Shown: positions 1 through 60,000, numbered from the stretch's first letter. The stretch is 60,000 nucleotides of DNA from Chiloscyllium plagiosum (GCF_004010195.1 NC_057751.1:9555611-9615610), one strand, 5' to 3'. Numbers and translations: made by a program. The notes: generated by a model not told the origin, from the letters alone.

Positions 1-890
1 ACTAACTGGCAAAAGGCATAGTGTGCAGTAAGGGATGGCAGCTGGTGACTAGTGGAGCTTGGGACCACAAATATTCATATCATGTATTCCTGGTTGGGAG
101 GGATTTTTTGCTCCGTTTGCACATGACAGAAAGCTCGATGGAGGGGTAAGTAGTGTTGAGGAAGCAAGGAGGCTTCAGAACAACTTGGACAAGCAAGGAA
201 AGTGGACCAGATAGCAGCAGCTGGATTACCTTTTTAGGAAGTATGAGGTCCTGCAGAAGCAATACAGACATAAACCAGCTGGTAAATGGGCAAGAAATTT
301 GAAGCATAAATGACTTCTGAATCCTCAGTCAGGATTCTCTTGAAGTTTAACAGGTTAAACTTCATTTGGCAGTTAGGAAGGCAAATGCAATGTTCACATT
401 TATTCTGGTCATCTTGAAATAAAAGAGGAGAGAGACTGCTGAAGCTATACAAAGCTGTGGACAGAGTGTATTTGGAGCCTCAGAATGACGGGCTGGTCAT
501 GTGAAGAGACATTGAGGACTCTGGGTCTGCACTTGATGGAGTTTAGAAGGATGAGGGAGGATCTGATTGAATGTGACCGGACCTCTCAGTATTTTACTAT
601 GCTTAAATAAGGAGAAGATGCTTCAATGAGAAGGAGAGACTAGAACTAAGGGCACAGCCTCGGAATGAAGGGATGATCTGTCAGAACGGAGATGAGGAAT
701 TTCTTCAGCCAGAGGGTAGTTAATCTCAAAGTCATGGCTACAAAGGGACACCGGATGCCATGTCGTGGATGATGAATAAGACAGATTGACTGACTGGTTC
801 TTCGTTAGTCAGGAGTTTCAGGCTTTAAGAGTGGTTTTGAAAACAAGTATGATTACATGGTACTGCAGAAGCAAGGGGCTGCATTCTTTT
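1..890 (+). mobile_element. Decayed CR1-type LINE, 3' part of ORF2 and 3' end, in an SLC20A1 intron
   Basis: Recognisable CR1 RT C-terminal and 3' sequence (gagtttagaaggatgagggaggatctgattgaa...ttcttcagccagagggtagt); no intact ORF. Confidence 0.75.
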
Positions 891-1081
891 TCTGTATATT
901 GTGATCTTACATCTATTGGCCTTTTCAGTGGTTTCCAGGAGCTGTATGCGGCATTAACGTTGCCACTTCTGATCAGGAAGAAAAAATCTGGCCAGATTGA
1001 CTGCTTATTTTAGGTTTTAGTTGAAGAAAAATTGGTTTGAAGACAAACTTTTTCTTATTTTGCTGATGTGAAATTTTGCAG

Positions 1082-1178
1082 GCTGACCCAGTGCCAAATG
1101 GACTTCGAGCCCTGCCTGTCTTCTATGCCTGTACAATTGTGATCAATCTTTTCTCGATCTTGTACACAGGAGCACCTC
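1082..1178 (+). CDS. SLC20A1: Sodium-dependent phosphate transporter 1 (PiT-1), internal exon ([32 protein letters not shown])
   Basis: cag acceptor, gtaagt donor, 97 nt; peptide matches vertebrate SLC20A1; upstream exons lie outside the window. Confidence 0.95.
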
Positions 1179-1932
1179 GTAAGTATCAACAAATGGAAAT
1201 TCGAGATTCCTTCTTTTAAGAGTATTTGGACATGTGCGTAAATGTGTGTCAGCTTGTATTCAGCCGTAAGGTTGAACAGGAAGGGTTTGGTTACAGAGAA
1301 TCTCCAACATGCTTGGGTGAATTAGAAGCTTTGTCAATTGTGTTTCGAATCAAGTACTATTATTGCTTCATTTGATGTTTAAGTCTGTGGTCATAATTTA
1401 AAAAGTAGTCGGTGAGGAATATTGGACGCGTTTGCTGTTGATATGCTGTTAAATATGGCTATTTTAAGACTGGGTCAATGCAGTAATATCAGGTTGTTAG
1501 CTTTCAAGCCATTGGAATGGAGAACGTAACATTTCCAGTTACTTTTAGTTAACTACAAGAGTATGGGTCAGGAATGGATTTGCATATTAGTAGCTTCCTA
1601 GCTTTGTAATTTCCTTCGACAATTTTGTACAGAGACAGAAAATTGCAATGGTCCTCAGAATTGTTTCTGATTTCCATTGTGGTGTTGGCTTTTGGAAATG
1701 GAGGCTTCCTTCAGATGTTGCTAAGACTATAATTTTGTCTGCTAGTAACGATAGGATTGGGTTGGTTATTTTTAGTCCCAAGGTTTTTTCTGGTGCCCAT
1801 GCAAGTTGACAAGATCTTAAGTTTTTACTGACTAGAGTTGGTAATATTTCCTTGCACCGTTGTTAAGCTTTCAGATTATACTGCGTAGACATGCTTATCT
1901 TGTTTTGTAAAGTGTGTGTTTTCTCTTGCTAG

Positions 1933-2052
1933 TATTGGGATTTGATCGAATTCCATTTTGGGGTACCGTGCTGATTACAGTGGGGAGTGGTCTGATCTGT
2001 GCACTCTTCATTTGGTTCATCGTCTGTCCCAGAATGAAGAGAAAAATCGAAA
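1933..2052 (+). CDS. SLC20A1: PiT-1 exon (LLGFDRIPFWGTVLITVGSGLICALFIWFIVCPRMKRKIE)
   Basis: tag/gtaagt boundaries, 120 nt, frame continuous with neighbours; TM segment plus CPRMKRKIE typical of SLC20A1. Confidence 0.95.
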
Positions 2053-3201
2053 GTAAGTGAAATTTACAGACTTCCACAGTGAGCTTTCAGGTGAGTGTGC
2101 CAAGACATGAAATAAAGGATCATGGACACTAGTTTATTCAGTTTCTGAATATATAAATTAAAATGGGGTATTAGAGCATAGATAACTGATGTTTGTTCAA
2201 TGGAGTTAATATTTTCCATTTTAATAAGAGCAAAATAATTCTTTTATGGTCATTAATATTTTGCTGTGGTCAGCACTATCGCTTATTTGCAGAAAGGATT
2301 GCACTGGACGTGAACAGTCTTTACCTCCCTTCTCCCACCACACTTTTGTGCTCACTCCCTTGCTTGCTCTGAGAAGCTGGGAAACGTATTTAAGAGTTGG
2401 CCTTCAATTTTTTTTTAAGCAACTACGGTCGATACGTTCACCTAAGGTTAATGTGCTGAAGAAGGCCGCTGTAGTTACTATGATGTAATTTGGTTGCTTT
2501 TGACCAAGCACTGAATATTTGATTTTGCCTGTATTTGACACTGAAGGGAAGGAACTGAGGTGCACATGGAATTGGCATTTGTTGAGGCTTCAGTGAAGTA
2601 ACATAGCGACTTGTCTTCATCAATCCCTGAATTGTCACTGAGTTAAAACTAGCAGGATGCAAGTTGCTTGGAAGTGAAGTTGACTGACAAGTCAAACTTT
2701 GAATTTGTTGAATTTGGGAAGATGCATATTTTAACTTGTTGCTTTGTGTACAAATATCACAATACTGACAGAAAATAGAATTGTTGAAAATGTTTAAATC
2801 TTAGTTTGATTGGTCATTGATTGCAAATGGAGTACTGGTATGACTGCAGAGATGCCTTGGTTGAGGGAACTCAAATTGTGGAACTTTGAGTGAAAGTAGT
2901 CTGGTGTCAAGCTTTCAACTGTTAAGATTGGTTTCTGTGCAATCTTGCCTGTTTCCCAAACCATTTTAATGGGTTGCTCATTATGTGCCTGAAGTTATGG
3001 AATAAAGGATGTATTGTTGAGTATGTCACCGAGATGGTATGACATTTTTTTCCATAAGAAATTAATGAGCAATTGGACAAAATAAATTCAATGAGGTCTG
3101 AAGTGGGAACACCAAAATTATTGTTGTGATTGCTGAAGTCTCCATCTTTAATTTTGAAGTCTGAAGATTTTCTGTTGTGTTTTGACATTTCCTGTCAACA
3201 G

Positions 3202-3498
3202 GAGAGATGAAAGTCTGTGCTGGACATAGCACTGTGATGGATAAGAAAAATGATGATTACTATTCAGTGTCCAAAGATGAGGTGGAAGAGCCCCACTTGA
3301 AGGCTCTGCTGACGGATGCAGCATCTGAAATGAAGACTCCCCTAACGGATGGGATTTCAGTTGTTGTACCATCCAAGCAGAACCTTGAGAAGCCAAATAC
3401 AAGAATTGCTTTTATCGGAGACTCTACAGAAGATGTAAGCAAAGAGCATGTATCCACTGGAGAGCTGAAGGAAACAAACATAGATCACGTCATCAATG
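3202..3498 (+). CDS. SLC20A1: PiT-1 exon, divergent large intracellular loop (REMKVCAGHS...IDHVING)
   Basis: cag/gtaagc boundaries, 297 nt, phase 1-1 fits neighbours; overlaps ORF 3207-3632. Confidence 0.88.
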
Positions 3499-3537
3499 GT
3501 AAGCTGTTGAATCAATCTTTCCAAAAAAATGGATATC

Positions 3538-4600
3538 TATTAGGGATCAGACCAGACCCCCTTCAAATATATAAAAGACCTCGTCTGGACCCTTTCGCTT
3601 TTTGTTTTGAAGGTGCTGAGTTCCAGATGTAATTTGATTGGACTGCTGCTTGGTTTTAAGCAAAACACACTTCTTCCCCCAGTAAAACTTCGTACAAAGA
3701 ATTTGTAATAACTTCAATGCAATTGGAAAACTTAACAGAATAATTGTTTAGTAGTATAATAATCTGTTATGGACCAGGCCAGACACCCTCAAAACATTTC
3801 AAGAAAGTAGCCAGGATGCGAACTTTCGCTAGTTTTAAGCAGGTGCACAGTGGATATTCCAGGAGGGATGCAGCTGCTCAAACCATGTAGTTTTAAACAA
3901 CAGAATTTCATTCTATGATTACAGAATGAAACACAAACAAGGGAGAACAGAATACCTTAACCTGTCCAAAAACCCAATATGATGCTGTTGAAAATAATTG
4001 CAACACTCTCCATAACATCCCTTGGCACATGAGATAAAATAAAATGCGGGGCCTTAGGAGAGAAGTCAGTGACAGAAGGTCAGCATAGACCTGCTTCTCT
4101 TGGATCCAGCACTACCATTCTGAAACCAATTCCAGACTTTATAGAGTCTGTCTTTTACAATCTCTTTGGGCGCGGGGGGAGAAAAGCGAAAGGACAACAT
4201 AACCTTGTTAAAGGAGTAGCTTTGTCACAACAAAGGTTCCAAGATAATATCACACAAACACCCCCTTGGCCAAGGCAAATTGAGTAAATTAGTCTCTCAT
4301 GCAATGTTTCCTCAGTCCGGGAGGAAGATACTTCAAAACAAAATTGTCAGAACTGAAACTTTTTGCTACAGCCAACACAGATGAAGCAGTTTCCATAGCC
4401 AACTTTAAAAGCCCACAACTGAAAACTAAATTCAGACCCTGATTTTGTGGGAGTCTGACTCCATCTATTCATGCTGCTTCTATTGTTTTATTTGGGGGGG
4501 GGACCCACGGTGTCACAAGCTGTTTAGTTCATTGGCTTGACAGCTGGCCCAAAACATGTTAGAACTTTTCAAACGTTTGAACCATATACCAACTTTGTTT
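3538..4600. mobile_element. LTR-like repeat containing a second related LTR-like copy (3765-4231)
   Basis: Two similar starts (gatcagaccagacccccttcaaa; tgttatggaccaggccagacaccctcaaaa); inner copy bounded TGTTATG...CACAACA; outer end is uncertain. Confidence 0.45.
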
Positions 4601-5149
4601 GGTTCGGTACAATGCTACTTGCTGTTCTAAAAGTCTGAGTTGGTGATTCTTTACTGTTGATTAACTACTCACATGGGTTTTGAAATGTAACTTGTCATCC
4701 ATGTGACTGTGAATTTATGCACCAAATACCAGTTTTTGTGTGGTGGCAATAATTTTTTTAACCACTGGATTTGTAAAGGTGTTTTTGAGATCATTTCAAC
4801 CCGGCCCACCAAGAAGTTTTCAATTCCTTCTTGGTAAGCACTTACTTTGAGAGTTTTGATGAACCGGTCTTGCGTTGTTGGCACACAGTTTCTGCATTAT
4901 GGAACTGCACTTGGGCACATGGCTTTTTCAAATGGATAAGTTTGTTTGAATGCAGAATATGCACAAAACATAGACTCCATGTTCTGATCAGGCACAAATA
5001 AAATTCTGAGTAATCATTTTAAAATCAATTACAGCATTGTTTACCCACAAACTTGTTTTATAATACTTGCCAATTGTTTCAAAATGTGAGCTGAGATGAT
5101 GCAGTAAATCAAATGTGCATGTTGTATCATAAACCTGTTGAGGATGTTG

Positions 5150-5225
5150 TTAAATATTAGTGGAGCAGGTGGGATTTGAACCCAAGCATCCTCTTCCACA
5201 GGAAGGAACAGTACCACAATGCCCA
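5150..5225 (-). mobile_element. Short tRNA-derived SINE fragment
   Basis: Minus strand gggcattgtggtactgttcc...gggttcaaatcccacctgctc (B-box-like); related copy at ~30740-30858. Confidence 0.5.
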
Positions 5226-5280
5226 AGTTTAGACATATGTGAAGGAAGCATTGCTCATGTTTCAATGATTTGTGTTTTAG

Positions 5281-5845
5281 GGACCATGCAATTTGGGAAC
5301 AATCATGTACAATTTAACCAAGTTCTTGGAAGTCAGACCAGCAGCAATGGCTATAGTGGTCACTACCATACTGTGCACAAGGATTCAGGACTGTACAAAG
5401 AACTTCTCCACAAGTTGCACTTAGCTAAAATGATCGATTGTGCTGGGGACTCGAATGAAGCAAGCAGCAGGCCGCTTCGTCGTAACAACAGCTACACGTG
5501 TTACACAATGGCAATCTGTGGCATGCCCCTTGATTCTTTCAAGCCCAAAGAAGGAGAAGCAAAGGCTGAAGAAATGGAAAAACTGACCGCATCTGGCATG
5601 GAACCGAAAAAACGTATCAGACAAGACAGTTACAGTAGCTATTGCAATGCCATGGCTGATTGCAACACAGGTGCTGGTGATGGAGCTGTGAAGCCTGAAA
5701 TTGATCTAGGAGATCGCAAGTGCAGCGATGGCTCAGTGGAGGAATGGAGTGAGCAGGAAAAGCCTGAAGTTTCATTATTGTTTCAGTTTTTGCAGATCCT
5801 GACTGCCTGCTTTGGCTCCTTTGCCCATGGTGGCAATGACGTCAG
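5281..5845 (+). CDS. SLC20A1: PiT-1 exon (GTMQFG...HTVHKDSGLYKELLHKLHLAK...FGSFAHGGNDV)
   Basis: tag/gtgagt boundaries, 565 nt; SLC20A1-diagnostic PLRRNNSY..YTMAICGMPLDSF and PHO4 signature HGGNDV. Confidence 0.97.
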
Positions 5846-6778
5846 GTGAGTAATGATGGGATTATAACAACTCAACAACAGTGTTTTTTAGGTTTCCATT
5901 CAGTGTCTTGTGCTTTTATGTGGGAAACAACTGTGATTGTACAAAAATCATGCATGTCTTTTCCCCATGAAAAGCCAAACCACTCTAAGGCCTGAGCAAG
6001 GGATGAACCTTGTGGCTGGTTCAGTCAGGTTAACTTGGGTTAATACAGTCTTTTTTTTTTGTAAATGTAGGAGAAAAGGCTGTCAATGTTGCACGAGAGT
6101 AATTAGGTTTGCTTCAGTGGGAGAACCATTGGGATAGATGGTCTGAATTGAAAATGTAAGGTTTGTGTCATGATTAAGTACAAAAGGACAAGGGTTGGGC
6201 AAGGCAGTTTTGGAGCTTTTGAGTCTTCAAGTTCATCAAACCTTATAATAATGGTGCAACAATGAACATTAAATTGGCTTATCAGACCAGCTTGTTGCTT
6301 GGGCTATACTATGGTTGGAAGCAGACTGAAAGACTTGGATAGGCCAGTCACAACACAAGCATACATGGAACGGGATGTTGTAATCGAGAGGTTTACTGTT
6401 GGGCTCGAGGAGTTGAACGATACTGAAGTGGTAACTTGAGAATTGGAGGGCTGAAGGTTAATAGTGGATTGTGTGATCACGTGGACAGGTGCAAACTGTC
6501 AAAATTCTGGCAACCTTTTAGTTTAGAAAAAAGATGTCATTGAATCGAAATACTTCACGTGCTGAGGTTCTGTCTTGTTGGAGAGACTAAAACAAGTGGC
6601 TGCTTTAGAAAAATATTTCTGCAGACAGATACCCAAAAGAACCTTGGTTTCCCTCCAGTTGATCTGTTAGACTTACTGATTTACTGATTGATAAGGCGGT
6701 TTGATTTATGCAAGTGGAGGGGCAGGGAAAGAGGTGCAAAGACGAAAAACAACATCCTGGAGTTCATATGACAAGATC

Positions 6779-7063
6779 AGGTGGTATGGTGGCTCAGGGG
6801 TTAGCACTGCTGCTTCGCAGCACCAGGTCCCAGGTTGAATTTCAGCCTCTGATGACTGCCTGTGTGGATTTTGAACATTATCCCTTTGTCTGTGTGGGTT
6901 TCCTCTGGGTGCTCTGGTTTCCTCCCACGCACCAAAGATGTGAAGGTCAGGTGAATTGGCCATGTTAAATTGCCCATCATGTTAGGTGTATTAGTTGGGG
7001 GGTGGGGTTGGTGTGGACTTGTTGGGCCAAAGAGCCTGTTTCCACACTGTAGGGAATCAAATC
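6779..7063 (+). mobile_element. HE1-type V-SINE (diverged)
   Basis: tRNA-like head (tggctcaggggttagcactgctgc), V-domain (tgtgtgggtttcctctgggtgctctggtttcctcccac), LINE-like tail. Confidence 0.85.
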
Positions 7064-7375
7064 GCATCAAAACATGACCCATGATTCTATTTAATGGTAG
7101 AGGTGGCTTGAAGGGCTTCACTTCTTGGTTCTGTGATAGAGTAAAAACATGGAATGTGAAGACACTTTCATGGGTGCACAGTGTCCTGGGATTTGGAGTA
7201 AAAGAGGATCAATGTCAAATAACATGGAGGCTGTACTTCGTGGAACTAATGTTTAATGGTCTACAATTTCTCCTGCTAGGACTAATGTGATGAGTTGTCA
7301 AATAGAACTCAATGTCTGTGTTATACACTTGTTTTCTTTGCATGTAGCTCATAAGTCTATTCCTTTGTTCTTCAG

Positions 7376-7561
7376 CAATGCAATTGGTCCTTTGGTTGCA
7401 CTGTGGGTTGTTTACTACACAGGCAATGTGAATTCAAAGATGGAAACTCCAATCTGGCTTCTCCTGTATGGAGGTGTGGGTATATGTCTTGGTCTGTGGG
7501 TCTGGGGCCGGAGAGTGATTCAGACAATGGGCAAGGATCTGACACCAATTACTCCCTCAAG
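7376..7561 (+). CDS. SLC20A1: PiT-1 exon ([11 protein letters not shown]...[15 protein letters not shown])
   Basis: cag/gtaaac boundaries, 186 nt, conserved PHO4 peptide. Confidence 0.97.
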
Positions 7562-8206
7562 GTAAACTTTCCTGTCTTGAAATTATATTTGTTTATTTTC
7601 CAATGCAGTACACAGAATGTTAAGTTTATTGACATGACTGCTCAGATTGCATCAATGGTTTTTAAACGTCAGGTCAAGTGAAATTGCTCCGTCTCTTGAT
7701 GTACAAATTTGGTGTGCAATATAGATGCTCAAACATGTACTGCATAATGTAGGTTTGATGTTACTGAACTACTTGAGATGGATGGTGACACAAACTCCAT
7801 ATTTCAGGAATTCAGTATATGTTTTGAATACTGTAGCATCAATTGTAAGTGAGTAATGACATGTCCTTCTAATTGATCAGTATTTTTGAGTAAACGGAGC
7901 GTTAAATGCCCATTAGTTTTTGGAGTATTTAATGCTGTGGTTGAACACAGGTGGAGCCTCTTGTTGAGCAGATTTAAATTCATAGTACTCTTACATTGAC
8001 AGTTAATGCCTTGTTGGCAGCAATCTTGGATGAAAATCTGTTCTCGTATTAGTGCTGTTCTCCCTTTTGAGGGAATTTACCTAACTGCAGATTTTTTTTT
8101 TGTGTTTGGATGAGGTGAGACCACATACTTGGTTAAATTCTTCATCCCAGCATTTGTGATTGAAGTGCTGTGCCATTGTTTGATCAAGAGAAGGAATTTG
8201 AATTTG

Positions 8207-8360
8207 AGAGGAACCTCGATTATCCAGCATTCAATTATCTGAATATCAGATTATCTAGCAAGATCACAAGCTCCTGATGCTTGCTAAATGGTTATACAGC
8301 ATTCAATTATCTGGAATTCGATTAACCAACTGTGTCCTTTGGAGAATCGAGGTTCCTCTG
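8207..8360. mobile_element. Tc1/mariner (Tigger-like) MITE
   Basis: Terminal inverted repeats agaggaacctcgatt / aatcgaggttcctct, TA at right flank, internal subrepeats cagcattcaattatctg. Confidence 0.7.
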
Positions 8361-8423
8361 TATGTATGTTATTCATTGTGTGGATGGGGAGAGCAGGTTA
8401 AAACTACATTTACTTTTCTACAG

Positions 8424-8508
8424 TGGCTTCAGTATTGAATTGGCCTCTGCTTTGACTGTGGTGGTTGCTTCAAATGTTGGTCTTCCGGTCAGTACAACAC
8501 ATTGTAAG
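8424..8508 (+). CDS. SLC20A1: PiT-1 exon ([29 protein letters not shown])
   Basis: cag/gtaagt boundaries, 85 nt, PVSTTH motif. Confidence 0.97.
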
Positions 8509-8858
8509 GTAAGTTTCTTTATTGAGCCCATATGATCCCATACCATAATTTGCAGCATCAATCTGGAGAGAATGGATACAAAATGTAAAACTGAGCTTGC
8601 AGTCAAAATTACGGCTTTGGCACGGAACTAGGCTAAATTTGAACACTAGTCGAGTAGGTCACATTGTTACACCGTGATACATATGGACAATTATTACTGT
8701 GGCTTTTCAAGCACCATTGTGATTCTTTATGATCAGTCCAGCACTTCACAATCAAACTTGGAACTGTTTTTAGCTGTCATGGTCAGATAGAATTGAAGAT
8801 AATGTGTTAACACTTGAATCAGTAAATCTAAGGTCGTTGCAAACTTTTTCTTGTGCAG

Positions 8859-9023
8859 GTTGGCTCTGTTGTAGCTGTTGGCTGGATGCGTGCCAAGAAA
8901 GCTGTTGACTGGCGTCTCTTCAGAAACATCTTCATGGCTTGGTTTGTCACAGTCCCAATCTCTGGGCTTATTAGTGCTGCCATTATGGCTTTATTCAGGT
9001 TTGTGATCTTAAAAAAGTGCTGA
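8859..9023 (+). CDS. SLC20A1: PiT-1 last coding exon ([33 protein letters not shown]...FVILKKC*)
   Basis: cag acceptor, open frame to TGA at 9021-9023, conserved C-terminal peptide. Confidence 0.96.
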
Positions 9024-9563
9024 AGAACTGCCTAAGCACCATCTATATTCAGGGCAGTGTTGCTGTGGTTATGCCCATGAGCTTCTTTTGAGAATTCATT
9101 CGGGTCATTGAGTTCTGTAAAATGGAAGTCAAAGCCATCACTTCGATCTTCAAGACATCAGTATACATTTGAATAGAGTCCAACATGACTGTGTAGTAGA
9201 AATGACTTTGTTTCTTTTTTTTGTCCTTGACTTTGTGCAAAGTACTTTGAACTTGAGAACCATTGTCAATTTCTTTTTGTATAGTAAATTCATAATTGCA
9301 TGTTTTTAATTAAAAAGGCGTACTGCAATTTAATACTGTGAACTATGAACTGGAGAAGCTTCTTTGACATCTGATACTTGAAATAAGTATGCATAAAGCA
9401 CTGAAGTTGTAACTGACCCACTTGTATGTCCACTTGAAGCAATATCAAGGTACCAAAGAGTGAGGCAATCAAGTGGAAACTTCAAACTTGTAGTTCTTTA
9501 AGTCTTCCATTTTGAACCTGGCATACTGGAGAAACATCCATGTGTAATTTAAGTTAGATGTTA

Positions 9564-9569
9564 AATAAA
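9564..9569 (+). terminator. Candidate polyadenylation signal of SLC20A1
   Basis: AATAAA ~540 nt after the stop, followed by a U/GU-rich tract at ~9595-9615. Confidence 0.5.
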
Positions 9570-10055
9570 GGTTAGCACGCCTTGCATGACTTGGATTTTG
9601 TTTTCTTTTTGTTTGATGCCAAGTTGAGGTCATTGATGTTGAGTAGGTAGTTAAGTGGTATTGGTAACAAGGTGCCCATGGATAACAGGAAATGATGATC
9701 CATGTGGACACTTGGTCAGATTTCTAAATTAACATTAAGTGCAACATGCTGCTTTTAAGGTTACTCCAGCTGTTCAAGTTCAGTCTTGGAGGCAGTTGGA
9801 GAATTGATACTCAGATTAGTGGGATCCAGGTGGTAGTTTGGACACTGCTATACACAGGTTATAAATTGTGTGAAATGTTCAACTGCAGTCACAAACGTTT
9901 TGTTGTGTCGTGACTGCAGCAGAGATCTGAATCTGGCAGGGATGTTCAGAGGAGTTAGGTGTAAAATGAATTTGGGTGAGATAAACAAGAAAGGTAAGCA
10001 GACACTTCGATCGTTTGTCAGTCCCCCAACCAGAGTGGTCAAATGGTTATAAGTA

Positions 10056-10223
10056 TGTTGCTGGAAAAGCGCAGGTCAGGCAGCATCCAAGGAACAGGAG
10101 AATCGACGTTTCGGGAAACCTTCAGGATTCCGGAAGAAGGGCTTATGCTCTGATCTCCAGCATCTGCATCTCCAGCATTTTCAGCTCTGATCTCCAGCAT
10201 CTGCAGTCCTCACTTTTTCTCCC
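10056..10223. mobile_element. Short fold-back Penelope-derived insertion (family A), 16-bp TSD
   Basis: caaatggttataagta at 10040-10055 and 10224-10239; insert is built from both orientations of the 27800-27925 terminus. Confidence 0.85.
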
Positions 10224-10969
10224 CAAATGGTTATAAGTAGCCTTGAATTAGACTTTAAGAAGTTATCTGGTGTAACACAGCCTGTTTCCTTGTAATCGGT
10301 GACAATTAGTGTTTGACCCCTGTTCAGATATCAGTCGAGCGATTTAGTGTGAAACTGACCTTGAGTTAAGAAAAGAACATTTGGGATGCAAATCTTAAAA
10401 TTCATGTAATGTTAGCAGAGAAGCAGTGGCAGAAAAAGGAGGTAAATTACAATCTGTTAAATCAATAGATTACATATTTGAGCATTTGCAACGAGAATTC
10501 GATCTCACTAAAGGCAAATGCACAAAGGCACGAATGACTTTGTGCATGTCCACCTGAACATTAAGGTAGAAGGACTGGTTTAACAAGCCTTAAGGAATTC
10601 TTGCCGCCTTCAGCTGAGACGCAAGTATCCTTGCAGAGACAAAATAAAACATCAGTAAAAACAAAGTGAGAATGAGGGAGGTGACTGAAAGGGAGATGTA
10701 CCAGGGTATTGCCTGAGCCAGTGCGTCAGCTTTGCAGAAAGATTGGACAGAACAGAGGAGGTTTGAGAAGCAATATGAGCTAAGTACAAAGGAAAACAAT
10801 TGCCCAACAGATGAATCAATGAGGTGGGGATCGACCTTAAATGTAAGGATGAGGTGGTTAATCAGAAGCCTGATAATGCAGATAGTGGCCATCCTGCCCA
10901 ACAGATCTGTTCTGACTCTTCAAAGGGCATCCCAGCCACAGCTGCACTCACCACCCCACACTGTCCCTG

Positions 10970-11125
10970 GAAGCTGACTGTTACCATTATGGCCAATCCA
11001 CCTGCCCTGCACATCTTTGGACTGAGGAAACCCACACAGACAGGTAAAACTTAGAAACTCAAGACAGAGCCACACACATGGCACCAATTGAGACAGCAAT
11101 GTTAACCACTATACCAACATGCCAT
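10970..11125 (-). mobile_element. HE1-type SINE fragment
   Basis: tatggccaatccacctgccctgcacatctttggactg...gttaaccact matches the other SINE copies. Confidence 0.65.
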
Positions 11126-11959
11126 TTACTGGTCAAGGGATGTAAGGATTTTCTTTTTGTACTCAAAGTAGTGGGAATCAGGAACTCTGTCTGAGTGGGA
11201 AAAGCAAAAATCCTCAACATTTAAGTATTGAGATGTATACTTGCAATGCTCAGGCACCAAAGGCTATGAGCCAAGTAATGGAAGATGTGATCATATTAGG
11301 TAGGTTCTTGGTTTTGACCAGTTCAGATGCAGAGCCTCTTTCTGTGCTGCAGTTTCTCTGACTGCAACTCAGATGCTTTGAGAAGGATTTATCATGTGGC
11401 TGAATAAGGGTGTTGATGGCCTTCTGTTTAGGAGATACATGTTACAATTTAATGATTGTCTCAATCTGTTGGCCTATGTGTGAAGCTCCTATACTCCTAG
11501 GAAAACAGCATAGTTTTGCCAAGAAGGAAACAAATCATTTGTAACATTAGTGGCAGGACACTAAAATGAATACCGTCAGTGAGCTTTAATCACCTTGTGA
11601 AAGGCAAATACCAATGCAACAAGTTAGTGGATTATGTCAAGTGCAGGAGAAGAAAAATGTGATGTGTTTTGAAATGCTAAAAGAAAAATTAAATTTTGAG
11701 GCACTGCAGATATGTGGGATTAGAATACACATGACCATGATGTGTAAAGTGAGCAGGCAAGAATATATTCAGGTCAAAGCAGTGCTGATCTTTTAGTGCA
11801 AGGGAACTGCAGTCCACAAATACAGAAATCCAGTCTCAACTTCCTGGTAAGGGTGAGACATTATGTACTGAGAACAGTTTTGATCTTTATTAAAGGGAGA
11901 GTTCTATGTGCATTGTAAGTCGATCAGGAAAGATTTACTCAGTTAATCCCCTGGGTGCA

Positions 11960-12539
11960 TCTTGGTCCACTCCTAAACTCCCACCACTACCTCCCACCCT
12001 GCAGCACCTTCCCAGGGGATCAAACAAGGTGAAAGATCTTGTCTCCTTTTCTCAAACCCTATCCATCATTGAACTGTTTTGACACCTTCCAGGTGAAGCA
12101 CCCATTTACCTGCACTTGACTCAATCTAATCTACTGTATTCACTGCACCCAATGTGGTGTTCTGCTGGGGAGATAAAATGTAAACTGAGGGACTTTTGCT
12201 GAACATTGCAGAAATAACCCCCACCTTTGAGCTGTCTCATTTCATGCGACCATGTTCCTTGCCCTAAATGTGTGCAGAGCCTACAGCAGTGCTCCAACAA
12301 AGCTTAGCGCACGTTGAAAGAACAGCATCTCATTTTCTGCTGTGGAACGCTGCAGCCTCCAGGACTCCATACCAAGTTCAATAATTTGGAGCTGGAGCAC
12401 CATCTTGTCTCCTTTTCCCAAATCCTATTCATCATTGAACTGTTTTCACCACAGCCAACCCATTTTACCTGCTCATGCTCATCAGTAGCTTTTATTACTT
12501 CCCAGTTCATCATTCCTTAGCCTGCCCAACTGCTATTTT

Positions 12540-12582
<43 letters not shown>

Positions 12583-12720
12583 TTAATTCCACCCCCTTTT
12601 CCTTAATCTTCAGCACAAACCCTGTCCAAAACAATTGATTCTACTTTTTAATGACAGACTGCAGAATTTCGCCAGCTATTCGTGTTGTTTCACATTTTCA
12701 GCAGCTGCAGCGTTTGTTTT
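11960..12720 (+). mobile_element. Decayed Penelope-like element, GIY-YIG and 3' region
   Basis: Remnant FTCT..NLIYCIHCTQCG and EQHLIF..GTLQPPGL (ORF 12314-12520), similar to 27440-27650. Confidence 0.75.
12545..12579. repeat. (CT)n microsatellite
   Basis: Direct reading. Confidence 0.95.
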
Positions 12721-14264
12721 CTGTTCACCTGACTGATTGCTGGGATGAAGAGAGTTTACAAGAATGAGGTGATCTCATTGAACAATATTGATGGGGCTTG
12801 CCAGGGCGCTTGGTACTGAGAATAAAGTCATGAAGCTGAAAGACAACAGATTTGCAGAAATGAAGAAACAATTGATGGTGTGATCAAATTAGTTTATGGA
12901 AAATGGCTTAATTGGAAATATCAAATAGAAAAGCAAATTCACTGAACACTGCTCAGACTTCTCACTTCTGGACAAATTGTCAATGTGAAAAATGCATCAA
13001 CATTAAAACTGCAATTCACAATAATATCTTTAATCAATGATTTTCTTCATCTCCACTTGCTTCTTAAATAAGTCAGTATTTGATCAGTAATTTATTTTCT
13101 CCAACACCTTCAACTTTGTACCCATTTCCCTTGTCCCGCAGTTCTCATTTAGCCTGAAATTGCGATCAGGAGTCATTATTTCTCAAACATTAGTAAAAGT
13201 ATTTCATAATAATTACAATATTAAAAGTGAAAAACTAGACCAGACACTCAAACTGGACGGTGGTAAGTAAGGTTGAGGACTCAAAGTTTACCAAGATAAA
13301 CATACTGCAGTTGCTCTTGATAGATAGCTTCCCCTTCTGCTCCATTGCTGAGCAACATTATATCAAGTATGACCTTATTATCTGCAGAACTTTGCTTAGT
13401 GATATTGCTTGATCAAAACAGATAATGGAAAAATAGTCTGACAGAACTATTAAATATTTAGCTAAGATTCTGGTAATTCCGTCTGAGGCTATTTTAACTC
13501 GATACTGCATTGAGCACATAAACATAGCCACAACACTCCCTATAAAACCATATGATGCCTTGTGCTTATAAGAAAGTGCTCAACAATATCACAAGACACA
13601 GCACCCAACTTTGACAGATCTTGTGGTGTAAATGACAATGATCAAATTATATATCACAAATTGATAGTTTATTATTGATGAGTTAGACAAAATGATGTAA
13701 ATGTTGTATTACAACAGACTAGATTATCAGCAAATTTGGTTGTGAAGTTTCAACAACTATACATCTGTCCGCACCACACACTCAAAGTTTGTATAAATTT
13801 ACCACTGAACTCGAGAAAAAAGTTTGTTCTAAAGCTTTCTATTCATGAATGATGCATTTATCTGAATTATGTTAGATCTGATTCTTTTTCCAAAGTGCCT
13901 CGTTTTGAAGTTAGGAATGGAAATAGCCACGTCCAAGATCCCACGAGCTCTTGTGAACAATTTATTTTACTCAGTATTTGGAAGACAAATCATGAAACAT
14001 CCCAGTGAAGAACTGTACTCCAAAACTTAACTCAACAACATTGCAGTAGTTGTTTCAACCACGTGTTCAGGACAAAGTTTAATATATCTATGGCAAATAA
14101 TCTCAAACCTATGATTTTAATGTATCTAAAAAGTGACTTTAAATATTATTCATTCATATTCCACACGGTCATCATTCAGAACCAAAGAGTTCAAGTAATT
14201 GATATGAATATTTCAATTTGCAAGAACAAGGCCGTGTTCTTTGGGAACTGGGCCGACGGATCCT

Positions 14265-14370
14265 TTAACTCCTTCACTTCACCTGATGAAGAGGCAATGC
14301 TCCAAAAGCATGTGATTTCAAATAGGCCTGTTGGACTATAACGTGGTGATGTGAGAGTTCTGACTTTGTT
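14265..14370 (+). mobile_element. Penelope-like terminus, family B, with decayed hammerhead
   Basis: cac-ctgatga-a-gaggcaatgctcc-aaaa-gcat-gtg followed by ctgttggactataac tail shared with 24863-24950. Confidence 0.7.
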
Positions 14371-14499
14371 CGTTATCAGGTCATTACCTGAACATACATT
14401 GAATATGGTTCAGAGGGGGCACAATGTGCGTAGATCAAAGTGAGGCAAAACCAGGGCTTGTGGGAGCACTGCTCCATCCCCATTGCAGGTAAAAACCTG

Positions 14500-15675
14500 G
14501 TCATCAAGTGTGAGGTACTCTCAGAATTGCTCAGAACCATCTTCCAATTCATCTGAAGGTCAAAGATGGACCTTGTTCATTGGGGCATCATTGTCAAAGC
14601 TCTAGAGTAGAGGGTAGAAATGTACCCATTGCTCTCATCCTAATGGCCACCTTTGTGTACAGCTGCATCAAGGGGTGTATAGACCTTCAGTATGCAAACA
14701 CCAAATTTCATGATGTACTGATGTTCTACTTGTCCCCGGTGTTGCAAAGGATAGGTCTGGCTGCAGCACCATGGAACGCTCCAAGTAGTTGAACCGATAC
14801 GTATTGCCTGTCCTTTGTGGAAAAACTCTGTAAATGAAAACACCTTTGACCACAAGTTCAGCAGAAAGTGGTCAGCACGTAGTGTCCTCGAGACCCTACA
14901 AGAAAAGGAAGGTGGATCCTGTTGCATGGTTCTCTGAGCAGACTTGAGATCATGTGACAGAATGCCTCATTGCCAGAACTTTCCAACAAGCACCAAGACA
15001 GAGCTTGGCTGACGATGAGAAGTGCATTGCCTATCAGATTCTTCATGCATACCCAGACTCTATGCACCACCACACGCTGCTCTTGAAGTGGCTATGGTGA
15101 GTAGACAGTCACTCTTCTCCTTCTGGAATGTGCGTTTGCTAAGAAGGTCTGGAGACATGCTGTGTTTTTGTCCAAGTTTGTCCTGAGCAGCTCAGTGACA
15201 CAGGATCAATGCTCCACAGACTGCTCCCTGGTACGCACACGGAGATAAGCATTGATTGTGCCTGGAAGCCCATCAACTTGGTGAAAGATGCTCTTTGGTC
15301 TGGCCAAAATTTGTTGGTTTTCCAGAGCCAGGAATTGACCTGGACCGAGTGTGGAAGACTGGCACATTCCAAGGTCAGGACTATGTGCTGAGGGATGCAC
15401 TAAAGCTGGGAGCAGCCGCTGCCAAGGCACAGTAGGGACACACCTCTGTCTGAAGTCTTTCTGCTGAAGTACAATGGTGGTTTATTCAGTTATCAGACCC
15501 TCTGTGTGTCTCAATGTATTTAAATAAAGTCCTGTGTAGGTAGGAAATGCCTTTTTTTGGAACTGCAGTGAATGCTAAGTTCCAATATTTGTTTGATCTT
15601 CATGTGCAAAGACTATGTATATATAAAGCTATTTTTATGAAGAAGGTATGTTTTTGCAATACATAAAAAAATTCC
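14500..15675 (+). mobile_element. Tx1/L1-clade LINE, decayed 3' end of ORF2
   Basis: Remnant peptides LSNKHQDRAW...ALP, LLLECAFAKKVW, PGTHTEISIDCAWK..NLVKDALWS; A-rich end. Confidence 0.7.
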
Positions 15676-16533
15676 TCTTTGACTGCAGTTTCAGTGCAAA
15701 ATTTACACAGGCAATATCAGGTTTGTTGCCAGGCATTTAAAGGCGTAGGTATCAATGAAAGAGAGTGATTAAAATTGGGGTTGCATAAGAGCTAACAATT
15801 TGAGGAGTGCAAAACTCTTTGTGGATTATCAGATTGAAGACAATGAAAAGGCAAAGCCATGGAAAGATTTACAATCTGTGTGAGAGTTTTTAAACTGAGA
15901 CTCTGTTTGACCAGGACCAAATGCAACTTGACGAGCATCATCAAAAAGCCCTCGACTCCTGCGCCTTTTAGTGCAATCCTGACCAATCTTAAAACTGCAC
16001 TTTCCACCACACAATTCCTTTATCGCTTAATTTTCTGAAAGGTAAACTACTATTTATCTCAACCTCAAATATATTCAGAGCAAGGTGTACCCACAGCCTT
16101 GTGCATGGACAATTTCAAGAATTCACAATGCTTGAGTGAACATTTCTCCTTATCTGAGACACACATGATCATATCCTTTATCATCAGATTGCTGCTGTGT
16201 TCTGGATTCCCCAGCCAGGAGAAACACTCTGAATGTGTAGCATCTCAAGCACATCAGAATTTTCTTTGGTTCAATGAGATTACTCAACTTATTACTCAAA
16301 TAGCCCTCTTAATAAGAGCCACTATGTTGATTCTGGAGCTGATTTTTGTGATGGAGGCAACATGCAGTCAGGAGGTTAACCTAGTTAGATAAATGAGAAC
16401 ATTCCAGAATTTTCTGTTTGTCTGTAAAATCTCAGCAGGTCTTGCAGTGTTGGATGCTGAGAGAAACATTTAACATTTTGATTTCAATATTACTCTTCTT
16501 TAGAACTGTTGTTGGAAATTGTCAGCAAATGTG

Positions 16534-16771
16534 AATAGAATCATAGAATCCCTACAGTGTGGAAACAGGTCATTTGGCCCAACAAGTCCACACCGAACCT
16601 CCGAAGAGTATCCAATCCAGACCCACTCCCCCCACCTTATTACTCTACATTTCCCCTGACTAATACACCGTGCCTACACATCCCTGAACACTATGGGCAA
16701 TTTAGCACAGCCAATTCACCTAACTTGTACATTTTTGGACTGTGGGAGGAAACCGGAGCACCCAGAGGAAA
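16534..16771 (-). mobile_element. HE1-type SINE, 5'-truncated
   Basis: tagaatccctacagtgtggaaacagg tail and V-domain complement. Confidence 0.85.
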
Positions 16772-16799
16772 TATTCTTTTTCCAATTCTGAATGAGAGC

Positions 16800-18255
16800 T
16801 GAAGTAGCATCAATGACATCATCAATGAGTCAGAGAAAGAATGGTTATTGGGATCCAATGAGGATTAGAATAAAGAACGTACCACACTGTTCTTAAAGAG
16901 GCAGGCAAACTGGGACCCATGTCGATACCATAGCCACATTTTTTGACATGGACAAGCTGAATGAAATGAATCAAGGAAGATGTTCAAAGTGAGAATGAAC
17001 TCAGCCAATCAAAGGAGGGTGGTGCTGGATGGATATGATGCATGCGTCTTCACAAAAGAACAGAGAGCCTTCAGACCATCCAGATGGAGGATATACATGT
17101 AAAAAGATAGCATTCCATTATTATTATGAGGCATGTAAGGCAAAAACACTGCAAATTGTGGAACCAGTGTAATACATCAGAAAAATTATGAATGAAAATG
17201 GGGAGAGATTGAACGAAGGAGAAAAAAAAAGTCAAGACAAGAAGAAATGATGAGTTTGCAAGACCAATCCTGTTGCCTATTTTGGGACGGAGGCAGAAGT
17301 GAGCTGCGCGTGATTCTGGGACTGTGGGGTTGGAAGATATGGAGGTGAGATTTCCAGAGGATAGAAGGTCAGTGGCAGTTCTGGAAATAAACAGTTTGAT
17401 GTTCAGTTATGGAGTCATGATCCAGGGGAGATAAGATGAAGTCTCAGGAGTGTTGGTGCACAGCCTCTGCAGAACAGAGGTCAGTATGCTACATGATGAC
17501 AGAACCATCTATATCAGCAGGCTTGATAACCAAGTCGGGTTTGGATGTAAGAGAACAGAGTGCAGCAATTTCAGAGGGAAATAGATATGAGTGATAGAAG
17601 GGAGCAATTTAGTATTGATGTCATATCAACAATTCTCCCTGAAGAGATTGAATGCAGGTACAAGTTCAGACAGAAAGGACCAGGTGAATAGTGAGTATTG
17701 TAGATGGCTGATAGGGTCTGTGCAGCAGGCAGAGGACTCCTGCGCAAAGAAGTGGACACAGAAACAAAGATGGTGGAAGAAGAGTTCAGTGTTGACTCAT
17801 GCCCAAAATCCATTGAAGATGGAGCCTAAAAAGATAAAGCTAAGTTCGTTGCTGAGCACAGATGATCCAGAGGGAAGTCGGAGGGTATATTCTATACATC
17901 GCAAGAAATGGCATTAGATGAAGAAATGCAGTTAAACAGAAGATGAAGGATTGATACCTTGAGATTTTGAAGCTTGTTTTCCTTAGCATAAAAAAGGAAG
18001 AGGCAAAGTTTATTGTGAAAGCAATGAATGAGACGAAGAATGGAATGGAGGAGCAAATTACTGCAGATGCAAGAATCTACCAAAAACAACAAATGCTGGA
18101 ATTCATAGCATGTCAGGTAGCATCCATGGTGAGAGAGCAAGCTAATGTTTCCATTCTGGATGACACTTCAGAGCTGACATGAAGACTCACTTTTATTCGA
18201 GACGTTAGCTTGCTCTCTCTCCATGGATGCAGCCTGACACACTATGATTTCCCAA
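16800..18255 (-). mobile_element. Old Penelope-like element, RT region, heavily decayed
   Basis: Minus-strand remnants ALCSLTSKPDLVIKPAD (~17515-17565) and VAM..MGPS.ACL (~16895-16940) match Penelope RT motifs IKPADKG and GVAMG..MGPS. Confidence 0.7.
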
Positions 18256-18267
18256 AAATCGAAATGG

Positions 18268-18585
18268 TAGATTAGATTACATTACATTACAGTGTGGAAA
18301 CAGGCCCTTCGGCCCAACAAGTCCACACCGACCCGCCGAAGCGAAACCCACCCATACCCCTATATTTACCCCTTACCTAACACTACGGGCAATTTAGTAT
18401 GGCCAATTCACCTGACCCTGCACATCTTTGGACTGTGGGAGGAAACCGGAGCACCCGGAAGAAACCCACGCAGACACGGGGAGAACATGCAAACTCCACA
18501 CAGTCAGTCGCCTGAGGCGGGAAATGAACCCGGCTCTCTGGCACTGTGAGGCAGCAGTGCTAACCACTGTGCCACCGTGGTGCCC
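18268..18585 (-). mobile_element. Full-length HE1-type V-SINE
   Basis: Complete tRNA head with A/B boxes, V-domain and (AATCT)n tail; very similar to 25468-25768. Confidence 0.93.
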
Positions 18586-19846
18586 AGAATAGCTATGAGA
18601 CAGTGTGACATTGTGCTGATGGAGAGAGGGGTCAAGACTGTCCATGAGGCAGCATATGACACTCATTTGCAAACATTATAGTTTTGCTGTCACCAGGGAC
18701 AGCAATGAGGTTTATGACTCAAGAGACTGAGTTCATGTCAGGGACTGAAGATAGCACTTCAGTGTTTCCAACATTTGATTGCAAAAAAAATTCTGTAAAT
18801 TCAGGACTAGGTGTCAGGCAAGAAGTGCAACAATAACAGAGTAAAGGGGTTAAAAAATATGGTGAGATGGAGCTTGGTGTTGTTAACATACGTATGGAAC
18901 CTGAGTGTTTTTAATAATGTTACAGTTCTTGGGAAGGAGTCAGGGGCAAGGATGACCCCTTGAGGGATTTGCACTAACTGCGAATCATCCTTCAGTCATG
19001 CCACGAGGGATAGATAATTGGTAAAATTATATTTGTGGCTAACTCTGACTTCAAATAATTTATAAACTTGCATTGGAGCATTGGTTTCCTGTTAGATGAA
19101 TGGTCCATTATACTGCTCAGGTTGAACTTGAATGCATTCTTTGTATTCCTTAAAAAATGTAGCTTTAGACTCGTTGCATTGCAACATCAGAAAAAGGAAT
19201 TTTGTACGAGAGAAAACAGATTGCTCATGTTACAGGAATTTCAGTTGCATTCTGATATGGACTTTACAACAGATAACCAGATCAAAATTATAGACTTATA
19301 AATGATACTCCTTGGTTTCATTCAAATTGCAAGACAAGTTGTGGGCTGACCTCGATCTACTCAAATTCATCTTTCAATAGATACATATGCAGACAGTGAC
19401 TGCTTTACTTGATAGGATCACCAAACACATTGTGAGACCCTCGGATAAAGTAACCACCTGTTCAGTTATTTACTTTGTACTGGGATCGGAGTTGTATTTA
19501 CTGTCAAAATATCTGACATATTAACATTGTTGAATTTACTATAATATGCCATCTCCAAACTTATGTACAGCCCCAGCCCAAGTTGACGGGAGAATTATAT
19601 ATACAATTGGCTGTAATAGTTAAAATGTATAACAGCTTGAAAAAAATGTCATCAATGTTGTTCAGAGCGCTACTGATTTTCAAAACACAAAACTGACTGC
19701 AATTCAACCTATTTTGTCAACAGGGTGGAGACAAGAGTTTACCCACCATTGCTACTTTGTTGAAAAATTATAAAACATTGTCCATTTAGGACTTAAAATT
19801 CAACACTCTAAAGTATGGATGAAGTAATCTCAAGAATTTACTTGTA

Positions 19847-20405
19847 CAGGTTGACAACCTTTTATCCAAAATCCTGAAATTCGAAAAGCTTTGAAATCCG
19901 AAGGTTTTTTTGTGAAGTGTTTATCTCATTAACAAGGTTGTTTGGCATGCAAACAGTTAAAATCTTCGAGGAGAAAGTGAGGACTGCAGATGCTGGAGAT
20001 CAGAGCTGAAAATGTGTTGCTGGAAAAGCGCAGCAGGTCAGGCAGCATCCATTAAAGGAAAGTGTGTCCAGTAGGCGAAGATAAAAGGTAGGGAGGAGGG
20101 CTTATGCCCGAATGGTCGATTCTCCTGTTCCTTGGATGCTGCCTGACCTGCTGCACTTTTCCAACAACACATTTTCAGATGCAAACAGTTAACCCAACTC
20201 CACACCCACTCGATGTGTATGGGTGTGGCCCAGCACTGGCAGGCCTCAATTCTGTTTCCGGGCCTGTTACTTACAGTGAGTCTGCTGTTTGATAAGATTT
20301 TTTAAAAGTTCACCGTTGAACTGTAACTTATTCCGAAATTCAAAAAATTACTAATTCCAAAAACCAGCTGGTCCAGAGTGTTTCAGATAAAGGATTGTGT
20401 ACCTG
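19847..20405. mobile_element. Tigger-like MITE interrupted by a Penelope-derived insert
   Basis: TIRs caggttgacaaccttttatcc / gataaaggattgtgtacctg, TA on both sides. Confidence 0.75.
19961..20178. mobile_element. Short fold-back Penelope-derived insertion (family A), 14-bp TSD
   Basis: atgcaaacagttaa at 19947-19960 and 20179-20192; arms ~20005-20050 and ~20133-20178 are complementary. Confidence 0.85.
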
Positions 20406-20807
20406 TATTTCATTGCACTGGCAACATGCAGAAGCAAACATGACAGCAAATGAACATACTTGAAAATATTAAATTCCAAGAACAACTACAGATGCAAAGG
20501 TAAGAGAAATGTTGTATTTGTAGTTCAAAATATTCCAAAAAAGTCCTTTGCATTAAGTGTTGATACATCCTTCCCAATGTGCGATTGCTCTTGACATATC
20601 AGCAATATCTCATTAAAGGATTGAAAAAAGTGCCCAACAACAGTTGGAGTCCAAATGACAATGTATTGGACTGTTGGATAAAATTAGACTTCGAAAAAAA
20701 AACATTGTGAGGAGAAAGATGCTTGAAACAGCAAGCAAAGGGCCTTGAAATGGCTTCAGATGTTGAACTAGATTATGTTTGAGAAGCAATGCTGATTACA
20801 ACCATGT

Positions 20808-21526
20808 TGTTATGACTCAGCAGTGAATTTAACCAAACACCCAGAAAAGCTCACCTTCCCTCATAATCTGTTAAAATATGAGTGACAGAGAACTCCCAAA
20901 TTCCACTATTTAAAGAAAATAAAAGCAATTTATTCTTTAACTCTAAAAATGAGCATTAAACAACAACTATTCACAACTCTAAGCCCCCTTTCTCTTAACT
21001 GCTTATTATTTGCTCCAACTATGTAACAATATACCGTTCCAATAAAACACTGAATAAAATTGCATCAACTTAATTTCAAAACCATACAGCAGCTGTCAAC
21101 TTCAGTGTCTGTCTTCTTCCGGCTGAAGATTTCCCTGTGTCATCTTCTTTCTTTTTACTGCGAATATGTTTCATATGAAAAGGTACCTTTGAGAGACAGT
21201 GGTCCTAATTTCTTCGGTCTGTCTCGATGGCAGCTACTCTGTCTGATTTTCAAAATACCTGCCTTTTTTATATCCCCAACATCGGAACATCTCATTGGTT
21301 CGATGTGAGCAAAACAATAAAGTCAAATTCAATTGGCTTTTAGTATCCTGGGGCAAAATTTAAACTGATTGGTTAAATTCAATTTGATGAAAACAGCAAC
21401 CAACTCAGGTAAATGTTACATATTTTCAATTTTCCAGTACTCTCTGAGATTGCTCTTGTAAGTTCTCAGTTCTGAACAGCATTCAGTTCTCTTAAAGGTA
21501 TAGACCATGCCTTCAACTTCATAATA
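20808..21526. mobile_element. Solo LTR (Gypsy-like)
   Basis: TGTTATGA...TCATAATA termini with 4-bp TSD ATGT (20804-20807, 21527-21530). Confidence 0.75.
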
Positions 21527-21839
21527 ATGTGAACAAATGAAATTGTATCAAAGTAGAGGGAAATGTAACAGTATTAGTTATAGCACGATGAGAAACTCGA
21601 AGACACTGAGGTTGGAGACCAGCAGTATAGGTAGAATGAGGGAAAAGGTTCTGCTGTGTGAATGAGCATCTTGTTGCGAAATTGAAAAGCAGAATCAAAC
21701 TGATGATAATCTTGGATTTCTGCATTGGCCACGAGCTAATTGGCACAGGGTCAACAAGAGTAAAACATGTGACTCAAAGATTGGTGTGAAAAAAATGGGT
21801 TCAAATTCATGGGACATTGGCACCAGTGTTAGGGAAGGA

Positions 21840-22095
21840 CCATAAGACTGTAAGTTATAGGAGCAGAATTAGCCCAATGTGTCTGCTCCGCCATTCAACT
21901 GTGGCTGATATGTTTCCCAAACCAATTCTACTGCTTTTCCCCGATAACCTGCACTAATAAAGAATCTATCTCCGTCTTAAGTGCATTCAATGATTTGATC
22001 TCCATGGCCTTCTGCAGCAATGAGTTTCACAGATCCTCTGGCTAAAGAAATTCCTCCTCACCTCAGTTCTTCAGGGTCATCTGTTCACTGAGGTA
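21840..22095 (-). mobile_element. CR1 3' end fragment
   Basis: cataagac..taggagcagaattag...aagaaattcctcctcacctcagtt; same type as the start of 54100-56460. Confidence 0.75.
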
Positions 22096-23477
22096 ATACT
22101 CTCCTGATTATTCCATGAGCCACAAGCACAGGGTCAACAACATTTACAAGGTAAATGCATGGCTCAAATATTGGTGTGGGAGAAACAAATTCAAATTATT
22201 GGAATGTGGGCACCAGTACAGTGGAAAGAGGGAGCTGTTCCAATGAGATGGGATCTACCTGAATCATGCTGGTACCAGATTCCTGGTGAATTGTGTAACC
22301 AGAGCTGTGGAGAGGGCTTTAAACCATACCATGAGGGATGGGTCCACTTACATGGAAAATTACAAAATCCAAGGTAAAGGAGAAACTAGGATTGCAGATT
22401 GGTGATGGGGCTGATTGTTACCAGAAAATAAAACAAAGTGATAGAATGTGTCAATGTCATATTGTACCAAGGACCATGAAAGTGTCAGGAAATTTAGAAA
22501 TGGAACAAACTGAATATGCAAAGCGTTCATAATAAGGGACAGAAACTGACAGTACAAATCAAGAGAAATTATTATGCTTCATAGCCATTCTGGAAACATG
22601 GTTACAAGGAGATCAAAAGTGGGAACTTAACATTTAGAGATATTTGATCTTTTGGAGAGACAGGAGGGATAGAGAACGTGGTGGAATAGCACCCTGACAA
22701 GAGATGAAACAAGGACAGCTGTGAGATGCGGTCTTGGCTCAGATGATTTTGAATGCATTTAGGCGGAGATAAAACATAGACAAGATACTGAAATGAGCAG
22801 CATACACACCCCCAAACAGTAGCTGCTCTGGGAGAAAGGCTGTAAATCAACAAACAAGAGTTTGTAAAAGGAATAGAGCAGTGCTTACGGTTGACTTTAA
22901 TCTTCATATTGGTTGGGTTCATCAAATGAAAAAGGGTGGCTACGACAGCACATTCATAGGGTTCAATCGGATCAGTTTCCATATCAATACATCATGGACC
23001 AGGAAACTGGCGGTCTTAAATCTAATAATGGAAAAAGAAACATGCTTAAAAAATTATGTGAGATAAAAAGACTGCCTGGGAAGTAGTCATCAGAACATGA
23101 CAGAATATATTATTCAGTTTCAGAGTGATAAATTTGGACTGGAAACAACTGTGTTTAACTTAACTAAAGGAATTACAATGAAATAAGGATAAAATTAGCT
23201 GAGGTGAACCATGCAGATAGACAGCAAACAAGCACTGACACATATTGAAGGAGGTAATTCATGATTCTCAGCAAAAATACATTCCAGTCAGGAGAAATGA
23301 TTCTCAGGGAAGGAAAAACCAACCATGACCAACTAAGGAAGTTCAGGAGAGTATTCAGTTTAAAGAAAAAGCATATAAGCAGGCCAAAGTCATTGACAGC
23401 CCCAAAGACTGGGATAAATTCAGAATCCACCAAAAGAGACAAAAAAGACAGACAGACAAAATAAACTATGATAGGCA

Positions 23478-23951
23478 AAATTTTTGTTGCAAACATTTTG
23501 TCCACTGTGACATCCTCAGTGCTTGGGAGCCTCCTGTGAAGCGCTTCTGTGGTGTTTCCTCCGGCATTTATAGTGGCCTGTCTCTGCCACTTCCAGTTGT
23601 CAGTTTCAGCTGTCCACTGTAGTGGCCGGTATATTGGGTCCAGGTCGATGTGTTTGTTGATGGAGTTTGTGGATGAGTGCCATGCTTCTAGGAATTCCCT
23701 GGCTGTTCTTTGTTTCGCTTGCCCTATAGTGCCACTACTGCGGACAGCTGAAACTGACAACCGGGAGCGGCAGGGACAGGCCACTATAAATGTCGGAGGA
23801 AACACCACAGAAGCGCTTCACAGGAGGCTCCCAAGCACTGAGGATGTCACCTAGACAGGGGACGAAACGTTTGCAACAAAAATTTCCAGCTCGGCGAACA
23901 GAACCACAACAACGAGCACCCGAGCTACAAATCTTCACCCAAACTTTGAAC
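23478..23951. mobile_element. Penelope-like family C fold-back element (inverted termini around a GIY-YIG C-terminal remnant)
   Basis: Arms ~23478-23626 and ~23731-23884 are inverted; the spacer encodes QAKQRTAREFLEAWHSSTNSINKHIDLDPIY on the minus strand. Confidence 0.85.
23835..23874 (+). ncRNA. Minimal type-I hammerhead ribozyme motif (family C)
   Basis: GCA-CUGAGGA-U-[GUCACCU AGAC AGGGGAC]-GAAA-CGUU-UGC: both core boxes, stem II, 3-bp stem I, ACGU palindrome. Confidence 0.75.
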
Positions 23952-24123
23952 ACCTATTGGCAAAAGTAAGTTTAGATCAGAGTGGTGCTGGAAAAGCACT
24001 GCAGATCAGGCAGCATCTGAGGAGCAGGTGACAAACTAGTGAGGAATATAAAAACTGATAATAAGAGCTTCTTTAAATATGTAAGGAGGAAGAGAGGAGT
24101 CAAAATGAATATAGGTCCCTTTA

Positions 24124-24950
24124 TAAAGTTCGGTACCCATGGGGATGACCTCAACTGGGATCTTGGGTTCATGTCACACTGCAGGTGACCCCACTGCACT
24201 ACACACACAGACAGACACATACTCACAGACAGACGCACACTCACAGACACGGACACACAGACACACATTCCTACAGACTCATACACTCACACAGACCCTC
24301 TCTCATACACAAGCTGTCTCTCATACGCTCACACATCCACTTGCACACTCACAAATGAACCCTCTCACAGACTTATACCCCTTTACACTCACACCCACAC
24401 ACGTACAGACACTCTCTCACAGACACTCATAACCGCACCCTCCCCCCACCCCATGCACACACTCACATGCAAACACACACATATACCTTTGAGGGGTGTA
24501 TTTGTATTTGCAGAATACTTTGCTCAAAAACTGCATGAATCCATGTAAGATTCTGTAAATCTGTTTTTTAGATTAGATTCAGTCTAAACATTGTGGCACA
24601 CACAGTCTCACACTGGGCACCTCACACCTTAAATGCATTATCTGGGCCGATATGACACCAATTGTTAAAGTTCACTTGAGAATGTAACTTTAAAAAGAGT
24701 TCTGCAATTTATGTATAAAAGAACTGAAACCAACATGTTCTTTCTCAAAGATGAGAGACTTTAACAAACAATCCTGGTCTTTTTCAATGTATAATTTCAG
24801 TTACATCACACTGTAAACTTTTTGCTATAAATTCTGTGTCTTATAATCTTATGCTCCACAACCACCTGATGAAGGAGCAGTGCTCCAAAAGCTAGTGCTT
24901 CCAAATAAACCTGTAGGACTATAACCTGGTGTTATGTGATTTTTAACTTC
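24124..24950 (+). mobile_element. Penelope-like family B 3' end (ORF C-terminus, CA-rich tract, terminus with hammerhead)
   Basis: KFGTHGDDLNWDLGFMSH remnant, CA-rich 24195-24480, hammerhead motif at 24863-24897 with G12>A. Confidence 0.75.
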
Positions 24951-25044
24951 ATAAATGAATGTGGGGAATCGGTTTTGGAGAACAAGGAAACAGCAGAGAA
25001 GTCATACAGATATTTTGCATCATTCTTCCGGTAAGATGGCTGTG

Positions 25045-26112
25045 GGGTAAGGTTTCTGAGCCTGGGGTTCGTCCACTCTGTCCGCTTTTTATTTTGTTTC
25101 TTTCTTTTTCTTCTCTTGTTTCTTTTTTTAAAATTTTTTTAAACTTACCCCTTGGTAAGAGCTTGGTCGTGGCAACGGCATCGGCAAGTGGGCCCAGCAG
25201 CATGGACTCAAGTAAGCCCAGCAACATGAATGCATGGCATTGGCGTCTGAGGCAAGTTTGGATTTCCTGCAGCTTCTGCATTGTCAAGTCAGCCTTAGTG
25301 CCGACTCATGTCTGCTGTGACAGAGGCGAGTTTGGGTTGCTGGCAACATTTGGATTCGGCGCAGATCTATGGAGGCAGTGGCAGAGGCAGGTTTGGGCCC
25401 AGTACAAGACCTGGCAGCGGTGGGGTGAAACCAAAGCGGACTCATGGCGACAGTGGAATCAAGTTTTGGGCGGCACGGTGGCACAGTGGTTAGCACTGCT
25501 GCCTCGCAGCGCCAGAGACCCGGGTTCAATTCCCGACTCAGGCGACTAACTGTGTGGAGTTTGCACGTTCTCCCCGTGTCTGCGTGGGTTTCCTCCGGGG
25601 GCTCCGGTTTCCTCCCACAGTCCAAAGATGTGCAAGTCAGGCGAATTGGCCATGATAAATTGCCCGTAGTGTTAGGTAAAGGGGTAAATATAGGGGTATG
25701 GGTGGGTCACGCTTCGGCGGGTCGGTGTGGACTTGTTGGGCCGAAGGACTTGTAAGTAATCTAATCTAAAAAAAAAAGTTTGGGCTGTTCTAGTACCCAT
25801 GGCAGCTGCATTGGTGAGGTATATTAAGGACACAGAGTGGTGACTGCATCGGTGGAGGCAAGATGGTGATTTTCACACCAGCAGCAGTGCAGTGAAGGGA
25901 TCTTTTGCCCTACTACCAGACCCATACTCTGTGATGGAGCACTTAATAAGAAGGTGAACACTTGTTCTTTATTTCTTCATTTTTCTGCCTCTGTATTTTA
26001 TATTTTGGTGTATTTTTCTGTGTTGTAAGATGGCGCTGAAGAGTGGAAACACCGTATAATACTTGTCACTGCATTTTGTAATAAAATACGTGACAATAAA
26101 TAAATCAAATCA
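25045..26112 (+). mobile_element. Non-coding retroposon with (AAATC)n tail, interrupted by a SINE
   Basis: Ends taagatggcgctg...cgtgacaataaataaatcaaatcaaat; similar architecture on the minus strand at 28768-29400. Confidence 0.5.
25468..25768 (+). mobile_element. Full-length HE1-type V-SINE
   Basis: A box TGGCACAGTGG, B box GGTTCAATTCC, V-domain, aatctaatct tail; imperfect TSD aagttt(t)ggg. Confidence 0.93.
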
Positions 26113-26349
26113 AATGTATTTCAGAGATCCCATTAATACTGAAGAATATGGGAGAGGAATTAAGTAGCATCACCACCACTAGCAAACATGGAATTAGACA
26201 GAAGAACAGTATTAAAGACCTGGTGGATAGCATGGCGGCTCAGTGATTAGTACTGCTGCCTCATTGTGCCGGGGGGTGGGTTCGATTCCAGCCTCAGGCG
26301 ACTGTCTATGTGGAGTTTGCATGTTCTCCAAGTATCTGTGTGGGTTTCC

Positions 26350-27924
26350 ACCCCTTCTACATTCAGGACACCACCCATGCCCTCCACCTCCTCCATGATT
26401 TTCGCTTCCCCGGCCCCCAATGCCTTATCTTCACAATAGACATCCAGTCCCTATACACTTCCATCCGCCATCACGAAGGCCTCCAAGCCCTCTTCTTCTT
26501 CCTCTCCTGCCGACTCAACCAGTAACCTTCCACTGACACCCTCCTTCGGCTCACTGAACTGGTCCTCACTCTTAACTTCTTAACTGTTCCAATTCTCCCA
26601 CTTCCCCCAAACCAAAGGAGTAGCCATGGGCTCCCGCATGGGCCCCAGCTTTGCCTGCCTCTTTGTCGGATATGTGGAACAGTCCATCTTCTGCAACTAC
26701 ACTAGCACCATCCCCCACCTTTTCCTCCGCTACATCGATGATTGTATTGGCGCTACCTCGTGCTCCCACGAGGAGGTTGAACAGTTCATCCACTTTACTA
26801 ACACCTTCCACCCCAACCTCAAATTTACCTGGACCGTCTCAGGCTCCTCCCTCCCCTTCCTAGACCTCTCCATTTCTATCTCAGGCGACCGACTCAACAC
26901 AGACATTGACTACAAACCGACCGACTCCCACAGCTACCTAGATTACCTCCTCCCACCCTGCCCCTTGTAAAAACGCCATCCCATATTCCCAATTCCTTCG
27001 CCTCCGCCACATCTGCTCCCAGGAGAACCAATTCCACTACCGAACAGCCCAAATGGCCTCCTTCTTCAAAGACCGCAATTTCCCCTCAGACGTGGTCGAC
27101 AATGCTCTCCACCGCATCTCCTCCACTTCACGCACCTCCGGCCTTGAACCCCGCCCATCCAATTGCCACCAGAACAGAACCCCACTGGTCCTCACCTTCC
27201 ACCCCATCAACCTCCAGATACATTGTATCATCCTCCATCATTTCTGCCACCTCCAAACAGACCCCACCACCAGGAATATATTTCCCTCCCCACCCCTATC
27301 AGCATTCTGGAGAGACCACGCCCTCTGCAACTCCCTCGTCAGGTCCACACCCCCCACCAACCCAACCTGCAACCGCAAGAAATGCAAAACTTGCGCCCAC
27401 ACCTCCCTCCAAGGCCCCAATGGATCCTTCCATATCCGTCGCAAATTCACCTACATCTCCACACACATAATTTATTGTATCTGCTGCACCCGATGTGGTC
27501 TCCTCTACATTGGGGAGACAAGCCGCCTACTTGCAGAACGTTTCAGGGAACACCTCTGGGACACCCGCACCAACCCAACCGCCCTGTTGCTGAACACTTT
27601 AATTCCCCCTCCCACTCGGCCAAGGACATGCCAGATTCAGCACCACCCTCTTGACCTGCAATCTTCTTCCCGACATCTCTGCCCACACCCCCTCTCCGGC
27701 CTATCGTCCTCACCTCCTTCCACCTATCGTATTCCCAGCGCCCCTCTCCCAAATTCCACCCCCCCACCTTTTATATTAGCCTGCTTGGCACACCAGCCTC
27801 ATTCCTGAAGAAGGGCTTATGCCCGAAACGTCGATTCTCCTGCTCCTCGGATGCTGCCTGGCCCGCTGCACTTTTCCAGCACCACACTTTTCAACTCTGG
27901 TCTCCAGCATCTGCACTCCTCACT
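26350..27924 (+). mobile_element. Penelope-like element family A, 5'-truncated: RT plus GIY-YIG endonuclease pseudogene and terminus
   Basis: FTIDIQSLYTSI, GVAMGSRMGPSFACLF, FLRYIDD, LPFLD, IYCICCTRCGLLYIGET..LAERFREH; several frameshifts and stops. Confidence 0.93.
27803..27834 (+). ncRNA. Minimal type-I hammerhead ribozyme motif (family A)
   Basis: UC-CUGAAGA-A-[GGGC UUAU GCCC]-GAAA-CGUC-GA: intact core, GUC cleavage triplet, ACGU palindrome; stem I very short. Confidence 0.7.
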
Positions 27925-28767
27925 TCCTCCCACAATCCAAAGATGTGCAGGTTCGATGGATTGGTCATGCTAAATTGCCCAAAGTGTTCAGGGATGTGAA
28001 GGCTGGATACATTTGTCAGGGGAAATGTAGAGTAGGGGAATGGGTCTGGATGGGATACTCTTCAGAGGGTTGGTGTGGACCTGTTGGACCAAACGACCAG
28101 TTTCCACACTATTCTATGATGATAGGTCGAAGAGTCCTGCTGGCTTGTCTGCATGGGTTGTAATTTTCCAAAAATCCTGAGATTCTGGAGAAGTACCACA
28201 GGATTAGAAAATTACAAATGTGATACCCCTATTCAAAAATGGAGGAACGCAAAAAGCTAGTAACTGTAGGCCAATTAGACAAACATCTATTGTTGCGCAA
28301 GTATTGGATGTAATAGCAGAACATTTGGAAAATATTAATCTAACAAGCAGAGTCAGCATGGCTTTATGAAAGGGAAACTGTGAGTGACTAATTTATGAGA
28401 GTTTTTCTTGGAAGTCTCAACTGGAGAGGACAAGGTCCCTCACAAAAGGTTGAGTCATTAAAGAAGTGGCCACGGTATTGGAGCTGTATATTGGCACTGA
28501 AAGAGAAGTGCCTCATGGGCAGGAAACATGGACTGGGGATAAAGGCTTCTTTATCTGATGGATGACCTATGATCAGTGGAGCTCCACAGGGATCACTGGT
28601 GGCACTGCAAATGTTTACAATATTTATGATTTGGAAGAAGTAAATGTACTGAAGCCAAATTTGCAGGTGACACAAAAATAGGTGTAAACGCAGTTTGAGA
28701 GAGGGATCTAAACAGTTTACGGAGAGATAGTGATAGGTTAAGGAAGCAAGCAAAAGATTGGCAACTG

Positions 28768-29400
28768 ACTTTGATGTTTATTGTGACGTGCACTCAAGTA
28801 CCAAAGTACAGCGGGACAGTAAAAAGTGTATAATGTCACCACACACAGCACCATCTTAGGTCCAAGTACCTCGGTACTGAATCTTAAGAACAAGGTTGAA
28901 AGAAAGAACAAAGTTAAAAGTTAAACATTGCAGGATTATTGTACACCTTCTTTGTTTTAAGTATAAAATAAAGAAATAAAGCTGAAATTTTCAAACCTTT
29001 CTGAAGTACTGAGCCATGTTGGGTCTGCACTTCAAGGAATGACGTCAAGACCTGGGCCAAGACACTGCCACATACCATTGAAATATCACCAAGCCAGGCA
29101 GAGAGTCCGCTATGCCAGACAGCCCCCACGCTAGACAGCCACCATGCCATGATGGGAGGTCACCCTACCAAGCCAGGAGGCTGCCACACCAAGCTGGGAG
29201 ACCACCACGCCAAGCCCAGAGGTTGCTTCGCTAGGTCTGCCCTGAGTCTGAGGCCGTGAGTCCATGGCCGGGAGAAGAAAGAAGGAAAAAAACGTACAAA
29301 AGAGAAGAGAAAAGGAGAGAGAAACAAAGAAAGGAAACAGACAGAATGGATGAGTCCTACTCCACTGCCATTCCAACCAATTGGAAGGAGCAACAGGAGT
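28768..29400 (-). mobile_element. Non-coding retroposon related to 25045-26112
   Basis: Minus strand taagatggtgctg...cacgtcacaataaacatcaaagtc; pyrimidine-rich head and GC-rich core. Confidence 0.5.
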
Positions 29401-29404
29401 CAAT

Positions 29405-30085
29405 GAGTAGAGAGATCTCGGTGTCCATGTACATAGATCCCTAAACGTTGCCACCTTGGTTGATAGGGTTGTTAAGAAAGCATACGTTATTAGCTTTTAT
29501 TGGTAGAGGAATTGGGTTTCGGAGCCACGAGGTCATGCTGCAGCTATACAAAACTCTGGTGCGGCTGCACATGGAGTAAAGGGCACAGTTCTGGTCACCC
29601 CACGATCAGAAGGATGTGGAAGCTTTGGAAAGGGTTCAGAGATTTACTAGGATGCTGCCTGGTTTGGAGGGAAATCTTAGAAGGAATGGCTAAAGGACTT
29701 GAGGCTGTTTTCATTAGAAGAAGGTTGAGAGGTGACTTAATTGAGACATGCAAAATAATCAGTGGTTTGAATAGGGTGGATGGTGATGACCTTTTCCTCG
29801 GATGGTGGTGACTAGCACGAGGGGACGTAGCTTTAAATTGACAAGTGATGGATATAGGACAGATGTCAGAGATAGTTTCTTTACTCAGAGAGTAGTAGGG
29901 GCGTGGGACACACTGTCTGCAACAGTAGTAGGCTCGCTAACTTTAGGGGCATTAAATGGTCATTGGATAAACATATGGATGAAAATGGAATAGTGTAGGA
30001 TAGATGGACTTCAGATTGGTTCCACAGTTCGGCGCAACATCAAGGGCTGAAGGGCCTGTATTGCACTGTAATGTTATATGTTCAA
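29405..30085 (+). mobile_element. CR1/HER1-like LINE 3' end
   Basis: RRRLRGDLIET, TRGRSFKL, FFTQRVVGAW remnants; tail gggctgaagggcctgtattgcactgtaatgttatatgttc. Confidence 0.85.
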
Positions 30086-31194
30086 CCCCAATGCTCTGTG
30101 ACACTGCACATTGCACCATTCACTGTGAATGATGGTAGTCCTTTTGGAGTATAATGTGGGAAAGACGAAAATGTTCATTTGTCAGGGACAACAAAAAACA
30201 TTAGTATTATTTAAATGGAGAAAAATTGCATAAAGCTGCAACACGAAGTGATTTGGGAGTACTTGTGCCTGAAACACTAAAGGAAACATTCAAAGGCAGC
30301 AGATAATCAGGATGATTAATGGAATGTTGACCCTTATTTCAAGAGATTTTTATTACTGCAATTGTACAAGATGTGGGTGAGACCACGACGGAGTACTGTG
30401 AGTAATGTTCATCCCCTAATTTAAGAAAAGATATTTCATGACAGGCTCACTTGAATGATCCCTGTTCTGGAGAGATTGTGTGATGAGCAAAGGTGAAACA
30501 AGCTGCGACTCTACTCACTTGAATTTAGAAGAATGAGAGGTTATCTCATTGAAACATATCGGATTCTTAAGGTGCTTGAGGAGAGAATTGTTGAGAGGAA
30601 GTTTCCCCTCATGGGACAGTTGAGGACCAGAGGACAGTGTCTCAGAATCAAAGGGTGTCAATTTAAGACTGCTTTGGCAAGAATTTCTTCTCTCAGAAGG
30701 TTGCAAATTTTCAGAATTCCTTGCCATCGAAAGCTACCCTTGTATTGACATCTTCTAATCAACCAGTTCAGAGATATTATGATATGTGTTCTGGACCTGG
30801 TAGGACATGAAGCTGGGTCACCTGGCTCAAAAGTGGGGACACCACCATTGTGCCACAAAAGTCTATATTTAACACTAAGATGAATTATTGATCAGTAGGG
30901 GTATCAGGGGTTATGGGGAAAGGGCAGGAAAGTGGAGTGTCAGATCAGTTATGATCCTGGTGATTGGTGCAGCAGACTTGAGGGATCAAAGGGTCTACTC
31001 CTGTTCCTTTTTTGAATGGTTTTATGGCTTTAAAAATGAAGACAAAGCTGTCAATGACTGCATCGAGCAGAATATTTCTTGCACATTCTGAATTTCATGG
31101 AGAAAAGAAGCAGAGATCGCTGGATAATATATCGAAAACAGAACCCAGGACGAAAACTGTGAAGTCAGGAGATCTGGAGAGATTATTATCCATC

Positions 31195-31605
31195 CATAAG
31201 ACACAGTCACTCTCTCACTCCCTCACACGCATTTACAGATACGTTCTATTTTGTTCAAAAACACACACAATCTCGAGCCAGTCAGTCCATGTGACATTTT
31301 ATAAATTCCTACTTTGGAAATAAAACTGGTCTGACTCAAGGTTGGAATACAGACAGATTCTAACCTCATACCTTTAATGCATTGTTTGAGCTGAGATGTC
31401 ACTTTTTAAATAAAATCTTAAGTTATTTCGAAAATGTGACTTGAAAGAACTTCTGGGACTTACATGTTAATGAATCGAAACCTGCAACTCAAACAAAGTG
31501 ATTAAAGATTTAACGGCAATCTCGGTTTTTTCAATACATCAGTTGGACCGAAGGGTAGGTGCACCTGTTCGACTACAACCTGGTGTGTGATTTTTAACTT
31601 TGTCC
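31195..31605 (+). mobile_element. Penelope-like family B 3' fragment
   Basis: Similar to 24480-24950, ending cctgttcgactacaacctggtgtgtgatttttaactttgtcc. Confidence 0.65.
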
Positions 31606-31759
31606 GTAAGACAGGGGATATTCGGGGCACAAGAGGGAATAGAGATGAAAGCGATGAGACCAGTATGACAATGCATTTTTTTTTTGCCTGCAGGCAAACA
31701 CCGTGAATAATTCTGGCAACTTAAAGTAACAGAAAACTCTGGCATCTGTTTTCATGACG

Positions 31760-32060
31760 TGAAGGTGTCGGTTTTGGACTGGGTTGGACAAAGTTAAAAA
31801 TCATACGACACCAGGTTATAGTCCAAAAGGTCTATTTGGAAGTCCAAGCTTTCGGAGCACTGCTCATTGGTCAGGTAGCTCGAGGAGTAGGATCGTAGGA
31901 CACAGAATTTGTCGCATTCATCTTGTGGACAAACTTAAAAATCTTTTGCTGTAAATTCTGTGTCCTTTGATCCTCCTCCACGAGCAAGCTGACGAAGGAG
32001 CAGAGCTTTCAAAGCATCTAATTTCAAATTGGACGGATCGCCCGGCAGGTTGGTGAGACC
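31760..32060. mobile_element. Family B fold-back element with two decayed hammerheads
   Basis: ~31810-31910 is complementary to ~31953-32050. Confidence 0.7.
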
Positions 32061-32700
32061 TAATGTCCGCACAACGCATCCCGTTCAACATCCCCCCCCA
32101 CCCCCACTCCCTTCCTGACTCCAGCTGGACAAGTTTCCCGCTGATGCGGGGACCAGCAGTGACGCTCGGTTTCTGCCCGTCGCGAAACGGCTCGGCGCAC
32201 GACCAAGAACAGCAAACCAATGTCACTGCCCGAAAAGCCCCACGGAAAGAGGGAAGGAAGGGGGGGCAAAATAAAAAGCTTGGTTCGTGTGTCTAAAATG
32301 GCGGGCGACAGCCACCGTGCCCCTTGGACTGGGCGGTGAGATTATCGCTGTTTACCGTGGCGAAAGAACGAGAAAATAAATACACAAATACAAATAAACA
32401 AGTGCTGGCCGGGCATACTGTCATCATCCATCGCCAGAGGGGAAAATAAACTCACGCAACGTGAAGGGTTGTCGGCAGGTTTCCCGTTCCCATGGAGACC
32501 GTTGGGCTTTGACCCGGAAGGGGAATCTGCCGCGGCCGGAGGTCAGGTTCCAGTGCCATCCGGTGGTGAAGGGGGAGTCGAGTGGCCATGGCGGATGTGA
32601 CTGCTCGTAGCCTGCAATATGAGTACAAAGCGGTGAGTGCCGCCCGTGTTGAGGATCGTTAGCGCTGGGATTTGGTCTCCTTGTCTGTGTCGACACAGTT
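32060..32700. promoter_or_regulatory. CpG-rich promoter and first-exon region of SNRNP200
   Basis: Local CpG enrichment in an otherwise CpG-poor window; YY1-type AAAATGGCGG (32295-32304), GC box GGGCGG (~32330), ETS-type CCGGAAG (32514-32520). Confidence 0.7.
32588..32632 (+). CDS. SNRNP200: U5 snRNP 200 kDa helicase (Brr2), coding exon 1 (MADVTARSLQYEYKA)
   Basis: Kozak gccATGG, conserved N-terminus, gtgagt donor. Confidence 0.96.
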
Positions 32701-33194
32701 TCGCTCTGCCTGAGCTGAATTGGGCGAGTTGCAATGCCAGTTATTGTGAACAGTGTCAGATTGAGGCCTGGCCTTCGCTGTGGTGAATGCGACCTGAGAG
32801 CTGCGCTGGCATCTCTGTCCCTTGCATTTTAAGAGAATTCAGAAAATTAAAGGGATGCCCAGGCAATCAAAGAACACGTCAACTAGATTCCTTGTCATTG
32901 TTCTGGAATTTTTTTTTGTTCTGTCACTTAAACGAGCACACAGTTTATGCCCCAGTACCACCTCACAACAAAAAAAAAGCAGTCTGCATGTGCAGTTTTT
33001 AAATCACATTCTCGACAAAAATGATGGCTTGTCTTTTTTCGAAATGCCAATTGACCCGAACTTTTCTTGAAGATCGTCTAAAATCATTAATGTACGAGAG
33101 GATGCGAGGAAATATCCTTAATTCCCAAATTCCCTCAAGGATTGGAAATTTTGTGTGGTTTATAAATTAGTGCAGTACTGACAGGTTTGTTTAA

Positions 33195-33404
<210 letters not shown>

Positions 33405-33719
33405 TAAGGGCTACATGTCTTGTCAATCATCACAGTTTATTTGGAGTTGCGAACAGTATTATACTAATAAGCCATCTTTATAAACCGAAAAGACTCATCC
33501 TGAATGATAAAATGTCTTTAGTTCACTGAAGGAAAATAGACGAGGGGGGTCATTCAGTTCAATGCACTTGATAATTTTATCCCCTGAAATTTTTAAATGC
33601 TTCACAATGTGCAAAGTTGGATTAAACAACAAATTGAGATTTGAGGTGACATTAAAGTAATCTTTGCACATTATTGTGCTTGCTGTTATTTGGTGTAAGC
33701 AGCATGATGAACAAATTTC

Positions 33720-33967
33720 ATAGAGTCATGGAGATGTACAACATGGAAACAAACCCTTCAGTCTAATTCATCCATGCCAACCAGGTTTCTTAAATTAATC
33801 TAGTCCCATTTGTAAGCACTCAACCCTTCTTATTCATATATCCATCCAGATGCAAAAGTTATAATTATTCCAGCCTCCCACACTTCCTCTGCCAGTTCAC
33901 TCCATACATGGACCATCCTCTGCATGAAGAAGTTCGCTCTCAAGTCCTTTTAAATGTTTCCCCTCTC
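33720..33967 (-). mobile_element. CR1 3' end (host copy; resumes at ~37320-37390)
   Basis: catagagtcatggagatgtacaacatggaaaca tail complement; continuation aaacctatgccc after the nested LINE. Confidence 0.7.
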
Positions 33968-35774
33968 ATAGAACATTACAGCGCAGTACAGGCCCTTTGG
34001 CCCTCGATGTTGCGTCGACCTGTGAAATTAATCTGATGCCCGTCAACCTACACTGTTTGATTATTATCCATATGTATGTCCAATACTAATTTAAATTCCT
34101 TTAATGTTGGCGAGTCTACTATTGTTGCAGGCAGGCTGTTGCCACGCCCCTACTACTCTCTGTGTAAAGAAACTACCCCAATATCTGTCCTAAATCTATC
34201 ACCCCTCAAATTAAAGCTATGTCCTCTCATGTTCGCCTTCACCAGCCAAAAGAAGGCTCTCACTGTCCAATCTAACCAACCCTCTGATTATTTTATACGT
34301 CTCGATTAAGTCACCTCTCAACCTTCTTCTCTCCAACAATAACGGTCTCAGTTCCCACAGCCTTTCCTCCAAGCAATGTCCTAGTAAATCTTCTCTGAAC
34401 TCTTTCCAAAGCTTCCATATCCTTCCTATAATGGGCGACCAGAACTATATTCCAGTTACGGCCTTACTAGTGTCTTGTCCAGCTGAAGCATAACCTCGTG
34501 GCTCTGAAACGCAATCCCCCTACCAATAAATGCCAACACACCGTATGCCTTCTTAACAACCCTATCAACTCGGGTGGCAACTTTCAGGGATTTATGCACC
34601 AGGACACCAAGATCTTGCTGTTCTTCTACACTGCCAAGAATTTTACCATTAGCCCAGTATTCTGCATGCCTGTTACCTCTTCCGAAGTGAACTACCTCAC
34701 ACTTTTCCGCATTAAATTCCATTTGCCACTTCTCAGCCCAGCTCTGCATCTTATCTATGTTCCTCTGTCACCCACAATATCCCTCAGCAGAATCCACAAC
34801 TCTGCCTACCTTAGTGTCATCCGCAAATTCACTAACCCGTCCTTCTGTGCCCATTATAAAAATGACAAACAGCAGTGGCCCCAAAACAGATCCTTGCAGC
34901 ACACCACTGGTAACTGAGCTCCAGGATGACCGTTTCCCATCAACCATCACCCTCTGTCTTCTTTCAACTAGCCAATTTCTGGCCCAAACCGCTAGATGAC
35001 CTTCAATCCCGAAATTGTGCAATAGCCTACCTTACTGAAATCCATATACACTATATCAACCGCTTTACGTTCATCCACCTGTTTGGTCTTTTCAAGGAAC
35101 TCAAAGTTAGTTAGGCACCACCTACCCTTCACAAAACTGTGTTGACTATCTCTAATCAAATTATTCCTTTCCAGATGATTATAAATCCTATCTCTTATAA
35201 CGTTTTCCAACACCTTACCCACAACTGAAGTAAGGCTCACTGGCCTATAATTACCAGGTTTGTCTCGACTCCCCTTCTTAAACAAGGGAACAACATTTGC
35301 GATCCTCCAGTTTTCTGGCAGTACTCCTGTTGACAATGATGACATAAAGATCAAAGGCAAAGTGCAGTCTCCTTCCTGGCTTCCCAGAGAATCCGAGGAT
35401 AAATCCCATCCAACCCAGGGGACTTGTATGTTTTCAGATCATCCGAAATTGCTAAAACCACCTCCTTGTCAACCACAATCCCATCTAATCTCGTGGCCTG
35501 TATCTCCATATTCTCACTAACATTGTCGTTTTCCAATGTGAATACTGATGAAAAATATTCATTAACCGCTTCCCCTATGTCCTCAAATTCCACACACGAC
35601 TTTCCACCTCAATGTTTGATTGGCCCTAATCTTACTCTCATCATTCTTTTATTCCTGATATACCTATAGAAGGTTCTTAGAGTTTTCCTTGATCCTATCT
35701 GCCAAAACCTTCTCATGTCCCCTCCTGCTTCTCCTTAGCCCTCTCTTTAGATCTTTTCTGGCGAGCTTATAACT

Positions 35775-36100
35775 GCTGTGGTTCTGTTCGCCGAGCTGGA
35801 AATTTTTGTTGCAAACGTTTCGTCCCCTGTCTAGGTGACATCATCAGTGCTTGGGAGCCTCCTGTGAAGCGCTTCTGTGGTGTTTCCTCCGGCATTTATA
35901 GTGGCCTGTCCCTGCCGCTTCTGGTTGTCAGTTTCAGCTGTCCGCTGTAGTGGCCGGTATATTGGGTCCAGGTCGATGTGTTTGTTGATGGAGTTTGTGG
36001 ATGCGTGCCATGCTTCTCGGAATTCCCTGGCTGTTCTTTGTTTGGCTTGCCCTATAACACAGCAACGAGCACCCGAGCTACAAATCTTCTCTCAAACTTT
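35775..36100 (-). mobile_element. Penelope-like family C short insertion, 12-bp TSD, nested in CR1
   Basis: gagcttataact at 35763-35774 and 36101-36112; near-identical to 23478-23951; short inverted tail at ~36057-36100. Confidence 0.9.
35811..35850 (-). ncRNA. Minimal type-I hammerhead ribozyme motif (family C), consensus core
   Basis: Minus strand GCA-CUGAUGA-U-[GUCACCU AGAC AGGGGAC]-GAAA-CGUU-UGC. Confidence 0.78.
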
Positions 36101-37857
36101 GAGCTTATAACTCTCAATCCCCCTAACTGAGCCTTCATGCCTCATCCTCACATAAACTTTCTTCTTTCTCCTGACAAGAGCTTCAACATGTCTTTCCCCC
36201 AGTAATACCTCTTTCCCTGCGGTATATACCTAAGTCTGCCCATTGCTCTTGTAAACATAACCAAATTGTGGTCACTATCGCCAAAGTGATCACCTACTTT
36301 CAAATCTAACATCGTTCTGGGTTCATTCCCCAATATGGCATCTCCCCTTGTTGGCCTGTCCACATACTGTGTCAGAAAACCCTCCTGTACACATTGAACA
36401 AAAACTGACCCATCTTAACTGCTTGAACTATAGCATTCCCAGTCAATATTGGGGAAGTTAAAGTCACCCATAACAACTACCCTGTTACTCTCGTTCCTCT
36501 CCAGAATCATCTTTGCTATCCTTTCCTCAACATCACTGGAACAATTCAGTGGTCTAGAGATAACCCCCAACAGGGTGACCTCTCCTTTCCTGTTTCTAAC
36601 CTCAGCCCAAACGACCTCCATGGATGAGTCCTCAAATGTTATCTCAGCTGCTTTAGTACTACCCTTGATTAACATTGCCACCCCCACCCTTTACCATCTT
36701 CTCTGTTCTTACTGAAACATCTAAATCCCGGAATCTGCAATAACCATTCCTGTCCCTCCTCCAGCTATGTCTCTGAAATGGCCACAACATTGAAATCCCA
36801 GGTACCAACCCATGCCGCAAGTTCACCCACCTTATTCCAGATGCTCCTGGCATTGAAGTACACTTATTTCAAACGAACAACCTGATTGCCAGTGCCCTCT
36901 TGAGACCTTGTAAACCTATCTATGACCTCACTTCCCTCAACATCCTGTACACTGGAACTACAATTCAGGTTCCCATTTCCCTGCAGCATTAGTTTAAACC
37001 CAACCAGAAAGCATTAGCAAATATCCCCCCCGCCCAGGATATTGGTACCCCTAAGGTTCAGGTGAAGACCATACTGTTTGTAGAGGTCCCACCTTCCCCA
37101 GAAAGTGCTCCAATTATCCAAGAATCCAAAACCCTCCCTCCTGCACCATCCCTGCAGCCACACGTTCAGCTCTGCTCTCTTCCTGTTCCTCGCTTCACTA
37201 GCACGTGGCATGGGCAACAAATCAGAGATAACTCTGTTCAAGCTCTAAGCTTCCACCCTCGCTCCCTGAGTTTCTGTCTAAGATCCCCACGTTTCTTCCC
37301 ACCTATGCCCAATAGTTTTCTTTCTCACCATAAACCTATGCCCTAAAGTTGTGGACTCCTTACCTGGGGAAAAGACCTTGACTATTCTATGAACAATTGT
37401 TTGTTGACAGTTCATCCTATTCTCTGCGTTCCAATCATGACTTCTTGTTCAGAAAAAAAATTATCTACTCATTCAAAGGATAGATGGATTTTTTTGTGTC
37501 TCAGAGAATCGAGGAATGTGGCCAGTTGGCAAAAGAATGGATTGAAGTCCGAGAATTTTGGAGCACAATCCATAAAGCAACCAGTCCACTCCATCTCCTG
37601 TATTTCATTTTCAGGGGTGTGAAGTATTGAATCAGTGGCAAGGTCTTCTTCATTCGGTATAACAGCCCTATTCAAGTAGTTATGGGAAGTTTGCAGTTGA
37701 GCATGATAAATTTCACTCCTTTCAAACTTCTTATTCAGCCCAGAGGAAAATATTTGTAATCAGATTGGTTGGCAGTTTTCCACTAGCCTTTTGATTTTGT
37801 GCACAAATTTATGCTCAGGCAACATGAGATTTCTTATTTTAATTTCTTTGCTGTTAA

Positions 37858-38145
<288 letters not shown>

Positions 38146-38257
38146 TAAGTTGTTTTAATTTTCACCTGTTATGTACCTGATACTTCATGTTGATTGACTC
38201 CTATTCTTTTATTTATTTGACCCTTGCTCTTTGAGGCCATTCCATACCACATGATTT

Positions 38258-38570
38258 CATAGAATCATAGCATCCCAACAGAGTAGAAGCAGGCCATTTG
38301 GCTTTTGAGTCGGCACCGATGCTCTGAAGAGCATCCCACTGACACCCATGCTCTCCCTGTAACTTCATATCTTCATAAGGTTAATCCACCTGGCCTGCAC
38401 AGCCTTGCACGCTATGGGCAGTTTAGTGTGGCCAGAGTACCTAGCCGGCACATCTGTGGACTATGGGAGGAAACCGGAGCAAACCCATGCGCACACAGTA
38501 GAATGTGCAAATTCCGTGCAGACAATTGCCAGAGTGGTGTGAGGCAGCACTGCTAACCACTGCGCCACTG
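38258..38570 (-). mobile_element. HE1-type SINE (diverged)
   Basis: catagaatc tail, V-domain complement, ctaaccactgcgccac head. Confidence 0.8.
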
Positions 38571-38750
38571 TACTAATTTGCCTGCCCTACTTCCAAATGA
38601 AAGATATATGTGTCATGCACAAGGTGAGCAGTAATTCATCAACAATCTCTGGAGATGCCGAACAAGCAAAATAAATTTATTTCAGGGAAATTTGTATTTG
38701 CATGTGCAGTAGCTTGCAGTTTTCCTGACTGATTGGATTTTTTTTTCTAG

Positions 38751-38943
38751 CCACGTGATATTCTCTGTGGAGCGGCAGATGAGGTCCTCGCTGTGCTGAA
38801 AAATGATAAACTGCGTGACAAAGAGCGACGGAAGGAAATAGAAATGCTCTTGGGACAGTTGGAGGATACCCGTTACCATGTACTGGTAAACCTTGGAAAG
38901 AAAATCAGTGACTACGGAGGAGACAAAGAAGTGCAGAATATGG
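38751..38943 (+). CDS. SNRNP200: Brr2 exon 4 ([13 protein letters not shown]...DKEVQNM)
   Basis: tag/gtatgc, 193 nt, in frame. Confidence 0.96.
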
Positions 38944-39749
38944 GTATGCAGAATAAACAGTTGAAGGCTGAAGTGGGGAAAGAAGGGACTGCATCTTAAT
39001 ATTCTTGTCACATGAGTAGGCCAGTGAAGTGCCAATGAAGTACTGTGTGTTTTATATTACCTTAACTCTACTATTTCCCCTAACCATACTCCAGATAGAT
39101 AAGAATAATTTATCCCTTTCAGTGCATGGAAGAGTGCACGAATTTCAGATTTCTTTCGATACCACAATTTGGACAGAGGTTTGAAAACAGTGAGGCCTCA
39201 GCTAATATATTTGATTTCTTACTCCCTGTTCATGGGAGGAAATTCACTCATGGAGTAGCCTCATCTGTCCACCCTTTTGATTAAATTAGATTCATGTGCT
39301 ATTTAATGTTCAACAGGAACTGTCCCTATGAAATGCGACCTTGACCTTCTTCCCTTGGCTGCTTTTGTGGAGTACTTTCTGTCGTATTGTTTCAAATTGG
39401 AGTCACTGAGCTTTCTGCCTCAGTAGTTCTTCAGATTATTTTGTCTCCGTGTTTGTGAACTGAGCATTAAATTCTTGTGGGTGCACAGTGGAGCTTCCTT
39501 TAATGCTCATGCTGTTTGCTTTTGAGCAACTGCAGCTATATGTTTGAAAATGGCTCTTGTAGCCTAGTTCTTCTAAGTTTGGATCTTCATATCCAAAGAT
39601 TTCACACATGTAACTCATATTTTGCGTTTCTCTGAAACAGCAATGCAAAAAGCAGCATTTTCCAGTGAACCTTATTTGTGCTAAATATCACTTGCTTCAG
39701 TTTTGATGATGAGATTATCAAGATCAAAACTCCAAAGACTGGATCAATT

Positions 39750-40325
39750 CTGAAACAAAAACAGAAATGTAGTTGGAGTACTGTTGGAGAAACTCAGCAG
39801 GTTTGGCAGCATCGGTGGAGGGAGAGAGAAAGCCGAGCACATGTTTTGAGTCCAGGGACCACCCACTTCAGAGCTGTTGAAAGCTTTGAAAAGGTGATAT
39901 GCTGAAGACACGAAGAGGGTGCTGCACACGAGTAAGTGAACAGGTGGAAACAAAGCCCAGAGTGAGAGCAAAACGGGCAGATCAGTGGAGAAAGAAAAGA
40001 TGATAATGGAGACCATAATTTGGTGAAAACAGGTTGCTGTGCTGAAAACAGTCCATGTCAAGAGGATGGGGAGGGGTGGGTTGAGGATGTAGAGAAAGGT
40101 GTTCAGATTGAAAAATGACACAACTTCATGGAGTCCTCAAGGTTGCAGGGTCACTAAACAAAATGAGATGCTGTACTCCTAGTTCTGAAGAAAGATGACC
40201 AGATCCTTGCATTGAGCCTCACTGGAGAACTGCAGCAGGCCTGACACAAATGTTGGCCAGGGAACATGGTGGAATGTTAAAATGGCAAGCAACTGGAAGT
40301 TTGGGGTCCTCAGTTGAGCAAGTAG
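39750..40325 (-). mobile_element. Decayed Penelope-like 3' end
   Basis: Minus-strand GLLQFSSEAQCK..QHLI..TLQP remnant and terminus with a decayed hammerhead-like motif near 39840-39872. Confidence 0.65.
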
Positions 40326-40647
40326 GGACAACTGTTTGTGCAGAGGCTTTTCTCTGCGATCTGGATTTAAACAAAAGAACAATGTTGTACTTTGGAAGAC
40401 TTGTGTCATTGCTTTGATGGTATTGAATTGAGTCTTAATCTGTGTTATCGGACAGCCAAAGCATCAATATAATAATGTTATAAGTGTTTCAACTGGACTC
40501 AAGTCATGTTCTGTTCCATGTTGCTTGTAGACTTGGTCTTGCATGCTTCCATGAAAAACTCCCATTTCCATTTTGCTAAGTTACTTCAGTTTGTGAGGGA
40601 AAACATTTGAACGAGAATAAATTAAGAGCATATCCTCCTCTTTTTAG

Positions 40648-40703
40648 ATGATAACATTGACGAGACATATGGAGTGAATGTACAGTTCGAGTCTGACGAA
40701 GAG
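40648..40703 (+). CDS. SNRNP200: Brr2 exon 5 (DDNIDETYGVNVQFESDEE)
   Basis: tag/gtgagt, 56 nt. Confidence 0.95.
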
Positions 40704-41179
40704 GTGAGTGAAGTAACCTTATAAATCTTTTGAAATTGTTGAAACCCACTAGTCAACTTTGTTATCTGACATAGTAAGAGTTGAAACTTAGTGCTTGTTA
40801 CAGGGAGATAGTTGAACTGTTGTTTGTAGATCAGTAGACTGCATTATAACTGTGTCTGAGTGAGAATTGTTCATGCATTATTACACATGGACATATCTGC
40901 TACATGTGATTGACATGTCACAATAAATAGATGATAAAATGTCACAGCAAATGATAGCAATTTCACCCGCAGAGTTTGCTCCATGCAAGCCTTCAACCAC
41001 CCTCAATCATCAGTTCACAACATTGTCAGCATAAAACGTTTAAATCTATTTAGATGTCATAAATGGGAAATTGGTAATTTCCAAGGGTACCTGTAGATTG
41101 CACCTGAGAGTTTTATTTTCCTTTTTGTATTAAGTTTGTTTTAGTGTGTCTGCTGTTTTATATCCAATTCTTATTGCAG

Positions 41180-41278
41180 GAAGGTGATGAGGATGCATTT
41201 GGTGAAGTACGTGAAGAAGCATCAGATGAGGACACGGAGGGCGAGGAAGCTGACATCAGCTGCACACTTTCAGCAAAT
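41180..41278 (+). CDS. SNRNP200: Brr2 exon 6 ([18 protein letters not shown]...TLSAN)
   Basis: cag/gtaaga, 99 nt. Confidence 0.94.
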
Positions 41279-41762
41279 GTAAGACCTGCTATTAACCTTG
41301 GTTTGTTATGAATATGAAAAGACTTGTCGTAATGAAATCACAATATTTTAAATAAACAAGGAGAGTGAGAGTAGTTTAGTGCCATGCAGTAAACTGTAAT
41401 AAACAGAAGTGGTGTGGATCTCCAATTAAAGTAGACTACCTGAAGTCAAGTTTTGGATGGGTAAAATTAAAATGTTACATCTGTGTTATTAATGGAGTCA
41501 TTCCTCTGTATCTGTAAGGGTTCGGTTCCTGACCCCTGCAAAAGATGAAATTTGCTAGTGCAAAGCTCATTCAGAATTAATTTTAAAAATGGATTTAAAA
41601 TCATCGAAATGTGAGTTTGGCCCACAGACGTTGAATTTTGCTGACACTTATGTTTTTGGCCTGGATAGCCAAATTTGCAGTTTGTGATTTTGCAGATACC
41701 GAGTCTTGTGCAGAATGCTTACTGAGCATTTAAGTGAAATAGTGCTCTTCTTTTATATTTAG

Positions 41763-41915
41763 CTGGGTGCTGCTGGAGATGTACTGAGTGCAAAGAAGAA
41801 AGACCTGCATCCTCGAGATATTGATGCTTTTTGGCTCCAGAGGCAGCTCAGCCGCTTCTACGATGACGCTATTATGTCACAGAAAAAGGCAGATGAAGTC
41901 CTGGATATCCTCAAG
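41763..41915 (+). CDS. SNRNP200: Brr2 exon 7 (LGAAGDV...[16 protein letters not shown]...LDILK)
   Basis: tag/gtgagc, 153 nt; PWI-like domain. Confidence 0.96.
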
Positions 41916-42136
41916 GTGAGCTCCAAGATGATGCAAGGGTTGTCAGAACTGGGCACTGCCTTGTATCTTGAAGTTACCAGATTGTTTGAATCTATTTTGA
42001 CATTGCTTTCCTTAACACTCAATCTTGCATTTTTTTTTAATATCTTCAGTCAAATTTCAGTTGATAATACGCATTTGGAGTTACCTACATTTTATTTATG
42101 TTTCATATTAACCTTTTCACTTTTTTCCCTCATCAG

Positions 42137-42236
42137 ACAGCTGGTGATGACCGTGAATGTGAGAATCAGCTTGTTTTGCTTCTTGGCTTCAACACTTTTG
42201 ACTTCATCAAGATTCTAAGGCAGCATCGCATGATGA
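42137..42236 (+). CDS. SNRNP200: Brr2 exon 8 ([33 protein letters not shown])
   Basis: cag/gtgagt, 100 nt. Confidence 0.95.
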
Positions 42237-42255
42237 GTGAGTATCCTAAGATATG

Positions 42256-42586
42256 ATGTGGACATCAGAGTCTTGGACTGGGGTGGACAAGGTCAGAAGT
42301 CACAAGACGCCAGGTTATAGTCCAACAGGCTTACTTGAAATCACAAGCTTTCAGACCATGAGTCCTTTTGTAAAGTACTCACGCCATCTAACGCTGGTGA
42401 TCACCTCCAGAGACTGGTTATTCAGCCTGTTGGCATTGCACTCTCACTATTTCTATGATCTGTCTGTAAATTCTGTGTTGTGTGCTTCTCCTCACCTCAC
42501 CTGATGAAGGAGCAGCGCTGCGAAAACTTTAGATTTAAAGTAAATCTGTTGGACGATAACTTAGTGTCCTGTGATTTATGACCTTG
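42256..42586. mobile_element. Family B fold-back insertion with TSD
   Basis: tcc(t/g)aagatatg at 42244-42255 and 42587-42598; inverted termini; hammerhead-like motif at 42498-42530. Confidence 0.75.
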
Positions 42587-43338
42587 TCCGAAGATATGTA
42601 TGCCCGTGCGCGGACAATCGCATGTAATACCTATCACTCTTGTTTATATCTGTTGAGGGATCAGCATTGAGGTATTGTGTTGGTCTGCTCATAGTGATTC
42701 CAACTGATATTCAGAAATGGTCAAGGTTTTCACAAGTCTTTTGGACTGATGGGTGATAACGTACATTATTGGCTGCATGTGTCTGATCTGAAATAAGTTC
42801 GGGTTCCACAAAACCCAGTTTTCAGCAGACATCAGCCTCCCAACACAAATGATTCTAATTCAATGCAAGTTTCATTTTCAGTTGGCTGTTTGGGCTCATG
42901 TACTTTGGGATATTTTTCTGAAGATGTGGCTGAGTAGGAAGAGTCCATTAGCATTTAATTATGGCACTCACTGCCCCCATTTAAAGTAAATGCCTCCACC
43001 AAGAGCATCAAATTCTCCGGAAACAAGTGTTCTCTCATTAACCCATACTTAGAACAAATGGTAGCATGGTCGAAAAACTCAAATGTTTTGGTCAGTCAGC
43101 TGTGGATCAGTGTTTGACTGGACTACTTGACTGTGCCACTGGGATGTCCTGAGATTTGTCCTTGAGTGAAACTGTGAGAGATAGATGCATTGTAGAATGG
43201 GCCATGACTTTGAACTTTTGAGTAGAGTTTTCTTGTTAGTCAAAAGTGAGAGTTTTCTGTCTCAGTTGACAAATGATTTGTATGTTTTTAGAATTGCTTT
43301 TATCCCCCATGCTAACTTTTTTTACTTCATCCTGGAAG

Positions 43339-43475
43339 TTTTGTACTGTACACTGTTGGCCAGTGCTCAGAGTGAGGCAGAGAAGGAGAGGATTCAGAAT
43401 AAGATGGAGGCAGATGCAGAGCTTTCCAAAGTTCTCTACAAACTGCAAGAGACTGAAAAAGAGGACATAATTCGG
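43339..43475 (+). CDS. SNRNP200: Brr2 exon 9 ([19 protein letters not shown]...EDIIR)
   Basis: aag/gtaaga, 137 nt, frame restored. Confidence 0.93.
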
Positions 43476-43609
43476 GTAAGATGCAAAATAATCAGAAAAT
43501 AGACCAAGGCTGATCATCAATACTTTGACCAAGTATTGTACATTTATTGTTGTACTTTTATTATATTATACTTTTATTGTACATTTATCAAAAGACATTT
43601 TTCTTTTAG

Positions 43610-43693
43610 GAGGAAAGATCCCGAAGAGAACGAGTTCGTCAATCCCGTGTGGATACAGACCTCGAAGCAATGGACCTTGATCGAGATGGAGAG
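43610..43693 (+). CDS. SNRNP200: Brr2 exon 10 (EERSRRERVRQSRVDTDLEAMDLDRDGE)
   Basis: tag/gtttga, 84 nt. Confidence 0.94.
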
Positions 43694-44847
43694 GTTTGAC
43701 TGAATTCAAATGTAATGTTGAAATCATTTATGGCAGCAGTGGTGTTCTGATAAAGCCAGCAAAACACAAAGCAGAAGGGCAGAGCTGAGTGGTTGGGTAA
43801 CTTGTGATGAGAGATTTGTGGTTGATGAAATTGGTGTGGTTTCAAATGTTTGAATGCATTCTAACAGATGATTGCAAATGGGAAGCATGTTCACCGGACA
43901 CTAATTGTGGGGCATGTTTGGCATGAGATCGTTGATTGGCTGAAGACTGGGAGAGGATGCAAGAAACTGAAACTGGAATTTCTGTTCTTGATTACTGTAC
44001 TTACTCATATTGTCTTGGTCAAGCCCTGCTTTAGATTAGAACCTGCCTGTGAACATCAAGAAGATTCTTAGCACTCGAAACTTAAACAGTGAAAATTTAA
44101 GGAGTTTTTACCTGACATGATCAGATTGAACTGCTCAAAATTATCAAGAAAATTATATTAGACATGATGTTCACAGGTAGGTTTAATCATGAACAGAGAC
44201 AAGCTTAAAAATAACTAAGGAGTTTGCAGTAGTAAGAGAAATTAAAAAGTACCTTTATTTCACAGACTGGCTGATCGTGGTGTAAAAATAAGACCAACAT
44301 TGCTGTTGATTCTGATAGTGTCATGAAGTTCAAGCGGTACCTTACATTCTAGCAAGAGAAAATGAGAAGCAATTCGATGTACGGGAAAAATAAAGCATTA
44401 GTGATATTGAAACCGGAAGGTTCAGTTTGTCACCCAATCAATATGTTAAGCCTTGGGAGACAGCACTGAGATTGACACATCCTTTAGGTTTAGAGCAAGT
44501 GTTTTAATTATTTGCCTTGCGCCTGATATTCTACAATGTAAATGTAACTTTGAAAGATGAATTTTGGTTCATGTGAAGTGTGGATTCAAATTTCAACTTG
44601 GTGTTCTTGGACTTTCTGTGCAATACTTGACAGTGAAATCTCTGAGGAACAACACTGTCAATATGGCATCAGTATGTAACATGAAGTGCATTGCCAGGCT
44701 ATCTGCTGAATTTACAATTGTCGAAATATTCAGTAAAAAAAACCTACGGCAGCAGAACTTGTGAAGGTGTATTGCCATTGTCGTCAATGCTTTCTTCACC
44801 AATTATCATTTTTTGGTTTCTGTTAATTGTACTGTTGATTCTTTTAG

Positions 44848-45021
44848 ATTCTGGCTCCCAGACAGGTTCTGGATTTGGAGGATCTGGCCTTTGCACAGGG
44901 GAGTCATCTAATGGCAAACAAGCGATGTCAGCTACCAGACGGTTCATTCCGCAAGCAACGCAAGGGGTACGAGGAGGTGCATGTGCCAGCTCTTAAACCG
45001 AAGCCATTCAGCTCAGATGAG
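44848..45021 (+). CDS. SNRNP200: Brr2 exon 11 ([13 protein letters not shown]...[20 protein letters not shown])
   Basis: tag/gtgaga, 174 nt. Confidence 0.96.
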
Positions 45022-45474
45022 GTGAGAGATCAGTATACAGTCTTCAATCAATTGCAGAAGCTTTCGTTTGTCAGTATTGATTCACAAATCAGCTGATAAG
45101 TGGCATTGCTGATGATGACAAACATAATCTGACAACTCTGGAGATGTAAATTCTAAACTAAAAATGCAAGACAGGTCAATCAGTATCCAAAACACAGTCC
45201 TGTCTTTTCTGTCAGATGCTGAAAGATTGAGTGACATGAAAACTAAGGTGCAAACAATGTCTCTGCAACAATTGAAGCTCCCATCTGGGTGCAGCACTGT
45301 GTTCTCCAACTGGGAAGAGTTTTCACAATCATGCTGAAATGGATCATGACTGTATTCTGATTCTGTACATTGTCTCTTATCGTATTAAGATCCAATGTTG
45401 AAGAACCAGTGAGACTGGGATATTGTTGTTTCTTTGTTTTTCTGCTCAGTATTCAGGTATTTCTTATCTTGTAG

Positions 45475-45612
45475 CAACTGATATCTGTAGAGAAGATGCC
45501 TAAGTACACGCAAGCAGCATTTGAGGGCTTCAAAACACTGAATCGGATTCAAAGTAAGCTGTGCAAAGCAGCCATGGAAACCGATGAGAATCTGCTATTG
45601 TGTGCTCCCACT
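45475..45612 (+). CDS. SNRNP200: Brr2 exon 12 (QLISVEKMPKY...LNRIQSK...LLLCAPT)
   Basis: tag/gtgagt, 138 nt; Q motif and start of Walker A. Confidence 0.96.
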
Positions 45613-45766
45613 GTGAGTAAACACAAATTTATACTATTTGTATGTGTCACTGTGTACCCCTGTGGAGAGTGTGACAAACACCTTGGAATTTGTCATCAGT
45701 TTATGCACCATGGCTTTGAGCACATTTTCAATTCTGAATCTAAATTATTTTTTCCTACACTTGTAG

Positions 45767-45940
<174 letters not shown>

Positions 45941-46364
45941 TGAATCATGCACCCAGCACAATCTTCAAAAGCAAGAAGAGTAACTTGGTCATGTCAACGT
46001 TAGATGTGTTTTTTTTTTGCATTGCATCAAGTGTGACTTGGTGGAGAAGCTTTATACATATGTTATTGGTCTAGAAATCCAGATGACCTGGACCAGTAAT
46101 CATTTTAACACATGTTTAGGTTTTAACATAACACTGTGAATTTGATTTTGTGAACTGATTGATTTAAATAAACTGATATCAAAAGCCAGCAACAGTAGTG
46201 GAAAGGAAAAAGAAGTCCCTACAAAGAAAAACAACTACTCAGAAGTGACTTGCACTTGTAGTTGGTAGTTGGTGATGACCAATAAATGCAGCCCTTGCTC
46301 GTGACCCATACAGCCCATAAATGAATGAACTGAAATAAATGATTAATTTTCTGATTTCCTGAGG

Positions 46365-46790
46365 ACGTAGAAACAAATAAATTAAGAGCAGGTTTCGACC
46401 ATTTGGCCTCAGAGTCTGCTCCATCATTCAGTCAGATAATGGTTGATCTAATTATGGCATCATCTCCACATTCTGATCTACGCAAGGTAGCATGTCACTC
46501 CTTTGTTGGTCAAGGTTCTTTTTACTTCAGTCTTAAAGATATTCAATGACGACTGCAACAACTCTTTGGGCTAGATAGTTCCAAAGACACTCAAGCATCT
46601 TTGCGAAACTAATTTTCTCCATCTTTGTTTGAAATTGGTAGCCCTTCAGTTTTAAATGGGCGATGCTTCCGTTTTAAAATGTCCCCGACTTCCACTCACT
46701 CCCACAAGAGGAGTTATCCTTTGAGCAGCCGTTCTATCAAGTTGTCTCAGGACCTTGAGATTCAGTTGGAATTGTCATTCTTCGACAGTA
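46365..46790 (-). mobile_element. Old CR1 3' end
   Basis: aattaagagcaggtttcgaccatttggcctcagagtctgctccatcattca tail complement. Confidence 0.6.
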
Positions 46791-48039
46791 TAATGGATGC
46801 ATGCCCAACATGTCCAACATGACTTGATATGAGATGAACACAATCTTCCCCTTTTCCTGCCTACCTCCCCACACAAGTAACCAACCCCAGAAACGAGTGA
46901 GTGAACCTTCTGAGGTTGCCTTTCATGTATTTCTGTGCTTCCACGCGACTTCATCTGTGGTCCCACCAATACGCTTTCTCACCATAGCAAGATGGCCGGA
47001 CTATTCCATTCCTGTTTCGTGTGTGTAACTTAGTACAAACTATCGTTAATTTTGCAATTTAAGAAATCGCAAAGACAATCAGATAGTTAAAGAATTCTTT
47101 AAACTTTATTGTATGTCATAATAAAGTAAAATAAAATAAAACATGTCAAGCCTCAGAACCCAAAATAGCTATTACTGATTAGTGGGAGAACTTAGCTACA
47201 ATTCCAGCCAACAGCACCTGTCCCTGGGCATGTTCATAGTTCGATCGTTGTGCAGTGTGGTTCTGACATTACGAAGGTGGTCCACCTAGTTTCATTTCTT
47301 TGTTGAAACTTTGGAGTAAAACAACTGAATGGCTTGCTCGGCCACTTGCGAGGGTGGTTGAGAGTCAAACAATTGCCATGACTCTGGGGTCATGTGTCAG
47401 TCTGACCAGATGCGGATGGCAGATATCTTCCCTGAAGGATGTTACTGAGCCAGATGGGTTTTTCCACCGATCGGCAGTATTTCGTGGTCATTGGTAGATT
47501 CTTAATTCCTGACTGGATTTGAATCCAGGTTCCCACAAGATGAGCCGAGTTTCTGGTGAAGTAGCTTCGCTATAGGAGCACGAGGCCTTCGCCTCCAAAC
47601 AATATCAAGCAGTCTCCCTCACAAATCTGTACTTGTCTTGATCTGACTTGAATCTATTTGTCGTTTGTCAATGATCCATTAATTCCAAGCCAAAGAGCTA
47701 AGGAACAAAGCGCATGAGCTGACATAAAAGACTGGAAGAAGCTGGAGAGATAAGCAGCATGAAACTGTTGTGACATAGGATTTCCACTTAGTTCACTGGG
47801 CAGAGGTAGCAAGGGACTGGTAGAATAGACACAAGGTTGAAAGTGATGTTTGAGTGGTGTTAGCACAGGTCAAGATGAAAGCAGTGGAGATTTCATCAAG
47901 TTGGATGTCATGTATGAGGCCGGAGAGGAGCACATAAAAGCCAGCTTATCTTGTTTTCATGTTCACCTGGGCTTAGTTGTCACACTTGTGGGCTTAAGTT
48001 CCAATCCCGAGAGATGTCAGCATAGTCTGAGCTGAGCCT

Positions 48040-48410
48040 TCACTGCACCAGTGATTGAGTGCTTCATTGGATGGTCCTCTCGACCTGTGAAGATAGATCT
48101 AAAACAAACCTCCTTATGATTTGAAGAAGAACATTGAAGCCATCCTGGTGTCCGAACCACCACTTATCCCCCAGCTAATACGACCAGTAATAACAGAAAT
48201 TGCTGGAAAAGCTAAGCAGGTCTGGCAGCACCTGTGAAGAGAAATCAGTTAATGTTTCAGATCCAGTGACCCCCTCCTCTGAATCAATACACTGATCACT
48301 GTTTGATTTGCAACCCCTTGGTGTCTGTGGTATGGCTATTGTCCAAGTAACAAAATGCTGAACCATGAAAAGGGCAAGTGCTTTGGGTAACCTGAGAATG
48401 CATGAACCTA
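48040..48410 (+). mobile_element. Possible Deu-domain SINE remnant interrupted by a Penelope-like terminus (48190-48285, minus)
   Basis: tttgaagaagaa...tcctggtgtcc...ttatccccc resembles the DeuSINE core; the insert resembles the other Penelope termini. Confidence 0.4.
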
Positions 48411-48671
48411 CATCACCAGCCCCTGGAGGATTGTGGAATAATCACGGGAAATAGATTTCTCCAGGGATCTGTTTTAGTGGTCATGGTTAAAGACTGCATT
48501 GCTTGGGCCATTTGAAGAATCTCTACGGAAGTATTTCAGTGTCTGTACGTCTCAAGTTTGAATGAGAATAGTCACTTGAGTTGTCCAACTTGAAAAGGCT
48601 GGATTTAATTCTGAATTTAATTAATAACCTTTCTGACTTGATTTCACACTGCTTTGTGTTTCGGCTGACAG

Positions 48672-48842
48672 CGTTTAGCAAGCTATGGGATCAGTGTCGC
48701 AGAGCTGACAGGGGACCATCAACTGTGCAAAGAGGAGATCACTGCAACCCAGGTGATTGTGTGCACCCCAGAGAAGTGGGACATCATTACTCGCAAGGGA
48801 GGAGAGCGTACTTATACTCAAATTGTGCGACTCATGATAATT
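48672..48842 (+). CDS. SNRNP200: Brr2 exon 14 ([15 protein letters not shown]...[12 protein letters not shown]...LMII)
   Basis: cag/gtgagt, 171 nt. Confidence 0.96.
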
Positions 48843-49096
48843 GTGAGTATGCAATATTCTTTGATCTTTCCCAACAGTGGTGTTATACTTCACTTCGTGA
48901 TTGGCATGAAAAGCATCATACAGTGCTGCTCATGGAAAATCCCACTTGAGTGTCACCACATAGCATGTCGCACAGTCACTGGTTTGTGCTACACTTGTCG
49001 AAAGTGGGGTGACGTTGAAGCACATTGGCAGAGTGAAGTCAAAAATATTTTTTATTGCATTTAACTGTCCTCATACTTGACTGGGAATGCTTAATG

Positions 49097-49542
49097 CTGA
49101 AAAATGTGTTCCTGGAAAAGCGCAGCAGGTCAGGCAGCATCCAAGGAGCAGGAGAAGTGACGTTTTGGGCATAAGCCCTTCTTCAGGAATGAGGAGGGTG
49201 TGCCTAACAGGCTAAGATAAAAGGTAGGGAGGAGGGACTTGGGGGAGGGGTGTTGGGAGTGCGATAGGTGGAAGGAGGTTAAGGTGAGGGTGATAGGCCG
49301 GAGAGGGGGTGGGGCCGGAGAGGTCAGGAAAAAGATTGCAGGTCAAGAACGCGGTGCTGAGTCCGAGGGTTGGGACTGAGAAAAGGTGAGGGGAGGGGAA
49401 ATGAGGAAGCTGGAGAAACCCTCCAACCACAAAGGATGAATGCAGATTTCTCCAGCTTCCTCATTTCCCCTCCCCCCACCTTATCTCAGTCCCAACTCAT
49501 TTTTCAGCTCTGATCTCCAGCATCTGCAGTCCTCACTTTCTC
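49097..49542. mobile_element. Family A fold-back Penelope-derived insertion, 16-bp TSD
   Basis: ctgggaatgcttaatg at 49081-49096 and 49543-49558; hammerhead motif on minus strand at 49157-49190 (G12>A). Confidence 0.88.
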
Positions 49543-49699
49543 CTGGGAATGCTTAATGTTGATCTTAGAAATGTGAGACGAAAGCAGTTTCTTAACTATA
49601 CTTAAGTAACCTTCTTAGCAGAAAACAAATAGCCTGCTAGGACCTATGCTTTACAGAACTGCAGATGCTGGAAATCAGAAACAAAAACAGATATTCTGG

Positions 49700-52600
49700 T
49701 TAGAGAGATGTACAGCATAGAAACAGACCCTTCGGTCCAATTCGTCCATGCCAACGAGACATCCGAACTTAATCTAGTTTCATTTGCTTAGGTTGGGCCC
49801 CTATCCCTCTAAACTCTTCCTATTCATATACCCATCCAGAAGCCTTTAAACGTTGTAGTAGTACCAGCCTCCATCACTTCCTCTGGCAGCTCATTCGATA
49901 CACGCACCACCCTCTTTTTAAAAATTTTCCCCTCTCTCTGAAAACATATGTCCTCTAGTTCTGGGCTACCCCACCCCAGGGAGAAGACCTTGTCTCTTTA
50001 CCTTATCCATGCCCCGAATGATTTTACAAACCTCTATACGGTCAACCTTCAGCCTCCGACACTCCAGAGAAAACAGCCCCAGCCTATTCAGCCTTTCCTT
50101 TCACCTCAAGTCCTTGAACACTGGCAACATCCTTGTCAATTTTTTCTGAACCATTTCAAGTTTAAGGCAGGTGGGACTAGATTGGGTTGGGATATCTGGT
50201 CGGCATGGGCGGGTTGGACCGAAGGGTCCGTTTCCATGCTGTACATCTTTATGACTCCATGACAACATCCTTCTGATAGGAGGGAGACCAGAGCTGCACA
50301 CAATATTCCAAAAGTGGCCGAACCAATGTCCTGTCCAGCTGAAACATGACTTCTCAACTCCAATACTCGATGCTCTGACTAATAAATGAAAGCATACCAA
50401 ACACCTTCTTCACTATCCTATTTACCTGGGACTCCACTTTCAAGGAACTATGAGCCTGCACTCCAAGCTGTCTTTGTTCAGCAGCATGCCCCATGACCTT
50501 TTCCACTAAGTGTATGAATCCAGCCCTGGTTTGCCTTTCCAAAATGCAGCACTTCACAATTATCTAAATTCAACTCCATCTGCCACGCCTCAGCCCAATT
50601 GTCCATCTGATCAAGATCCCATTTTACTCTGAGGTAGCCTTCTTCGCTGTCCACTACACCTCCAATTTTGTTGTCATCTGCAAACTTAATATTTCCTATG
50701 TTCACATGCAATTAATTTATTTTCATGATGAAAAGCAGTGAACCCAGCACTGATCTTTGTGGCACGCCACTGATCACAGGTCTCCAGCCTGAAAAACAGC
50801 CCTTCACCACCACCGTCGGTCTTATATATCTTCAAGCTGGTCTGTATCCAAATGGCTAGTTCTCCCTGTATTCCATGTGATCTAATCTTGCTAATCAGTC
50901 TCCCATGGGGAACCTTGTCAAATGCCTTACTGAAGTTCATATAGATCACATTGACCACTCTGCTCTCATTTATCCTTTTTGTTACTTCTTCAAAATACTT
51001 AGTCAACTTTGTGAGACATGATTTCCAGGCATAAAGCCATGTTGTCTATCCCTAATCAGTCCTTGCCTTTCCAAATACTTGTAAATCCTGTCCCTCAGGA
51101 TTCCCTCCAACAACCTGTCCAACACACGTCAGGCTCACCGGTCGATAGTTCGCTGGCTTTTCTTTACTGCCTTAAGTAGTGGCACCACATTAGCCAACCT
51201 CCAGTCTTCCGGCACTTTACCTATGACTATTGATGATACAAATATCTCAGCAAGGGGTCCAAAAATCACTTCCCTAGCTTCCCCCAGAGTTCGAAGGTAA
51301 ATCTGATCAGGTCCTGGGGATTTATCGACCTTTATGCATTTTAAGACCTCCAGCTCCACCTCCTCTGTAATATGGACATTTTGGATGATGTTACCATCTG
51401 TTGCCCCACGTTCTATATCTTCCATGTCCTTCTCCACAATATACACTGATGCAAAATACTCATTTAGTATCTCCTGTGGCTCCACACATACGCTACTTTG
51501 CTGATCTTTGAGGGGCACTATTCTCTCCTAGTTACCCTTTTGTCCTTAATGTGTTTGTAAAAACCCTTTGGACTCTCCTTAGCCCTATTAACCAAAGCTA
51601 TCTCATGTCCCCTTTTTGCCCTCCTGTTTTCCCTTTTAAGTATACTCCTACTGCCTTTATACTCTTCCAAGGATTCACTCGATCTCTGCTGTCTATACCT
51701 GACATATACTTCCTTGCCTTTCTTAACCAAAGCTTAAATTTTTCTCGTAGCATTCCCTACACCTGCCAGCCTTGCCTTTCACCCGAATAGGCACATACTA
51801 TCTCTGGACTGTTGTTGTCTCATTTTTGAAGGCTTCCCATTTTCGGGCGGTCCCTTTACCTGTGGACATTTGTCCCCAATCAAGTTTTGAAAGTTCTTGC
51901 TTAATAACATAAAAATTGGCCTTCCTCCAATTTGGAACTTTAACCTGTAGATCCAGTCTATCCATTTTCCATCACTATTTTAAACATAATAGAACTATGA
52001 TCGCTGGTCCCAAAGTGCTCCTTTACTGACACCTCCGTCACTTGCCCTGCCTTATTTTCCAGGAGAAGGTAATTTTGCACATTCTCTAGTTGGTCCATCC
52101 ACATTCTAAATCAGAAAATGTTCTTGTACATAGTTAACAAATTCCTCTCCGTCAACCCTTAACACTATGGCAGTCCCAGTCTATATTTGGAAAGTTAAAA
52201 TCGCTTACCATTACCACCCTGTTTTTCTTACAGGTAACAGAGATCTCCTTACAAATTTGTTTCTCAATTTCCTGCTGACTATTAGGAGGTCTACAGGACA
52301 ATCCCAATAAGTTGATCATCCCTTTCTTATTTCACAGTTCCACCCAATTAACTTCCCTGGATGTATTACCAGGAATATCCTCTCTCAGCACAGCCGTAAT
52401 GCTATCCCTCAGCAAAAACGCTACTACCCCTCCTCTCTTACCCCCATATCTATCCTTCCTAGAGCATTTGTATCCTGGAACATTAAGCTGTCAGTCCTAT
52501 CCATTCCTAAGCCACATGTCTATGATTGCTAGGATATCCCAGTCCCGTGTTCCTAACCATGCCCTGAGTTCATCTGCCTTCCCTGTAAGGCTCCGTGCAT

Positions 52601-52835
52601 TGAAATAAATGCAATTTGTCAGTCCTACCTTGTTCTCTGCTTTGTTCCTGCCTGTCCTGTCTCTGATCTCTTTCCTCATAATCGTCATGGGTCCAACTCC
52701 CCCCACCTTCGTAGTTTAAATCTACCCAAGCAGCTCGAGTAAATCTTCCTGCCAGTACATGAGTGCCCTTCCAATTCAGGTGCAATCCGTCCTTCTTGTA
52801 CAGGTCACTTCTACCCCAGAAGAGGTTCCAATGAT
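49700..52835 (-). mobile_element. CR1 LINE (ORF1 tail, EN, RT, 3' end; decayed)
   Basis: LHLNWKGTHVLAGRF, CIYFNARSLTGKADEL, KSPGPDQIY, MNFSKAFDKVPHGRL, KFADDNKIGG. Confidence 0.95.
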
Positions 52836-52927
52836 CTTGGAAAAATTCAGAACAAGGCTCACTCGACCTGAAACATTAATTCTGCTTTCTATCCATGTGT
52901 GCCGCCAGGCGTGCTGAGTTTTTCTAG

Positions 52928-53194
<267 letters not shown>

Positions 53195-53395
53195 TAATTC
53201 ATGCCAGCACATTAATTGTGCCTTGTGCTCAGATGTATCTCTTAGTATTTAAATTTGTCATTTTGACCTTATAGGTGGTACTGAGAAAAGGTTTTGGGGA
53301 AGAAGGAAGAATCAGAATACGAATGTAAAACACTGCTCATACAATAAGATGCAGATCACAATGGGGAATGTAGTTTTCATTTAAGCAGAATGTGA

Positions 53396-53665
<270 letters not shown>

Positions 53666-54099
53666 TGAATGAAACTTTAAATTCAGTTTCTGTGTCTCAC
53701 CAAAGCTAACCTCTGCTTGAATCTTGATTTGATCTCCCCAACAATGGAACCAGTTTGCCACCATTGTTCACTCTGCAGGGCCAAGTAATACCTTCTATTG
53801 TGATCATATTGCAATCCATGCTGAATCCTTGAGGATGTTGTTGTCACTTATCCACTGAGGGTTGTTAGATGAAGATCTGGAATGCTCGTCACAGTAGTGC
53901 AGATATGACTCAATACATTGTTGACCTGTTGTTCCCGGTGGTCAGAAGTTGCATTCCACTGAAAAAATGTGAAACGTGCTCAAACAATTGTGGATGCAAC
54001 ACCTGACAAAGTACAGGTACAGTCAGTTCTTCTTTAACACAGTAGTTGCTTTCTTGTGCAGCCCCGCGTAATAGAAAAGTAGCTCTTTAGAAACAGTGT

Positions 54100-56460
54100 T
54101 TAAGACCATAATACATAGGAGCAGAAGTTAGGCCATTATGCCCATCAAGTCTGCTCCACCATTCAATGATGGCTAATAAATTTCTCATCTCCATTTTCCT
54201 GCCGCCTTGATCCCTTTAACAATCAAATTATTTCAATCTTAAATACGCTGAATGACTTGGCCTCAATAGACTTCTGTAGCAGTGAATTCCATAGATTCAC
54301 CACTTTCTGGCTGAAAAAAGTTTCCACTTATTTCTGTTGTAAAAGGCCTTCCCTTTACTCTAAGGCTGTGCCCTCGGGTCCTAATCTCTCGGAGCAATGG
54401 AAGCATCTTCCCAACATCTACTCTGTCCAGACCATTCAATTTTCTGTCTGTTTCAATTTGATCTCCCCTCATCCTTCTAGACTCCATTGAGTATCGACCA
54501 GAGTCCTCAAAAGGTTACTCATATGTTCAGCTTTTCATTCCTGGGACCATTCTCGTGAACCCTCTCTGGACACAGTCCAGGGCCAGTGCCTATTTTGTGA
54601 GAGAAGGGGCCCAAACATGCGCTGAATACTCCAAATGTGGCCTGACCAGAGTCATAAAGAGCCTCAAAAGTACATCTTTGCTTTTATATTCAAGTCCTCT
54701 CAAAATAAATGCCATCATTGCATTTGCCTTCCTGACTACTGACTCTACCTGCAAGTTTACCTTGAGAGAATCTTGGACTAGAACTCCTAAATCTCTTTGC
54801 ACTTCAGACTTCTGAATTTTCTCCCCATTTAGAAAATAATCCATGCTTCTATTTTTCCTACTAAAATGCATGACCTCATAGTTGGCCATGCCGTACTCCA
54901 TATGCCACTTCTTTGCCCAATCTTCTAACCTATCCAAATCCTTCTGCAGCCTCCTCATCACATCACTGCTATCTGTCCCTCAACCTATCTTTGGTGTTTT
55001 GTCTGCAAACTTAGCTAGAATTCTCAGTTCCTTCATCTAGATCGTTAATGTGTAAAGTGAAAAGTTGTGGTCCCAACACTGAGCCTTGCAGAACACCACT
55101 TGTCACCGGCTGCCATCCTGAGAAGGACTCTTTTATCCCCACTCTCTGCTTTCTGCCAGAAAGCCAAGCATCTATCCATGCTAGCCCCCTACCTCTGACA
55201 CCATGGGCCTTTGTCTTAGTCAGCAGCCTCCTTTGTGGCACCTTGTCAAAGGCTTTCTTGAAGTACATTGGCTCTCCTTGGTCTAACTTGCTGGTGACTT
55301 CCTCAAAGAATTCTAGCAGATTTGTCAGGCATGACTTCTCTTTGATGAAAACATGCTGACTGTGCTCTGTTTCACTGTACACTTCCAAGGTTAGACTAAT
55401 TGTCTGTAATTCTCCATCTTTTGCTTTTCTCCCTTTTTTAAACAGAGGTGTTACGTTAACGATTTTCCAGTCCTCTGGCATCTCTGATTCCTGAAAGGCC
55501 ATCATTAATACCTCCACTATCCCTTAAGCTATCTCGCTTAGATCTCTGGGGTGTAGTCCATCTGTTGGAGTCATTTATTCACCTCCAGGCAATTGAGTTG
55601 TTCCTGTACCTTCTCCTTGATGGCCACCATACTCAGCTCTGCCCTCTCACCTCTTGACGTTTTGGAATATTACTCGTGTCTTCCATTGTGATGACTGAGA
55701 CCAAGTAATTATTCAGTTTCTCAGCCATTTCATTGCTCCCCACTGCTATCTCTACAGCATCTTTTTTCAGAGACCCAATGTCTACTTTTGCCTCTCTTTT
55801 GTCCTTTATATATCTAAAGAAACTCTTCAGTCTTCTATTACTGGCCAGCTTACCCTCATATTTAATCTTCTCCCTCTTTCTTTCTTTCTTCGTGGTTCTC
55901 TAAGCTTCCTAATCCTCTGTTTTCCAACTGCCCTTCACTACATTATATGCTTTCTCTTTTGCTTTTACGCTATCCCTGACTTCCCAGTCAGCCATGGTTA
56001 CCTCATCCTCTCTGTACCAGACTTCTTTTTTCCTCAGGGTGAATCTCTGTTGTGAGTGCTGAATTACTTCCAGAAACTGGTGCCATTGCTGTTCCACTGT
56101 ATTTTCTGCTGGGCTCCTCTCCCAGTCAATTCTATCCAGCTCCTCCCTCATACCTCTGCAGTTGCCTTTATTCAATTGTAATACTGTTCCCTCTGTTTCT
56201 ATCTTCTCCTGCTCAAACTGCACAGTACATTCAATCAGATTATGATGACTGCCTTCTAAGGATTTCTTCACCTTAAGCTCCCTTATCAAGTCTGCTTCAT
56301 TGCACAACACTAAATCTCGTAATGCCTGTTCCGCATGGGCACCACCAGAAGCTGCTCCAAAAAGCCACCTTGTAAACATTCCACAAATTCCTTTTCTTGT
56401 AGTCCTCTACCAACCGGATTTCCCCAGTCCACCTGCATATTGAAATCCTTTATGATCACT
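54100..56460 (-). mobile_element. CR1 LINE (EN remnant, RT, 3' end; decayed)
   Basis: [48 protein letters not shown]. Confidence 0.93.
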
Positions 56461-56478
56461 GCACATCTTTTCTATTTT

Positions 56479-56631
56479 CTAGATTAGATTAGATTACTTA
56501 CAGTGTGGAAACAGGCCCTTCGGCCCAACAAGTCCACACCGATCCGCCGAAGCGTATACCACCCAGATCCATACTCCTACATTTACCCCTTCACCTAATA
56601 CTACGGACAATTTAGCATGGTCAATTCACCT
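56479..56631 (-). mobile_element. HE1-type SINE 3' half
   Basis: (tagat)n tail and cagtgtggaaacaggcccttcggcccaacaagtccacacc, matching the tail of 18268-18585. Confidence 0.88.
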
Positions 56632-57081
56632 CAATTCCTCAGTTCATCAATTGCGGTGCAGCGAATTCGCATTGATGTAACGCATTTTATAACAACAATC
56701 TGTTTTGCGTCTGTGGAGGTATTTTGATGGGATGGATTGGGACAATCGTAGAACATGGAACTGTTCCCTGCTGAAGTGTTCTTTCAGCCCACCAGACAAG
56801 AATCAAACTGTTTTCACCATCCTCTTGTCTCCACTAATCTCTGTGTGGTGGAGATGGGTTTGCAATTGTGATCACATTTGGTGAGACTGCCAAAATTTTC
56901 TTTCTTTGTGAGAAAATAGCATGTATTTCATTATTAAATTTACCAGCTCCCTGGCCATCTGAAAACCACTTCCACGTGATGTAAGATCCAAATCTTCCAT
57001 TCCCCTGTTCTGTGCTGTGTCCCTTCCTCAAGTTCACCCTGCTTGTATTTTGCTCTGTTTCTTGCTTCTCTCAGAGTCTGA

Positions 57082-57279
<198 letters not shown>

Positions 57280-57713
57280 TAGAATTGGTATGGTGCAGTA
57301 GAGATTGTGTTTTCCATTCACTTGTAAGCACTGCAACACATACATCTGATCCAGTATTCTACTAACACAGAAGTTTATTTTCCATTGGAGTTCTCCTGTT
57401 CACTGAGAATAACTTGAAAATAAGAAAGTGTTGTGCTTTTAATATAAGGAAACAGGCCAAGGCAAGAGAAAATGGATCATTTGGAATCTTTGGAAAAACA
57501 AGTTGAACAGTGCTTGTATCACTGAGACTAGGCTTTTAGTGTCTCAGCATCACTCACACTGTGGTGTTCGAAACAGAAGCAAAGCTTAAATAAAACTTGG
57601 AATCTGACGCTTTTTGAGGCTAACACAGCTACTGCATATATACTACTTTTGTTTCATATTTCTTTCACAGTCTGCTTTTTTCCATACCAAATCTATGTCT
57701 GCCTCTTTTGTAG

Positions 57714-57902
<189 letters not shown>

Positions 57903-58713
57903 TAAATGGTCTAAGATGTAAAATCTTTAGCACTTTGCCTGTTTTGATACCTTTCTCTTCCGAAAAACACTGACCCCCTGACTGTGGCAGGCTCAGTGTC
58001 GATTAGTCACAAACACCCTGCTGTCTGACCTTTGCCATTTGACTAGTCTCTGTTCCGTGCAGTGGGCTACCCAGGCAAGCAATGTATGTACAGCATGAAA
58101 ACAGAAGGAAAGAATTTGCATGTACCATACTGTTCATAAAGACAGATCATGAAGTGCTTTTGAAATCAAGCCACTCTTGTGGTTAACATAAATGTGGCAC
58201 TTGCATGTACACAAGAGGTTCCTTTAAGAGCAAAAAGACAGCTGAACAGTACAATGCCTTTCGTGGGGAACCACTTCAGTCATTACTATACAAACATCTT
58301 TCCCAGCTGCACATGTTTTCCTTATGCACAAGGTCGACAGCAACTCATGTAAATGCAATCTAGTTGTCTGTGAACTGATTAGCATCTGTACTGCTCCATT
58401 GTGAGCTAATGTATCAGCACAGGTATTGAACAGTGTTGCTAATTTAGCTTGCTGCATGGGTTCTTCTTTGATGTGAACTTAACCTTGGGAATAAAAGAAT
58501 AAAAAAGCAAACCAAATTAATCAGACTGCAGATGAAATGTGGCATGGAAAGATAAATAAATAGCGGAGTTCCTCTGAGCTCTGTGCACCACTTGTCTTTA
58601 TATTTGCAAATTGCAGTCTCGTGTCTCCTGTTTTCCAGAATTGGAATGGAAATCGTGTGACCGCTTCATTGTGAAATTTTACCCCTTACTGTTGAATTGA
58701 ATGTATAATCTGA

Positions 58714-58878
<165 letters not shown>

Positions 58879-59033
58879 TGACTTGAATCATTTCCAACAA
58901 TGTCATGTTTTAGAAAATAGCTTCACACGTACCATATACAGCATCCAGAGACAAAGCATGAACGTGCCACAACTTGTGCTTCTCAAAACCTTTATTTCCA
59001 CTGATAGCTAGGTTCTCATCTGCTCATGGCTGA

Positions 59034-59300
<267 letters not shown>

Positions 59301-59404
59301 TGAAATGACAAGTACTTTCCACTCGCTGGGGGTTGACTCGGGCAGAGATGATTGTTAAGTCATTTGTCAGCAAAATCTAAACTCAGTGAACTTGGATCTT
59401 ACAG

Positions 59405-59602
59405 GATGCAATTAACTGGTTGGGGTATACATATCTCTATATTCGCATGTTGCGAACCCCAACACTCTATGGGATCTCGCATGATGAGCTGAAGACTGAC
59501 CCCCTACTGGAGCAGCGCAGACTGGACCTTATCCACACTGCTGCCATTATCCTTGACAAAAATAACCTTGTGAAATATGACAAAAAGGGTGGCAACTTCC
59601 AG
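59405..59602 (+). CDS. SNRNP200: Brr2 exon 21 ([17 protein letters not shown]...GNFQ)
   Basis: cag/gtaaga, 198 nt. Confidence 0.96.
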
Positions 59603-59867
59603 GTAAGATTTACCAGTCTAATGTGCAACTGGAATGCTCTATCTGAAATTTTGAAATCGTGCACAGTACAAAACTGATGTTAACAGCTTGTGATATTTCA
59701 TTAACACAGCCTTAAAATATATTATTGGTTTCTGCATTTAAATTACAGTTTATTGTAAAGAGAAGCTGATGAACATAGAAATGTTAAACTGTTCAGTAAT
59801 GACATTCATTCTTGATCAGGCACTTTGTCCCTTCATTGCTATAATGTGAAAATCATTCTGTGTGTAG

Positions 59868-60000
59868 GTGACTGACCTCGGCCGGATTGCAAGTCACTAT
59901 TACATCACACATGAAAGTATGGCCACCTACAATCAGCTTTTGAAACCTACCCTGAGTGAAATCGAGCTCTTCCGAGTATTTTCACTGTCTTCTGAGTTCA
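59868..60000 (+). CDS. SNRNP200: Brr2 exon 22, partial ([18 protein letters not shown]...FSLSSEF)
   Basis: tag acceptor, open frame to window end; start of Sec63 unit. Confidence 0.95.

Follow-up and report, generated by a model that had tools for sequence, protein, structure and literature searches.

The 326-bp insert at 35775–36100 of the window, the 60-kb stretch of Chiloscyllium plagiosum DNA analysed here, is with a probability of about 0.8 a dead retrocopy, truncated at the 5' end and produced by one recent event, of a Penelope-like element (PLE) that has an endonuclease and belongs to the Penelope/Poseidon clade, and its 5' breakpoint is not the end of a mobile unit. This reading draws on what is directly observed: the sequence identity of the element, the target duplication, the two fixed 3' ends of its family, and the continuation of other copies past the 5' breakpoint.

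Architecture and genomic setting of the insert

The insert is situated between two 12-bp target-site duplications (TSDs) on the plus strand, the left one at 35763–35774, with a TTATAA palindrome inside, and the right one, the second copy of the same 12-mer, at 36101–36112. These are the only two occurrences of the 12-mer in the 60 kb, and they form the sole isolated 12-mer pair at a spacing of 300–400 bp; the remaining 18 of the 19 such pairs overlap one another in runs that belong to three longer repeats. Thus, the perfect 12-bp duplication proposed in the original prediction is confirmed, with the note that the first two bases of the right TSD are also compatible with the end of the element tail.

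Between the duplications there are two parts of opposite orientation, as had been proposed as well. The body (283 nt; 35775–36057, minus strand) is antisense to the SNRNP200 gene and corresponds to the 5'-truncated 3' end, that is, the pseudo-LTR (pLTR) region, of a Penelope/Poseidon-type element. The AC-rich Penelope "tail" (43–45 nt; 36058–36102, plus strand), delimited by self-comparison and by joints in RNA reads, runs opposite to the body and repeats 6–7 nt of the body's end. At the inversion junction (36056–36058) the truncated 5' end of the body meets the tail, within an AT-rich stretch of the ORF with the codons T-T-I-I-G.

The insert contains 14 CpG dinucleotides, with an observed-to-expected ratio of 0.66 versus 0.26–0.41 in the flanks. 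Among the variant rows listed, 4 of the 326 positions depart from nearly all reads of the family, and of these four differences two create CpGs, and one destroys a CpG. Both observations agree with the suggestion that the insert is young and has retained its CpGs.

The insert splits a decayed, CR1-like LINE (approximately 33967–37320, minus strand) identified by domain matches to an APE endonuclease (Exo_endo_phos_2, 36418–36690) and a reverse transcriptase (RT; RVT_1, 34995–35438). This LINE is itself flanked by the two halves of the 3' end of an outer, older LINE (33731–33966 and 37311–37386, both on the minus strand): the segments 33731–33941 and 37311–37386 align with adjoining portions of an intact copy at 49705–49998, and the scores were matched by none of 300 shuffles for either half. 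The entire nest lies in intron 2, counted by coding exons, of SNRNP200 (Brr2) (33404–37883, plus strand). The intron is delimited by exon matches, the ATG exon being at 32588, the exon at 33240–33403 matching residues 16–69 of human Brr2/SNRNP200 (E = 2e-27), and the exon after intron 2 being at 37884. Thus, the triple nesting and the intron hold as originally described; as for the name, the label CR1 is a provisional one suggested by the motifs. No effect on SNRNP200 is expected, since the hammerhead motif of the insert, being single, should not cleave itself and is antisense to the gene, and the pre-mRNA has only its reverse complement.

Coding content and the hammerhead motif

A single ORF is represented in the insert by its end as well as its start, and hence the insert represents the pLTR of a PLE. 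On the minus strand, 35831–36057 encodes the C-terminal part of the RT/GIY-YIG ORF (~75 codons), with the stop codon (35833–35831) inside helix II of the hammerhead. In a tblastn comparison this frame is 86.7% identical to residues 389–463 of P0002 (E = 1e-37), a bamboo-shark protein in which an RT domain precedes a motif of the GIY-YIG type (330–345, with CxxC). The overlapping second frame (35776–35895, minus strand) is the N-terminus of the same ORF; it has an ATG at 35895 or 35841 and runs on through the tail. A 41-residue query for this downstream frame, taken from the second copy of the family in the window, is 95% identical over 93% of its length to the N-terminus of P0010, a protein of 656 aa that shares 88% identity with P0002 across 243 aa. 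RVT_1 is found in P0010 above the Pfam cut-off (E = 4e-11) and in P0002 just under it. The peptide encoded by the antisense arm of the second copy, which starts at 23478, is 90% identical to P0002, and the search with this peptide yielded 8 proteins among 17 candidates, every one from sharks.

The Pfam GIY-YIG domain was detected below the cut-off (E = 0.03) in P0006 and P0007, and there was no match to it in P0001–P0004 and P0009. The CX2-5CxxC linker finger is absent in P0002, P0003, P0007, P0009, P0012 and P0013; it is present in the other PLE of the window (26942–27805). According to the accessible part of PMC8557442, the lack of this finger is a mark of Penelope/Poseidon, while Neptune and Nematis have one, and by this criterion the family is placed with Penelope/Poseidon. 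The other features of the group are also found here, namely an ORF with a C-terminal endonuclease, a pLTR with the first codons and a hammerhead, and a tail with an inverted arm. A TATA-box-like word (35895–35900, minus strand) occurs in each of the family's three arms found in the window and may be the promoter of the pLTR. Judged by its sequence, the insert comprises the terminal ~330 bases of a Penelope/Poseidon-type element and belongs, as an ordinary member, to a known kind. An exact-pattern scan of metagenome, viral and prokaryote contigs yielded no copies, a search for P0002 in metagenomes gave no confirmed loci among 76 pattern matches, and a PDB sequence search with P0002 produced two matches, both at the chance level. 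In the literature searched we found no paper on this shark Penelope family, which may be catalogued in repeat databases.

A descriptor scan located a minimal type I hammerhead at 35811–35850 on the minus strand. It consists of a 3-bp helix I (35850–48 with 35813–11), the core (35847–35841), an unpaired U (35840) after A9, helix II (35839–35822, 6 bp with one interruption) and the GAAA sequence (35821–35818), whereas helix III is replaced by a perfect palindromic 8-mer (35820–35813) with a zero-nucleotide loop III. The ATG at 35841 coincides with A9-U-G10.1 of the motif, and the cut is predicted after 35814, at a GUU triplet, at +28 from this ATG. In the window, the scan detected two intact motifs (35847, minus strand; 23838, plus strand) versus none in 60 Markov-random windows. 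Rfam gave no hits at the gathering score, and the folding stability of all five segments considered was no better than that of shuffles (5/5).

The core had been described as canonical, with the consensus sequence, and in this respect the original prediction does not stand: there is an extra U after A9, helix I has 3 bp versus about 6 bp in a canonical monomeric type I hammerhead, helix III cannot be closed and has no loop, the triplet is GUU, and Rfam does not recognize the motif. GUU triplets are associated with lower hammerhead activity. In the raw RNA reads, 163 of 211 have G at N7 and 116 of 217 have C at N17, yielding GUC, versus U at both positions in this copy; hence in that run CUGAUGA is the less frequent form. 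The U7 form is commoner in a related organism (B), as measured by summed contig depth, which does not reflect the copy number.

The motif instead matches the minimal hammerhead (min-HHR) described in PMC4209133. Both have the conserved core, an unpaired base (9b) between positions 9 and 10.1, the G10.1-C11.1 pair, palindromic positions 15.2-16.2, a long helix II, a short helix I and no helix III, and min-HHRs are described there mostly as single motifs in truncated PLEs. They differ in helix I (3 bp here, 4–5 bp in the described Schistosoma families) and in the triplet, which is GUU in this shark copy; sharks do not appear among the hammerhead cases in the accessible part of that source. The same work suggests that the min-HHR acts as a dimer, assistance from proteins being another option for such motifs, and reports that a single motif does not cleave in vitro (PMC4209133). 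As the hammerhead of the insert is present as a single motif, self-cleavage is not expected, and the hammerhead is a passenger minimal motif of the pLTR. Read ends did not accumulate at 35814 in the single-cell poly(A) library, although such libraries are poor at showing cleavage ends.

Ends of the family and the shared 5' breakpoint

The second copy, the only other locus of the family revealed by self-comparison of the window, comprises an antisense arm (23478–23729, minus strand) with a damaged helix II of the hammerhead and, head-to-head with it, a sense arm (23731–23958, plus strand) with an intact minimal hammerhead (23838) and a tail. Hence there are three arms in total, none of them in tandem. 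The alignment of the antisense arm with the body of the insert contains 239 matches, 12 substitutions and 6 gap columns.

For other copies, we compared the region 35613–36262 with one raw single-cell poly(A) run and with contigs of three other runs. Parts of the stretch were present in 20 of 24 RNA runs, and half of the sampled words in none; four runs were examined. The 516 raw reads come from about 2% of one 3'-biased run of one sample and hence are not a census of copies; owing to the same bias, the fall of the RNA depth from 3' to 5' was used only as a lower bound on the mean length.

Diverse flanks are seen in the reads at two positions: the inner end, 35777, with an agreement of 0.50 over 84 reads, and the tail end, 36102, with 0.48 over 70 reads (contigs, 0.37–0.39). 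Thus, the outer ends of the insert are the two fixed ends of the family. Counted from the ATG at 35841, the inner 3' end (35775–35777, minus strand) falls at +65 to +67 and the end of the tail at +103 to +105, and these could be the inner and outer priming sites, respectively; the length of the tail between the two fixed ends of the family is 38–40 nt. The tail is contiguous with the body in other copies, as seen from the strand-switch joints 35777–36062 (53 reads), 35779–36063 and 35781–36058, and copies both with and without the tail occur in RNA reads. Hence what is fixed in the family is two 3' ends (about +65 and +105 from the ATG), not the 5' end.

A separate observation concerns the target site. 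A 175-nt contig of run X1 matches 36104–36262 with one difference but diverges from the preceding tail, and a precise empty-site joint is present in six X1 contigs, although other LINE copies could yield the same joint. These contigs hint at an empty allele or at a sister species without the insert; the X1 organism may not be the species of the window.

The body of the insert ends at 36057, and the 23478 arm at the equivalent of 36056, so that, as originally noted, the ends agree within 1–2 nt. For two independent truncations such agreement has a probability of 0.16–2.1% per pair, given mean lengths of 120–1000 nt, with the pair having been picked post hoc. Given this probability, it was reasonable to suspect, as the original prediction did, a non-autonomous unit copied from a defined short RNA.

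The RNA reads do not support such a unit. The depth at 36042 is 44 reads, and, among the loose ends listed, about 35 of the 44 run past the breakpoint into the upstream ORF. The loose ends at 36055 (13 reads) and 36057 (22 reads) have one continuation (agreement 0.97 and 0.94, respectively), which, as translated by hand, encodes the ten residues of P0002 just before the breakpoint. The same continuation is found in contigs of X1 (19 + 56), X2 (42) and X12 (29 + 55), and their agreement (0.75–0.87) is similar to that at 36058 (0.82–0.95), where one continuation is expected. There is no pile-up of read starts or ends anywhere in 35613–36262. This leaves at most about 9 of the 44 reads (Wilson interval 11–35%) for a class stopping at the breakpoint, and about 5 natural ends are expected. 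In addition, the insert and the 23478 copy join the breakpoint to different partners, and hence the two copies in the window were not copied from one pre-formed unit. In the best explanation, the shared breakpoint is a chance coincidence or a weak sequence-driven stop, not the end of a unit RNA. What remains of the original proposal is a recent, retrotransposed, hammerhead-bearing insertion, which is supported; its source is the coding 3' end of a Penelope-like element of the autonomous type.

It is possible, though rather improbable, that the insert comes from the same Penelope element and the shared point is nevertheless a real minor 5' boundary. In that case, RNA from the source locus would start at this point, the source being a partial tandem in which the upstream pLTR begins at this point or a truncated copy under a flanking promoter, or the endonuclease/RT would stop at the AT-rich stretch. 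The low probability of coincidence (0.2–2%) is consistent with this possibility, as are the alleles shared by both copies at 35800, 35802, 35806, 35814, 35880, 35905, 36014 and 36038 in a by-eye comparison, the presence in the breakpoint stretch of the ATT motif preferred in cutting by Anolis Poseidon (as reported in the accessible part of PMC11167929), and the TTATAA word common to this stretch and the TSD of the insert; the continuation was seen for all but at most 9 of the 44 reads, not for all. On the other hand, the reads that have the allele of this copy at 36056–57 and are unmatched past 36057 agree (0.94) on the continuation of the ORF, the contigs do so to almost the same extent as at 36058, read ends do not pile up, and the sole TATA-like word is 157 nt downstream of the point. 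Since the two copies share alleles, they may be one subfamily, and hence a minority hotspot is conceivable. If so, the inner-primed arms of this subfamily would stop at a fixed AT-rich point ~283 nt upstream, in the region coding for the endonuclease; this would be a second boundary of the pLTR, not described before, set either by the start of the source RNA or by the endonuclease cutting its own ORF. We consider this unlikely, but not negligible.

The odds are much lower for a separate non-autonomous, retrozyme-like ribozyme unit whose template was a defined short RNA, linear or circular, that the hammerhead had processed. The insert is indeed short and young, has a hammerhead motif and ends at the same breakpoint as another copy, and non-LTR retrozymes with a mean consensus of 363 bp have been described in one chondrichthyan (bioRxiv 10.64898/2026.07.22.740005). 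According to the accessible part of the same preprint, these retrozymes have a type I hammerhead and are proposed to derive from PLE pLTRs, hence the likeness in the motif, origin and size. However, they are tandem and non-coding, and two consecutive hammerhead units are required (bioRxiv 10.64898/2026.07.22.740005), whereas the insert is single, coding, flanked by a TSD and internally inverted, with no tandem arrangement, and its family reaches the full ORF. Further, the ends of the insert are 37–39 nt and 243 nt from the predicted cut at 35814, the junction partners in the two copies differ, most reads continue into the ORF without any ORF-independent boundary, and the motif as a monomer is unable to form helix III. 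Finally, the inversion could be secondary, due to a rearrangement of a plain truncated copy after the insertion or to mis-assembly, and it is true that none of the contigs listed spans the entire locus and no run contains half of the sampled words. Still, a perfect TSD encloses the whole unit, and both its outer ends are the fixed ends of the family, which a random rearrangement would not produce; we regard this variant as the least probable of all.

Integration and comparison with known systems

Given that the outer ends of the insert are the two fixed ends of the family, the simplest reading is that each cut strand was primed at one of the two sites, and the cDNAs were joined. Under this scheme, the GIY-YIG endonuclease would cut the two strands of the LINE at an AT-rich site, with about 12 bp between the cuts. 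The DNA end on one side would then prime at the outer site (the tail end, about +105), with only 45 nt copied, and the other at the inner site (about +65), with 283 nt copied before a stop in the AT-rich ORF stretch. Joining of the two cDNAs would yield the antisense body and the sense tail between the duplications. We infer such two-site priming on one RNA from the geometry of the insert.

A similar geometry is known from twin-primed 5' inversions of L1, which consist of a TSD, an inverted 5' segment, a sense 3' segment and a TSD, with a few bases duplicated at the inversion point. Unlike L1, the insert has its inversion point at a fixed site of the family about 45 nt from the end, lacks a poly(A) tail, and was produced by another enzyme class.

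In PLEs, an inverted 5'-truncated copy with an optional 30–40-bp tail is a standard outcome of insertion (Craig et al. 2021, PMC8557442; Arkhipova et al. 2013, PMC3846280). The insert shares with this architecture the heavy 5' truncation, the adjacent inverted truncated copy and the optional tail, and differs in that its sense part is the 45-nt tail alone, and also in the TSD, which is 12 bp here and about 8–10 bp in PLEs (PMC3846280, PMC8557442). In the accessible parts of these sources, head-to-head junctions are explained preferentially by self-priming on an antisense template (PMC3846280), and the tail is ascribed to endonuclease-mediated resolution (PMC8557442).

The closest biochemical parallel is the Poseidon element of Anolis carolinensis (PAc), which cuts both strands and prefers AT-rich DNA (Frangieh et al. 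2024, PMC11167929). As reported in the accessible part of that work, reverse transcription by PAc in vitro starts at either of two sites, between which the tail lies and of which the outer one is 111–118 nt into the ORF, and the ORF starts at stem II, 26 nt ahead of the cut site (PMC11167929). Both elements have an ORF with RT plus a GIY-YIG domain at its C-terminus, a pLTR overlapping the start of the ORF, an ATG at stem II of the hammerhead with the cut site at a similar distance (+26 nt in PAc, +28 here), an AC-rich tail bounded by two ends, and an AT-rich target (PMC11167929). The outer end of the shark family differs, being at +103 to +105 versus 111–118 in PAc (PMC11167929), and the shark copy, known here from its sequence, is a stub of 326 bp whose tail and body have opposite orientations.

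Thus, neither a new ribozyme nor a new mobile unit is demonstrated; rather, the insert is a genomic footprint of known Penelope behaviour, with the outer ends positioned as expected if the cut strands prime at two PAc-like sites. Being young and abundant, the shark family would be good material for counting two-site priming events. Should the 5' point common to both copies turn out to be a hotspot, this would be relevant to what sets the length of the pLTR: a fixed stop ~283 nt upstream of the inner site would, if true, explain how this length is set in a Poseidon family.

Target duplication of the insert and a possible empty site

The 326-bp Penelope-like insert (35775-36100) is bounded by a 12-bp duplication (35763-35774 and 36101-36112) of the decayed CR1-like LINE that it interrupts. 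The true target duplication may be only 9-10 bp long, with microhomology, since the three leading bases of the 12-bp sequence (35763-35765 and 36101-36103) match the end of the insert's tail, and two of these positions are unlike the other LINE copies, as judged from the consensus of RNA loose ends. When RNA run X1 was compared with 35613-36262, a near-identical contig of the right flank lacking the insert's tail was found, and empty-site joints were seen as well; both could possibly reflect an insertion polymorphism or a species difference.

Setting and arms of the second copy

The second copy of the family consists of an antisense arm (23478-23729) and a sense arm (23731-23958) placed head-to-head, the latter extending about 8 nt beyond the usual tail end. 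It is flanked by a degenerate duplication of 9-10 bp, the two sides of which differ at one position. The copy appears to lie inside a short fragment belonging to a different repeat family, itself within a decayed LINE, and its surroundings (23445-24070) seem to be another nested stack in the window. The two arms differ from each other by 10 substitutions and 8 gap columns, whereas the sense arm differs from the insert by only 6 substitutions. As the divergence between the arms exceeds that between the sense arm and the insert, the arms may differ in age.

Other repeats in the window

A different Penelope-like element, disrupted by frameshifts, occupies 26240-27900 on the forward strand. Since a CX4CxxC linker finger accompanies its reverse transcriptase (RVT_1, Pfam E 0.003) and its GIY-YIG domain (Pfam E 1e-4, above the cut-off), it is Neptune-type by its sequence features. 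Self-comparison of the window yielded short pieces resembling its 3' end at 10042, 19970, 20094 and 49093, and many diverged relatives of two SINE-like copies (18268-18589 and 25464-25769; 92% identical to each other), which we take to be tRNA-headed. A 12-mer scan of the window revealed direct repeats at 12036-12446 (spacing 366 bp) and 21743-22140 (383 bp).

RNA of the insert's family

RNA of the family is present in the poly(A) single-cell library X21, whose reads were compared with 35775-36100. In pairs over the insert's body, the first mate falls on the forward strand approximately 4-9 times more often, which, for most kinds of stranded library, corresponds to RNA of the element's coding strand. 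In the bamboo shark, gene models for NT5DC1 and MAP3K7 (protein records P0005 and P0008) have the C-terminus of the family's endonuclease as their C-terminal end. These predicted isoforms would represent exonisation of sense-oriented copies into alternative last exons.
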